Below, in pieces: positions 1 through 56,557 of a stretch of 56,557 nucleotides of DNA; position 1 is the stretch's first letter, and each line of letters begins with the position of its first letter. The DNA lies in assembly GCA_964473825.1 (NCBI GenBank), contig CAYYQL010000017.1, positions 1 to 56,557 of the forward strand, read 5' to 3'. The DNA is from an uncultured archaeon. GTDB taxonomy: Archaea > Asgardarchaeota > Thorarchaeia > Thorarchaeales > Thorarchaeaceae. The translations under genes were made by a program, and so were the position numbers. Below the pieces are notes generated by a model. The model was given only the letters and a program-made list of their open reading frames with translations. It had not been told where the DNA came from and searched no databases.

Positions 1-320
1 CTGTCGATGGTCTGTCCCTTCATGGGTGTAAGGCCAGCACGCTCGTACTTGTCAGTCGCCCTTCCCGAGATGCTTCCACAGATGTCCACCGCCTCCACCT
101 GGTCTGCCCGGGGGATGTTTATTCCGAACTCCCCTCGTTCTGAAATCAACTCGAAGGTGAGCTGCTGCGGCATGACCCCCACCATGACACTCGGCGGCGT
201 GAATGAGTAGAAACTGAAGGCAGCTGCCGTCATGATGTTCCTGTCCACTGTGACCAGAACTACAGGGAAGCCCGGGATTGCCAGCATTCCGCGACTCGAT
301 TCCACTTCTCTCTTCATCAT
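1..320 (-). CDS. Flavin reductase family protein (partial, runs off window start)
   Basis: Hand-translated from ATG at 320 after a GGAGG SD: MMKREVESSRGMLAIPGFPVVLVTVDRNIMTAAAFSFYSFTPPSVMVGV...GEFGINIP...ICGSISGR..DKY; same family as the ORF at 16617. Not in the ORF track. Confidence 0.85.
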   Translation of the reverse strand, partial: MMKREVESSRGMLAIPGFPVVLVTVDRNIMTAAAFSFYSFTPPSVMVGVMPQQLTFELISERGEFGINIPRADQVEAVDICGSISGRATDKYERAGLTPMKGQTID

Positions 321-386
321 TGACCCTCCTGATGAATGAGGAGAGTAGGAACGGGAGATAATGAATACATCGAACAGATAGATTGT

Positions 387-578
387 CCATGGCATCAGGT
401 TGCAGCGGAGTAAGGCCACGTTCCGAGAGAGGAGCCATGCTCCAATGACGGCTGACAATGCTCGTGCCACTTACGTGCATGAAAATGTGCCTGGGGCCAG
501 TGATGACAGCCATGAGTTGGGCGGGACGCAGAAGTTGCAGGTTGATTGCGAGTTTCACTCTCTTGGGAGGAATCGCAT
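387..578 (+). mobile_element. Remnant of IS200/IS605 tnpB element right end / omegaRNA scaffold
   Basis: 25-mer CCATGGCATCAGGTTGCAGCGGAGT (387-411) and GACAATGCTCGTGC (454-467) are identical to the 3' region of the tnpB pseudogene (5922-5946 and 5884-5897, minus strand); ends in a hairpin terminating ATCGCAT. Confidence 0.7.
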
Positions 579-905
579 GAGATAGCACGGGTCAGGCACT
601 GCATACGCCAGGGGTAGTTCAGACTGCTCTTGGCGACCTTGCCCTAGGTCAAAGAATATATGCTCGTTCCGTATCCGACCCGTTGCTACAAGTGGTGAAT
701 TCCTAGATGCCTCCGAAGGATATGAACACCATCACCAGCCGAAAAGACATCTTTTTGTCGCAAGGCCGCTCTAATAGCATACCGTTGACGGTCAGGATCA
801 CCATATAGTTTCCTTGAAGGTTGACTGTCGATATGAGCGGAAACCAAGCTGTGCGTGAGGTGAATCTTGATTTCGCCAATTTGTCAACATACACAGCATT
901 CCCGT

Positions 906-1364
906 TCATGCACACTCTTCCGTGCGCTTGCCTGTCTTCAGGAATTCCTCAAAGTGAATTAGCCATCTGGGCTCTTTGGGAGCATCCTTGACCCACTCCG
1001 CAAATGTGGACAGGCACTTCATCGTTTCGGGATGTAAGTGATGCTCAATCTCACAAGCATCTGCGTCCGCAATCTCCTCCTCCACACCGATAAGCTCAAG
1101 GAACCACTTCAGTGTCTTGTGGGTTTTTTCCAGCTCTTGGGCGATCTTGGTACCTAGAGGAGTCAGTGCAGTGTTGCGATACTTGCGATAGGTGATCATG
1201 TTCATCTCATCAAGCTTCTTGAGCATGTATGTAACACTTGAAGCCTTCACTCCCCTCTTCTTCGCAATGTCTGTGACGCTCGCTGAACCCCACTCCTTCT
1301 CTAACTTATAGATGACCTCAATGTAGTGCTGCATAGATTCTGTTAGGCCTTCCACCTCTAACAC
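906..1364 (-). CDS. DtxR/MntR-family metal-dependent transcriptional repressor
   Basis: HYIEVIY..L, wHTH (DIAKKRGVKASSVTYMLKKL), LTPLG, ADACEIEHHL metal-binding motif. Confidence 0.93.
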   Translation of the reverse strand: MLEVEGLTESMQHYIEVIYKLEKEWGSASVTDIAKKRGVKASSVTYMLKKLDEMNMITYRKYRNTALTPLGTKIAQELEKTHKTLKWFLELIGVEEEIADADACEIEHHLHPETMKCLSTFAEWVKDAPKEPRWLIHFEEFLKTGKRTEECA

Positions 1365-1500
1365 CTAGCCTATCTACGTTGTCTAAGAATTTAAGCTTGG
1401 TCAAAAGACCGTTGACTAGAAATAGAAACGAGAAGAAGAGGGACGCCTATAGCGTCTAGATGAACACTATAGGCTAATTCTTCCTTCTACTCAAAGATGG

Positions 1501-1932
1501 TCACTCTGGCCACCTTGCGTATCTGATTGATGCAAACACACCTGGCAGAGTAGCTACGAACAGCCATAGTCCCGGTTGAAGTTGTTCAATGGGAGTCCAG
1601 TCAAGCCAGTCCTCAAATCCCAACGCCCAGCCCAAACCGTTCGAGATGAGCATGAAGAGGTAGAGGGCGAAAATAATTCCTGCCAGCAGTGTTCCGACTG
1701 AGAGATAAGCTCTCCAGTCCAGGCTTCCCCTGCGCCTTTCGTAGAACCCTCTTAGGAACACTGTGCCTACAATGGCTAGGACAGCACCCTGAAAGGGATC
1801 TGGCTGAATCACTAAGTCTTCAATGGCAATAAAGCCATTCAAAAACTGAACCAATCCAACGCTTAAGTAGAGGAGTCCTACAAGGAGTGTATGGACTCCA
1901 AACCATGAATCTGTTGATTTCGATATGCTCAT
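1501..1932 (-). CDS. Membrane protein (about 4 TM), last gene of the feo operon
   Basis: Four hydrophobic segments; starts 3 bp after the feoB membrane-domain stop. Confidence 0.75.
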   Translation of the reverse strand: MSISKSTDSWFGVHTLLVGLLYLSVGLVQFLNGFIAIEDLVIQPDPFQGAVLAIVGTVFLRGFYERRRGSLDWRAYLSVGTLLAGIIFALYLFMLISNGLGWALGFEDWLDWTPIEQLQPGLWLFVATLPGVFASIRYARWPE

Positions 1933-1935
1933 TTC

Positions 1936-3243
1936 TTAGACACCTCCAATTACTCCAAGACCTAGTGCCACCATCAATCCATATGCAATGAAAGCTACAA
2001 TGAATGCTATCACCAGTGAATACACGACTGAGAATAGCGTCCATTTCCAAGAGCTTGTTTCTGATTTGATGACGCCAATGGTGGCCAAACATGGAAGATA
2101 TAACAACACAAAAACCATGAAAGCAACTGCAGTTGCAGGGCTAATAATCCCAATCAAGGTCGCTTGAATCATTGCCTCGCTCTCGACTGCAAGTATTATT
2201 GCGAGAGCTTCTACTGCGATTTCCTTTGCCAGGAATGCAAAGATGAGTGACGCAGTCAATCGCCAATCAAATCCCAAAGGCGCGAAGATGGGCTGAAACG
2301 CATTTCCTAGGATGCCTGCGAAGGACAATGAAACATCAGGATCAGAACCCAAAAAACCGGATGGCCCAAAAGCCGACAGGAACCAAAGTGCAACTGCCCC
2401 GAGCAAAAGCCAAGTTCCGGCCCTTCTGAGGAAAACGACCCCACGCTCCCACATGTGGAGCAATGATTCACGGACAGTAGGCATTCTATAGATGGGCAGC
2501 TCCAAAATGAACGGTTCAGGTTTACCTTTGAACAGCGTCTTCCGAAGGAGCCAGGCGGTAGATATCGCTACTATGATTCCTAGAACATACATGCTGAAGA
2601 TTACCGATCCTTCTAAGCCCGCAAAGAAGGCCCCCGCAAACAATACATAGACTGGAAGCCTAGCACCGCACGACATGAATGGATTCGATAGAATCGAGAT
2701 CATTCTATCCTTCTCTCCTTCAATACTCCTGCATGCCATTATGGCCGGCACGTTGCAGCCAAAACCTAGCATCATGGGTATGAAGGTACGACCGTGGAGG
2801 CCCATCTTCCGAAGTAGTCTATCCATAACGAAGGCAGCCCTAGCGAAGTAGCCACTGTCTTCAAGCCATGCGATGCCAAGGAACATGAAGAAGATAGGGG
2901 CAAGGAACGGCAAGATGAAGGCGAAGCCGCCGAAGATTCCATCCTGCACGAGGGAATGCATAATCTCGTTTTCGACTAATACTCTACCTATGATTTCCCC
3001 TAGGTATAGTATCGTGTTTTCAATCATCACCATGAATACTACTGATGCCTCAATGGCGAACTGAAACAGTGTCCATACCAATATGAGGAATATTGGAATG
3101 CCTAGGTACTTGTCTAGAAGCACTGTATCCAGATGGTCGGAAAACATTGCCTTCTTCCGAGTCTTGGTTAGGCAATCATCAAGCATGCCCCCAATAATCT
3201 TGTATCTGCTTTCCGCAAGTTCTAGTTCGAAGTCTTTGCTCAT
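1936..3243 (-). CDS. feoB: Ferrous iron transporter FeoB, membrane domain (split gene)
   Basis: LEDSGYFARAAFVMD, GFGCNVPAIMA, PFMSCGARLPVY, PFILELP, LLYLPCLAT motifs; own SD (GGAGGT). Confidence 0.93.
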   Translation of the reverse strand: MSKDFELELAESRYKIIGGMLDDCLTKTRKKAMFSDHLDTVLLDKYLGIPIFLILVWTLFQFAIEASVVFMVMIENTILYLGEIIGRVLVENEIMHSLVQDGIFGGFAFILPFLAPIFFMFLGIAWLEDSGYFARAAFVMDRLLRKMGLHGRTFIPMMLGFGCNVPAIMACRSIEGEKDRMISILSNPFMSCGARLPVYVLFAGAFFAGLEGSVIFSMYVLGIIVAISTAWLLRKTLFKGKPEPFILELPIYRMPTVRESLLHMWERGVVFLRRAGTWLLLGAVALWFLSAFGPSGFLGSDPDVSLSFAGILGNAFQPIFAPLGFDWRLTASLIFAFLAKEIAVEALAIILAVESEAMIQATLIGIISPATAVAFMVFVLLYLPCLATIGVIKSETSSWKWTLFSVVYSLVIAFIVAFIAYGLMVALGLGVIGGV

Positions 3244-3938
3244 GCAAAAACCTCCTTCGTTTCTGCATATACTGGCCGACCCGCGACAATCTCAGTTACA
3301 TTCCTGTCGTTCTCAAGGATTTTGATAGCCAGCCAGCGCGGCGGATACTCCTTCACCAGCTCCGTATCAGTGCTTAGGGTGTCCACTAGCCTTGCAATAA
3401 TCTGTTCAACATCCGTAGAGTACTTGATGGAAGCCCTTCTAGGGGACTTCGCTGCCTTCTCGATAGCCTGCTTCAGTTCCTCCATTCCCTTTTTCCTTGT
3501 AGCAATGGTTTCAATTACAGGTATTCCTAGTTTGGATGCCAAAGTGTCGGAACATATATCATAGCCCTTTGAATGCGCTAGGTCCATCTGATTCAGAACC
3601 ACAATCAAATTCGTTTCAAGCTCCATCAGAAGCAGCGTTAGATACAGATTCCGTTCGATGTTCGAGGCATCGGTGATATTCACTACAACATCTGGTTTTT
3701 CTTCGAGGATGTAGGTGCGAGAAACCAACTCATCCATAGCCCGGCAGGTAAGGCTGTAGCAACCGGGAAGGTCGACGATTTCGTATTCCTCCCCATTGTA
3801 GTTGAACCTCCCTATCTTCCTTTCTACAGTCTTGCCTGGCCAGTTGCCAACGTGCTGACGCGCTCCGGGGACTAGGTTGTTAAATACGACGCTTTTCCCG
3901 ACGTTGGGATTGCCAATGAGAGCCACACGCACAGTCAT
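3240..3938 (-). CDS. feoB: FeoB N-terminal GTPase/GDI domain (split gene)
   Basis: G1 GNPNVGKS, G2 GNWPGKTVE, G3 DLPG, G4 NQMD, RWLAIKILE helical domain. Confidence 0.93.
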   Translation of the reverse strand: MTVRVALIGNPNVGKSVVFNNLVPGARQHVGNWPGKTVERKIGRFNYNGEEYEIVDLPGCYSLTCRAMDELVSRTYILEEKPDVVVNITDASNIERNLYLTLLLMELETNLIVVLNQMDLAHSKGYDICSDTLASKLGIPVIETIATRKKGMEELKQAIEKAAKSPRRASIKYSTDVEQIIARLVDTLSTDTELVKEYPPRWLAIKILENDRNVTEIVAGRPVYAETKEVFA

Positions 3939-4174
3939 ACACTTCCCTCCGTTGATACGATGACTGTATCTGCTTCGGACTTCCTGAGTGTCAACAAGTA
4001 GCCCCTCAGTTTGAACTCAACCGGATCTCCCAATGGAGCAGTGCGAATCACTTCAACTCGGACCCCGGTTGTTATACCCATGTCCAGTATTCGTTTCCTG
4101 ATTTGCCCAGTACTTTTCACTCTCGTGACGGTACCAGTCGCGCCAGGCTTCAAATTGCTCAGTTTTTGTTCCAA
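3935..4174 (-). CDS. feoA: Ferrous iron transport protein FeoA
   Basis: RKRILDMGITTG, APLGDP, LRKSEA; TTG start. Confidence 0.92.
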   Translation of the reverse strand: MEQKLSNLKPGATGTVTRVKSTGQIRKRILDMGITTGVRVEVIRTAPLGDPVEFKLRGYLLTLRKSEADTVIVSTEGSV

Positions 4175-4210
4175 TATGTTTCAACTCCAAAGTTATAGTC
4201 ATATAATAAA

Positions 4211-4331
4211 TTTAGTGCAATCTAACACCCTTATATTCTTTTCTGTTTACATATGGCTTCCTGATTGAAATTGACAAACAATTGGCATATTGGCATTTAG
4301 ATATGCTTAAATAATTAAGGTAAATCTAAAT
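4211..4331. promoter_or_regulatory. Three putative DtxR operator palindromes (TTAG-N6-CTAA) in the divergent feo promoter
   Basis: TTTAGTGCAATCTAAC (4211-4226), ATTTAGATATGCTTAAAT (4295-4312), ATTAAGGTAAATCTAAAT (4314-4331). Confidence 0.65.
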
Positions 4332-4367
4332 CACAACCCTGTTTAGCACTCGGAAAAAAAACCCGAT

Positions 4368-4766
4368 GTGAAGAGAATGGATCAAACTGTCATAGCAAAC
4401 AGAGGCAAAGTGGTAGCATCACCTGCTGCGAGTCAGGTGAATCTTTCCGAATTGAACATAGGTGACGAGTGCATTATCATCAGAATTGACGAATCCAATC
4501 CATGCGGACTTTTTCGCCATTGCTCTTCTAATCAGAAGACATTCTTTGTTCACCACTACAAGCCGCGACGAGGGTTTCATGGAAGTGCCGCACACCGTTT
4601 GATGGAAATGGGGCTTACTCCGGGTACACACGTTAAAGTTCTGAATCTAAAAGAACATGGACCCATCCTTCTCGGAGTGAGGGACTGCAAACTTGCTCTC
4701 GGAAGAGGGATGGCGAGCAAGGTAATTGTGAAACAACTACACTCCAACCAAGGGATTGATGTTTGA
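4368..4766 (+). CDS. feoA: FeoA-family protein with Cys/His-rich insertion
   Basis: LSELNIGD...HRLMEMGLTPGTHV...GPILL...LALGRGMASKVIV; start codon uncertain. Confidence 0.85.
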   Translation: MKRMDQTVIANRGKVVASPAASQVNLSELNIGDECIIIRIDESNPCGLFRHCSSNQKTFFVHHYKPRRGFHGSAAHRLMEMGLTPGTHVKVLNLKEHGPILLGVRDCKLALGRGMASKVIVKQLHSNQGIDV

Positions 4767-5031
4767 GAACATGATAAAAGAAATAATCTGCGCTATCCAG
4801 AAGAAAGGTTACCTGAGCATTGAGCGGATTGCTAAAGAACTCGACATTGATGGCAATTCAGTATCTGAAGTCATAAGTCTCCTAACGAGAAAGGGATACC
4901 TAACACAGGAGCCTCTCTCATCAGAGAGTTCTTCCTTGTGTGCGGGCTGTACAATGAAGTGCTCACGAAGGGGGCCTTCAAGACACGTCTATCGAATAAC
5001 CTCGAAGGGAAAAGAATATGCCGAATTGTAG
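4759..5031 (+). CDS. feoC: FeoC-like winged-helix protein with CxxCxxxC motif
   Basis: wHTH (IERIAKELDI...LLTRKGYL) plus CAGCTMKC; overlaps the feoA stop. Confidence 0.75.
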   Translation: MFENMIKEIICAIQKKGYLSIERIAKELDIDGNSVSEVISLLTRKGYLTQEPLSSESSSLCAGCTMKCSRRGPSRHVYRITSKGKEYAEL

Positions 5032-5171
5032 AACTGGATTTGTTGTTCATAGTAGTATTGGTACCGGATATGGTTATGAACGCCAGATGTACGCTTAAGG
5101 AAGATCTATGGTCTTCGTGGGATGAGGCTGTGTCTGTCTTCATATGCAGATAGGCCGGCATATGAAATTTT

Positions 5172-5211
5172 AGGTTGATTGTGAGTTTCGCTCTCTTGGG
5201 AGGAATCGCAT
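5172..5211 (+). repeat. Direct repeat of the tnpB-element terminal hairpin (copy of 539-578)
   Basis: 38/40 nt identical to 539-578. Confidence 0.85.
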
Positions 5212-5739
5212 CAAGAAGCTAGTGGATACTCGTGAGGAAGGGATATCACTCCCCCGATTCCATTAGATAGTAGGGTAGTGCAAAAGGTGTGCTATTCACA
5301 CTCATCCCATGCAATCGATAAGTCTTTTACCTGATTCTTCACGAGATAGATGGTGTGCTAGGGGTGCCACGTGGACGGAGAGGTAAGCAAATCATATTGA
5401 GCTTTGCGAAACAAGAAGTGGAGAATAGACAAGGAATTGACAAGGAAGAATGAATCTGCTTCGACTTGAATAGAATCATAGTTGATTACGATTCTCGATA
5501 TGAAAGCCTCCTCCAACTACTGTTTCAATGCGTCATTGCCACACAGTATCTAATAAAGAATCCTTGGGTTTACTGGAAGGAGGTGGTACGTTGTCTGGCT
5601 ACCACTCAAATGCAGCAATATAGGATTCGGAATTCTTGGGATTACTCTCTGCTTCTTGAAAAGACATCCTTGCCATGCAGATAGGAAGGTCTCGTTCTTT
5701 CTTCCTCGTTATGTGTCCTGATTGCCCTAGTTGCATGCT

Positions 5740-6520
5740 ATGCGATATCCTCGGCTGCATGCACCGACCTATTCTTAGTCGCCAGAATGTGAGTGAACCC
5801 TCTCGATGATCTTCAACTCCCGTGTTCCACCCCTCTCGTGACTGCCGTCACCGGCGAGGGCCGAAACCTCCCCCGACCCGTGTGCACGAGCATTGTCCAG
5901 CGCGTGACTGGAAGTGGTTTCACTCCGCTGCAACCTGATGCCATGGCTGTCAGCGGCCTTGCGGGCGTCCATGGCGGCAGTCGGCTGTTCCACGGTTCTT
6001 TCCACGGCGGGGTCGGAAACGTTCGCAAAGTCCACAAGGGAGCTCTGCTCATAGCACTCAGCCGCGGACGGTCCCGTCGGGCCTGACAGACCCTGAGACC
6101 GTTCGGACTTCACGTCAGAGGGGCGAGCCCTCCTTCGAGCCTTCAAGCCTGCCTGCTCCCGCTCGCGGGGGAACAACCAGCGCTCTAGTCCGTTCTCATC
6201 TCTCAATGAAGGGATAAGCCTGATCAATCGGCGCGCGATGTTGATGGCGCCTTTCTTGTCCGCATTGCATCGATAGCCACAGGTGTGACAGATGAACAGG
6301 GACTGCTTGGGCCTCACACCCTTGTGGCCGCATCGATGGCAGATGATGGAGGTCTAGGACTCCGGGACAGCAACGAGATGCAAGTCCCTCCCCGAGAGCC
6401 TCCAGCCGGCCTAGCCAGGGAGTGCCTCAGGGCAAGAGTCACACGTGAGAAGGACCAGCGGCATGCGACTGACTACCGCGAAAGGCCCCGGTCTTCGGGA
6501 TACCGTGTGCCTTCAACTGC
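5740..6520 (-). pseudogene. tnpB: Truncated, degraded TnpB (IS200/IS605) with right end
   Basis: RWSFSRVTLALRHSLA, frameshift, ..VPES*TSIICHRCGHKGVRPKQSLFICHTCGYRCNADKKGAINIARR: Zn ribbon plus RuvC-III; in-frame TAG at a position where Trp is expected; N-terminal half missing; left boundary approximate. Confidence 0.85.
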
Positions 6521-6534
6521 CACACGAACTGGAC

Positions 6535-6963
6535 ATGCATGTGAAGAACGAACTCAATCGTATCGTGGATCTCTACGCCGAGTGTGTTGCTGTTAGGTGT
6601 TCGCTTCGTCTGGAACCCGAATATCTCGTCGCATGCTTCCACGGGCTGTCGGCCGACGAAACTGCGACATTGGAAGAGATCAGGCTTGAGCAGACACAAG
6701 ATTTCATTGAGCTGTTGCAACGCCCCCTTGTACAGCGTGCCCCTATCGACTTTGGTTCTGCAGATGCCCCCGGCTACAGCTGGAACCCCTATACTGACAT
6801 CGACTATGGAGATTTGGGATTCCTGCGACCCTATGTGGAGCGGAGAAGACCCTTTGCCTCAGTTGCAGTCACACTGCCTGCCACTGCTGCAGAGATTCTG
6901 TCGAGCACCACTGACGAGATTCGTCTGGTGGTGAAACACGATAACGAGAGCTGCCCGATATGA
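6535..6963 (+). CDS. Hypothetical protein (possibly a degraded fragment)
   Basis: Protein-like composition, no recognisable motif. Confidence 0.35.
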   Translation: MHVKNELNRIVDLYAECVAVRCSLRLEPEYLVACFHGLSADETATLEEIRLEQTQDFIELLQRPLVQRAPIDFGSADAPGYSWNPYTDIDYGDLGFLRPYVERRRPFASVAVTLPATAAEILSSTTDEIRLVVKHDNESCPI

Positions 6964-7050
6964 CTGGGCATCGACAATCACCATGACCAGTGCTGGTGTC
7001 TTGACAGCCCTGACGCGGAGGAAGACAGCCGATACTCGCAGATTCTCCGA

Positions 7051-7514
7051 GTGCTCATGAGTAACTCTGAGATTCACATGATGATGATAGCTGAACAACT
7101 CCACCTTGATGGAGCGACCTACACCGTTCAGTTTGAGTTCGAACCGGATCCCACTTCTCTTGAAGGTACTGTGTTCCGCGAGAGCAGGCTATTCTCCCGG
7201 GTAATTGGCGGGTGCCTCCTAGTTCCTTTGTCCAGTTGGATGAAGAGCGACTAGTTTGGTCACTCGGACAAGATGGCAGTTGGGTGATCCTAATGCTCAA
7301 ATCGAACATAACAAGAGATGTCATTTACTCGGGTCCGTTGGTCAAGAGGGTGAAGGGCGTTGATGTAGAAGAGATGCTGGGGGCCGTAGAGGAGATCCTG
7401 CAAGATATTATTGACAGACGATATTCTCATGGGCGACTAGACGAGAGAATTGAGGACTTAGGTGCTCTGAATGATGGGCTGCTGAAGCAGATGGACCTGA
7501 GAAACACGAGATGA
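7051..7514 (+). pseudogene. Probable frameshifted hypothetical gene (ORFs 7051-7254 and 7212-7514)
   Basis: Two overlapping protein-like ORFs in different frames; no motif. Confidence 0.3.
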
Positions 7515-7568
7515 CCTACTGTAGACCAAAGAGGCCTGCAGCACATATCCCAGTATCTGAAAGATTAT

Positions 7569-8030
7569 ATGCCAGAACTGGAGGTGCATCGTTACCACCG
7601 TGAAGGATGCCTAGAAGGAATGCCTCCGAAGGATATGAACATCGTTATCATGGGCTGTATGCAGTGCTGTTATGCAGCAGCCGACCTCGCAGGGACGATG
7701 AAGCTCCAGTATGATGTGTCGAGCCGGCTTATACGGATGCCCTGTACGGCGAGGCTGGACATCAACTTCATCCTGAAGGCGCTGCAGGAGGGCGCGGACG
7801 GTGTGCTTGTCGTCGGGTGTCACCCAGGCGACTGCGCGTACAAGACCGGGAATTTGGGGGCTGAGCGGCGCGTACGATTTGCGAGGAAACTGGTTGGCCA
7901 GCTGGGCCTCAACAAGGACCGCGTGAAGATGGTGTTCGTCAGTGCTGCCGAGGGGGACAAGTATGCGGCAGAGATCAACAAGTTCGCTGAGGAGATCCGG
8001 AAGATCGGGCCGAACCCCATCAGATTGTAG
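7569..8030 (+). CDS. mvhD: Methyl-viologen-reducing hydrogenase delta subunit (MvhD/FlpD, 2Fe-2S)
   Basis: GCMQCCYAAADLAG, IRMPCTAR, GADGVLVVGCHPGDCAYKTGN, VSAAEG, IGPNP. Confidence 0.92.
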   Translation: MPELEVHRYHREGCLEGMPPKDMNIVIMGCMQCCYAAADLAGTMKLQYDVSSRLIRMPCTARLDINFILKALQEGADGVLVVGCHPGDCAYKTGNLGAERRVRFARKLVGQLGLNKDRVKMVFVSAAEGDKYAAEINKFAEEIRKIGPNPIRL

Positions 8031-8160
8031 TCAGGGCCTTCGTTTCTTCCACATGATGGTGAGGGCAATGGACAACAGAATTGCGGCCAAGACAGGGATC
8101 GGCAGGTCTGATAGTGCGTCTGGCTCGGCTCAGGAGAAAACGGGCTGAGGCCAGAAACCG

Positions 8161-9072
8161 CTACATTTCTAGATCCTCTGGGTCTTTCCAAACATCCTTG
8201 TCGAGATATCCCACAAAGAGTGGTTTAGCAAACTGGGGTCTCTTGATCCACATCAGGAACGGCCTATTGATCATATAGGGCTCTTTCCTCTTCGGGGGAG
8301 CGGAAAGTATTGCCCCCATGGCCACGGCGCTCTTGACATGGAATCCAATCTCATTCATCTTCAGTTTCGTCTGTTGTAGTGCTTGAACAATCTGATAGTA
8401 CGGAAGGGACTCACCCTGTACCTGAAGTCTTAGATGGAGAATCCAGTGAATTTCACCTCTCATATCGAGATCTACCTTTGGAAAGACCACACCACTGTAT
8501 TCTGATTCAACCGGTTTCATCTTGCTCTGGATGGTTTCCACTTGCTCGACAAGGTCAAGGTCTGTGAGTCCTGGCTCGGCCATCATGAGGTATACCCGGT
8601 CGCCGTTTCGTGTTTCGATTCCAATGATCATGTGCTTGGATTCCGGTACACGGTAGAATCCAAGACCGTAGTTGGTCATCTTCACTCCGGGAAAGTATTC
8701 TCCATCCTCGGTCTTCACTGAATACTTGGTTCCCTTCTTTGCCCAAACCCCACGAAGGCTTAGCATGCTCGCCACACCAAATCCATCGTTGTCGAAGGGG
8801 TCGAGCCTAATGCTGAATCCCCGCTGCTCAAGCCATTTGTTTATCTCATCACTCTTCGCGGAGGCAATGCTCTCAATCTCATCATGAGAGAACCGTAAGA
8901 GGTCGCTTCTACTCACCTGGTAGAACTCTTCCAAGAACCTCTCCTGCATCTCGTTGATGTGCGAGAATCCCTGAAACTTGGAGCCTAGGAACTCGTCAGC
9001 TTTCAGGAGCGCAGATACAATGGGGTATGTGACTGTGAGAGTTGTCTTTGATGTCATCGGATTCAACAACAT
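8161..9072 (-). CDS. Divergent, shortened serpin-fold protein
   Basis: Serpin landmarks in order: EINKW, LRGVW, VFPKVDL, QQTKLKMNEIG (hinge), RCL, INRPFLMWI, PLFVG. Confidence 0.75.
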   Translation of the reverse strand: MLLNPMTSKTTLTVTYPIVSALLKADEFLGSKFQGFSHINEMQERFLEEFYQVSRSDLLRFSHDEIESIASAKSDEINKWLEQRGFSIRLDPFDNDGFGVASMLSLRGVWAKKGTKYSVKTEDGEYFPGVKMTNYGLGFYRVPESKHMIIGIETRNGDRVYLMMAEPGLTDLDLVEQVETIQSKMKPVESEYSGVVFPKVDLDMRGEIHWILHLRLQVQGESLPYYQIVQALQQTKLKMNEIGFHVKSAVAMGAILSAPPKRKEPYMINRPFLMWIKRPQFAKPLFVGYLDKDVWKDPEDLEM

Positions 9073-9142
9073 CGGGCAAAATCATCGCATCTATTTAATC
9101 CTCTGAGAAACGGTCCTCGTGCGGAATAGATAAGAATCGGCT

Positions 9143-9310
9143 CTACTCTGAGAGGAGACGTTCAAGAGTCTTCTCGATGGAGGCAATGCGATTGTGTAGA
9201 GCCATGATTTCATCAAGGAGGTGCTTGGTCCGCTCCTTCAGCGTCATCTCCCCTGAATCGGTGTGGGGGAATCCGTCTTCATCGCGATCTGCTTCTTTCC
9301 AGACTGGCAT
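9143..9310 (-). CDS. Small (55 aa) coiled-coil protein
   Basis: MPVWKEADRDEDGFPHTDSGEMTLKERTKHLLDEIMALHNRIASIEKTLERLLSE; ATG 15 bp after the MTase stop, heptad pattern; below the ORF-track cutoff. Confidence 0.6.
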   Translation of the reverse strand: MPVWKEADRDEDGFPHTDSGEMTLKERTKHLLDEIMALHNRIASIEKTLERLLSE

Positions 9311-9325
9311 AGCACAACTTCCCTA

Positions 9326-10699
9326 TTATTTCTTGAAATACAATACGCTCTCCCTAAGTTTGAAACGTCTCCTAATTCCCGAGCGCCTGACTCGCCCAAC
9401 TTCCATTCCGATTGGTGTGAAGCCCACTACTTCCGCAATCTCCATGGTGAGAAGATCCGTTGGAACGTAGACATCCAAAATCAGGGAGTCGCCCACGACC
9501 CATGCAACATGTCCGTTATCCCGCATCGCACCGAGGACCTTCTGAAGAACGAGAAATATGTCTTCAAAGTACTTCCGCAAGAGAATCGAGTAGTCTGTCC
9601 GCCTAATACCCACTCGTTCTACCATTCGGGGTCTCACAGCCGACATGAGATAGTCAAGCCACTCATGTTCAAACAGCCTCGGTTGGGAAGCATAGTTTCG
9701 AATCATGCGTCGCGAAACATTGTCACATAGAATCATTCGGTCGCGGAGATGTCTGAGGTCCTTTGTAGACGATGCATCGTCTAACCACCCGATTTCGAGC
9801 TTGTAGTTGCCTGCATAGTCAAACGAATTGAGGTATGGTGGAGAGGTCACGACTGCATCGAAGACATACTCATTAGAGAGGTCTAAAACCTTTGAGTCGG
9901 CTGTATAGACATGACTTGGTGTTTCAATGTCGTATCTATCACGCATGTAATGAAGATCATCTACAATCTGCCGGACTGATTCGTCAAAGAGCCTGATGGG
10001 AAGCTCGTCCTCAAGGTTCTCGGACTTGTCCCAGTCATAGCCAATTGAGGGGGATCGTCTGAGATTGCTTGAGGGTAGCAATATACTGAGGAAGGCGACA
10101 TCCAGATATTGCCGTATGGAGGTGTCCTGCACCTGAAGGAGCTGCTCCTTGATTCGGAGAATATTCTGCAAGATTCCTGGGTTGAACTGCTTGTTGGTCC
10201 TAAGGAACTGGGGCGCTTCAATTCCGGCAGGCGTGTCAAAAGAGAGCTCCTCGTATGCCTGCAGTATGGATGCAGGATTTGTTTTCCAGTCGGTCTTTGC
10301 CCTGAGTATCCTGCAGATTGTAGGATTGAGTTCTATCCCTACGGATTCCAGATTTCTCATCTTCGCACATACGTTGACGGTGCCCGAACCAGCAAAGGGA
10401 TCGAGAATCACATTATCTTCTTCTAAAGAGAACCGGTCAAAACTATTGAACACAAACTCTTCTGAGAAGCCCTCTATGTACTTGGTCCATCGGTGAACAG
10501 GCCGATTTTTGTTGGACACGAAATTGAGGCCTTTGTCATCATCAAGAAACTCGATCACCACCTCGGGATGCCTGAGACTGTACTCATAGAGGTAGGTCTG
10601 GGGGGTCTTGAAGTGAACACCAATCTCTTTGAAGAGCGCAGAATTCTCAGAATAGAAGGACGAGATGTTCTGCGCCAAGTTTTTGTCAACCGTCTGCAT
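9326..10699 (-). CDS. Amino (N4-C/N6-A) DNA methyltransferase, motif I before motif IV
   Basis: VHRW..Y.EGFS, LDPFAGSGT (motif I), VTSPPYLN (motif IV); start set at ATG after a GAGG SD. Confidence 0.88.
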   Translation of the reverse strand: MQTVDKNLAQNISSFYSENSALFKEIGVHFKTPQTYLYEYSLRHPEVVIEFLDDDKGLNFVSNKNRPVHRWTKYIEGFSEEFVFNSFDRFSLEEDNVILDPFAGSGTVNVCAKMRNLESVGIELNPTICRILRAKTDWKTNPASILQAYEELSFDTPAGIEAPQFLRTNKQFNPGILQNILRIKEQLLQVQDTSIRQYLDVAFLSILLPSSNLRRSPSIGYDWDKSENLEDELPIRLFDESVRQIVDDLHYMRDRYDIETPSHVYTADSKVLDLSNEYVFDAVVTSPPYLNSFDYAGNYKLEIGWLDDASSTKDLRHLRDRMILCDNVSRRMIRNYASQPRLFEHEWLDYLMSAVRPRMVERVGIRRTDYSILLRKYFEDIFLVLQKVLGAMRDNGHVAWVVGDSLILDVYVPTDLLTMEIAEVVGFTPIGMEVGRVRRSGIRRRFKLRESVLYFKK

Positions 10700-10862
10700 G
10701 GTAGACCTCTTCCTCGTGAATCGCCCGATATGAAGCCTCTGGGGGTTAAGTGGTGGTCGCACCAAGGCACTTTAAGAGTGGTGGTGGATAATGGACATGG
10801 CCACGACTCTATCTTGACGAAACTACATCCTGTCGCTGACTACGTAGTAAGAAGGTAGTTCA

Positions 10863-11330
10863 ATGAATTCACTGATTGTTTGCAGATCAATACACCATGG
10901 AAACACCAAGAAGGTCGCCTCCGCCATAGCAGAGGTCCTCCAAGCTGAGGTAGTGTCACCGAAGGACGTTTCCTACGGCCAGCTGAGAGAGTACGATCTC
11001 ATTGGGTTTGGCTCGGGAGTCTATTTCAGTAGACTTCACCGAAGCATTGGAGAATTCGTGGACGAGATGCCGGTCATGGAAGGAGGAAAGGCATTTTTGT
11101 TTTTCACCCATGGCCTTGACCATCTCTATTGGGCCAGGCTGGGAAGGCAACCTGTATCAGAAAAGCTCGAGGAAAAGGGCTTTGAAATTGTGGGGGAATT
11201 CGGATGCAAAGGGTTTCAGAGTAATATGCCCTTTAGGCTGATAGGGGGTATCAACAAGGGAAGACCTAACGAAGATGATCTCGAGGAGGCCCGTGTCTTT
11301 GCGACAGAGCTGTTGGCAAGACTGACATAG
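10863..11330 (+). CDS. Flavodoxin family protein
   Basis: SIHHGNTKKVA, YDLIGFGSGVY, GEFGCKG, NKGRPNEDDL. Confidence 0.9.
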   Translation: MNSLIVCRSIHHGNTKKVASAIAEVLQAEVVSPKDVSYGQLREYDLIGFGSGVYFSRLHRSIGEFVDEMPVMEGGKAFLFFTHGLDHLYWARLGRQPVSEKLEEKGFEIVGEFGCKGFQSNMPFRLIGGINKGRPNEDDLEEARVFATELLARLT

Positions 11331-11419
11331 AGTTCTGCCTATATCACAACGGCTATTCCTTTATTTGTATATGACCAGCTGAATAAGGTACTGTATTTCA
11401 TATTGAGGGGGATACTCAA

Positions 11420-12241
11420 TTGACTAAGAATAAGAAACATCACAGACTAGCGCTAAAAGACAGAGTACGAAGGTTGTTCAAGTCAAACGATCTATGTGTG
11501 ACAGCATTTGATGCCTTAGAGAATGACGCAGAAGTGCAGACCATACTAGAAGATACAAACCGAATGGCAATCGACAGGATGGGTTTTTCCGATCATGGTC
11601 ATACGCATTCACTGATTGTCACGAAGAACGGGATTGAGCTTCTTGACAGACTGAGCAAGGGAGTACAACCAACCATAGTTCAGGAGGGGACCGGCACCTT
11701 CGAGGATGCACAATTGATAGTGATGCTTGCAGGATACCTGCATGATATTGGCATGAGCGTCCATAGAGAGAATCATGACCAGTTCTCTGTATTCTTGGCA
11801 AAACCAGTCATAGATAGAATATTGCAAAAGGTATACCCCGGTGACGCCCACAAGCAGATACACATCCGAGGACACGTGCTTCACGCCATGTATTCTCATG
11901 ACAAGGTCATTGTTCCTCATACCATCGAGGCAGGAATCGTTGGAATCGCTGATGCATTAGATATGACTGCTGGTCGTGCTCGGATCCCCTTCGAAGCGGG
12001 AAGTGTGAACATACATTCAGCATCTGCCATGGCAATCCGAAAAGTGAGCATCAAGAAGGGGGAGAACAAGACGGTACGAATTGAAGTGGAGATGACGAAT
12101 GCATCTGGCATCTTTCAGATCCAAGAGCTGTTAGAGAAGAAGGTACGAAGTGCGCCCCAGATGACAGACCATATTGAGCTCTATGCCATCATGTCTGGGA
12201 AGGAAGAAAGGATTCTCTCGGAAGAGATTAGGGTGCTCTAG
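11420..12241 (+). CDS. HD-superfamily phosphohydrolase
   Basis: DHGHTH, YLHDIG, ADALDM..GRAR, IHSAS. Confidence 0.9.
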   Translation: MTKNKKHHRLALKDRVRRLFKSNDLCVTAFDALENDAEVQTILEDTNRMAIDRMGFSDHGHTHSLIVTKNGIELLDRLSKGVQPTIVQEGTGTFEDAQLIVMLAGYLHDIGMSVHRENHDQFSVFLAKPVIDRILQKVYPGDAHKQIHIRGHVLHAMYSHDKVIVPHTIEAGIVGIADALDMTAGRARIPFEAGSVNIHSASAMAIRKVSIKKGENKTVRIEVEMTNASGIFQIQELLEKKVRSAPQMTDHIELYAIMSGKEERILSEEIRVL

Positions 12242-12394
12242 AGGGGTTGTCCCTTTTTATTGCCATTTTTGAATGATTGAGCTCAAGAAACTTTCGAACT
12301 CGTTCACTTTTCAAAAGGTATATGTGAGAATATTATCACGATGCACAGCGACTGCCGACAGTATATCTTGGAGAAACACTAAGAGACGATTCCT

Positions 12395-12832
12395 ATGAAG
12401 CTTGACGCAATAGATAAAAAGATCATAAAAATGCTACAGGAAGACGGCCGAAGGTCTTACTCAGAGATTGCTGAGGAGGTAGAGCGAACAGAAGTCACAA
12501 TACGGAGACGTGTACGACAGCTTGTGAACCAGGGTATAATCAAGAGATTCACAGTAGTACTCGATCCCATGAAGATTGGACCACGCATTCGAGCTATCAT
12601 CAGGGTGAAGACCATGATGAAACAGGCTACCGTCATGGCTGAGGAGATAAAGGGCTATGACGAAGTGGATGAGGCATACTTCTTGGACGGAGCTTGTGGA
12701 CTGATGTTGAAAGTCACAGTGGATGACCTTAACGAGCTGAGGAATTTCTTGGAGAAACGGCTGGGCAAAGTTCCTGGCGTTGGTGAAGTTGAAACTTGTA
12801 TTGTTCTAGAGACTATCAAGTCGCCCCTGTAA
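12395..12832 (+). CDS. Lrp/AsnC transcriptional regulator
   Basis: LDAIDKKIIKMLQEDGRRSYSEIA HTH plus RAM domain. Confidence 0.93.
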   Translation: MKLDAIDKKIIKMLQEDGRRSYSEIAEEVERTEVTIRRRVRQLVNQGIIKRFTVVLDPMKIGPRIRAIIRVKTMMKQATVMAEEIKGYDEVDEAYFLDGACGLMLKVTVDDLNELRNFLEKRLGKVPGVGEVETCIVLETIKSPL

Positions 12833-12845
12833 CCGGGGGGTCTGA

Positions 12846-13265
12846 ATGGAACTAGAAGAGTTTGTCTTGACGCAGAACATGCTTGATGCTATGTTGGCCC
12901 ATGCAGAGTTCTGGTATCCAAGGGAAGGAGTAGCACTTCTGTTCGGACACACATCTAACCAGAGAAGTATTGCTGAGCGGGTTGCATTGATGGAAAACTC
13001 GGCTGCTAGCATGGTCACCTTTAGAGTAGAACCTGAAGAACAATACAGACTGCTTGTTGAGGCAGAAGAGAGAGGGGAAAAGATGGTTGGAATATTTCAT
13101 AGCCACCCAGCTCCGGTTTACCCATCCAACACGGACTTGGAAAACATGCGCCTCAATCCTGTCGTTTGGATTATTGCGTCTAAGAGAAGGGGAATATGGG
13201 AGTATGATTCTTTCGTTCTAGCAGGGGATAATACAGCATGTCAAATCAAGACTAGCATCGAGTAG
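12846..13265 (+). CDS. JAMM/MPN+ (Mov34) metalloprotease, desampylase-like
   Basis: PRE..., FHSHP...PSNTD JAMM motif. Confidence 0.92.
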   Translation: MELEEFVLTQNMLDAMLAHAEFWYPREGVALLFGHTSNQRSIAERVALMENSAASMVTFRVEPEEQYRLLVEAEERGEKMVGIFHSHPAPVYPSNTDLENMRLNPVVWIIASKRRGIWEYDSFVLAGDNTACQIKTSIE

Positions 13266-13270
13266 TGCCT

Positions 13271-13576
13271 CTACTTCAAACTGCGCAAGGAACCTGAAAG
13301 CCTCAAGGGTTGAAATGAAACATCGGTCTTGCCAATCCTGTTCAGCATGCATGCTGAAGCAACCACTTGGTTGAGGCTTTCCAGATTGCACTGCAAAATA
13401 CCTTTTCCGTTCTCCGGATTGTATTCATCAAGATAGAGTTTAGATGTGGCAACATACACCTCTCCGTATAGTGTGTGCAGGCTACCCCTGATGGCAGAAA
13501 CGAGTTGTCGTTCCGTCACTTGTGGTCCTGATCCGTGTAGCTTGAACAGGAGATGGCGTTTCTTCTCCATCTTCAT
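13271..13576 (-). CDS. rnp2: RNase P protein Pop5/Rpp14
   Basis: KRHLLF, LYGE, GILQC, SGSLRSL; downstream of Rpp30. Confidence 0.85.
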   Translation of the reverse strand: MKMEKKRHLLFKLHGSGPQVTERQLVSAIRGSLHTLYGEVYVATSKLYLDEYNPENGKGILQCNLESLNQVVASACMLNRIGKTDVSFQPLRLSGSLRSLK

Positions 13577-13578
13577 CT

Positions 13579-14262
13579 CTATTTGTCCTCCTTCACAATC
13601 TCGAGTCCTGGAGCGATATATCCCTCTGACATCCTGTGGCGATTGCGAGAAACTATCTCTCCAGGCATCTCGAGAGCTGCCTTTCCAGCCTCTTCGAATG
13701 GCATCCCCAAGACCGTACCGATGAATTGCAGTGCCTTAGGTGATCGGAGCGAGAGAGGGCGGGAGGCACCACTGGACAGCACAATGGACATCCCGGCATC
13801 CAGTGCAACAGATACAGCCTCTCTACAAGTCTTGATGATTCTGGATCTTTGCAGACCGTCGCTGTGGAGAAGGGGGTCAATGCAAATCTCGAGAGCAGTT
13901 TCGTTCTCCGCAGCGAGCCTGGCAGTTGTCCTTCGTAGCTGTGATTGTGTTCCTCCTACTTGGAGTGTTAAGAGATCGACTCTGGAGTCTTCAGCAGCCC
14001 AGTTTGCCGTAAGGACACCTCTGAGAGGGAGTGCAACTATCAGAGAATGCTTTCTATGTTGCCCCGCTTGGGTCTTTATGCCTTGGAGGGCTCTGCTAGT
14101 GATATCCGTTCGGGATAAAATGGGAATGCTCGGAGCCTCCTCGGCGCTCATTTTGAGATTGGTAGAAATCGCAACTGCACCAAAACCTAAGGCATGTGCA
14201 ATACGCAGCATCTCATCCAACAGCTTGCTTGTATCAGCCTTTATGTTGACATCAATCAGCAC
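13579..14262 (-). CDS. rnp3: RNase P protein Rpp30
   Basis: ANWAAEDSRVDLL, ARLAAEN..ALEI, SSGA...LRSP; GTG start after GGAGG. Confidence 0.88.
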   Translation of the reverse strand: MLIDVNIKADTSKLLDEMLRIAHALGFGAVAISTNLKMSAEEAPSIPILSRTDITSRALQGIKTQAGQHRKHSLIVALPLRGVLTANWAAEDSRVDLLTLQVGGTQSQLRRTTARLAAENETALEICIDPLLHSDGLQRSRIIKTCREAVSVALDAGMSIVLSSGASRPLSLRSPKALQFIGTVLGMPFEEAGKAALEMPGEIVSRNRHRMSEGYIAPGLEIVKEDK

Positions 14263-14725
14263 GTTCTGGAGCCTCCACTGCGTCAAGCTTCTGTGTCAAG
14301 AACACTTTGACGTCCTCGTGTTCGCACCGAGGGTACTCAATGAGATGAAGCTGGAAGTTGATAAGGTCTGGCCCTTCGGTCAGCTTGACGTCCTCTAAAT
14401 AGGCGGCCTGCTTATCAAAACGGAAATACACCCTGCAGCGATCGTCGATTCTACGTTCTAGGGTGCTCCTGACATAGTAGCGATCACCTTCCGACAGTCG
14501 GGCAAAGATATGCTCCAGAGTTCTATTGCATGCCTTCTTGTTTTCCAGCGCCACCTCGAAGACAACAATGGTCAGACCAAGATGGCTCTCAGTTTCCTCA
14601 ACTTCGAGCTCGAGTTTCTCATAGACATCCTCAGGGAATAGCTCGAGCAGCGCAGATTCTACTCGTTCTGGCACTTCGGTCGTATAGGCATATGCACGGG
14701 CCTCAATCCTTCTTATGAAAGGCAT
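14252..14725 (-). CDS. DUF54 / COG1325 predicted RNA-binding protein of the exosome superoperon
   Basis: TEVPERV..AL, ESHLG..I, YFRFDKQAAY; context eL15-Rpp30-Pop5. Confidence 0.85.
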   Translation of the reverse strand: MPFIRRIEARAYAYTTEVPERVESALLELFPEDVYEKLELEVEETESHLGLTIVVFEVALENKKACNRTLEHIFARLSEGDRYYVRSTLERRIDDRCRVYFRFDKQAAYLEDVKLTEGPDLINFQLHLIEYPRCEHEDVKVFLTQKLDAVEAPERAD

Positions 14726-14749
14726 CTCGGTTCCAGCCAGTTCTCAGGC

Positions 14750-15328
14750 CTACTTGCCTAAGTTGCCCTTTGCCCCAAGAGAGGGACGAAGTTTCTCTGC
14801 GCCTCGACCTTTCTTACGGAGCCCTCTGCTTCGCTTCCCTGCAGATGTAAGACCACGATTCACTCGACCCTTCTGTGACGGAGCACAGATCCAGTTAATC
14901 TCAGAATCATTGTAAATGTTGGGGTGATCGGGGTCAACCAGAATGATTTCATAGAACGCCAGTTTGTGATCTGAGCCAATCCAATAAGAGTTCAAGACTC
15001 GCAAGTTCGGATACTTCTTTGCAACACGTTCCTCGGCAATCCACTGCCTAGATTTTTGAGGTGTGTATTTGTTAACACCTAGGCTTCTAGGCTTTCGACC
15101 CATCCGCGGCCGGGGTTTTTCTCTAGGGCCTCTTCCTATCTTGATCCTGACGACCACATAGCCCTGTTTTGCCTTGTACCCCAGCGACCGTGCGCGTGCA
15201 ATCCTTGTTGGTTTATCCAGTCTTACAATACTACCCTGCTTTCGCCAGACGATGAGACGATTCCTTACAAGCTCAGAGCGTTCTTTCTGTTGATCAATCC
15301 AAGTCTTCTGGATATATTTGTATGCCAA
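14750..15328 (-). CDS. rpl15e: 50S ribosomal protein eL15
   Basis: PTRIARARSLGYKAKQG, NLRVLNSYW, RGLTSAG; TTG start. Confidence 0.97.
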   Translation of the reverse strand: MAYKYIQKTWIDQQKERSELVRNRLIVWRKQGSIVRLDKPTRIARARSLGYKAKQGYVVVRIKIGRGPREKPRPRMGRKPRSLGVNKYTPQKSRQWIAEERVAKKYPNLRVLNSYWIGSDHKLAFYEIILVDPDHPNIYNDSEINWICAPSQKGRVNRGLTSAGKRSRGLRKKGRGAEKLRPSLGAKGNLGK

Positions 15329-15364
15329 ATTCGATATCTCCTTCCTTTGTAGTAATAATATTCA

Positions 15365-15460
15365 CTTTGTTTGTGGTTCAGCCCAGCATCTGGGCCACAT
15401 CCCGTGCGGACGGATCCGCCAACACAAAGGAATAGGAGGCCTCATAACGAGGCCACCCTA
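15365..15460 (-). promoter_or_regulatory. Structured eL15 mRNA leader (r-leader candidate)
   Basis: Outer stem CTTTGTGTTG/CAAACAAAG enclosing GCGGA-TCCG-TCCGC and GTG-GCCCAG-ATG-CTGGGC-TGAAC-CAC. Confidence 0.65.
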
Positions 15461-15595
15461 ATCGCTAGACAGTCCACTTAAAATTGTAACGGTTTGGAGA
15501 ATCCAGTAAGAGGGATTGAGAAGTGCGGTCAGTTTCTGTCCCGAAAGGAAAACCAAAACTGACCTTGAGCTACTTCTCCTTATCCTTGTGTCGGT

Positions 15596-16513
15596 CTACT
15601 TGAATTCGTTGATGACCTTTTCAGCAGTCAGTTCACCGACTCGGACTTGGGCCTCAGAAGTTGATGATGCCAAGTGAGGCGTTGCGATGAGTTTCGGATG
15701 CTTGACGAGCTCCCAGTTCTTAGGGGGTTCATCCACATAGACATCCAATGCAGCACCGGCAATCATATCCTGTTCTAGAGCCTTCAGTAATGCCTCCTCG
15801 TCGACAACACCGCCTCGAGCCGTGTTGATCAAGTAGGCAGTTTCCTTCATCCGTTTGAGCTCTTCGAGTCCAATCATGCCTTCGGTTTCGGGAACCAAAG
15901 GAACATTGACTGTCAGGTAATCGGACTCCTCGATAAGTTGATTGCGGGATACCTGACGCGCTCCGACTTCAGCGCACTCTTCTTCACGACCGGGTCGGTC
16001 CTTCTTCACAATCAAGACGTCCATTGCCAAACAGGTGCCCCGTCGAGCAATCTCCTTCCCGATTCGACCAAAGCCGATGATACCTAGTTTCTTCTGCCAT
16101 AGCTCCGTGCCTCTAAGTATCTTCTTGTTCCATTTCTCCTCTTTCATCGAAGAGTCGGCCTGGGTCACGTTCCTTGCCAAGGCGAACATCAAGGCGAAGA
16201 CCATCTCTGCCACTGAAACAGTTGGAGCCTCAGGCGTGTTCATCACCTTGACTCCTACCTCTTCAGCGGCTTCAATATCAATATTATCCAAGCCCACTCC
16301 TGCGCGCACAATCAACTTCAGAGCATCGGCGGCTTCCAGAACTTCCTTCGTAATCTTGGTTGCGCTACGTACAATGACACAGTCAAATCCTAGTATCTGT
16401 TCAGAGATAGGACCGTCTGTGTTTTTGTTTCGGACAACAACTTCGAATCCTGCATCTTCGATTCGCTTCTGGGCAGAAGCAGCTATTGGATCAGCAATGA
16501 GTACTCGCACCAT
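15596..16513 (-). CDS. serA: D-3-phosphoglycerate dehydrogenase-like D-2-hydroxyacid dehydrogenase (no ACT domain)
   Basis: RAGVGLDNID, GIIGFGRIG, INTARGG, ALDVY..EPP, TPHL. Confidence 0.85.
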   Translation of the reverse strand: MVRVLIADPIAASAQKRIEDAGFEVVVRNKNTDGPISEQILGFDCVIVRSATKITKEVLEAADALKLIVRAGVGLDNIDIEAAEEVGVKVMNTPEAPTVSVAEMVFALMFALARNVTQADSSMKEEKWNKKILRGTELWQKKLGIIGFGRIGKEIARRGTCLAMDVLIVKKDRPGREEECAEVGARQVSRNQLIEESDYLTVNVPLVPETEGMIGLEELKRMKETAYLINTARGGVVDEEALLKALEQDMIAGAALDVYVDEPPKNWELVKHPKLIATPHLASSTSEAQVRVGELTAEKVINEFK

Positions 16514-16616
16514 ATGTCTAACCTTCTTCGTAGGGTATGTTCTATGCCCTCAGAGCCCTATCTTAAACTTAGCGTCCTCGACAAAGAAATAAGACTGTGT
16601 CACCTAGACTAATACT

Positions 16617-17156
16617 ATGAAGATAGAGAAGAAACCATCCACTGCACTGGTCCCCTGTCCTGCGGTGCTACTCAGCGTGGCAGATGACAAGCGACCGAAC
16701 ATCATCACCTTATCCTGGGCAGCAAATGTGTGCAGCAATCCACCCACTTTGGTTGTTGGTATAAGGCCAAATCGTTTCAGTCATGGTCTAGTGAAGGGAG
16801 CCGGAGATTTTGTTGTTAACATACCCTCAGTGGACCTGATTAAAGCAACAATCTTCTGTGGAAGTAAGTCTGGAAGAGACTATAACAAATTCGAGGAGTG
16901 TAATCTGACAGCCGCAGCTTCGTCCAAGGTAACAAGCCCGATGATAGAGGAATGTCCAATCAACATCGAATGCAAGACAGAGAAGATTGTGAATCTAGGG
17001 GCTCACGACCTGTTCATCGCTGAGATTCTGGCAGTCCACATGGACGAATCCATTCTGGACAGCAGCGGCAGATTCGACCCTGCAAAAGCAAACCTATTCA
17101 CGTATCTTCCTCTCGCTGCGGAGTATTGGGCACTGGGAGAGAGACTTGCCCAATAA
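16617..17156 (+). CDS. Flavin reductase family protein
   Basis: PCPAVL, NIITLSW, FCGSKSGRDYNKF, IEECP.NIEC, GAHDLF. Confidence 0.9.
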   Translation: MKIEKKPSTALVPCPAVLLSVADDKRPNIITLSWAANVCSNPPTLVVGIRPNRFSHGLVKGAGDFVVNIPSVDLIKATIFCGSKSGRDYNKFEECNLTAAASSKVTSPMIEECPINIECKTEKIVNLGAHDLFIAEILAVHMDESILDSSGRFDPAKANLFTYLPLAAEYWALGERLAQ

Positions 17157-17188
17157 TAGTCGGATAGTTAGAGACCGCTTCGACGGTC

Positions 17189-18406
17189 CTACTTGCTCCC
17201 CTTTGTGCTCACAATCTTGATGACATCCCTATCTTGGAGAACGTGCTTCTCTGATATCCTCATCTTTGTCCGAGCATCGATCGCATGAAGAAACGACTCC
17301 ATGAGGTCTGAGTGGACATATCCTGCAAATTCCTTCGCAGTAGTCCCTCTGGGCACCAGGAATACATCGGGAAGTACATTGCCTTCGCTGTCACTCAGGG
17401 TATTGACGTCATGAACTGGATACACTGTTATCATATCAAGGTGCTCAAACACTGCCTTATTGAGAATCTCCTGTACGCCGGTGCCACCGAACTTCGACAG
17501 GAGTTCATCTTTGAGTCGTTGAAGCTGAGCGGTTTCCTCATTGCTCAGAGAGTCTGGATCCAGAATCTCAAAGGCATCACTACCTGGAACATAAGAGATG
17601 ATTCCTTTCCGATCCATATCCTTGAGTGCCTTCTCGGCAAGAGCACTGACCGGGACAACTAATCGATCAGAAAACTCCTCCTTCATCTTTTCATAGTTGG
17701 TTTCAGCAGTAGGTCGGTCAATCTTGTTTGCGGCGATTATGATCGGCTTTGCAATCTGCTGGATACTCGAGGAAAAGCGACGAAGGTCCTCTTCCGCCCA
17801 CTTGTCTGCAGACTCTGCTTTCAGTTCTGAGTTTCGAATCGCCTTGAGTATATGACTGCGTTGCACTTTGAGTCCAGAGAGTTTTTCAAGAAGCAATTCG
17901 TCAAGCTTAGCCCCCTCTGCACGGACTCTTCCACTGATTCTGCGCCAGTCCTTGGATATTATGCCAAGAATCCACTCGGTCAGTTCCTGCTCCAGCCAAC
18001 GGACATCTTCTGCAGGGTCGTATGTTCCTGGGGCAACTTCCTGTCCCTCCGCATCCAGAGTGCCACTGCAATCAACAATGTGGATAAGAACATCAGCCTG
18101 TCGGAGATCATCCAAGAACTTGTTGCCCATGCCCCTACCTTCATGTGCCCCGGGCACAAGACCGGCAACATCTATCAGCTTGACTGGAATTAACCGTATT
18201 CCCTCGATGCATATCGAGTTCTGTGGGCTGTCCTTTACATCAAAATCCAGACAGGCACACTTGGCTCTTACGTGGGTGACTCCGACATTGGCATCTATTG
18301 TGGTAAATGGATAGCTACCGACTTTGAAATCAGTCATGCAAGCCGCATTGGTAAAGGAAGTCTTCCCACATGAGGGCTTTCCGACAACGCCAACACTAAA
18401 TCCCAT
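17189..18406 (-). CDS. ychF: YchF/Ola1 OBG-family ATPase/GTPase
   Basis: GKPSCGKT, YPFTTI, DVAGLVPGAHEGRGMGN, ANKID, C-terminal TGS. Confidence 0.93.
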   Translation of the reverse strand: MGFSVGVVGKPSCGKTSFTNAACMTDFKVGSYPFTTIDANVGVTHVRAKCACLDFDVKDSPQNSICIEGIRLIPVKLIDVAGLVPGAHEGRGMGNKFLDDLRQADVLIHIVDCSGTLDAEGQEVAPGTYDPAEDVRWLEQELTEWILGIISKDWRRISGRVRAEGAKLDELLLEKLSGLKVQRSHILKAIRNSELKAESADKWAEEDLRRFSSSIQQIAKPIIIAANKIDRPTAETNYEKMKEEFSDRLVVPVSALAEKALKDMDRKGIISYVPGSDAFEILDPDSLSNEETAQLQRLKDELLSKFGGTGVQEILNKAVFEHLDMITVYPVHDVNTLSDSEGNVLPDVFLVPRGTTAKEFAGYVHSDLMESFLHAIDARTKMRISEKHVLQDRDVIKIVSTKGSK

Positions 18407-18548
18407 CTCTTTCTTCACTCCAGATAGGAGATGCAAGGGGAGCAACACGAAATAAAGCTCACCTATTGCTTATGATTAATGCCTCAGCCGATGACTTTTT
18501 ATGAATCAAGATACGAATCATAATTCGTAATACAATGGAAGTGTACAA

Positions 18549-18971
18549 ATGAAAGTATGTGTGACTTCAAGTGGGGCGGATTTGGCCTCAGCAGTAGATC
18601 CGAGATTTGGGCGGTGCGCGTATTTCATAATAGTCGATACCGACACAATGCAGTCTAGCGCAATTGAGAATGACGCGGCGATGGCCTCGGGTGGAGCAGG
18701 AATACGTGCGGCCCAGACGGTGGCATCCACAGGTGTGGAAGCTGTGATAACTGGCAGTGTGGGGCCAAATGCGTATCCGGCTCTTCAGAGCTCGGGCATC
18801 AAAATCATGACTGGTGCCGTGGGCACTGTCCGTGAAACGATACAGATGATGAAACAAGACCAATTGCAGGAGAATGCAACACCCGGCCCTGCACACCGTG
18901 GAATGGGTATGGGACAAGGGCGCGGAATGGGCGGAGGCCGTGGTCAAGGAAGAGGAAGGAGAAATATGTAA
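18549..18971 (+). CDS. NifB/NifX-family (dinitrogenase FeMo-co-like domain) protein with Gly/Arg tail
   Basis: VDPRFGRCAYF, GGAGIRAAQ, G.VGPNA. Confidence 0.9.
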   Translation: MKVCVTSSGADLASAVDPRFGRCAYFIIVDTDTMQSSAIENDAAMASGGAGIRAAQTVASTGVEAVITGSVGPNAYPALQSSGIKIMTGAVGTVRETIQMMKQDQLQENATPGPAHRGMGMGQGRGMGGGRGQGRGRRNM

Positions 18972-18972
18972 A

Positions 18973-19341
18973 ATGAAGAGAAGAATCGTGATTCCTACGG
19001 AAGATCAGGCGGGAAAGATTGTGGCCGACCATTTCGGAAGAGCCCCTTTCTTTGCAGTCTTTGACATTGATAGTGATGGCAATATCGCCGGCAAGGAAGT
19101 GAACCCAAATCAGGGAGAACACGCTGGCGGAAGGGGGCATGCACATGATAACATCATGCGTTATGGTCCCAATTTGATCATCGTGAAAGGAATGGGACCT
19201 CGTGGTCTTCGCAGTTTTCAGAGCCAGAACGTAGCAGTCCTACGAGCTGATAGCTCAGATGTGGAAAAGGTCATGCAGAAGTTCATGCAGCAAGGTCTGC
19301 AAGAACTCACCGATGGATGCAGTGACGCGCGCCATCGATGA
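18973..19341 (+). CDS. NifB/NifX-family protein
   Basis: HFGRAPFF, GMGPRG; start set at ATG 18973. Confidence 0.88.
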   Translation: MKRRIVIPTEDQAGKIVADHFGRAPFFAVFDIDSDGNIAGKEVNPNQGEHAGGRGHAHDNIMRYGPNLIIVKGMGPRGLRSFQSQNVAVLRADSSDVEKVMQKFMQQGLQELTDGCSDARHR

Positions 19342-19366
19342 GCAAATCTTTAGGGAGCTACTTGGC

Positions 19367-20206
19367 GTGATTATCACAGTGGCTTCAGGAAAAGGGGGCA
19401 CTGGAAAGACTACTGTTGCAGTAAACATGGCTCTATCATTAGAAGGAGCCAGATTATTCGATTGTGATGTCGAAGAGCCGAACACGCACACGCTTCTCAA
19501 GCTTGGAGGATTAGAGTCTCAACCAGTGAAGATGCCCACTCCTTATGTCGATGAGAAGAAATGCACCCTCTGCGGCGAGTGTGCAGCATTTTGCCAGTTC
19601 AATGCGCTATTTGTGGGGAAGGGTAGAGTTCTCGTGTACCCCGAGATGTGTCATTCCTGTGGAGGTTGCGCGATTGTATGCCCTGAGGGAGCCATAGAGG
19701 AGAGAGAAAGAATTGTCGGTAATGTCTTCATTGGGGAAGCAGAAGGAATCTCACTTGTTTTTGGCGAGCTGAATGTTGGCGAACCAATTGCGACCTCTGT
19801 GATAAAGGCCGTCAAGGGTCGAATGCACCGTGATGCAATCAACATCGTCGATGCCCCTCCAGGTACTGCATGCCCAGTCATAGAGACCATGCAGGAATCC
19901 GACTATCTCATTCTGGTCACAGAACCCACCCCTTTTGGCCTTCATGATTTGGAGATGGCAGCAGATGTGGTCAGGGAAATAGGTATTCCCCACGGTGTCA
20001 TAGTGAACAGGGCGGGAATTGGCGATGATTCGGCAAGGTACTTCTGTGAGGAACGAAACATCCCGATTCTGATGGAGATTCCGTTCGATAGGAGGATTGC
20101 CGAGCTGTACTCCGCTGGCACACCCTTCATCGAAGAGATGCCAGAATGGCGGGAGAAGTTCAGGAGTGTCTATGAATGGATAGAGGAGGCAGTCAGCAAT
20201 GGTTAA
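19367..20206 (+). CDS. MinD-superfamily P-loop ATPase with inserted 2[4Fe-4S] ferredoxin (COG1149)
   Basis: SGKGGTGKTT, DCDVEEPN, CxxCxxCxxxC twice, DAPPGTACP, EPTPFG. Confidence 0.92.
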   Translation: MIITVASGKGGTGKTTVAVNMALSLEGARLFDCDVEEPNTHTLLKLGGLESQPVKMPTPYVDEKKCTLCGECAAFCQFNALFVGKGRVLVYPEMCHSCGGCAIVCPEGAIEERERIVGNVFIGEAEGISLVFGELNVGEPIATSVIKAVKGRMHRDAINIVDAPPGTACPVIETMQESDYLILVTEPTPFGLHDLEMAADVVREIGIPHGVIVNRAGIGDDSARYFCEERNIPILMEIPFDRRIAELYSAGTPFIEEMPEWREKFRSVYEWIEEAVSNG

Positions 20207-21065
20207 TGAAATAGCAGTCATAAGCGGGAAAGGAGGCACTGGAAAGACTACTGTTGTCGCGGCGCTAATCGCCCTCTCAAAGAAGACAGTGATGGCTGAC
20301 TGTGATGTGGATGCCCCTGACCTGCATATACTTCTTGAGCCAGACGTGAAACGAAAGAGTGAGTTTTGTAGCTCAAAGATTGCTCAGATCAACCCGGAAT
20401 CGTGTATTCAGTGCGGGCTATGTAGTGAGAAATGCCGATTTGGCGCAGCAAATCCTCCTGAAATAGACCAGATTGCCTGTGAGGGGTGTGGCGTCTGTGA
20501 GCTCATATGCCCCGAGAATGCAATAACGATGAGGGACAGAGTTTCGGGCTACCTGTACGAGTCAGATACGCGGTTTGGACCAATGGCACATGCGAAACTG
20601 CTGGCTGGTGAAGGCAACTCTGGTAAACTCGTTACAGAAGTCCGGAATCTGGGCGTACGACTTGCAGATAACAATGGAAGTGAATTCGTTCTTATTGACG
20701 GCTCACCAGGAATTGGATGCCCTGTTATTGCAACAGTAACGGGTATAGGACTCGGCGTTATTGTCACAGAACCCACATTGTCTGGTATCCATGATATGAA
20801 GCGTGTCGTTGAGCTTCTCCAAAGATTCGATATACCGAGTCTTCTGATAGTGAACAAGTATGACATTAACGTGGAGAACACTGAGAAAATGGAACACTTC
20901 TGCAGACAGAATAGTGTAGATGTGATTGGTAGAATACCCTTTGATCCTATCATGACACAGTCAATGATAGCAATGCAGACGCTGCCAGAACATGCACCAG
21001 ACCACAGAATAACCCGTATTCTAAGAAATGTCCATAGAGAGATAATGAGTAGAATAAAGAGGTAG
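20199..21065 (+). CDS. MinD-superfamily P-loop ATPase with inserted ferredoxin (COG1149 paralogue)
   Basis: SGKGGTGKTT, DCDVDAPDL, CIQCGLC..C, CEGCGVC..CP, DGSPGIGCP. Confidence 0.92.
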   Translation: MVNEIAVISGKGGTGKTTVVAALIALSKKTVMADCDVDAPDLHILLEPDVKRKSEFCSSKIAQINPESCIQCGLCSEKCRFGAANPPEIDQIACEGCGVCELICPENAITMRDRVSGYLYESDTRFGPMAHAKLLAGEGNSGKLVTEVRNLGVRLADNNGSEFVLIDGSPGIGCPVIATVTGIGLGVIVTEPTLSGIHDMKRVVELLQRFDIPSLLIVNKYDINVENTEKMEHFCRQNSVDVIGRIPFDPIMTQSMIAMQTLPEHAPDHRITRILRNVHREIMSRIKR

Positions 21066-21103
21066 GGATAGGAGGGTTGCAGACGGTCTGCGACCACTCT
21101 ATC
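21066..21103. terminator. Hairpin between convergent genes
   Basis: GATAG-GAG-GGTTGCAGA-CGG-TCTGCGACC-A-CTCTATC inverted repeat. Confidence 0.5.
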
Positions 21104-21106
21104 ATC

Positions 21107-21439
21107 CTATTGTTCAGTTATGTCGTCCAGACGTTTTGATATCCGCTCTATAGAATCCTGTAGTGACTTGATCTGATTCTCTAAGAATTCTTTCTGCTGC
21201 CTGAGAGATTCTACATTCTCTGGTCCAGCAATTGTTCCCGTCGGGGGTGTGGCCGCACTCGGCGAAACACCGTCCCAGTATCCCATTGCCCAGCAAGAAC
21301 CGGGACCATAGAGCCAACCAGGTCGTTCCCAAGGAGGAAGATGACTGAATGGGCCATTACCTGGCCACGCACCACGCCCAGCTCCTCGGCCGCCAGTGCG
21401 GCCACGGCCCCAACCGCCACCTCTGCCATATACATACAT
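21107..21439 (-). CDS. DUF5320-like Gly/Arg-rich protein with C-terminal coiled coil
   Basis: GRG repeats, WPGNGPFSHLPPWERPGW, E..L..QKE.LE.QI..L...I..I.KRL. Confidence 0.8.
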   Translation of the reverse strand: MYVYGRGGGWGRGRTGGRGAGRGAWPGNGPFSHLPPWERPGWLYGPGSCWAMGYWDGVSPSAATPPTGTIAGPENVESLRQQKEFLENQIKSLQDSIERISKRLDDITEQ

Positions 21440-21574
21440 TTTTTCATTCACCCCATATTCTGTGCAAATGCACAACTAGTTATAGTGTGCATAACTACGA
21501 ATATAAAGGTTACTTATTGTAACCCGAAGAGATAATATCTTAAATGGTCGCAGCTTAGGAACAGTTGATTGGTA

Positions 21575-21883
21575 ATGCACAGAAGAAGAAGAGGCGCAAG
21601 AGGAAGGTTCCCCATCCAGCCAACGATTGACAAGAAACCATCTGTGGAGAGAATGGTTCCAAGACCTGATGGTAACAAGGAGCCGATCCATCTCAATCTT
21701 GCCGAGGCCGAAGCACTAAGGCTTGTTGACCTAGAAGGATTGTATCAAGAGCAGGCAGGAGATTCAATGAGCGTGTCACGAGGCACCATCTGGAGACTGC
21801 TTGCAACTGCAAGGAAGAAAGTCATTCAGGCAATATATGAAGGCCGACCTCTGGTGATTGGGTTGCCTCCCGAAGAAGAGTAG
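21575..21883 (+). CDS. DUF134 (UPF0251) HTH protein
   Basis: EAEALRLVDLEGLYQEQAG.SM.VSRGTIWRLL..ARKKV. Confidence 0.9.
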   Translation: MHRRRRGARGRFPIQPTIDKKPSVERMVPRPDGNKEPIHLNLAEAEALRLVDLEGLYQEQAGDSMSVSRGTIWRLLATARKKVIQAIYEGRPLVIGLPPEEE

Positions 21884-22032
21884 TAACCCAGTTGATAGTG
21901 TTGTCCGTTTGTTAAGACAAGTGGGGGGTAGTCTTGTCCCTATTTTTGGCAGTGAAACAACTAACTCAAAGACTTCCATGATCACCCTAAAGAAGGGGCA
22001 CTAGAAGGCGTCTAAATGCAGTTCTACGTGTT

Positions 22033-22512
22033 ATGGTGGTACAACTCCACCTTATATGGGTACTTTGGCAGCTCATCTCTGAGAGGTTGAATATGCAAGT
22101 AGAGGTCACGGCAGGTATGGAGTCTATCAAGAACTGCATCTTAGTTCGCAGACCAAGTATTCCGAGGTACTGGGATCCAATTGCAAGGCCTCACGTAGCA
22201 GTAGTCGTTCTAGAGCCAGACACAGGAAAGGAGTCGAGGTATTATCTGTCAAAGGCGGGGACGGAAGAGAATGGCAAGATACTACTAGAAGTGGCGAACT
22301 TCAGTGAACTTGCAGAAGGCACTCTACTGGAAGTAAGATACAACTCCATCAAGGCAAATCTATATCAGCTTGAGTTGGTGAGCGGCATGCCCTGCTGGAG
22401 ATGGATTGGTCGCTGTCGAGGACTATCGGATTTCGAGTCGGAAGAGGTCGACTGGGACCAGCTACTCTGTAGTAACTACATGCTTCTGAGTAGCGTCTAT
22501 GCAATGAGCTGA
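22033..22512 (+). CDS. Hypothetical protein (start uncertain, possibly 22093 or 22117)
   Basis: Long ORF with protein-like composition. Confidence 0.6.
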   Translation: MVVQLHLIWVLWQLISERLNMQVEVTAGMESIKNCILVRRPSIPRYWDPIARPHVAVVVLEPDTGKESRYYLSKAGTEENGKILLEVANFSELAEGTLLEVRYNSIKANLYQLELVSGMPCWRWIGRCRGLSDFESEEVDWDQLLCSNYMLLSSVYAMS

Positions 22513-22755
22513 GCAGCCTCCGAATGACTACTCCAATATCACAGCTGTCCAGAGCAAGAAGCTGAACAACAATCAACTGGCGCTTTTGAAAGAAATCGCG
22601 AGTCAGTCGCGAGCTGCGATACACAACTGTTTCTTTGAGGAGAGGTCATGCTAGATAGATACTAGCAGGATTTCGGCATATTTCCCCTTGGATGAACCAA
22701 GAGAAACGTATGTTCTGCGGATTCATCTAATGAAACGTATCTGCAAGAGAAGAAA

Positions 22756-22868
22756 TGGTAGCGGGTGGTCGATTTGAACGACCGATCTCGGGGTGTCCCC
22801 ATCACGGAACTCGACGCGTTTCCGCGTTTATGAGCCCCGCGGGATAGGCCAGGCTTCCCCAACCCGCT
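22756..22868 (-). tRNA. Initiator tRNA-Met(CAT) with 34-nt intron at 37/38
   Basis: A1-U72 (AGCGGGT/ACCCGCT), GGG/CCC anticodon stem, CAT anticodon, TTCAAAT T-loop, encoded CCA; intron 22795-22828. Confidence 0.93.
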
Positions 22869-23084
22869 AGTCTGGTAGATGTTATCCAGCATCAGGTCCA
22901 ATCAGACAATTCTGTGGGCTGTGTAAGAAATCATGAATCTGACAGGGTTTTAAGCATTGCGAACTGGTGCAGTAGTCTAGGAGCATGATGAGTTTGTATA
23001 GCTTTGTCAAACGAGAACAAAAGCCTTCAGCACTATACAATGCTCGATAATAAGCCATAATTCCAAGACGGGGATAGATGACCA

Positions 23085-23342
23085 ATGATATTTGAAGTGG
23101 GGATACTTGTGACAATCTATTCGATGTGGATAGTCACTTTGGTAAATGCAATGGTTTCGAGCGAAGAAGTATCTTTGACTATTGCCACGCTGCCCTATAT
23201 CGTCACTTTTCCTGTGGCGCTCATTGTGTCTGCGATGGTTGATGTGATCATCTCAGGCATCTTCCTGATTGATATAATGCTCACGCTAGTGATTGGAGTG
23301 TTATTCTTTGTTAGATGGGTCATGGCCATAGTGGCGGAGTAA
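23085..23342 (+). CDS. Small membrane protein (3 TM)
   Basis: Highly hydrophobic 85-aa ORF. Confidence 0.7.
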   Translation: MIFEVGILVTIYSMWIVTLVNAMVSSEEVSLTIATLPYIVTFPVALIVSAMVDVIISGIFLIDIMLTLVIGVLFFVRWVMAIVAE

Positions 23343-23381
23343 CACTTGGTCTTTGGCCTAGAACGATTGTGAACGTCAGAA

Positions 23382-23549
23382 TTAGCTCTTGTCCTTGCGT
23401 TTGAACTCTGTATAGCCACAACGACCGCAGGCAAACCTATCAAAATGCTCGGCCATATAGGTGCCCTTCTCACACCGAGGGCATTGTCTCTTATCAATGG
23501 ACACATTTCCGTTCTTGTCAACCTTGTACTTCTTGTGAGTCTCAGCCAT
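23382..23549 (-). CDS. rps27ae: 30S ribosomal protein eS31 (S27ae)
   Basis: [55 protein letters not shown]; not in the ORF track. Confidence 0.95.
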
Positions 23550-23552
23550 CCC

Positions 23553-23852
23553 TTAGGCCTCCGTCTTCTTGTCTTCATTCCGTTTCAACATATAGTCTCT
23601 CTCGACGCGCTTCATCTGATCGATGTCGGAATAGATTCTTGCCGTGCCCTCTGTGATGCCAATCCCAAAACGAGTTTCCATCTTATTGACAATGACAGAT
23701 GAGGCATTTGTATCATACTTTGCCATAAGCTTGGAACGAACATCGCGCCTACTGGGAGTAGTGCCATTAATATGCTCGATTCTGAATCTCAGTTCCCTTC
23801 GTCCGAGAGGCTTGTTCTCCTTTTCCTGAAGGATTTCTAACTCCATTGACAT
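23553..23852 (-). CDS. rps24e: 30S ribosomal protein eS24
   Basis: NKPLGRRE, TPSR, TRFG.G...G.ARIY; start 23852 or 23846. Confidence 0.95.
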   Translation of the reverse strand: MSMELEILQEKENKPLGRRELRFRIEHINGTTPSRRDVRSKLMAKYDTNASSVIVNKMETRFGIGITEGTARIYSDIDQMKRVERDYMLKRNEDKKTEA

Positions 23853-23940
23853 CACTCTATATATCTGAAGATGACTTGACGGTCTAGTCAGCCAACCGAC
23901 CTTGGGTTGGCTAATAAAGCTTTCACAGCAAACATACTGT

Positions 23941-24153
23941 TCAGCGTACCTTTAGAGCGTATTTGCCGGGTTTGTCGACACCAAGACGGTCTGCAATGTA
24001 AGATGAGTCTCTTGGGTCTTCGGCGGAATCACGTGGAGGTAGAATAACGACTATCCCAGTGTAGGATGTCGAGAGATTCGTGCTCTTGCAATTAGGACAA
24101 ATGTTCTCGCTTGTCAAATAGTGACATTGACGACAGGCTTTCAGACGTGCCAA
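23941..24153 (-). CDS. spt4: Transcription elongation factor Spt4 (RpoE2)
   Basis: KACRQCH..CPNC, YTGIVVI, PGKYALKVR; TTG start. Confidence 0.95.
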   Translation of the reverse strand: MARLKACRQCHYLTSENICPNCKSTNLSTSYTGIVVILPPRDSAEDPRDSSYIADRLGVDKPGKYALKVR

Positions 24154-24168
24154 CTTTCTTCCTCCACA

Positions 24169-24765
24169 TCATTTCTTCTTTTTCTTCTCGTCCTCAGCTT
24201 CGCCACGAGCGGCTTTGACATCATCTTCCACCCAAGAGGCGTCAGGACCAATCTTTCCAAGGAAAGGTTGCCTCATGGTAAGGCCTAGTTTGCCAGATCT
24301 GTTTCCTGACTCGAAACTGATCGAAGTGATTCTGGCACGAACCAAATCATCCTGCCTCAGGGTGCGTCCTGTTTCTTTTCCGAGAAGTGCGTTCCCCTTT
24401 GGATCCTGTGTAATGAAATCATCACATATTTGACTCACATGACAGAGACCATCCAGTGGACCCATCCGAATAAAAGCCCCAAAGTCCATAATCTCTACAA
24501 CGTTTCCCTCTACCAGCTCGCCTCGCGCCGGTTTGAATACCAATACTTGATATGTGACACTATGATATGTTGCACCATCGCCTGGCATGAGGCGTCCTTG
24601 ACCAATCTCATCAATATCGGTGACCGCAATCATCAGGCCTATGTCTCTGTCCAAGACATTTTCGTGATTCTTTCTGAGATGTATCATTGCAGCCTCCTTG
24701 AGAGGCTGACCGAATTGTGATGGGGGTATTCTTACAATATCCCTTACTGTGACGATTGAGTAAAT
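24169..24765 (-). CDS. rpoE1: RNA polymerase subunit Rpo7 (E'), extended to an ATT start
   Basis: Conserved N-terminus (I)YSIVTVRDIVRIPP..FG lies upstream of the first ATG; GGAGGT SD 7 nt before ATT; S1 domain FGAF...GPLDGLCHVSQI. Confidence 0.93.
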   Translation of the reverse strand: MYSIVTVRDIVRIPPSQFGQPLKEAAMIHLRKNHENVLDRDIGLMIAVTDIDEIGQGRLMPGDGATYHSVTYQVLVFKPARGELVEGNVVEIMDFGAFIRMGPLDGLCHVSQICDDFITQDPKGNALLGKETGRTLRQDDLVRARITSISFESGNRSGKLGLTMRQPFLGKIGPDASWVEDDVKAARGEAEDEKKKKK

Positions 24766-24915
24766 TGATAGGACCTCCTGCTTCCTTTGAGCAGATTCTG
24801 TTTGCCTGACAGGATGCTTGCTAGAACAATAAGACCTCGGTTTTGTCCGATGGTCTCTACCCGACGGCTCAGCGGTGATTCCTTTCAGTGAACATAAAAA
24901 GATTGTGACATCGTC

Positions 24916-25323
24916 TTAAATTATCGAGCCTTCCAGTATTAACCGTTTTCTTCCTCTCACCATGAGAACAGGAATACCACGTTTTCTAGCTTTCTTGCGA
25001 AGGTTCCGGTCGTTAGTGGCAATCACGGCCCTTTGCATCGTTGCATACTCTAGAATCTGGAGATCGACTGGTAGGGTTTGCATTTTCTCGTCAACCTGAA
25101 CCAGTTCGCATCTCTCAGTAAGCCTCTTTGCCACAGTGAATTGTCTGGTCTCAGTGTGGCTTCTTGGAGTCTCGAGACGAGCATCGATTTCTTCTGCGAC
25201 AGAATCCAAGATGACAAAATGCGGCCGTCTTTCTAAGATCTTCTCTGCTTCAGCGAACACATCAATCGCGAACTGCACGGGTACAAGTAGAAAATTAGTG
25301 TCAAGAACAACTTGTATTGGCAA
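24916..25323 (-). CDS. PIN-domain ribonuclease (Utp24/Fcf1-like)
   Basis: VVLDTNFL, VD..IL, ATND..L...AR..GIP; downstream of aIF2gamma; TTG start inferred. Confidence 0.88.
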   Translation of the reverse strand: MPIQVVLDTNFLLVPVQFAIDVFAEAEKILERRPHFVILDSVAEEIDARLETPRSHTETRQFTVAKRLTERCELVQVDEKMQTLPVDLQILEYATMQRAVIATNDRNLRKKARKRGIPVLMVRGRKRLILEGSII

Positions 25324-25342
25324 TTCAAATGCACTACCGTTT

Positions 25343-26584
25343 TTAGACAACTGCATGCCCTATGAGACGCCATTTGTTTTCAACACGACGACCGATAGCG
25401 ATACGCTGTCCTTCTTCAACGCATACCGGTCGCTTTAGAGAGAGCTCGATTTTATCTCCATGTAGTCGAGTGATGACTCCAACAGTGGCAGCTGTACCTA
25501 CAACCAGCATTAGAGGTTCATTGAGTCGCAGATTCTCCACTTCTTTCTGTGACTCCATACCTACAACTCGGCCCATCAGTTCTGGAAGTAACATAATCTT
25601 GTCAACGGAATCTGGTAACTCACCCTTCTTGCCGAGAACATTTCCGACTAGACGATCAGCACGAGTAGATGATGGATCAAGACCAGTGCCCACACCAATC
25701 AACCCACCCGGATATGCCTCCTCCAAGGAATTTCCACTGCCAGAGAGCAGGCTTCTCACCTTAGCCTTTATGGGATAATAGTCTTTGTCTACTCGCGAGC
25801 CCGGAGCAATCTCTATCTCATCACCAACCTTCAATCGGCCTTGGACAATGGAGCCTCCTACGACACCTCCCCTCAAATCTGGGGGAGTGGTACCTGGCCG
25901 ATTGATATCAAAGGAACGAGCAATGAACATCTTAGGGGGTGCATCTGAATCTCGTTCAGGGGTGGGTATGACCTCTTGAATCGTCTGAATCAGAAGATCC
26001 ACATTTGCTCCGAATATTGCAGATACCGGTATGATGGGGGCTTGTTCTGCCATAGTCCCCTTCACAAAATCCTTGATCTGTTGGTAGTGTTTCTTAGCCT
26101 CTTCTCGCGACACGAGTTCAATCTTATTTTGCACTATGATTATTTTCTCGACACCCACAATCTGGAGAGCCTGAAGATGCTCCGATGTCTGAGGCATAGG
26201 ACAGGGCTCATTAGCAGCTATCACAAGAATAGCACCGTCCATCAGACTTGCACCGCTGAGGCATGTGGCCATTAGTGACTCGTGGCCGGGACTATCTACG
26301 AAGGAAATCTCTCTCAGAGATTCTAAGGGGCCACCGCAGTCAGGACACTTCCCATCCTTCAGAAGATGAGATGTTGTAAAGGCCTGTGGCTCTGGACACT
26401 TTGTGCACTTCATTAGAGTCGTAGCTGCATATCCGAGACGAATCGATATACCTCTTCTGACCTCATCTGAATGACGGTCAGTCCATTCACCAGTCAGGTA
26501 TTCCACGAGAGTTGTCTTTCCATGGTCTACATGGCCCAGTGCACCAATACTCACTTCTGATTGTCCTTCGTACTTGGGGCTCAC
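25343..26584 (-). CDS. eif2g: Translation initiation factor aIF2 gamma
   Basis: GHVDHGKTT, RGISIRLGYA, Zn knuckle, DSPGH, NKIE, RSFDINRPG, WRLIG. Confidence 0.97.
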   Translation of the reverse strand: MSPKYEGQSEVSIGALGHVDHGKTTLVEYLTGEWTDRHSDEVRRGISIRLGYAATTLMKCTKCPEPQAFTTSHLLKDGKCPDCGGPLESLREISFVDSPGHESLMATCLSGASLMDGAILVIAANEPCPMPQTSEHLQALQIVGVEKIIIVQNKIELVSREEAKKHYQQIKDFVKGTMAEQAPIIPVSAIFGANVDLLIQTIQEVIPTPERDSDAPPKMFIARSFDINRPGTTPPDLRGGVVGGSIVQGRLKVGDEIEIAPGSRVDKDYYPIKAKVRSLLSGSGNSLEEAYPGGLIGVGTGLDPSSTRADRLVGNVLGKKGELPDSVDKIMLLPELMGRVVGMESQKEVENLRLNEPLMLVVGTAATVGVITRLHGDKIELSLKRPVCVEEGQRIAIGRRVENKWRLIGHAVV

Positions 26585-26697
26585 CTAGTCTTCACTTCCA
26601 ACTGTCCCTTGTTTGTCGCGAGCGAGAGTGCAAGACACTACATAAGAAGTCTATGGTTGGCCTATAGAGAATCCATTCCCTTGTTCTCTAGAAGCAG

Positions 26698-27081
26698 CTA
26701 TGCAGCCTTCATAACAAGTTCTTCAAGAGGAGTACCGCCTTCCTCTTCAATTCTAACATTAATCTGAGAAAGATTGGAGGTGATCTCACGGCCTCGAACG
26801 GTTCTCCGTCGTGCTATTCCCTTTCGTGTAGGCCTTAGACCTGGCCGTCCACGTATGAGTACTTTCCGCTTACCACTACCATGAACATCCGGGCGAATTG
26901 GGAAACCAGACGTGTCACTGCCACCGGTAATCTTGAGCTTGTATCCTGGAAGGCCTATTAAATCGCCTTCAACAATTTCCCCAACCTGCTTGCCGATTAA
27001 TGCATTTGTTTTGGCATCGTCTAACTCGTACTGGATTGCCGTACCTGTTTCGGGATCTGATAGGACAAGCTTGAATGGCAA
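26698..27081 (-). CDS. rps6e: 30S ribosomal protein eS6
   Basis: FKLVLSDPETG, KITGGSD.SGFP.R.DV.G, RRRTVRG; TTG start inferred. Confidence 0.95.
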   Translation of the reverse strand: MPFKLVLSDPETGTAIQYELDDAKTNALIGKQVGEIVEGDLIGLPGYKLKITGGSDTSGFPIRPDVHGSGKRKVLIRGRPGLRPTRKGIARRRTVRGREITSNLSQINVRIEEEGGTPLEELVMKAA

Positions 27082-27281
27082 CTGTAGTTCAACTTCCTTG
27101 AAATTTATGGTCCTCACTGGTAGGACGCTGAGGCTAGCGACTTCGATTCACTTTATGAGGCTTGTGGTCGAGCTGAATTGGTCATGCCATAGAGAGTCTC
27201 AAGATTTGCAACCATGGCATAATCATTATAACAAGTCCAGAAATTGCCACCTTCAAGACCGTTGGTATTGGATGGATATTC

Positions 27282-28451
27282 ATGGACCCAATCTATTTAC
27301 TTGGAATTCTGGCGGGAATCTATCTCGTCATCTACGCGATTGCACAGGCTATAGGACAAGAGAGACTCAGTGAGAGGGGTATAGAAGCAGGAACACCTTT
27401 CTTCATCATGTTCAAGACTGAACGACTTAATTCGCTTCTGACCAAGGCGGGTAAGAGAATCCCGAGGTGTTTCTTCAGCCTGGGAGTGGTGGTAGCATTT
27501 GGAGGAATGATTGCCGGTTTTGTGATGTTTGCAGACAATCTGGTGAAATTCTTCATCCAACCTCAGACCGCAGGCGGGGTGGTGCCAATAATTCCGGGAA
27601 TTACAATCACCGGACTGCCCTTGGTATACCTGATGATAGCATTGGCGTTCACTCTCATCGTGCACGAGTTCGCTCATGGTCTTGCATCATCTAGGGATAA
27701 CATTCCAATCAAGAGCTCGGGTCTCATGGCCTTCTTTGTCCTGTTTGGAGCTTTTGTGGAACCTGACGAAGAAGTATTCGAGAAAGAAGCATCCTCGAAG
27801 GACAGGATGCGCTTGCTGGCCGCAGGTTCGTTTTCCAATCTGATATGGGCATTTATCGTACTCTTGATGATTGCAAACTTTCCTGCCATGATGTCTTTGG
27901 GATTTAATCCACCGAATGGGGCGTATGTGTACGATGTGGTACCAGGTTCGCCTGGAGCAGATGCACTCGACATAGGCGATGTGATTATTGGGCTGAATGA
28001 TACTGATATTCAGAGATGGGCGGACATATCCCAGTTCATGATGGATGCACCTGCGGGATCTCAACTCACAATACACACGCTAGAAGGCACTGAAACAATC
28101 ATACTCGCCGAAAGCGAGGGAAACAGCTCAATTGGATACATCGGGATATATGGGGCAGATTATTGGGAACCTAAGCCGGGATGGGAATGGATACCAGGTG
28201 GGCCACTCTTTGCATTTCACATGCAGCAAGTGCTGACTTGGTCCTTCATAATCCAGTTCTCGGTTGCTCTTTTCAATCTCTTGCCCATACCCTTCCTGGA
28301 CGGAGAGAGATTGCTATCAAATGGCCTGAGCTTATTGACTGATGATGAGAAGAAAATCAGACTGATAATGTGGCCTCTTCGGATTGCTTCGCTACTAATT
28401 GTCATCCTCAGCATTGTCCTTAGCTTCTGGTTCGGTAAAGGACTCTTCTAG
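27282..28451 (+). CDS. Site-2 protease (M50) with PDZ domain
   Basis: HEFAH, GAFVEPD, AAGSFSN, NLLPIPFLDG. Confidence 0.93.
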   Translation: MDPIYLLGILAGIYLVIYAIAQAIGQERLSERGIEAGTPFFIMFKTERLNSLLTKAGKRIPRCFFSLGVVVAFGGMIAGFVMFADNLVKFFIQPQTAGGVVPIIPGITITGLPLVYLMIALAFTLIVHEFAHGLASSRDNIPIKSSGLMAFFVLFGAFVEPDEEVFEKEASSKDRMRLLAAGSFSNLIWAFIVLLMIANFPAMMSLGFNPPNGAYVYDVVPGSPGADALDIGDVIIGLNDTDIQRWADISQFMMDAPAGSQLTIHTLEGTETIILAESEGNSSIGYIGIYGADYWEPKPGWEWIPGGPLFAFHMQQVLTWSFIIQFSVALFNLLPIPFLDGERLLSNGLSLLTDDEKKIRLIMWPLRIASLLIVILSIVLSFWFGKGLF

Positions 28452-28687
28452 AGATGAGTACATGACTCGCCAAGAGAAGCAATCTGACTCTGCCAGCAGG
28501 TTTTCTCAGGAGGTACGCGGTCGGACGGTACGCGGTCGGATTAGCGATGTCACTCATTTCAGCCCATCAGAAAAAGTGGTTATGATATAACGAGTAGAAA
28601 TACCGGAACCGGGAGCTATGAAGAAGAGAAGAGCCATGAGTATCCTTAACAGCGCTTTGATCACAGTTTGGTTCGGAAGTATTAGAC

Positions 28688-29620
28688 ATGAGCATAGAGT
28701 GCTCGAAATGTGGAGAACCAGCAGTCTATCTGAGACGATACACGAATGAGAGACTGTGTGTTTCCTGCCTCGTGAAAACAACACAGGATAGAGTAAGACG
28801 AACTATCAACAGGCAGGCATTGCTCAAAGAAGATGACCGCATAATCGTTGCAGTTTCGGGGGGGAAAGACAGTGCGGTCCTCTTAGACATTCTTACACGA
28901 ATAGAGAGTTGCTTTCCAAAGTCAGAAGTGATTCCTTTAATCATAGATGAAGGAATCAAAGGATATAGAGACCGAGCATATGAAGCAGCGGCGAAGTTAG
29001 CAGCTTCGCTGGGACATGATTTGATAGTGCGTAGGTTCTCAGACTACTTTGGAATGTCACTTGATGAGATGATTAAGAACCGGCCACCCAATTCACTTGG
29101 TGCCTGTTCCTATTGCGGGGTCTTCAGGAGAAGAGCTCTGAATCAAGCTGCTAAGGAGTTGGAAGGCGATGTCTTAGCAACTGGACATATTTTAGATGAT
29201 GAGGCACAGACCATAATCATGAATATCCTCAGAGGTGATACGAAGAGGATGGCCAGAACGAATAGACCAAGAGAACGAACTATGGAGGGTTTTGTACCTA
29301 GGGTCAAGCCTCTCATTCAGTTGTCAGAGAGGGATATAGTCGCTTACACCCATTTCTTGAGGTTGCCCTATCATGATGTCCCATGTCCTTATGCTTCCGA
29401 AGCATATCGGAACGACATACGGGACTTCCTGAATGAGATGGAACACAGACGTCCAGGCACTCTTCTTGCAGTCTTACACTCAGGCGAGGCGATATCTGAC
29501 ACCTTTCGTGAAGCTCAGAGTAACGGCAGAACTGGAACATGCCAGAGGTGTGGAGAACCAACTACGGGAAAACTCTGCAAGGTCTGCACCATGCTTCAAG
29601 AACTTGGAGGTGAGACTTGA
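28688..29620 (+). CDS. ttuA: tRNA 2-thiolase TtuA/Ncs6 (TIGR00269)
   Basis: N- and C-terminal Zn fingers, SGGKDS PP-loop, CSYCGVFRR, TGH..DD, CPY. Confidence 0.92.
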   Translation: MSIECSKCGEPAVYLRRYTNERLCVSCLVKTTQDRVRRTINRQALLKEDDRIIVAVSGGKDSAVLLDILTRIESCFPKSEVIPLIIDEGIKGYRDRAYEAAAKLAASLGHDLIVRRFSDYFGMSLDEMIKNRPPNSLGACSYCGVFRRRALNQAAKELEGDVLATGHILDDEAQTIIMNILRGDTKRMARTNRPRERTMEGFVPRVKPLIQLSERDIVAYTHFLRLPYHDVPCPYASEAYRNDIRDFLNEMEHRRPGTLLAVLHSGEAISDTFREAQSNGRTGTCQRCGEPTTGKLCKVCTMLQELGGET

Positions 29621-29623
29621 CTG

Positions 29624-30322
29624 ATGGCAAAGAAGCCAGAGATACTGCATCTAACGCGAGAGGTTCTCTATGATGATCAGCACTGGCAGGTTTTCCGAGA
29701 ACTCCGCGGGGCTGCAGAGGAGAGTGTGTTAAAGCTAACAGAGGGGGGGATAAGATGCCTCGTCTACGGTTCACTGGCACGGGGCGACGTCAACGAGAAA
29801 TCAGACATAGATATAGTCATACCCTATCGGGTTGCGAGTTATCGTATTGAACTATTAGTGGGGAAAGGAATACGCAGAGAGTTGGTTCAGGCCACGCCAT
29901 CATCTGTATTGAAGGGGCACCTGTATCTTGATTCTCGTACAACCATTACATTTCCTATGTTTAAGATGATGTCAAGAGAAAGAGAATTCTATAGATGGGG
30001 AGGAACCGTCAACATTGAACAAATCGATACTCAGTCCCGAGTTCCGGGAGTTGACAAGAGACTCGTATTGATTCAGCCCACGGATAAGGGTCATATCGAG
30101 AGCGGGGTCATTGGATATGAGGCTAGCGTTGCACGGAAGCTGAATGTGAGTATAGAGATTGCCAAAGAACGGGTTCGAGTTCTCACAAGAAGAGACTCGG
30201 TTGGAAGAACCGGGGTGTATCTGACACATCAGGTACCTGAGGATTCTACGTTTGAGGCAGAAAGCAAGTATCTCATTGATCGAAATCCCGCTCTTAGAAG
30301 GACTGTTGACAGAAGAAAATGA
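29624..30322 (+). CDS. Predicted nucleotidyltransferase (COG2413)
   Basis: GSLARGDV..SDIDI, VQATP, RVPGVDKRL, RRD.VGRTGV. Confidence 0.88.
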   Translation: MAKKPEILHLTREVLYDDQHWQVFRELRGAAEESVLKLTEGGIRCLVYGSLARGDVNEKSDIDIVIPYRVASYRIELLVGKGIRRELVQATPSSVLKGHLYLDSRTTITFPMFKMMSREREFYRWGGTVNIEQIDTQSRVPGVDKRLVLIQPTDKGHIESGVIGYEASVARKLNVSIEIAKERVRVLTRRDSVGRTGVYLTHQVPEDSTFEAESKYLIDRNPALRRTVDRRK

Positions 30323-30335
30323 GTGTGTCCCAGAA

Positions 30336-31442
30336 GTGAAGCGTAAGGTAAGAAGACTGCAGGCAGGTTCGTTAGTCGTGGGAAACCTTCCCCTCGGCTG
30401 TCAATACTGCGGTGAGGGGAAAAAGATGGTGCTCTTCGTCACTGGGCTCTGCGAAAGTTCCTGTTTCTATTGTCCGTTGTCAAGAGAGAAGGCGGGGAAA
30501 GACTGGATTTTTGCTGACGAAATGCCAGTTGATGAATTTTCAGATGTACTGAACGAGGCAGAGGCAATAGGAGCAAAAGGAGCTGGACTGAGTGGGGGCG
30601 ATCCGTTGTGCAGACCCGATAGAACGCTCCGATATATAGAGCGCCTTAAGGAACATTACGGAACGAGTTTTCATCTCCATTTGTATACTTCTATAGCAGA
30701 TATTGACAGAGGAACACTTGTTCTCCTAAAAGAGAAGGGACTAGATGAGATACGATTTCATCCACAAAGCAATAACTGGAATGGCGTCGAAGATGCGGTG
30801 GAGATTGGAATTGCCACAGGACTTGAACTGCCCACCATTCCCGGTCATGAGAAAGCATTAAGAGAGGCTGCAATTAGGGCAGAAGAGATTGGTGTTCATT
30901 TCCTTAACTTGAATGAATTGGAGGCTAGCGAGAGTAATTTCGGTCGGCTGGCATCATTGGGTATGCGACTAACAAGCATGGATAACTCCTCAATTGCAGG
31001 CAGCGAAACTCTTGCAAATCGGATGCTTAACTGGGCGTCTGAGGAACTCACGAGTCTCACAGTACACTATTGCTCCGCCAGCTTCAAGGACTCGGTTCAG
31101 ATGTGTAATAGGTTGAGGCGGCGGCTTGAGCGAACCAAAAGGGAATTAGAAGTGACTGTCGATGATGAGCCTCTTCTTATATTGGGAGTGCTTCTTCCAC
31201 AGAGGGGGCTAGTTGACAGAGGGAGACTAGAACGTGTTGCAAATATGCTCTCGACTCGCTATGAGATTCCGGATAATCTGCTGAATGTAGATGAGCAAAG
31301 GATGCGAATTGAGATCGCACCTTGGATATTGGAAGAGATAGCAGAGGACGTAAAGCATCAGATTCCATCTGATTGGAAACTGGGGATTGCGACCGAATAT
31401 CCTTCTTGGGACCGATTCCAAGTTGAGTTCGACCCATTTTGA
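30336..31442 (+). CDS. Radical SAM protein (COG2108-like)
   Basis: LPLGCQYC..GKKMVLFVTGLC...CFYCP, GLDEIRFHP; start inferred at GTG 30336. Confidence 0.88.
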   Translation: MKRKVRRLQAGSLVVGNLPLGCQYCGEGKKMVLFVTGLCESSCFYCPLSREKAGKDWIFADEMPVDEFSDVLNEAEAIGAKGAGLSGGDPLCRPDRTLRYIERLKEHYGTSFHLHLYTSIADIDRGTLVLLKEKGLDEIRFHPQSNNWNGVEDAVEIGIATGLELPTIPGHEKALREAAIRAEEIGVHFLNLNELEASESNFGRLASLGMRLTSMDNSSIAGSETLANRMLNWASEELTSLTVHYCSASFKDSVQMCNRLRRRLERTKRELEVTVDDEPLLILGVLLPQRGLVDRGRLERVANMLSTRYEIPDNLLNVDEQRMRIEIAPWILEEIAEDVKHQIPSDWKLGIATEYPSWDRFQVEFDPF

Positions 31443-32546
31443 TTACTGACCGATTCTGAAGCGGAGTATGGCAGCAAGACCGCCCAGACTCTGCAGCTGA
31501 TCGCCAGCTGGATGCTCAGTAGAGATAATGTTGACACCGCCCTTCGTCTTCTCTGTCCCACGGATGAGCTTGTCAATCTTGCGTCTGTGTTGTTCGTCAC
31601 TTCCGCGAAGTCGTCTGTCTGTGACAAGGAGTTCGTCTACAGCTCCATACTGTACTGCGCGGGCAACCTCTTCATCGCCATACGTAGCAAGGCCATCACC
31701 CTTGGCAATATGTTCTAAGATCTTCTCCACGAGTTGTGTTTCCTTCTCAAGTTTGATCTCCTCCGCCACCTTGGACACAACACCACGATAGAGGATTTCC
31801 TTCGCAGCAGGCATACCCACTGTGTTTGCGCTTTCTACGACCACTTGCGGCATCTCACTTATCGATGCAGATTCAAGGTAATCCCGGAAATGATCCTTCA
31901 CAAAACCAGGACCAGCAATTATCAATACCCCAATGTTGTTCTGCTCCAATTGAGAACGAACAGCAAGAGCAACATCGCCAAAGAACTCACGCATAGTCGC
32001 ATCGTATGATTTCTGGTCGCCCCTCTTTCTAGATATGCTAGACTTGATACTGACCGCCTCTCGTATGCCGTAGTCGGCCAGAAGAAATATCTCCGCGTTT
32101 TCATCTTCTATGGTGACCAGTAGAGCGATAGGACTTGTTCGCGACTCTTGAGCCTCTTTTATCCTCTTTAGGTGAAAATCGGGCCAGTGTTCCTTTATGA
32201 TGGTCAGCCTATCCCCGGTTTCTATATTGAATGTATGATAAGAGCCTGTACTGACCAGATCACTGGGCCCCTCTACAATAGTGCCTTTGAGCCTAACACG
32301 GTTTGTGAAGGAGTGAAAGGCTACATCTTCAACATCAATCACGAGCGTCATCGGTTTCCGTACACTTTCCTGCTTGCGACTGTTGTCATCTCCCATCCTG
32401 ATGCGTCGAGTGGTTCTCGAAATAACCCGGTCGCCTGAGTCAACTATGTTATACAGATGCCAGAGATCATCTAACGTTTCAATCTGCAGAGTGATCTTGC
32501 CTTCCTTCATCACTCGTTTCAGGACCTTCAACGGAACACCTGTCAT
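31443..32546 (-). CDS. pelA: mRNA surveillance protein Pelota
   Basis: ETLDDLWHL, YHT, AGPGF.K, YG..EV..A...GAV, LGGLAAILRF. Confidence 0.96.
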   Translation of the reverse strand: MTGVPLKVLKRVMKEGKITLQIETLDDLWHLYNIVDSGDRVISRTTRRIRMGDDNSRKQESVRKPMTLVIDVEDVAFHSFTNRVRLKGTIVEGPSDLVSTGSYHTFNIETGDRLTIIKEHWPDFHLKRIKEAQESRTSPIALLVTIEDENAEIFLLADYGIREAVSIKSSISRKRGDQKSYDATMREFFGDVALAVRSQLEQNNIGVLIIAGPGFVKDHFRDYLESASISEMPQVVVESANTVGMPAAKEILYRGVVSKVAEEIKLEKETQLVEKILEHIAKGDGLATYGDEEVARAVQYGAVDELLVTDRRLRGSDEQHRRKIDKLIRGTEKTKGGVNIISTEHPAGDQLQSLGGLAAILRFRIGQ

Positions 32547-32558
32547 AACAAAATGGCG

Positions 32559-34010
32559 TCAGAAGAAATAGCTTCCGTAATCTTCATTGGAAGAAGAGCA
32601 AGCACTCCTAGCAGAGGGTTGATGGCCCTCAGGCCCAATTCCTTGACAGATCTGTTCAGCTTCTTCAACGTGATATTCTTGAACTAAATCATGATGAGAC
32701 TGAACAGCAAGGTCACCGGAAACTCGAATGACCCCACCAAGTTCCCTTAACCTGAGTGTGAGCGCATCACGTTTTCTGTCGAATTGCCAAGCCATCTGTT
32801 CTGCAACATCGAGAATTCTCTGAACTGCATCTCCTGTGAAGTGGGGAATACGCTTATCCTCATCTACCGACTGGGCAATGAATCGCACCAAGTCATCTAA
32901 GGCGTCAGGACTCCTCTCTATCCACGAATTCAGCAAGATCTCATAGCCATATCCGCGGATTCTCGATCTTAGAGGAGGAAGAATGGATGGGAGGTCTTCC
33001 GGATTGCAGGATGCAAAGAGGATGAAATCGCTGGGAATGGCATCAATACGGACAGCAGCCCCTGAGCTCTGAGGATTATGACCACTGATGGGATATTTCT
33101 TGTCCTGTAGCGCGGTGAGCAAATGCTTCTGATAGCCACCTAGTGAGGCCAGTTCATCAATGTACAGGATACCTTCGTGAGCTTCATGGATTGCTCCGGG
33201 GATCACTCGGCGATGGGGAGGAGTGCCCAAGGACTCGGCACCACCGTAGGGATCATGTCTGACATCACCAAGAATCTCAACCACGCTCGAACCACTCACC
33301 TGAACAAAGCGGCTTGACTCTAGAGATACGAGAACGCTCTGATTTTCTTCTACTGGTTCTATGGTTCGTGGGGAGTCCGAGGCCATATCTTGTAGACTCA
33401 CCAGAATAGAGTCATGGCCATCCCTCTGATATGTGACTTCTTCTGTTCTCGTGCCTCTGCGCTCAACAACTGTGACAGAGTCGGTTGCTCGTTCTTGAAC
33501 TACATCAAAGACGCTGAAGAGGCCGTGATAAGACTCTTCGGTCATCCAGCTAGACCGTTTGGGATTTCCACAGTCCATGCACAAATCGTGGTCAGGAGAA
33601 GAAAATGCACGACAGCGGGGACATCTATAGCCCATCTTGACTGCAACCTCAAAAGGAAGTGCATCGGGCCGGATATAGTGCCTTTTGGAAATCTCACGAG
33701 AAACGGGTTCTGCTACGGGTGAGAATCGACGGGCCTCGGCTTGAGGTCTCTCCGGTTTGGCAGGATTGGCAATAATCCATATAGACTCCTTCGGTGGGGG
33801 AAGCAGGGTAGATGCAGCCCTCGCAAGCATAGACTTTCCAATACCAGGAACACCACAGAAGAGAACATGACGCCTCTGAACTACTGCTGACTTTACAAGG
33901 CGAATAGCAGCGTCTTGGCCGATTATTCTTTCAAATAAATCACAGGGGACTGCTACTTCAGATGTGTTCTCTATACGAGTCAGCAGCTCACTCACTGTAT
34001 CTGGCCTCAT
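32559..34010 (-). CDS. LonB-type AAA+ ATPase lacking the protease domain, with Zn ribbon
   Basis: IIGQD, GVPGIGKS, LGDVRHDPYGG..LGTP.H.RV.PGAIHEAH.GILYIDE, LRSRIRGYGYE, LTLRLRELGG; CPRC/CMDC; ends soon after the AAA lid. Confidence 0.88.
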   Translation of the reverse strand: MRPDTVSELLTRIENTSEVAVPCDLFERIIGQDAAIRLVKSAVVQRRHVLFCGVPGIGKSMLARAASTLLPPPKESIWIIANPAKPERPQAEARRFSPVAEPVSREISKRHYIRPDALPFEVAVKMGYRCPRCRAFSSPDHDLCMDCGNPKRSSWMTEESYHGLFSVFDVVQERATDSVTVVERRGTRTEEVTYQRDGHDSILVSLQDMASDSPRTIEPVEENQSVLVSLESSRFVQVSGSSVVEILGDVRHDPYGGAESLGTPPHRRVIPGAIHEAHEGILYIDELASLGGYQKHLLTALQDKKYPISGHNPQSSGAAVRIDAIPSDFILFASCNPEDLPSILPPLRSRIRGYGYEILLNSWIERSPDALDDLVRFIAQSVDEDKRIPHFTGDAVQRILDVAEQMAWQFDRKRDALTLRLRELGGVIRVSGDLAVQSHHDLVQEYHVEEAEQICQGIGPEGHQPSARSACSSSNEDYGSYFF

Positions 34011-34101
34011 CTACCTTCTTCGTATGAGAAAGGGCCATGTGCTCGGTGATAATTGTGAGTAATACGCTGATTGCGTAACTGTCGTGTAAAAACAGCTGAT
34101 A

Positions 34102-34127
34102 GAATGGCATCCAGGTAGATGCCATTC
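34102..34127. terminator. Perfect 10-bp inverted repeat downstream of osmC
   Basis: GAATGGCATC-CAGGTA-GATGCCATTC. Confidence 0.5.
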
Positions 34128-34139
34128 GATAGGGGTGTT

Positions 34140-34586
34140 CTACTCGTATACTATCTCAAGATCGGTGATCATCTTAATACAAGAACCAACCAGACAGTTG
34201 CCGATGGGGCAGTTTTCCTTAGCAGTTTCAAAGAGTTTGTGAATCCGCTTCTCATTTGACCCCTCAGGAACCACAATTTTGGTCTTGATTGTGATTGCCG
34301 TGAAGTAGCTCCGAGCAGTATCTTCTTCTGTTTCGTAGTCGCCAACAATCTCCGACTCAAGATCCAGGAGCTCGATGTGGCCCTTTTCAAGAGCGATTTC
34401 AAAGACCAGATTGACACATCCGCCAATCGAGGCCAAGAAGAGTCCATGAGGACTGGTCGCACCTGGATGATTTTTGACCATTGGCGGGGGACAGACAGCC
34501 ACCATATTCGATTCACTCAATGAAACTCCATGAATCTTTGGAGTCGCTGACTTGCGAAGTTGCGCTGTGAAAGTTGAATTGACCAT
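34140..34586 (-). CDS. OsmC/Ohr family protein
   Basis: SPHGLFLASIGGC...AKENCPI two-Cys signature. Confidence 0.85.
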   Translation of the reverse strand: MVNSTFTAQLRKSATPKIHGVSLSESNMVAVCPPPMVKNHPGATSPHGLFLASIGGCVNLVFEIALEKGHIELLDLESEIVGDYETEEDTARSYFTAITIKTKIVVPEGSNEKRIHKLFETAKENCPIGNCLVGSCIKMITDLEIVYE

Positions 34587-34741
34587 TATGTTTCATCTCT
34601 TCAAAGGAATAGCAATTGTAGTTACAATTGACTCGTCATTTCGCAAATCGGGCAATCAAATAAACGATTTGGATTGTGCCATGCAACCTGTTTCCTCTTT
34701 ACTACACCTTCTACAGAGAGAGCCAAGACAGCGATATTCGG

Positions 34742-36001
34742 CTACTCTATTTCATCGAATGTGATTATCTTCAAACTCGAAGGAGGTCTGTCGATATCAG
34801 CAACAGCAGCTGCAATGAGGAGTCTTGTACCTAGACCGCTTACAGCGTCAATGAGTCTTTGAGTGACGACTCCGTCAAGAACTATAGCATCAACAGCATC
34901 ATGGCTCTTGAGAGCTTTTGTCAGTTCGGACACGCCGCATTCAGCAACAACCTCCAGTGTATCATTGAAGAGAGCTGCTCTGAAAGACTCCTTGAGTTCA
35001 TGTATTTTCTCAAGATATGGCTCTTGGACCATTGGTTTTTCGGGGGGTTTTTTCTCAGACTTCACGGGCTTCCGTTTCTCTGATGGTTTTTCACGCCTAG
35101 ATGACCGTGGCTTGGTACGCGGTTTGCGACCTTCCTTCTTTTTCTTGTCAGAAGATGTCTTTCTTTGCACCAACGTCAGAGCTTGATCAGCAGGTATCTT
35201 GGACTGGAGAGCCTTTGTTATCTCACGACGGGTGAGGTCCTCTACTTCTTTTCCTTCGGGCGCCCGAGCAATGAAATCAATCCTTGCCACCTGCATCAGC
35301 TCTCGTAGAATCAGGTCTCCGCCACGATCACCATCTAAGAAGGCGATGACTGTGTTGTCATTCTTCTTCGTGAGGTCTGCAATGCTCTTTGGTACATGGG
35401 TTCCCTCGACGGCTATGGTATTTGTTACACCATTCTTCATGAGATTAATAATATCCGCTCTTCCCTCTACAAGAATCATCTCGTGGGTCGCGTCAAAATC
35501 CGGACCCGTTGGTAGCTTGTCCGGGCCGTATTTGGCGACTGTTCTCTTCTTTGCCTTGGTAACAGCCTGCGTAATCTCATCTGACCCAGGGGAGATGTCT
35601 TCTTCCCATCCTTTGAGGATGCTAATCGCACGACTGACGACTCTGCGCCTCTTAGCACCGCGGATGTCCTCAAGCTTGTCAAGGGTGACACTGGCTTTAC
35701 AAGGTCCAACCCTGTCCACCGTTTCGATTGAAGCAGCAAGTATGGCTGTAGCGGTCTTGTCAAGCGATACGGGGATGACAATCTCGCCCCTGCTACTTCC
35801 ACCCTCCGAACGAACAACTATCTGTATTCTGCCAATCCTGCCTGTTCTCTGAAGCTCTCTGAGATCGAGGTCTTCGCCAAGTAGTCCCTCTGTCTGACCG
35901 AATAGAGCCCCAACAACATCAGGCTTGTCAACAACCCCGTCAATATCGATTCTGGCCCTGACGACATATTTCGCAGTGCTCTGATCGAAATCAGTTCCTA
36001 T
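34742..36001 (-). CDS. dnaG: Archaeal DnaG (exosome-associated TOPRIM protein), extended to an ATA start (36001 or 36007)
   Basis: Conserved N-terminus TAKYVVRA...GVVDKPDVVGALFGQTEGLLG.DLDLRELQ.TGRIGRI upstream of the ORF-track start; VEGRAD, FLDGDRGG; in-frame TAA just upstream. Confidence 0.93.
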   Translation of the reverse strand: MGTDFDQSTAKYVVRARIDIDGVVDKPDVVGALFGQTEGLLGEDLDLRELQRTGRIGRIQIVVRSEGGSSRGEIVIPVSLDKTATAILAASIETVDRVGPCKASVTLDKLEDIRGAKRRRVVSRAISILKGWEEDISPGSDEITQAVTKAKKRTVAKYGPDKLPTGPDFDATHEMILVEGRADIINLMKNGVTNTIAVEGTHVPKSIADLTKKNDNTVIAFLDGDRGGDLILRELMQVARIDFIARAPEGKEVEDLTRREITKALQSKIPADQALTLVQRKTSSDKKKKEGRKPRTKPRSSRREKPSEKRKPVKSEKKPPEKPMVQEPYLEKIHELKESFRAALFNDTLEVVAECGVSELTKALKSHDAVDAIVLDGVVTQRLIDAVSGLGTRLLIAAAVADIDRPPSSLKIITFDEIE

Positions 36002-36009
36002 TTCTATGC

Positions 36010-36320
36010 ACGTCTCCTTTTAATTACTGCCACGTGCCCTGCCTATGGGGGCGATGTTTCTGCCCTGCCGAATCTTACGGACTAAGATGTCCCCACCACT
36101 CCGGAGTAATGTGCCGCTGGTGTTGGCAACTTTTCATATGCCCGTTCTTATTCAAGAGATAATGATATGATAATCCTATGAGTGATAATAATCCCATGAT
36201 CTGCTCGGCGGCCGCTCATCGACCCAGTTGCGGATCGCACAGTTCAGGCCCCGTGACAATGTAATGATTATGATTTGGTGAGTCTTGAAATCCGACCGAA
36301 TGAATACGGTAGGACTTCAC
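36010..36320 (-). promoter_or_regulatory. Long structured 5' leader (or separate ncRNA) upstream of dnaG
   Basis: Several hairpins with G-U pairs on the minus strand; no credible ORF. Confidence 0.45.
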
Positions 36321-36376
36321 AGTTCCACGAAACTAGTTTCAGTATTTGAAGCTGTCGTTAACAACGAAGTGGAATT

Positions 36377-36740
36377 GGGCTAGGGTCTGCTTGGCGCCAA
36401 TTGGCAAGCCTAATATTGGTACAATGACATAGATAGTGATGTTCAGCAGATAGCCCATCTTCGAGGGCGCACTGAGTTGCTACGATGATGTGTTGCGCAA
36501 ATGGTGGGCAACAGCTTCGAACACAACCCGTCATGACAATGTCTGCGAACCACAACGGACTCAGTTGACTCAGATGATGTCTGCGGATGATTCTTGGGTC
36601 ACCCTGGTTTCGCACAATGACGGACAAGTCGATGCCATAAGAGCCCAACATGAGACAGCTTGGTGGAGGCGGAAGATCTTCCGGAGCGATGAAGCCGAGA
36701 GTTAGTGTGTAGGGACACAGGCATCGGCACTGTTGTTTTT
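36377..36740 (+). ncRNA. SRP(7S)-RNA-like structured ncRNA with atypical S domain
   Basis: Nested helices 36470-79/36656-65, 36528-34/36617-23, 36544-52/36605-14, 36566-73/36594-601; TATA-like box about 27 nt upstream; 3' hairpin plus T-tract; 5' GGGCTAGG and helix-5 motifs resemble archaeal SRP RNA as recalled. Confidence 0.6.
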
Positions 36741-36751
36741 CCTACAGAGTG

Positions 36752-37423
36752 CTATAACTGTACATCCTCTCCGGGCCTTAGAACTGTCACAGTTGTCGAA
36801 GGATTTCTTCTTGATACTAAGGATTTGAACTTCTCGGGATCGGCCTTAATTGCTGGAAAAGTATCGTAGTGCATAGGAATCACATGTTTGGGATTTAGAA
36901 GACTGACAGCGAGTGCTGCCTGCTCCTCGTCCATTACGTAGTACGAACCAATGGGTAGAAGAGCTACATCTGGTGAGTAGAGTTCGCCAATGAGGCTCAT
37001 GCTCGAGAAAACACCTGTGTCGCCTGCATGATAGAATGAACCATCTCGAAAAGATACAACGAATCCGGTTGGTGCACCAGTACCACAGGAATGGAATGCT
37101 TGAACAAGTGTAATTTTGATGTCCTCTATTTCAACACTTCCGCCAATGTTCAGCGTATGAACATTCTGCAGACCGTTCTCCTCTTTCGCCTTGATGCCAA
37201 GTTCATTGATTGCAACGAAGTAGGCACCGGTCTTCTTACAGATTCTCAAAGCCTCAGCAAATCCATGGTCGCCATGATCATGCGTGACAAGCACAACATC
37301 TGCATCTTCTATGTCATCGGTGGTGATGGGGGAGGTTGGACCATCAAGCCAAGGGTCAACGAAGACCGTCTTCCCTTCTGATTCTATTTTGAAAGAAGAA
37401 TGACCAAGATATGTGAATTTCAT
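36752..37423 (-). CDS. Metallo-beta-lactamase fold hydrolase (UPF0173)
   Basis: YLGHS, THDHGDH, YHAGDT, IPMHYDTF. Confidence 0.93.
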   Translation of the reverse strand: MKFTYLGHSSFKIESEGKTVFVDPWLDGPTSPITTDDIEDADVVLVTHDHGDHGFAEALRICKKTGAYFVAINELGIKAKEENGLQNVHTLNIGGSVEIEDIKITLVQAFHSCGTGAPTGFVVSFRDGSFYHAGDTGVFSSMSLIGELYSPDVALLPIGSYYVMDEEQAALAVSLLNPKHVIPMHYDTFPAIKADPEKFKSLVSRRNPSTTVTVLRPGEDVQL

Positions 37424-37535
37424 AATCAACAATCTCCTTGACTGAGAGAATACTGGCAAAGAACATTTACTTTTCGATAGCGTAAGGTGATCTATACCAA
37501 GAATGTCAAGAGCAACAACTTAAGTCGAAATATGA

Positions 37536-38465
37536 GTGAGTAAAGAATCGAGTCTACCCATGACCGTACGACCACATCCGGATTTGCTACAGGCAGGAAA
37601 GATTGCGTCCAAGGTGATATCTGAGATAGCCAAAGAGGCTAAGCCAGGCGTTAGCGTGCTCAGATTATGCCAGATGGCAGAAAGCAAGACCATCGAGTAT
37701 GGTGCAACAGGTCATGCCTTTCCCTGCAATATATCAACTAATGAAGAGGCGGCCCATTATACAAGCCCTGAAGGAGACCTACGGGTCTTGCCCGATAGGG
37801 GGCTCGTAAAGATTGACCTTGGAACCCATGTGAATGGTCATCTGTCTGACACAGCACTTACGGTAGATATGGACGGTTCTTATTCTGACTTTATCAGCGC
37901 GGTACAGAATGCGTTGATTGCTGCCATCGATTTAGTCAGACCTGGATCTAGATTGGGAACTATCGGAGCAGCTATCGAGACAGCTATAAGAAAAGAAGGC
38001 CTGAATCCTGTATACCAGCTCTCAGGTCATCAGATGAAACCATGGGTATTACATGCTGGAAAGAACATACCAAATGTGAGAACAACGGGATCTGAGAGAG
38101 TGCAGAAGGGAGAGATATACGCGATTGAACCATTTGCGACTGATGGAGTTGGTTCAATAAAGGTAGGAGAAGAGGTCTATATCTTCTCCAATGTTTCGAA
38201 GACGAAACGTAAACTCAATCGTCCGGACAGGCAGCTTTGCAGCACTCTGAGAAAACGATTCAGAAGCCTGCCTTTCGCGTCAAGATGGATCAGGATGAAT
38301 GATGATATACGTGCATCATTCCGAAGGCTGCTTCAGGCAGGAGTGATTCGAGGGTATCCGGTTCTGATTGAGGGGGAAAAGGGGATGGTTGCTCAATGGG
38401 AACACACTGTGTTCGTAGGAGAAGACAGGACCATGGTTACCACAAAGCAGGGAAATAGCCCATAG
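37536..38465 (+). CDS. map: Type II methionine aminopeptidase (paralogue 1)
   Basis: AFPCN, AAHYT, KIDLG.H..G..SDTA, GHQ, LHAG, AIEPF, EHT. Confidence 0.92.
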   Translation: MSKESSLPMTVRPHPDLLQAGKIASKVISEIAKEAKPGVSVLRLCQMAESKTIEYGATGHAFPCNISTNEEAAHYTSPEGDLRVLPDRGLVKIDLGTHVNGHLSDTALTVDMDGSYSDFISAVQNALIAAIDLVRPGSRLGTIGAAIETAIRKEGLNPVYQLSGHQMKPWVLHAGKNIPNVRTTGSERVQKGEIYAIEPFATDGVGSIKVGEEVYIFSNVSKTKRKLNRPDRQLCSTLRKRFRSLPFASRWIRMNDDIRASFRRLLQAGVIRGYPVLIEGEKGMVAQWEHTVFVGEDRTMVTTKQGNSP

Positions 38466-38520
38466 GCCAAGATGGAACCTCTTAAGAAGTCTGAATTGCA
38501 GAATCCAGTCTGGTGACTTC

Positions 38521-39420
38521 ATGCAGGATAAACCAAATCCACTGAGTGTGAAGGCTGGAAGGATTGCTGCAAGAGTACTGCAGGAAACTTGTGAAATGGT
38601 TGAACCAGGGAAGAAAGTGATAGCCATATGCAGTGAGGCAGAAAGGCGCATTATCAAACTGGGCGCGAAGCCTGCCTTTCCCTGCAACGTCTCGATAAAT
38701 CATATTGCTGCTCACTATACCGCCCCAAAGGGTGATAGAACGGTTATTCCAGAGTTTGGTCTTGTAAAGATCGATCTTGGGGCTCACATTGACGGACATA
38801 TTGCGGATACCGCGCGAACAGTAGATATTGACGGGTCTCTTGAGGGAATGGTAGCAGCGACCGATGATGCTTTACAAGAGGCAATCAAAGCCATTGAGGT
38901 GGGTATGAAGGTCAGCATGATAGGGCAGGTAATAGAGCGCGTAATTGATGCCTATGGGCTACGACCTGTGAAGGAGCTTACAGGACATAATCTGAAGCGA
39001 TTCAATCTTCATGCGGGGAAGAAGATTCCGAATATAAGGAATCGCGATTCAACAAGAATCGAACAGGGAGAATACTATGCAATAGAGCCCTTTGCTACCA
39101 GTGGAAGAAGTATAGATCAGAGCAAAAACATCTACATTTTCGCAAATACATCATCGGATAGACCAGTAGACAATGAGGTGGCTGAAAAACTTCGCCTGCA
39201 TCTAAGAAAGCGATATGGCCCGTTCCCTTTCGCATCAAGATGGGTGGGATCGACAGATGATAAGATTGACATCATGAGCGAGTTTCGGATTCTTCTGAAG
39301 AAGAGGGCTATCAAAGGGTACCCCGTTCTTGTCGAAAAAAAAGAACGTCCTGTAAGTCAGTCAGAGCATACCGTCTACATTTCAGAAGAGGGGGCAATCC
39401 CATTGACCAAACTAGATTAG
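38521..39420 (+). CDS. map: Type II methionine aminopeptidase (paralogue 2)
   Basis: Same complete motif set. Confidence 0.92.
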   Translation: MQDKPNPLSVKAGRIAARVLQETCEMVEPGKKVIAICSEAERRIIKLGAKPAFPCNVSINHIAAHYTAPKGDRTVIPEFGLVKIDLGAHIDGHIADTARTVDIDGSLEGMVAATDDALQEAIKAIEVGMKVSMIGQVIERVIDAYGLRPVKELTGHNLKRFNLHAGKKIPNIRNRDSTRIEQGEYYAIEPFATSGRSIDQSKNIYIFANTSSDRPVDNEVAEKLRLHLRKRYGPFPFASRWVGSTDDKIDIMSEFRILLKKRAIKGYPVLVEKKERPVSQSEHTVYISEEGAIPLTKLD

Positions 39421-39788
39421 ATGTTGATTTCTTCTTCTTTCTCTCTGACTATGTAGATGCCTTGAATGGTCATTGAACCCTCACATTTGGGGCAGGCGGC
39501 GTCAATAGGCTTAAGGATATAGTCGGTGTCTTCAAAATCACGGAGTTCCTTGAAATCGCAGTCCGAATTGTCACAGACAATCTCCGTCACTGTAGGTGGA
39601 GGTGGCTCGGGAACTTCAGGTTCCTTTCCACCGCTGATGAGTCCGAAACCAATTGACATCACGACCATTCCTATTAGGAACCAGATGAATGAATACGAGG
39701 GATCACTGTTCATCCCCCAGAAGAGAATCACAGCGCCTGCTCCAGTGATGATTAATCCGATTACTCTAGATATAATACCCATTTTCAA
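39417..39788 (-). CDS. 2-TM membrane protein with C-terminal Zn ribbon
   Basis: Two TM helices, CDNSDC..RDF...DYI...CPKC...I.GIY. Confidence 0.75.
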   Translation of the reverse strand: MKMGIISRVIGLIITGAGAVILFWGMNSDPSYSFIWFLIGMVVMSIGFGLISGGKEPEVPEPPPPTVTEIVCDNSDCDFKELRDFEDTDYILKPIDAACPKCEGSMTIQGIYIVREKEEEINI

Positions 39789-39792
39789 AACC

Positions 39793-40926
39793 TCATAGTC
39801 CTATCCCAATAGTGTTTCCTATCCCAGCCAGGATCACCCGATCGCCTTTCTTAGTTCGCTTCATTATCGCAGTCTTGATGCGTTCCAATGCCTCGGGAAT
39901 GGCATTCAGTAGCTCCTTCTGCATGATGCCCACTGCGGCCTTCTCGTCTTCCTTTACAACAAGAGCCTCAAGAGGAATGCTATTCTTCCTAGCTACTTCT
40001 TCTATTGCATACTTCTCAGGACCTGGATCTCCTATTGCAGCCCCTGTGCCCTCTGATACCCGGCCGAGTTCCTCACCTTCGAGTTTGAGTGCTGCGTCTA
40101 TTGTTATTATACGAGAGATATCACCATTGTTCTGCTTGACAAGATTTTCGATGGCCAAGCCTGGTTTTCCCACAGTACCTCCCGGTCCTGTTGCCCTGAC
40201 CGCAAAGAGAGTTCGTCCCTCAACATCGACAGGATAGTAACCGACTTCGCGTGCAAGACCATCAACATAACTCTCCTTCGCTGCACCGTACTGGCGTGCA
40301 AACTTTGTAACAATTAGTGGGCCTATACCGTCACCAATTGGCTTTCCAACCGAGAATGCCCCCATGGCCTGAAAGTATGCCTCTGCAATACGCAACAGCT
40401 CGGGAAGCTGCATCTGTATCTGCATAATCATTATTTGGCTCCCATACTTCTTGCCAAGAATATAGTAGTGCCGAACGACACGGAAGATGAGATTCATAAC
40501 CTGAGTCACCTCAAGTGTGTTCTCAAGATTCTGCCGCATTTTTCCATCGGCATCTGGAGCTAAATCACCAACAAACTCCTCGAAACGATCTCTTCTCTCA
40601 TCCAGAAGATGATCTAGTCGTTGAATGACCCCGGCCGGATCGAGATCGACCGGCATGATGGTGAAGTAGTCAAGCCAGCGGTCGAGATCACCAGCAACTT
40701 CATCTTCAGACCGCCCGAATCCTTTGAAGGTGTCAATTGCGGTCTGCCTAGATTCCAAGAACATCCGCTTTAGCTCTAGAAGGCCTGATTCAATCTGTTT
40801 GAGCCATTGCCACATCTGAATCTTCTGCCCATAGAGGCTGAAGAGCATGATGAAGGCAAAGAATGCAAGATTGATTATCCAACTGAATTCGTTGGGCTCT
40901 CCGCCGAACTGCATAGGTATCATCAC
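39793..40926 (-). CDS. DUF1512 family protein
   Basis: P.DLDP.G, PIGDGIGP, GPGGTVGKPG, IDAALKLEGE..G.V.EG.G.AIG..GPEK, GIGNTIGIG. Confidence 0.88.
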   Translation of the reverse strand: MMIPMQFGGEPNEFSWIINLAFFAFIMLFSLYGQKIQMWQWLKQIESGLLELKRMFLESRQTAIDTFKGFGRSEDEVAGDLDRWLDYFTIMPVDLDPAGVIQRLDHLLDERRDRFEEFVGDLAPDADGKMRQNLENTLEVTQVMNLIFRVVRHYYILGKKYGSQIMIMQIQMQLPELLRIAEAYFQAMGAFSVGKPIGDGIGPLIVTKFARQYGAAKESYVDGLAREVGYYPVDVEGRTLFAVRATGPGGTVGKPGLAIENLVKQNNGDISRIITIDAALKLEGEELGRVSEGTGAAIGDPGPEKYAIEEVARKNSIPLEALVVKEDEKAAVGIMQKELLNAIPEALERIKTAIMKRTKKGDRVILAGIGNTIGIGL

Positions 40927-41134
40927 GACCTCTGGTGTTTTCGCTTTAATCGTTTCTATCTAGGAGATGGGAATGCAAAAACAGTGGTCCTAGCAGACTA
41001 CCTAGATAGATCCCCAATGTGGATTCAGATATCCCTTGCACCAACGGGGGGAATATCTTTAGAGGAACGGGAAGCAAAACTCTTGTGTAGATGAGGCTCG
41101 CTTATCACATCACAAGAAGTAATTGATGAAAAGA

Positions 41135-41256
41135 ATGTGGCAGCTTGAAGGCTTGTCACGGGCTCGCGCACCGCACAGTTCCTTCAACGGCATCGGGCTT
41201 GACTTCCGGGTTCGGTAAGAGACCGGGTATTTCACCGACACCTGTGGCCGCCATCA
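41135..41256 (-). rRNA. rrf: 5S rRNA (solitary)
   Basis: TGGCGGCCACAG...ACCCGGTCTC..ACCGAACCCGGAAGTCAAGCC...GCTGCCA; ends approximate. Confidence 0.93.
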
Positions 41257-41319
41257 AGACACAAAAATTACGACGTCGGTTTTAAAGCTTGCCTTGTGTG
41301 AGTAGTCGCCTTTGAGGAA

Positions 41320-42162
41320 CTACCACATCTCAGTCTGCTCAAGCATCGGACGTCCGATTCTTTCAAAAGGAAGACAAAGTACACCTCTGATGTGTAGGAC
41401 TGTTAAGACAAGAAAGACAACTCCTCCAACTATCAGCGACAAAGCTAAGAATCGATCGAATACGGCCAAGAGAGGCGTTCCGACACTGGTGGCCACTTGA
41501 ATGGTTCGATAGTCAGCAACATAGGAGAGATTCTCTGTGCTGTTCAACGTTGCATTTTCTGGAGTGAGATCGTTGTAGTTCTTCTCAAGAAGTATCTCGA
41601 TTGTGCCATTCGAAACGCTCTTCTTTGAACCATCACCCAAAACGAATGTCAGGCGGTCAAACACTAATCGGCCACCGAAGTCGGGAATGATTCTCGATAT
41701 TGCATCACCGTCCATGAGAAAGCTCCTGTAGACCAGCGTTCCATCCTTAAGGGAATCAGTTATTGTGAACATCGGTTTATCTGGAAAGTGGTCAGTGAGA
41801 TAGCCCGCACTGTCATGCCACCAAGGGTAGAATGCAATGCCGTCTACCAGAATATCACTCAATACTGTTCGACCAAGGATGGTTCTTCCATAGTAGAATC
41901 CTAGATATGCACTCATATGGTGCTGGCTCACCGTGGGATGGTGATGCCGGTAGAAATAAGATATTGTGAACACAGCCCGAATCAGCAGGGCCTCTGTGCC
42001 GTCGTCTAGCTGAAATGAGGCACGGTAGCTGAACGAGTCTATCTCGAAAACAGCAGAGACTGGAGGGCCGCCATCATCTTGAGAACGAGCTATCGGCAGG
42101 CCTGCAATTGGCAGGATAAGAAGCATTCCAATCAGTGCCAACTTACGGTTGTGACTCATCAA
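41320..42162 (-). CDS. Secreted or surface protein with signal peptide and C-terminal TM anchor
   Basis: N-terminal RK plus hydrophobic stretch; C-terminal TM; no family motif. Confidence 0.7.
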   Translation of the reverse strand: MMSHNRKLALIGMLLILPIAGLPIARSQDDGGPPVSAVFEIDSFSYRASFQLDDGTEALLIRAVFTISYFYRHHHPTVSQHHMSAYLGFYYGRTILGRTVLSDILVDGIAFYPWWHDSAGYLTDHFPDKPMFTITDSLKDGTLVYRSFLMDGDAISRIIPDFGGRLVFDRLTFVLGDGSKKSVSNGTIEILLEKNYNDLTPENATLNSTENLSYVADYRTIQVATSVGTPLLAVFDRFLALSLIVGGVVFLVLTVLHIRGVLCLPFERIGRPMLEQTEMW

Positions 42163-42253
42163 GATTTTGCCTCCAGTGTATAGCTATTGGATACTGGATA
42201 AAAGGCACTTTCCGTTTGAGCAAATTTGCATACAGGAAACAAGCTGATAGAAT

Positions 42254-42419
42254 TGGTGGGGCGGATGGGATTCGAACCCACGATCGACGAGTTTCGCCAG
42301 GCGACAGCATTCATTGACCCTATTAGTTCTTGGCTCTAAATGAGCCGAGATCTGGAGCCCGTCGCCATACCGTTGCAGACCACGTTGAAACTCAACGCGA
42401 TTGACTAGGCCACCGCCCC
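42254..42419 (-). tRNA. tRNA-Trp(CCA) with two introns (D-loop, 30 nt; 37/38, 59 nt)
   Basis: Removing 42373-42402 and 42293-42351 gives a 77-nt cloverleaf with CCA anticodon and encoded CCA end. Confidence 0.9.
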
Positions 42420-42581
42420 GAGCATGGTAGCAGGTACCATTGAAATGCGAACAGGCCAGCGGATGATATGAAGGTTTCTGTGCATCGAGGATTAGTTGGT
42501 CTCAGATGCTATCGAGTCGTGTGTGAAAGCGTCAAGGCGTGAGGGTAATAAGCAATAGAATATGTAGAAGGGGCTAGGATT

Positions 42582-43259
42582 ATGAAAGACTATCACCGTA
42601 GTGCAGGTATGGATGAGGCTGGCCGAGGACCAATGCTGGGCCCGATGGTAGTCTGTGGCGTGGTCTTTGACCCAGAAGGATGTCGTCAACTTGACAATAG
42701 CAATGTCAGAGATTCGAAGATGGTGACTCCTCGACAGAGGCTGGAGCTTTATGACAAGATACAAGAAACAGCGCGAGGTATTGCCATCCGGAGCATTCCT
42801 GCAGGAGAGATAGATAGGAAGAGAAAGAGGGGAATTTCACTTAATCACATAGAAGCAGTAGCCTTTGGGGCTATCTTAAGAGAGTTAGAGCCTGAAGTGG
42901 CGTACATGGATGCAGCCGATGTGAATTCTTGGCGCTTTGGCGAAACTGTGTTCCGATTATCAGGTCTCAGACCGGGGCAGTGCAAGGTCGTTTCTGAGCA
43001 TAAGGCAGATGAAAGGTACAAAGTAGTAGCGGCTGCTTCAATCATTGCAAAGGTGATTCGTGATAGGTTCATCAAGAGTCTACAAACTGATTTTGGTGAC
43101 ATTGGTTCTGGATACCCAGGAGACCCAAAGTCTATCCGTTTCGTGCGAGAGTGTGTAAAGTCGAGGAGGATCCCCCCATTTGTGAGACAGAGTTGGGAGT
43201 CAGTTAGAGTGATTATAGAGGAGTTCGGTGGCAGGCAATTGAAACTTGACGAGGTTTGA
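42582..43259 (+). CDS. rnhB: Ribonuclease HII
   Basis: GMDEAGRGP..GPMVV, DSK, EHKAD, AASIIAKV.RD, GSGYPGDP. Confidence 0.96.
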   Translation: MKDYHRSAGMDEAGRGPMLGPMVVCGVVFDPEGCRQLDNSNVRDSKMVTPRQRLELYDKIQETARGIAIRSIPAGEIDRKRKRGISLNHIEAVAFGAILRELEPEVAYMDAADVNSWRFGETVFRLSGLRPGQCKVVSEHKADERYKVVAAASIIAKVIRDRFIKSLQTDFGDIGSGYPGDPKSIRFVRECVKSRRIPPFVRQSWESVRVIIEEFGGRQLKLDEV

Positions 43260-43261
43260 TT

Positions 43262-44221
43262 CTAAGTGGAACGCTCCGATATTATTCTCTTCAGCTCGGT
43301 CGGTTTCTCGATTTCGTCTAGCTCTAGCTGACGTATAACAGCTAAATCAGAAACATTCTCGTCTGCTTCGCCTTCTTCCACTATTATTACTGCATTCGCT
43401 TCCGAAACGTCGGATACGCTCTTTATGATTTCCATCCGTTTATTCAGCGCCCATGATTTCAGTGATCCAACCCCCGACATCAGCGGAGGGCCGTCTTCCT
43501 TTGCAGCGACTTGGAATGGGGCGCGGTCTGTCCACAAAACATTCATGCCAAGACGCTCAAAGAATTCATTGACCCTGAATTCCAGATTCGAGATAGTGTC
43601 ACGGTTTCGTTGTTGCGTAAGTGGTTTCTGAACATGAGGTTTCGACAGCACATCTACGGGAATGACTAGATTAGTTTCGAGTACTTCCTCCAGACGTTCT
43701 GCAACCTCGGCACTAACATCCATCTCGTCCTTCTCATATGCAAGAATGGCACGAGCGGAAACCTGTACACAGTCAGCAAGCTCCTTCTTGGTGAAACGCC
43801 GAGATAGCCGAATCTCTTTCAGGATTGCTCCGTCAATAGCCACGAAACGTCCCCCCCGCTGTATGAACTCACGGGGGAGGTCGTTCTCCCGAATGACGCA
43901 ATTGAGGCTAGGTGGTGCAATCGTAGATACCCCATAACGCTTGTAGACGACTCCCTCTTCCAAATCGCCCCTTCGATTTTTTAGACCAACTATCAGGGGA
44001 GTAGCGTTGAAGAACTGTGCCACGAGCTGGAGTGCAATAGCGTCTTCCTTTGTGAGTGCATCGATATTGGAGAGGATTTTAATCAGAATGAGTCTATGGC
44101 TTCTCCTTGCTACTAAATCAAAACAACTAGGCCTCATATCACACTTAGATGACAGACTAAACCCGGTGGCCTCTAACTGAGAGATGACCTCTTCAATCAG
44201 TTTCTGTCTAGCCTTTGTCAT
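43262..44221 (-). CDS. Archaeal HTH transcriptional regulator (COG1395-like)
   Basis: SCFDLVAR, KILSNID, LEEGVVY.RYG, RGG.FV.IDG, Cro-type HTH. Confidence 0.88.
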   Translation of the reverse strand: MTKARQKLIEEVISQLEATGFSLSSKCDMRPSCFDLVARRSHRLILIKILSNIDALTKEDAIALQLVAQFFNATPLIVGLKNRRGDLEEGVVYKRYGVSTIAPPSLNCVIRENDLPREFIQRGGRFVAIDGAILKEIRLSRRFTKKELADCVQVSARAILAYEKDEMDVSAEVAERLEEVLETNLVIPVDVLSKPHVQKPLTQQRNRDTISNLEFRVNEFFERLGMNVLWTDRAPFQVAAKEDGPPLMSGVGSLKSWALNKRMEIIKSVSDVSEANAVIIVEEGEADENVSDLAVIRQLELDEIEKPTELKRIISERST

Positions 44222-44550
44222 CCTTTCACGTTCCCGTGGAGAGTTAGGATATAATCCTTTTCAGGATTGCTGATTGTGAAAAGATTACCTCTTAGCCTTC
44301 CGGATGCAAACCATGACGATGCGTATAATTGTAGATCGAATTTCGAGGTCTGAACCAAGAGGGTGGCAAGACACTACATTTCTACAGCTCGAGGGAATTG
44401 CTCTATCCTTGATTGATATTTACCAGTAGTTGATAATCATAAGTCGCCCCTTTTTGCCGCTTGTCATGCAGCAGACGATTGGAAGAAAAGTGTAGAGGGG
44501 TCCCAGATGGTAATTGCTTGCATACTCAAGCAGAGTTTCTGGGAGCTATC

Positions 44551-45246
44551 TCAGACAGCTGTTTCTGTGACACGCACCAGTGCGAAAAGATGGTCCTTCT
44601 CGAACGGTTCGAGATTCACTTTCTCGACCAAGCCAAGCCCAGATTTCTCAATCTCTGACAACTCTTTGTTAAAGGCCTGATTTATGGGAACTGATGAGTC
44701 GATGCTTCTTGCTTTGATTGCAATCATCCCCCAGGCACCAAAGCTGCAGAACTGTCGGATGTTGTCTGTAAAGATAGTTGCCTGATTAGGCTGGGCTATG
44801 TCTTGATAGACAATATCGATTGGTTCGGTGATAAAGGGAGAGTACTGTATTGGGTGTCTAGCATCATTCACAAGAGGTACGATATTGGAACGTGACTGGG
44901 AAAGACTTAGCAAGTTGCGAGCCACCTTTGGAGAGAACTCAACTGCGTAGATAATGCCCTGCTCTCCAATTATGTCAGAAACATGACTCACCGTCGTCCC
45001 AGAAGCTGCCCCAAGGTACAGAACCTTGGAGCCTTGTTGTATAGGCATCTCTCTAAGACCATTTCGAATAGCTGCGGATAGCTTGGATCTTCTAGAAGAC
45101 CATAAGCGATATTCTACGCCATCTACATCCAAGACCTTTTCCCCATAGACGCTGCCGCCACCAGTCAAGGAACGTGTAGCCAGTGATGTCTTGCCTCTCT
45201 CTTCGATCATATAGACGCCCGGAAACTTGAATTTGGTTGCCTTCAT
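44551..45246 (-). CDS. flpA: Fibrillarin-like rRNA/tRNA 2'-O-methyltransferase
   Basis: VYGE, EYR.W...RSKL, VLYLGAASGTTVSHVSD, DIAQPNQ, IKARSID; true ATG at 45246. Confidence 0.96.
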   Translation of the reverse strand: MKATKFKFPGVYMIEERGKTSLATRSLTGGGSVYGEKVLDVDGVEYRLWSSRRSKLSAAIRNGLREMPIQQGSKVLYLGAASGTTVSHVSDIIGEQGIIYAVEFSPKVARNLLSLSQSRSNIVPLVNDARHPIQYSPFITEPIDIVYQDIAQPNQATIFTDNIRQFCSFGAWGMIAIKARSIDSSVPINQAFNKELSEIEKSGLGLVEKVNLEPFEKDHLFALVRVTETAV

Positions 45247-45247
45247 T

Positions 45248-46474
45248 CTAACGCCGTCCCTTCTTGTGTGATCTTCTTCTTGGTTCTTTCCTTGATGAGT
45301 CCCTTTGTCTTGTCTTGGGTGGTTCCTGCGGAGGGTCAGGATTCTGACGCCTAATCTCCTCCAAACGATTTTCGAATTCATCTCTTAGACTCTCCCCAAT
45401 ACTCTTGTCAGAATACGCATCTACTTTGGCAGCTATTGCCAGCTTACCCGCTAATGCCCGGGCAATCTTGCCTCTCTGCCAGTACGGTGCAGTGTTGACA
45501 GAGGAGGCTTGAAAGATAATACCATGCTTCGGCGGGTCAGTTCCTGTTCTCAGACTTCGAAACAGAGCCTTTTCTGCACCATAGACTTGTACAGTGCTTG
45601 AGGGTTTACGGGCAAGTGTTTCCAATGAACCTGCGAGACTGATCAGTCGAGCACCAATCAAGGGGCCAACAAGAGCAGAGATATTTGGGGCAATCTCTGA
45701 CATCAACTTTGTCACATGTTTCTCGAGCTCAGAACGTGTAGACATCAGGGAAGCGATACTTTCTGCGACCGCCTTGATTGCCTCAGCATCATCAGCAGGC
45801 ATAGTCGTTCGAAGACTCTGAAGAATAGAATCATCCATTCCATGGAGTTTCGACTGATCTACACCATATTTACCGAGTGAGTCTTTATCAAGTGTGCCTT
45901 CGCTCATCTCGAGTACTATTCGGGCAAATACCTCGTATTCATCAACAATCGTGGGGAGTAGAGGGTCGTAGGTCGAGTACCAATCACTGAGACGCATTGC
46001 CAATAGATTGATTGATTTGTCAAATTCGTCGATAGCATCAATGGTATTTTTGATGGCCAAGTCCCTTTCCGAGGTGGCCGCAATGATTCGGAGTCGAGCT
46101 ATGTTCATGGCGACTTCCCGCTTAAACTCTCTGAATGCCAATCGGGATTCAACCTGTTTCTGCTCTAGAAGAGCAGAGTCATGTATGCTTGTTCTAAACC
46201 AACTAATCGGATCTGATGTCGGATTGACAGAAACCTCTATGTCAGTGTTTGATCGGATAATCCTGCCCAGTTCTGGGCTTTCAACAACAATGGCAGAAAG
46301 ACCAGCCTTCTTCAGAATAGATGATAGTTCACTGGGCATATCTTCACCCTCGTTATCATGTAAGAACTCGGCAGCCCTCCCTGAATCTGGGTAGAATAGA
46401 GTACGGTCTAGGATTTTGCTCTCTTCGTCTATAAGGAACAGCCCGAATACAGTATTCGCAAGGTATGTGGCCAA
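45248..46474 (-). CDS. nop5: C/D box RNP protein Nop5 (Nop56/58)
   Basis: APN...L.G...GARLI, STVQV.GAEKALF, PKHG.IF, RGKIAR.LA.K; TTG start. Confidence 0.96.
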   Translation of the reverse strand: MATYLANTVFGLFLIDEESKILDRTLFYPDSGRAAEFLHDNEGEDMPSELSSILKKAGLSAIVVESPELGRIIRSNTDIEVSVNPTSDPISWFRTSIHDSALLEQKQVESRLAFREFKREVAMNIARLRIIAATSERDLAIKNTIDAIDEFDKSINLLAMRLSDWYSTYDPLLPTIVDEYEVFARIVLEMSEGTLDKDSLGKYGVDQSKLHGMDDSILQSLRTTMPADDAEAIKAVAESIASLMSTRSELEKHVTKLMSEIAPNISALVGPLIGARLISLAGSLETLARKPSSTVQVYGAEKALFRSLRTGTDPPKHGIIFQASSVNTAPYWQRGKIARALAGKLAIAAKVDAYSDKSIGESLRDEFENRLEEIRRQNPDPPQEPPKTRQRDSSRKEPRRRSHKKGRR

Positions 46475-46595
46475 TCTTCGCTCACTCCATCAAGGTAGAA
46501 TAATGACTTAGCGGATAAGTTTGACTGTACTTCCCCCTTGGACAGGCCCGTTTCGCTTATTACATTCGCGTTGCTCTACGCAAACAGGTGTATAC

Positions 46596-47465
46596 TTGAA
46601 GATACGAGGTTATTGGCTGGCATCTGGTGTTCTAGGCGTCACAGCATCAATTATGAAACGTGTTCATCGCGCCGGTGCAGATGTCGTGGTCACCAAATCC
46701 GTAGGAATCAAACCACGAGAAGGACACCCAGGGCCAGTGATAACTGCATCACATGGTGGCCTTCTCAATGCGGTTGGTCTCACAAACCCTGGTATAGATG
46801 AGTTTCTGAAAGAGATAGAAACTGCACAAAGGGGCGGTGTTCCTGTTGTAGTAAGTGTTTTCGGGAGTACTCCTGAGGACATCATGTCTGTAGCAAAGAC
46901 TGCTGCATCTGTGAAGCCTTCTGCTCTCGAACTGAACCTTTCCTGCCCCCATGCCGAATTCAGTCAAGTGGGCCATAGTCCAGACATGACGAGAGAATAC
47001 GTTCGTGCGGTCAAGAGGGAAGTCGGATGTATGGTCCTCGCGAAACTTACGCCAAATGCATCAGATGTAGTGTCTGTTGCAAAAGCAGCAGAAGAAGGAG
47101 GAGCTGATGCGATAGTTGCTGTGAATACACTGCGGGGAATGCGAATCGATATCCAGCAAAGACGACCAATATTGGGGAATAGAGTCGGGGGTCTGTCGGG
47201 GCCTCCCATCTTTCCTGTAGCAGTACGGTGTGTGTATGAACTATGTGATGAGATTGCCATCCCGATAATCGGAGTAGGAGGAGTGAGTTCGTGGGAAGAT
47301 GCCGTAGAGATGTACTTGGCCGGCGCAAGTGCGATTCAAATAGGTACAGCAGTGCTAGAGGGATTGAGCATATTTGACCGAATACAGAGGGGCGTGACGG
47401 TTTATCTCGAGAACCATGGCTTCTCGGATGTAGAAGAGATTATTGGGGTGGCGAAACGTAGTTGA
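46596..47465 (+). CDS. pyrD: Dihydroorotate dehydrogenase 1B catalytic subunit
   Basis: LASG, VTKS, NAVGL.NPG, ELNLSCPH, KLTPN, GGLSG; start inferred at TTG 46596. Confidence 0.95.
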   Translation: MKIRGYWLASGVLGVTASIMKRVHRAGADVVVTKSVGIKPREGHPGPVITASHGGLLNAVGLTNPGIDEFLKEIETAQRGGVPVVVSVFGSTPEDIMSVAKTAASVKPSALELNLSCPHAEFSQVGHSPDMTREYVRAVKREVGCMVLAKLTPNASDVVSVAKAAEEGGADAIVAVNTLRGMRIDIQQRRPILGNRVGGLSGPPIFPVAVRCVYELCDEIAIPIIGVGGVSSWEDAVEMYLAGASAIQIGTAVLEGLSIFDRIQRGVTVYLENHGFSDVEEIIGVAKRS

Positions 47466-48292
47466 AATTGAATATTGAGAGCCACATTGGAAGCCCGCGC
47501 TCGGTGAAACTGAAAAGGGTAGTGAGCGAGAATGAAAAAGTCAGAACACTATTGTTCGAAGAGCCCTCGGCAGGGTGCTCTATTGCGCCTGGCCAGTTCT
47601 TGATGATTTGGGTTCCGGGTTTAGATGAGATACCGATGAGTATATCCCACTGGGAGCCCCCCATACTTGGATTCACGGTAGCACCCGTTGGTGACAGCAC
47701 CGTAGCATTGTCTCACAAGAAAGAGGGAGATTGGATAGGAGTTAGAGGGCCCTTTGGACAGCCCTTTCATATCAAGAACTTGGATGCTCTAGTAGTAGGC
47801 GGAGGGATTGGGGCAGGACCACTTCGACCATTGGTCTACAAGCTTGTGAAACAGCGGACTCATGTGACTTTACTTCTTGCGGGAAGGACGGCAGATGATT
47901 TGATATTTGTGGAGGAATTCGAGAGACTTGCAGGTCATGGATTGACTCTGGAGCTTGCAACGGATGATGGTTCAGCAGGCTTTCAAGGGTTAGCAGATAT
48001 CTTCACCGAAACTCTCTGTGATAGATGCAAACCAGAGATTATCTATACTTGCGGTCCAGAGTTGATGATGCGCAAGTTGACAGAGATTGCACATGAGAGG
48101 GATATCGAGATTCAGGCATCACTCGAGCGGTTCATGAAATGCGGTTGTGGAATCTGTGGTACATGTGCGATGGATCCGGACGGTTGTTTGGTTTGTCTGG
48201 ACGGACCTGTATTCATGGGGGAGAAACTGAGAGAACTGACAGAGTTCGGAGAGTATCACCGAGATTCAACTGGAGTAAGAAAAGAGTATTAG
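47462..48292 (+). CDS. pyrK: Dihydroorotate dehydrogenase electron transfer subunit
   Basis: PGQF.M.W, RGP.G, CGP..MM, ERFMKCGCG.CG.C, C.DGPVF. Confidence 0.95.
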   Translation: MKLNIESHIGSPRSVKLKRVVSENEKVRTLLFEEPSAGCSIAPGQFLMIWVPGLDEIPMSISHWEPPILGFTVAPVGDSTVALSHKKEGDWIGVRGPFGQPFHIKNLDALVVGGGIGAGPLRPLVYKLVKQRTHVTLLLAGRTADDLIFVEEFERLAGHGLTLELATDDGSAGFQGLADIFTETLCDRCKPEIIYTCGPELMMRKLTEIAHERDIEIQASLERFMKCGCGICGTCAMDPDGCLVCLDGPVFMGEKLRELTEFGEYHRDSTGVRKEY

Positions 48293-48339
48293 AGAGAACC
48301 AAGCCTCAAGAAGCAAGACTTGGGTTCTTAGAAAGTGGA

Positions 48340-48501
48340 CTAGCCACGTACGCCAACGGTGCGTCCCTTTATGACGCGCTTTACGTAGTTTTTCTTGTTG
48401 CGAACACGTGGAATCGGGCTGTGACGTTCGCGACCTTGAACCTTTGGGGTCTGCTCACGAACTTTTCCCGCCTTTGTAAGAGAACCGTGTGAACCAGGCA
48501 T
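48340..48501 (-). CDS. rps30e: 30S ribosomal protein eS30
   Basis: [53 protein letters not shown] after a GAGGAG SD; not in the ORF track. Confidence 0.95.
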
Positions 48502-48635
48502 TTGTTATCTCCTCTTGTCTATCTTCAGTCTTGAAAGTGGTCATAAAAAGGTATCCAATGAGCAACATAGTTGACAATGATTCGTCATTGACCGTATGGT
48601 ACATATCAGCTTGTATCAGAGTACAGCTTGATATC

Positions 48636-50234
48636 ATGCCAACCACTGAGAAATACAGGCTTCATAGAGATATAATCGATGCACTACTAGAAACGGAAGA
48701 CACTCTGAACAGACAAAGAGTCAACAGAATCAAGAATAAGATATGCGGAGAGCATGCTTCAGGTAGAGTGCCATCGAATGCAGATGTATTGCAGGACGCA
48801 ACTCCCGAGGAGAGAAACCTTCTGCAACCATTCTTGCAGAAAAGGCCGGTTAGGACAATCTCAGGCGTAGCAGTGGTTGCGGTGATGACGGAACCTTGGA
48901 GATGCCCACACGGGAGTTGTGCCTACTGCCCTGGTGGCCCTGAGATGGGAGTTCCACAGAGCTACACTGGTCACGAACCTGCAACAATGAGAGGACTAGA
49001 GCATGGTTTTGACCCCCATAGTCAGGTACAGAGTCGTCTCAACCAGCTCAGGGCAATAGGACATTCGGTCCAGAAAGTAGAATTGATTGTCATGGGGGGA
49101 GATTGGTGTTCTAAGGATTCCAACTATCGAGAGTGTTTTGTGAAACGTTGCTTTGATGCAATGAACGGTACTGCCAGTTCAGATTTGGAAGAAGCCAAGA
49201 CAATCAACGAAACGGCTGATGTCAGAAATGTTGGTCTGACCTTTGAAACTAGGCCGGATTTCGTCACAACGGACAGTATAGACCAGATGCTTGCAATGGG
49301 AGGTACTAGAGTTGAGATTGGCGTGCAGACACTATCAGATGAGATTCTGGAAAGGGTACAAAGAGGTCACGACGTGGAAGCGACTGTCCGTGCAACAAAG
49401 CTGCTTCGCGACAGCGGTCTGAAGATCTGTTATCATATGATGCCCGGTCTCCCCGGTAGTACCATAGAGCGCGATCTGAATACCTTTGAACAATTGTTTG
49501 ATGACGATAGATTTCGTCCTGATATGCTTAAGATATACCCAACAATTGTTGTCAAAAACACGGATCTATATGATTGGTGGAAGGAGGGCAAATACCAGCC
49601 CTATAGAGCAGAAGAGATTGTGGAGCTCATTGCTCAGGCTGTCAGCAAGATGCCTGAGTATGTAAGAATCCAACGAATGCAGAGAGACATTCCTCTTCAT
49701 CAGATAGAAGCGGGCCTAGACAAGGGGAATCTGAGAGAGCTTGTTCAAGAGAGGATGAAGAGGCAAATGCTCAGGAATCCAACAATAAGATTTCGCGAGA
49801 TTGGCCATTTTCAAATGAGAGAAGAGGTCGAAATAACCCCCGAGGATATCAAGCTTGTTCGGCGCGAATACCAAGCAGGGGACGGATTAGAGATATTTCT
49901 TTCTTCTGAAGTACCTAGCCTAGACGTCATCGTAGGATTCCTCAGACTTCGAATACCAGGTGATGAAGCTCACCGACCAGAGATTAGACGGTCTCCGTGT
50001 GCCATGATACGGGAATTGAGAGTCTATGGACCCGTAGTTGACCTCGGAGAGAGCGATGTTGATGCGTGGCAACACTCAGGCATAGGAGAAGAACTGGTCA
50101 CCGAAGCCAGTAGAATATGTCGCGAGGATTTGGACATGACCAGGATAATGGTGAATAGTGGTGTCGGTGTCAAGGAATACTATCGCGGTATTGGTTTTAC
50201 TGACAGAGGGCCCTATCTCGAGAGAATCTTATAG
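48636..50234 (+). CDS. elp3: tRNA uridine(34) acetyltransferase Elp3
   Basis: KRPVRTISGVAVVAVM, CPHG.C.YCPGG, PQSYTG.EPA, ETRPD, RELRVYG; true start ATG 48636. Confidence 0.96.
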   Translation: MPTTEKYRLHRDIIDALLETEDTLNRQRVNRIKNKICGEHASGRVPSNADVLQDATPEERNLLQPFLQKRPVRTISGVAVVAVMTEPWRCPHGSCAYCPGGPEMGVPQSYTGHEPATMRGLEHGFDPHSQVQSRLNQLRAIGHSVQKVELIVMGGDWCSKDSNYRECFVKRCFDAMNGTASSDLEEAKTINETADVRNVGLTFETRPDFVTTDSIDQMLAMGGTRVEIGVQTLSDEILERVQRGHDVEATVRATKLLRDSGLKICYHMMPGLPGSTIERDLNTFEQLFDDDRFRPDMLKIYPTIVVKNTDLYDWWKEGKYQPYRAEEIVELIAQAVSKMPEYVRIQRMQRDIPLHQIEAGLDKGNLRELVQERMKRQMLRNPTIRFREIGHFQMREEVEITPEDIKLVRREYQAGDGLEIFLSSEVPSLDVIVGFLRLRIPGDEAHRPEIRRSPCAMIRELRVYGPVVDLGESDVDAWQHSGIGEELVTEASRICREDLDMTRIMVNSGVGVKEYYRGIGFTDRGPYLERIL

Positions 50235-50257
50235 TTATTTGATATAGAATGGAAAAA

Positions 50258-50345
50258 TGGCGCCGAGGATGAGATTTGAACTCATGAGTGCATAGCACAC
50301 TGGTTTTCAAGACCAGCGCCGTTGTCCGGGCTTGGCTACCTCGGC
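50258..50345 (-). tRNA. tRNA-Ser(TGA)
   Basis: GCCGAGG/CCTCGGC acceptor, CTGGT-CTTGAAA-ACCAG arm, long variable arm, G73, CCA. Confidence 0.95.
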
Positions 50346-50439
50346 TCGTCTTCTCTGGCGGGTGACAGCCCGATGTAACTCAACGATTTGGAATTCCTTT
50401 TAAGCTTCGTGGAGTGCAGCTTCTGATGGATGAGTCAAA

Positions 50440-50871
50440 GTGAGTCGCGGGTATGAATTCCACGGTCATACTGCAGATATTACCATTGAATGCTGGGGCC
50501 AATCCTTAGAGGATGCTTTTGAAGAAGCGGCTGTGGCTACATTCAATGTGATACTAGATCCGTCAACGGTTGATGTGCATGACAGGGTGGTGGTTGAGGT
50601 GGAAGGAATCGACCTTCCTGAACTCCTTGTTGAATGGATTGGTGAGCTCATTGCCCTGATTGACATCAGGCGTCAGTTCTACTCGGAAGTCGATGTTGAA
50701 TATATCAAAAACACAGAGGAAGGGTATAGGTTAAGGGGCAAGATTGGGGGAGAGAACATAGACTTGGAAAAGCACCAAACACATACCGAGGTAAAGGCAA
50801 TGACCTATGCAGACATGAAAGTCATTCAAGAGAATGACAGAGTCGAGCTGACTTTCACCCTAGATATCTAG
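50440..50871 (+). CDS. Archease
   Basis: YEF..HTAD, G..LE.AF, EVKAMTY, TLDI. Confidence 0.95.
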   Translation: MSRGYEFHGHTADITIECWGQSLEDAFEEAAVATFNVILDPSTVDVHDRVVVEVEGIDLPELLVEWIGELIALIDIRRQFYSEVDVEYIKNTEEGYRLRGKIGGENIDLEKHQTHTEVKAMTYADMKVIQENDRVELTFTLDI

Positions 50872-50882
50872 AGAGGACTAAG

Positions 50883-51743
50883 ATGGGACTGAGTGTTGCA
50901 ATACCAGATACCTCTATTGAGGACTGTCCTGACCTGAGACAGAAGACAGTCAAGCTGGGTCATCTTGCAAGAGTTTTTGCTGTTTTCAAGGTTGAAAAGG
51001 TATTCATCTACGTGACACAACCACACAACCCCCAAGTGAAACGCGATCGAGATTTGACTATGAAGATTCTCAAGTATATGGATACTCCTCAGTACTTGAG
51101 GAAGCGCATCTTTCCACGTTCTTCATCCTTGAGGTATGTGGGGGTCCTTCCGCCATTACGAACGCGAAGCCATCCTCTACAAATCCAAGCCGAGAAGCTA
51201 GAGATGGGGGATATTCGGTGGGGGGTACTAGATCGTGGAGAACAGGTGGATATTGGTCTTAGTAGATTGGCTCAGTGCCACTCTAGATTGCAGGAGCGAA
51301 TCCCCTATCTCTTTAGAGTCACAGATGTTCACCCGAACTTGCAGGTGGATGTGATAGAAAGGGATGAGGTTGGAATCTATTGGGGATTTGAGGTAGAGGA
51401 GATTCCCAGTCTCCCAGAATATCTGGCCAATAGGCATGGATGCACAAGGGTGATATTCTCAAGGAACGGAGCCCCCTTTAACCGGATAGAGAGTACCCTG
51501 AAGGCGACGATTTCGGGAACACATGATCTCCTAGCGTTATTCGGCGGACCCAGTGAAGGAGTAGCAGAGATATTCCGTCCTGAGATAGAGCATCTGAAGG
51601 CAAATGTGGAATTCTGGATAAACTCGATACCCGGGCAAGGTACTGAAACCGTGAGACTTGAAGAGGCAATCAATGTGAGTCTCGGCCTACTGAATATCTC
51701 TATTGGGAATCTCGTCACCCGCCCAGGGTTCTATGAAACCTGA
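50883..51743 (+). CDS. SPOUT RNA methyltransferase (DUF171/SPOUT1 family)
   Basis: SVAIPD, K.G.LAR...VF.V, TPQYLRK, PPLRT..H, PGQGTETVRLEEA. Confidence 0.92.
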   Translation: MGLSVAIPDTSIEDCPDLRQKTVKLGHLARVFAVFKVEKVFIYVTQPHNPQVKRDRDLTMKILKYMDTPQYLRKRIFPRSSSLRYVGVLPPLRTRSHPLQIQAEKLEMGDIRWGVLDRGEQVDIGLSRLAQCHSRLQERIPYLFRVTDVHPNLQVDVIERDEVGIYWGFEVEEIPSLPEYLANRHGCTRVIFSRNGAPFNRIESTLKATISGTHDLLALFGGPSEGVAEIFRPEIEHLKANVEFWINSIPGQGTETVRLEEAINVSLGLLNISIGNLVTRPGFYET

Positions 51744-51895
51744 AACGATATGGCTATATTCTTAGCGAGATTGATTCATGTTGTGCAGAATTGAGTCCTT
51801 CAACTGCAGATATCCTGAGAGGACTATTTGAAAAGCCGGTTGCACTGATTTGCAGCTTGAAAACTCGTGAGACTCAGGCGCGAGAGGTAGACCAA

Positions 51896-54262
51896 ATGCT
51901 TTCGGACAGAGTCAGAGAACTGAGAAGAGTAAGCGTGGAAACCGTGCCGTACATCTCCACAGAGAGAGCAGAACTGCTAACTGAGTTCTACAATTCGGGA
52001 ATGGCAGAGAATCTCTCAAAACCTGTCGAGCGAGCGATGGCATTCAAATATATCATGGAAAACAAGGAGATCTGCATCAACAAGGGAGAACTCATAGTTG
52101 GAGAAAGAGGTCCCGCGCCACGAGCGACACCAACCTATCCCGAGCTCTGTTGTCATTCAATCAAAGATTTGAGAGTGGCAAATACAAGAAGTCGGTCACG
52201 ATTTATTGTTACAAATGAAACCGAGTGTGTCTACAAGGAAACTGTGATACCATTCTGGAAAGGCAAAACGATGCGTGAACGTGTCTTTGATGCGATGTCA
52301 GAAGAATGGAAAGATGCCTTCCACGCAGGGGTATTCACCGAATTCATGGAGCAAAGAGCACCAGGACACGCAATACTGGATGATAAGATCTATGTGAATG
52401 GTCTGAGAAACTTCCAGGATCGCATCACACATCAGCTGGACAGACTGGATTTCTACGAGGATTCTGAAGCCTATTCCAAGCAACAACAACTGAGGGCCAT
52501 GCATATTGCAGCTGAGGCAGTCATTGTCTTTGCTGAGCGTCATGCAGACCTGGCAGCTAGACTGGCAGCAAAGGAAACGAATAGGAAAAGAAGAGATGAA
52601 CTCGAACAGATAGCTGAAGTATGTTCATGGGTTCCGGCTAACCCACCTCGCACCTTCTGGGAGGCGCTTCAGATGTATTGGTTTGTCCATCTGGGGGTCA
52701 TCACTGAATTGAATGTTTGGGACTCGTTCAACCCCGGTCGTATAGACCAGAATCTCAATCGTTTTCTTAATAGTGATCTCAGAGAGAAGAGGATTAAGGT
52801 TGCCGAGGCGAGAGAACTCCTATGCTGTTTATGGATTAAGTTCAACAATCAGCCTGCTCCACCCAAAGTGGATGTTACGGAAGAGCAGAGTGGAACATAT
52901 CAAGACTTTGCGTTGATCAACATCGGTGGTGTTGACTCAAGAGGGGACGATGGCGTTAACGAGTTATCACACTTAGTCCTTAAGGTTATGAATGAAATGC
53001 GACTGATACAGCCTAGCGTGTGTATACAACTCAGTACGAAGAACCCAGATAGCTTCCTGCTTGATGCAATTGATGTGATTAAGGAGGGATTCGGTCAACC
53101 GTCGGTATTCAACACCGATGTAATCATCCAAGAATTCTTACGAGCAGGGAAGACGATTGAAGATGCCCGCGCGGGAGGACCGAGTGGCTGCGTGACAATC
53201 AGTGCATTTGGAAAGGAAAGCTGCATTCTCACTGGTTACTGTAATTGGCCCAAGATCTTGGAGATTACACTGAACAATGGTATTGACCCTAAAACGAAGA
53301 AAAGACTAGGACCCGAAACTGGTGACCCGCGCTCATTCACTTCCTTCGAACAACTCATGAACGCCTACCGAGTGCAACTCGAGCATTTCATTGATATCAA
53401 GATTAAGGGGAACAATGTTATCGAACGCCTGTACGCAGAGTACATGCCTGCCCCGTTTCTGTCACTTCTCTTCGATGATTGTATTGACAGAGGAAAAGAC
53501 TATCATGATGGCGGACCACGATACAATTCAACTTACATCCAAGGCGTTGGATTGGGGACGCTTACAGATTCGTTGACGGCCATCAATTATGCTGTGTTTG
53601 ACAAGGAACTCCTGAGTATGGATGAACTGCTCCAAGCGCTTAGCACTGACTTTGAAGGTCTAGAAGATGTCAGATTGCAGCTGTCGAATAGAGCTCCCAA
53701 GTATGGGAATGACGACGACTATGCGGATATGCTTGCCAAAGATGTCTTTGAGGCCTACTTCAATGTTGTAGATGGTAGGCCAAACACCAAAGGTGGGCAG
53801 TATCGAGTCAATCTCCTGCCAACAACGGTTCACATCTACTTCGGTCGGGTGACTGGGGCAACACCAAACGGAAGAAAAGCAGGCCTTCCTCTCTCAGACG
53901 GAATATCTCCAAGCCCAGGTGCAGACAGGAAAGGGCCAACTGCAGTAATGAAGTCAGTGGCAAAGATTGATCACGTAAGAACAGGTGGGACGCTGCTCAA
54001 TCAGAAACTCATGCCATCCTTGTTGGAAAGGGAAGAAGGAAAGACAAAGCTGGGTCAGTTAATTAGAACGTACTTCCGTCTAGGGGGACATCATGTGCAA
54101 TTCAACATAATAGAAACAGAAACACTGTTGGAGGCGCAACGCAATCCCGAACAACATAGAGATTTGATTGTTCGAGTTGCGGGCTACAGTGACTACTTTG
54201 TGGATGTGGGAAGGGAATTACAGGACGAAATCATCGCACGCACACTGCACGACAGGATATAG
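51896..54262 (+). CDS. Glycyl radical enzyme, trans-4-hydroxy-L-proline dehydratase (HypD)-like variant
   Basis: FTEFMEQRAPGH, WDSFNPGR, SGTYQDF, SGCV, LPTTVH, RVAGYS glycyl loop; start at ATG after GAGGT. Confidence 0.85.
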   Translation: MLSDRVRELRRVSVETVPYISTERAELLTEFYNSGMAENLSKPVERAMAFKYIMENKEICINKGELIVGERGPAPRATPTYPELCCHSIKDLRVANTRSRSRFIVTNETECVYKETVIPFWKGKTMRERVFDAMSEEWKDAFHAGVFTEFMEQRAPGHAILDDKIYVNGLRNFQDRITHQLDRLDFYEDSEAYSKQQQLRAMHIAAEAVIVFAERHADLAARLAAKETNRKRRDELEQIAEVCSWVPANPPRTFWEALQMYWFVHLGVITELNVWDSFNPGRIDQNLNRFLNSDLREKRIKVAEARELLCCLWIKFNNQPAPPKVDVTEEQSGTYQDFALINIGGVDSRGDDGVNELSHLVLKVMNEMRLIQPSVCIQLSTKNPDSFLLDAIDVIKEGFGQPSVFNTDVIIQEFLRAGKTIEDARAGGPSGCVTISAFGKESCILTGYCNWPKILEITLNNGIDPKTKKRLGPETGDPRSFTSFEQLMNAYRVQLEHFIDIKIKGNNVIERLYAEYMPAPFLSLLFDDCIDRGKDYHDGGPRYNSTYIQGVGLGTLTDSLTAINYAVFDKELLSMDELLQALSTDFEGLEDVRLQLSNRAPKYGNDDDYADMLAKDVFEAYFNVVDGRPNTKGGQYRVNLLPTTVHIYFGRVTGATPNGRKAGLPLSDGISPSPGADRKGPTAVMKSVAKIDHVRTGGTLLNQKLMPSLLEREEGKTKLGQLIRTYFRLGGHHVQFNIIETETLLEAQRNPEQHRDLIVRVAGYSDYFVDVGRELQDEIIARTLHDRI

Positions 54263-54308
54263 CGTGGATTAGGCTGCCAGAAGGGAAGCTTAAAAAGCGG
54301 ACCTCCAA

Positions 54309-54360
54309 GTTGTCGGCTCTAGTAGTACGAATAGCCCAGTACAGAGGCCGTACGGTACAA
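54309..54360 (+). promoter_or_regulatory. Structured leader of the uL3 (S10-like) operon
   Basis: TTGT-CGGCTCT-AGTA-GTAC-GAATAGCCCA-GTAC-AGAGGCCG-...-ACAA stem-loop. Confidence 0.5.
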
Positions 54361-54379
54361 CCATTACAAGGTGTTCAAA

Positions 54380-55390
54380 ATGGCACATAGAAAGAAGCAT
54401 GCACCGAGGCGTGGCAGTCTTGCATATCTGCCACGAGGTCGAGCTTCTAAGTTTGTACCCCGAATCAAGAATTGGCCAGAACTGTCTGATGACTCGGCTG
54501 CAAAACTACTAGGCTTCGCCGGTTACAAAGCCGGCATGACACATGCAGTGATCACTGTCGCAAACCCTGATAGTCCCTTCAAGGGTCAGGAAACGGTGAT
54601 ACCTGTTACGGTGATTGATACCCCGCCCATACGTCCATTCTCAATTAGAGGATACAAGGAAACTGAATACGGGCTTAGGCTGGTTGCAGAAGTGTTGGCA
54701 GAGAACCTGTCGGATGATCTTCGCAAGGCCATGCCATTGCCCAAGGGGTACGACCACGAAGCCAAGTTAGGAGAGTTTGAGGACCTCCTCGACTCACTTG
54801 CCGAGATTCGGATGTTGATACACACTCAGCCAAGACTTGCCGGAGTACCAAAAAAGAAGCCAGACATTATGGAATATAAGGTCGGGGCCTCCGCCATGCA
54901 GGAGGCCTACGAGTATGCAAAAGGCATACTTGGCAAGGACCTTCGTGTCGCAGACATACTGGAAGAAGGAATACTGGTCGACACTGTCGCGGTGACCAAA
55001 GGTCACGGCTTTCAGGGCCCAGTACGCCGATGGGGAATCAGAATACTTCAACACAAATCCAGGAAGACCAAACGAGGGGTTGGGTGTATTGGGCCTTGGT
55101 CGCCGAGCAATATCCGTTATACAGTCCCACGACCAGGTCAAACAGGATTCCATACACGAGTGAACTTCAATAATAATGTCATAAAGCTGGGAGAGCGTGG
55201 TGAAGAAATCACTCCAGAGGGAGGATTTGTGAACTATGGGATTATCCGTGGCGACTACGTCATGGTGAAAGGCTCTATTCCTGGTCCTGTCAAGAGACCT
55301 GTAAGGTTGAGATTCGCCATGCGTCCATCGAAGGGTCATACTGGCGAACCGATTCAAGTGAACTACGTCAGTACTTCGTCGAAGCAATAA
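54380..55390 (+). CDS. rpl3: 50S ribosomal protein uL3
   Basis: PRRGSL..PR.RA, GFAGYKAGMTH, TKG.GFQGPV.RWG. Confidence 0.97.
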   Translation: MAHRKKHAPRRGSLAYLPRGRASKFVPRIKNWPELSDDSAAKLLGFAGYKAGMTHAVITVANPDSPFKGQETVIPVTVIDTPPIRPFSIRGYKETEYGLRLVAEVLAENLSDDLRKAMPLPKGYDHEAKLGEFEDLLDSLAEIRMLIHTQPRLAGVPKKKPDIMEYKVGASAMQEAYEYAKGILGKDLRVADILEEGILVDTVAVTKGHGFQGPVRRWGIRILQHKSRKTKRGVGCIGPWSPSNIRYTVPRPGQTGFHTRVNFNNNVIKLGERGEEITPEGGFVNYGIIRGDYVMVKGSIPGPVKRPVRLRFAMRPSKGHTGEPIQVNYVSTSSKQ

Positions 55391-55405
55391 GGAAGTGGAT
55401 TATCA

Positions 55406-56194
55406 ATGGCAAGTGTAAAGACATATTCATTGAAAGGTAAGGCTGGTAAGAAGATTGACCTTCCAATCCAGTTCCAGACAGCCTATCGACCAGATGTGAT
55501 TAAGAGAGCTGTACTTGCTCTCAGGTCCAACAGATATCAACCACACGGAGTAGACGAATTGGCCGGCAAGCGAAACACAGCAGAGAGCTGGGGAGTAGGC
55601 CACGGTCGTTCACGAATTGCGAGGATAAAAGGTAGTGGGACAAGTGCTGCAAACAAAGGCGGATTCGCGCCGGGTACGGTTGGAGGAAGAGTTGCTCATC
55701 CTCCAGAGGCACGGAAGGTTCTGGTTGAAAGGATCAACGCGAAAGAGCGCAGATTAGCAATCAGGTCAGCAATTGCAGCAAGCGCAAACGCGGAAACCGT
55801 AAGACAAAGAGGTCATAGGATTGATTCGATACCTGAGTTTCCCCTTGTTGTGAGTGATGAGTTGCAGACTCTTACTACTACAAAGCAAGTCCAAGAAATG
55901 GCAAATGCTCTGGGCCTTGAGCATGACCTTGAACGTGCCGCTCAAGGGCGCAGTATAAGAGCAGGTAAAGGGAAGATGCGGGGACGGAAGATGAAGACTC
56001 CGAAGTCATTATTGATAGTTGTCGGCGCAGATCTTGGCATAGGAAGAGCAGCCCGCAATCTACCAGGAGTGGATATTGTAGAGGTCAATGGTCTTAATGC
56101 AGAATTGCTTGCACCTGGTACACATCCAGGCAGACTGGTTCTATGGACTCAGTCGGCCATTGAACGTCTAGAGAAAGAGGAGCTTTTTCTTTGA
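55406..56194 (+). CDS. rpl4: 50S ribosomal protein uL4
   Basis: RPDVI.RA, AESWG.G.G, RAGKGKMRGR, LAPG..PGRL. Confidence 0.97.
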   Translation: MASVKTYSLKGKAGKKIDLPIQFQTAYRPDVIKRAVLALRSNRYQPHGVDELAGKRNTAESWGVGHGRSRIARIKGSGTSAANKGGFAPGTVGGRVAHPPEARKVLVERINAKERRLAIRSAIAASANAETVRQRGHRIDSIPEFPLVVSDELQTLTTTKQVQEMANALGLEHDLERAAQGRSIRAGKGKMRGRKMKTPKSLLIVVGADLGIGRAARNLPGVDIVEVNGLNAELLAPGTHPGRLVLWTQSAIERLEKEELFL

Positions 56195-56205
56195 GGTGAT
56201 ATGAG

Positions 56206-56472
56206 ATGATGCGAGACCCAAATCTAATCATACTCGAGCCCGTGATTACCGAGGCAAGCCTCGAGGCAGTGGACAGTCACAACAAGCTCACTTTCTTTGT
56301 CGAACGAAGAGCCAATAAGAATGTCATCAGATGGGCAGTTGAAACCCTCTATGAGGTTGTAGTGGTTAAGGTCAACACTTTGATCATGCCCGACGGCAGA
56401 AAGAAAGCACTGGTACGGCTGGCTCCAGAGTACAGTGCAGCTGAAGTGGCGACTCAGCTAGGAATATTCTAA
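56206..56472 (+). CDS. rpl23: 50S ribosomal protein uL23
   Basis: P.ITE, NKLTF.V, KVNTLI...G.KKA.V.L. Confidence 0.96.
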   Translation: MMRDPNLIILEPVITEASLEAVDSHNKLTFFVERRANKNVIRWAVETLYEVVVVKVNTLIMPDGRKKALVRLAPEYSAAEVATQLGIF

Positions 56473-56484
56473 GGAGGTGCAAGA

Positions 56485-56557
56485 ATGGGCAAGCGTATAC
56501 TGGTTCAAAGAAAGGGAAGAGGAACCGCACAATTCAAGAGTCCGAGTCATAAGAAAC
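56485..56557 (+). CDS. rpl2: 50S ribosomal protein uL2 (partial, runs off window end)
   Basis: MGKRILVQRKGRGTAQFKSPSHKK after GGAGGTG. Confidence 0.93.
   Translation, partial: MGKRILVQRKGRGTAQFKSPSHKK

Follow-up and report, generated by a model that had tools for sequence, protein, structure and literature searches.

The dnaG locus and its coding sequence

We analyzed a window of 56,557 nucleotides (contig CAYYQL010000017.1, positions 1 to 56,557, assembly GCA_964473825.1) from an uncultured archaeon of the Thorarchaeaceae. The dnaG gene is located on the reverse strand of this window, and its reading frame is delimited by the following features.

34742..36001, reverse strand: dnaG coding sequence, 419 codons and a stop, read from the near-cognate ATA at 36001-35999; TOPRIM domain at approximately residues 176-257

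36020..36022, reverse strand: in-frame upstream stop TAA, which closes the dnaG frame; in most relatives the stop is a TAG inside UAGGAG

After the TAA (36022-36020), the frame reads AAG GAG ACG TGC ATA GAA ATA GGA ACT GAT TTC, and its first ATG, GTG, or TTG is GTG 35719. ORF finders give a dnaG product of 325 amino acids from this GTG because no canonical codon lies earlier in frame. The initial annotation stated that 94 conserved N-terminal codons precede the GTG, which was confirmed by the invariant columns of the DnaG N-terminal domain common to 572 archaeal relatives and by codon periodicity. No other part of archaeal DnaG is as well conserved as these codons, which encode KYV.RA.I...GVVDKPDVVGA.FGQTEG.. 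and fit the domain motif KY..A..E.DGVV.KPDV.GA.FGQTEGLLG..LDLRELQ..GRIGRI, and substitution among relatives at the first, second, and third codon positions was 0.12, 0.08, and 0.38, respectively, the third position being the most variable. The protein read from 36007 has full-length DnaG orthologues in 41 of 41 relatives. In a Pfam search with the same protein, residues 176-257 matched Toprim_4 (E=4e-9), and Toprim_2 and Toprim also exceeded their curated cut-offs.

The absence of a canonical start codon, as proposed for this gene, was borne out by its relatives: the position of Met1 is occupied by ATA or ATC in 26 of 36 distinct Thorarchaeota loci, which come from related metagenome-assembled genomes (MAGs), so that counts across them are not independent. 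A gene truncated to GTG 35719, a pseudogene, or an ATG lost through an assembly error is almost certainly a wrong reading. GTG 35719 is the start that ORF finders choose, but the codons thereby skipped are the best conserved of DnaG and evolve as codons, and the near-cognate state is found in 26 independent assemblies.

Start codon and Shine-Dalgarno region

The region between the upstream stop and the conserved N-terminus contains three features relevant to initiation.

36009..36019, reverse strand: Shine-Dalgarno (SD) sequence AAGGAG (36019-36014) and conserved GUG (36011-36009), which pair with 16S rRNA ...CACCUCCU

35999..36001, reverse strand: most likely start codon, AUA, homologous to the ATG or TTG start of 10 Thorarchaeota relatives and to archaeal Met1

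36005..36007, reverse strand: alternative AUA, a less likely start, 6 nt after GGAG; its equivalents in relatives are GTA, GTT, and CCA/TCA-type codons

The 16S rRNA end ..CACCUCCU (the 3' end was read from L121) can base-pair with both AGGAG and GUG, leaving a 2-nt bulge, and this duplex, with GUG as its last element, ends 7 nt before AUA 36001. The distance from GGAG to AUA 36001 is 12 nt. Genome-wide, the spacing between GGAG and the start peaks at 8-11 nt (62, 48, 50, and 57 ATG cases); a spacing of 12 nt occurs 26 times and one of 6 nt 13 times. In other archaeal DnaG proteins (M-G-(K/T)..), Met1 is found 32-33 codons ahead of the invariant FGQTEG, and 36001 occupies this position, 33 codons ahead of the motif.

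The codons at the Met1 position of the 36 Thorarchaeota loci are ATA (20), ATC (6), ATG (5), and TTG (5), a non-AUG start of the ATA/ATC type thus being conserved in 26. No in-frame ATG, GTG, or TTG is present from the upstream stop to the KY motif in 19 of the 36 loci; in the remaining seven near-cognate loci, a canonical codon preceded by an SD sequence occurs only in L006. When the DnaG tree is rooted on sequences from other Asgard archaea, ATA or ATC is found on the earliest Thorarchaeota branches; TTG was gained once and ATG three times. Judging from this tree, whose backbone is weakly supported, the near-cognate dnaG start is an old and maintained state in Thorarchaeota. Its depth in the family and the rare, repeated reversion to ATG or TTG argue that weak initiation is selected. 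Near-cognate codons of this kind initiate poorly in haloarchaeal reporter studies.

ATA 36007, ATA 36001, and ACG had originally been named as candidate starts. Alignment with Met1, spacing, and distribution on the DnaG tree all point to 36001, and these comparisons support initiation of dnaG translation at the near-cognate AUA 36001. Initiation at AUA 36007 is quite unlikely. Locus L006 has an ATG there with an SD sequence upstream, and most near-cognate genomes have ATA, ATT, or ATC at that codon; however, L005 has GTA and L046 has GTT at the equivalent position, and the TTG and ATG clades lack the codon, which is of the CCA/TCA type in the former. It is also out of register with the Met1 found in other archaea, its 6-nt spacing is uncommon (13 cases versus 48-62), and just 1 nt separates it from the GUG of the bulged duplex. 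ACG 36013 was ruled out as the start by locus L033, where a TGA stands three codons ahead of Met1. The codon equivalent to ACG 36013 shows no synonymous variation among relatives, so that GAGACGTGY is conserved as RNA and not as codons.

The spacer GGAGANGUG is present in 26 of 26 near-cognate loci and in none of the 10 canonical loci. A stronger SD sequence compensating for the weak start was considered and rejected: the mean duplex energy is -8.7 kcal/mol in near-cognate loci versus -11.3 kcal/mol in canonical relatives, a difference in the opposite direction. Although GGAGANGUG is tied to the near-cognate loci, the SD duplex is no stronger there, which weakens the case for a strict coupling of the start codon to the leader.

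We infer the use of AUA and AUC from the comparison of sequences, and a full-text literature search found no report of AUA or AUC starts in archaea. Near-cognate AUH, ACG, or CUG starts after GGAG/SD motifs showed no genome-wide enrichment.

Near-cognate codons were also observed at other loci. Of 17 dnaG loci from Bathyarchaeia, 10 have ACG at the Met1 position, and this codon follows GGAG by 9-10 nt where the spacing was measured; in five of the 10, no canonical codon is available instead. Close relatives differ in this respect (ACG in L071 and ATG in L083). A second candidate is rpoE1, located in the same window as dnaG, where an ATT follows GGAG at 9 nt and no canonical start occurs for 26 codons.

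Probable structured leader upstream of dnaG

The gap between the gene of an MBL-fold protein (36752-37459) and dnaG is approximately 745 nt, and its length and sequence are conserved family-wide, with approximately 60-80% column identity among relatives. No codon periodicity was detected in the gap, and stops are present in all frames, which excludes a hidden protein gene. There is no conserved upstream ORF in the leader either; a 40-codon ORF at 36075-36197 is lost in relatives. A divergent RNase P or SRP RNA was likewise excluded, as both genes sit elsewhere in the genome. The elements identified in the part of the gap adjoining dnaG are as follows.

36342..36360, reverse strand: promoter-like block TAACGACAGC-TTCAAATA-C, with a BRE-like AACGACA and a TATA-like element (36350-36343) in invariant or near-invariant columns

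36287..36318, reverse strand: hairpin P0, predicted 5'-terminal hairpin, which forms in nearly all relatives

36258..36283, reverse strand: AUCAY-rich tract 1, 26 nt, G-free

36252..36257, reverse strand: 5' strand GUCACG of the long-range helix P1, which encloses a 217-nt domain

36220..36237, reverse strand: hairpin P2 (CGAUCC / GGGUCG), different in sequence in almost every genus

36190..36201, reverse strand: hairpin P3 (GAUC-AUGG-GAUU), with a closing pair that varies across the family

36158..36190, reverse strand: AUCAY-rich tract 2, G-poor, inside the P1 domain

36156..36259, reverse strand: match of covariance model R1, covering the P1 5' strand, P2, P3, and tract 2; sole copy in the genome

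36029..36034, reverse strand: 3' strand CGUGGC of P1, 9 nt upstream of the SD sequence

The consensus of the promoter-like block across the family is TAACGACAKC-TTCAAATA-C and is near-invariant. The arrangement AACGACA-NN-TTCAAATA resembles AACGAAA-NN-TTAAATG upstream of tRNA genes in the same genome. The distance from the TATA-like element to the start codon is 315-367 nt (39 loci), and the base of P0 lies approximately 27-30 nt downstream of the TATA-like element. The predicted transcription start is near 36320. The position of the TATA octamer would equally suit a divergent candidate RNA; therefore, its assignment to dnaG rests on the side of the BRE-like element and on P0, and the octamer may be shared between the two.

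Covariation was detected in P0, P1, P2, and P3, for both score and paired cells (0/500 shuffles), and shifted-partner controls were 20-47% paired. RNAalifold on wide alignments recovered P1 only; the local hairpins were specified by hand and then counted. P1, first found by RNAalifold, switches between AU and GC (14/7) and between CG and UA (15/6), with 0/500 shuffles. P0, which had been noted as a hairpin at 36287-36318, turned out to covary: 13 of its 14 pairs show two-sided changes, and 74% of cells are paired versus 65.5% in shuffles (0/500), with shifted-partner controls at 42% or below. The closing pair of P3 is GC, AU, CG, GU, or UA depending on the genus (five of the six standard types), with one UG. 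P2 and P3 covary (0/500 shuffles), with only 65-77% of cells paired on the alignments used; realignment to the covariance model R1, which represents the P2-P3 region, did not improve these counts.

The ratio of G-U to A-C is 13:0 in P1 and 43:13 in P0, and this excess indicates that the RNA lies on the dnaG strand. AUCAY motifs number 6-13 per 300 nt on the sense strand versus 0-1 on the antisense strand of Thorarchaeota leaders, and the leader of this genome has 6 versus 0.87 expected. With its promoter block, four covarying helices, sense-strand G-U signature, and absence of T runs, the proposal of a structured dnaG leader of approximately 300 nt is supported. A doubled GGCAGGGCA noted upstream is present here and is confined to this genus among the relatives.

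It had also been proposed that AAGGAG lies in the loop of a GCACGT/ACGTGC stem. This complement around the SD sequence exists in the present genome, but it is not conserved: 62% of cells are paired, which equals the shuffle mean, and there is no covariation. The long-range helix P1 accounts for this, since it takes up the 5' arm of the stem, which overlaps the 3' strand of P1; the stem does not track the compensatory changes of P1. No conserved SD-sequestering helix was found in the comparison of dnaG leaders.

Formation of a canonical start at the RNA level, by splicing or editing, or by a frameshift from the out-of-frame GUG 36011, is highly improbable. Such a reading draws on the BHB-like mini-introns that split dnaG in other Asgard families and on the invariance of GUG 36011-36009 across near-cognate genomes. 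However, a splice at P1 would not alter the stretch from the SD sequence to AUA, and P1 has neither 3-nt bulges nor a BHB motif. For a frameshift, the GUG frame hits a TAA two codons on in L003 and L018, and the spacing from GGAG to GUG is just 2 nt.

The split genes themselves were found in four other Asgard families (six genomes), where dnaG is divided at FGQ|TEG. Excision of a hairpin-forming insert of 28-34 nt restores the invariant FGQTEG motif in five of these genomes. The inserts of L114 and L117 are bordered by a 4-bp helix set between identical 3-nt bulges, as in a bulge-helix-bulge intron. No solution came out of the removal scan for the sixth genome, G032 (locus L119), where a 40-nt insert was read by eye. 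A full-text literature search found no report of Asgard mRNA introns.

Distribution and identity of the leader

R1 matched 36 of 36 Thorarchaeota loci and none of seven other Asgard loci, and it matched one site in the present genome. The leader element is therefore single-copy, located only in front of dnaG, and restricted to Thorarchaeota among the Asgard loci searched. No Rfam 15 match to the leader was obtained at E<=1 within 34000-38000 on both strands, a scan at the gathering score gave nothing in the dnaG leader region, and a full-text literature search found no report of a dnaG leader.

An independent ncRNA gene of approximately 290 nt next to dnaG, acting elsewhere while dnaG is read via a short leader or by read-through, is unlikely. 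The promoter-like block could belong to such a gene, and the RNA is retained in ten relatives with normal start codons. However, P1 ends 9 nt before the SD sequence, which leaves no space for a separate dnaG promoter. The domain also contains no conserved TATA, a T5 run that could serve as a terminator is present in 0 of 39 leaders, and the RNA is found once per genome, exclusively before dnaG.

The initial annotation described the leader as riboswitch-like. A multi-helix domain closed by P1 and adjoining the ribosome-binding site would suit a metabolite-sensing riboswitch controlling dnaG; nevertheless, we consider this very unlikely. The element is single-copy, specific to one gene and one family, and unmatched in Rfam even at E<=1, and for these reasons a riboswitch is not favored. 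In the genome and loci searched, it does not recur upstream of other genes or in other lineages, and alternative pairing with the SD sequence is not conserved, the sole candidate for an SD-proximal stem pairing no better than shuffles.

Discussion

In this study, we examined the dnaG gene of a Thorarchaeaceae genome and the conserved region upstream of it. The best explanation, which we consider probable, is that dnaG mRNA is produced from the BRE/TATA promoter with a structured leader of approximately 320 nt, that its translation starts at AUA 36001, and that the leader is cis-regulatory. The gene would be transcribed from BRE/TATA 36360-36343 as one transcript starting near 36320, whose leader would comprise, in order, P0, the G-free AUCAY tract, the 217-nt P1 domain (P2, P3, and AUCAY tract 2), a 9-nt linker, and the SD sequence. 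The 5'-terminal P0 is expected to stabilize the mRNA, and the weak AUA start would hold DnaG synthesis low and dependent on start-codon stringency. Ten relatives keep the leader with ATG or TTG, which suggests that leader and weak start are separable.

The leader would be a gene-specific cis-regulatory RNA that most likely binds protein. As a subunit of the exosome, DnaG binds RNA and prefers A-rich RNA (PMC7667871), and this makes DnaG itself or the DnaG-Csl4 exosome cap a natural and obvious candidate binder. By analogy with the rne, pnp, and ribosomal-protein leaders of bacteria, autoregulation of dnaG by DnaG via its leader is plausible.

A broader view is possible, though doubtful: dnaG may be a hotspot of post-transcriptional control in archaea, with AUA/AUC starts in Thorarchaeota, ACG starts in Bathyarchaeia, a Thorarchaeota leader providing feedback through binding of DnaG or the exosome, and BHB-type mini-introns splitting FGQ|TEG in other Asgard families. 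If this is true, Asgard archaea regulate a core gene of RNA metabolism through start-codon stringency and mRNA splicing, both usually considered eukaryotic modes of regulation. In most Thorarchaeota and many Bathyarchaeia, annotation pipelines will shorten dnaG or assign it a wrong start. The leader represents a new structured RNA, backed by covariation and absent from databases. Because it is located ahead of the gene of an RNA-binding exosome subunit, the proposed feedback loop is directly testable.

Several known systems resemble parts of this arrangement. Bacterial infC, which encodes IF3, has a conserved AUU start codon. Similarly, the AUH start of dnaG is conserved over long evolution behind a good SD sequence, and expression would be tied to start-codon discrimination; in contrast, dnaG operates with the archaeal aIF1/aIF2 system, uses both AUA and AUC, and has a 320-nt leader in addition. 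DnaG is not known to have a role in initiation, and since it is not an initiation factor, the feedback of infC is not applicable to dnaG as such. Initiation at near-cognate codons (CUG, ACG, AUU, and AUA) in eukaryotes is tuned by eIF1 and eIF5, and Asgard archaea have the homologous aIF1/aIF2 machinery. Both cases employ single-mismatch codons for regulated low-level initiation, whereas the start of dnaG is set by an SD sequence and not by scanning.

With respect to the leader, an Rfam search found the eL15-Euryarchaeota leader RF03144 in the same window. Archaeal ribosomal-protein and L7Ae leaders, of which RF03144 is an example, are likewise cis-regulatory, structured, and specific to one gene and lineage. 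They are rRNA-site mimics of 40-100 nt, whereas the dnaG leader, for which no mimicry target was identified, combines AUCAY repeats with at least four helices over approximately 320 nt. The 5' UTR of Escherichia coli rne (approximately 360 nt) and the pnp leader are autoregulatory leaders of RNA-decay enzymes. The dnaG leader is comparably long, structured, gene-specific, and placed before a gene of RNA degradation, and the logic proposed by analogy is that the protein would act on the leader of its own mRNA by binding or cleavage; the dnaG leader differs in having no sequence or structure similarity to these leaders and in the additional weak start codon. The dnaG arrangement can be likened to infC combined with long autoregulatory leaders such as those of rne or pnp, but it belongs to none of those families.

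Candidate near-cognate start codons

In the dnaG genes of Bathyarchaeia, ACG occupies the Met1 position (that of M-G-S-S-Q in locus L103) in 10 of the 17 loci (L058, L071, L092, L093, L097-L100, L108, and L110). The spacing from GGAG to ACG is 9-10 nt in the loci where it was measured, and the ACG of L071 stands against an ATG at the same position in its close relative L083. The Bathyarchaeia ACG looks like a second near-cognate dnaG start, independent of the AUA at 36001 in the Thorarchaeaceae contig. Immediately 5' of the dnaG Shine-Dalgarno sequence, AAUCAY is found in L025-L027, L093, L108, and L110, which cover Odin, one sister family of the Thorarchaeota order, and several Bathyarchaeia, and it may be a short motif common to these lineages.

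The window also contains a candidate for a second near-cognate start, in rpoE1/rpo7:

24765, minus strand: ATT 9 nt past GGAG, where Met1 of Rpo7 is expected (IYSIVTVRDIVRIPP..)

The first in-frame ATG appears 26 codons downstream. Elsewhere in the same genome, ATA or CTG stands 8-12 nt after a Shine-Dalgarno sequence in a few long ORFs that lack a canonical start for 20 codons (contigs C4, minus strand, 144218; C5, minus strand, 24834; C19; C33; and C2). In one example, ITWKYDVAVIGAGG.., the N-terminus resembles that of a dehydrogenase. Such ORFs, which occur at the background rate, may also use near-cognate starts.

Promoter region and other RNA features

36343-36350: conserved TATA-like octamer
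36377-36740, plus strand: predicted divergent H/ACA RNA, with UGAUGA-like K-turn motifs
42257-42419: Rfam tRNA match with introns, 163 nt
15370-15419: Rfam match, here in Asgard DNA, to the ribosomal-protein leader eL15-Euryarchaeota

The single octamer lies approximately 27 nt from the base of P0, the hairpin at the predicted 5' end of the dnaG leader, and also approximately 27 nt from the predicted start of the divergent RNA; it may be a bidirectional promoter common to both. Among Thorarchaeota relatives, the 16S rRNA genes of G021 (L120) and G002 (L122) are broken near the 3' end. The G002 match extends over 2278 nt for 1478 model positions, which points to rRNA introns. The assembly of the present genome does not include the 16S rRNA 3' end.

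Inserts in dnaG of other Asgard families

In six loci of other Asgard families (L114-L119, from genomes G030, G040, G035, G027, G038, and G032), dnaG is split at the invariant motif FGQTEG, between FGQ and TEG. A removal scan restored the motif in five of the six by deleting an insert of 28-34 nt, a length that is not a multiple of 3, and the scan of L119 (G032) gave no solution. The inserts are hairpin-forming, and the differences between those of sister genomes are compensatory. Those of L114 and L117 are bordered by identical 3-nt bulges (AAA/AAA and AAU/AAU) on either side of a 4-bp helix, a predicted fold that has the layout of a bulge-helix-bulge intron, here in an mRNA.
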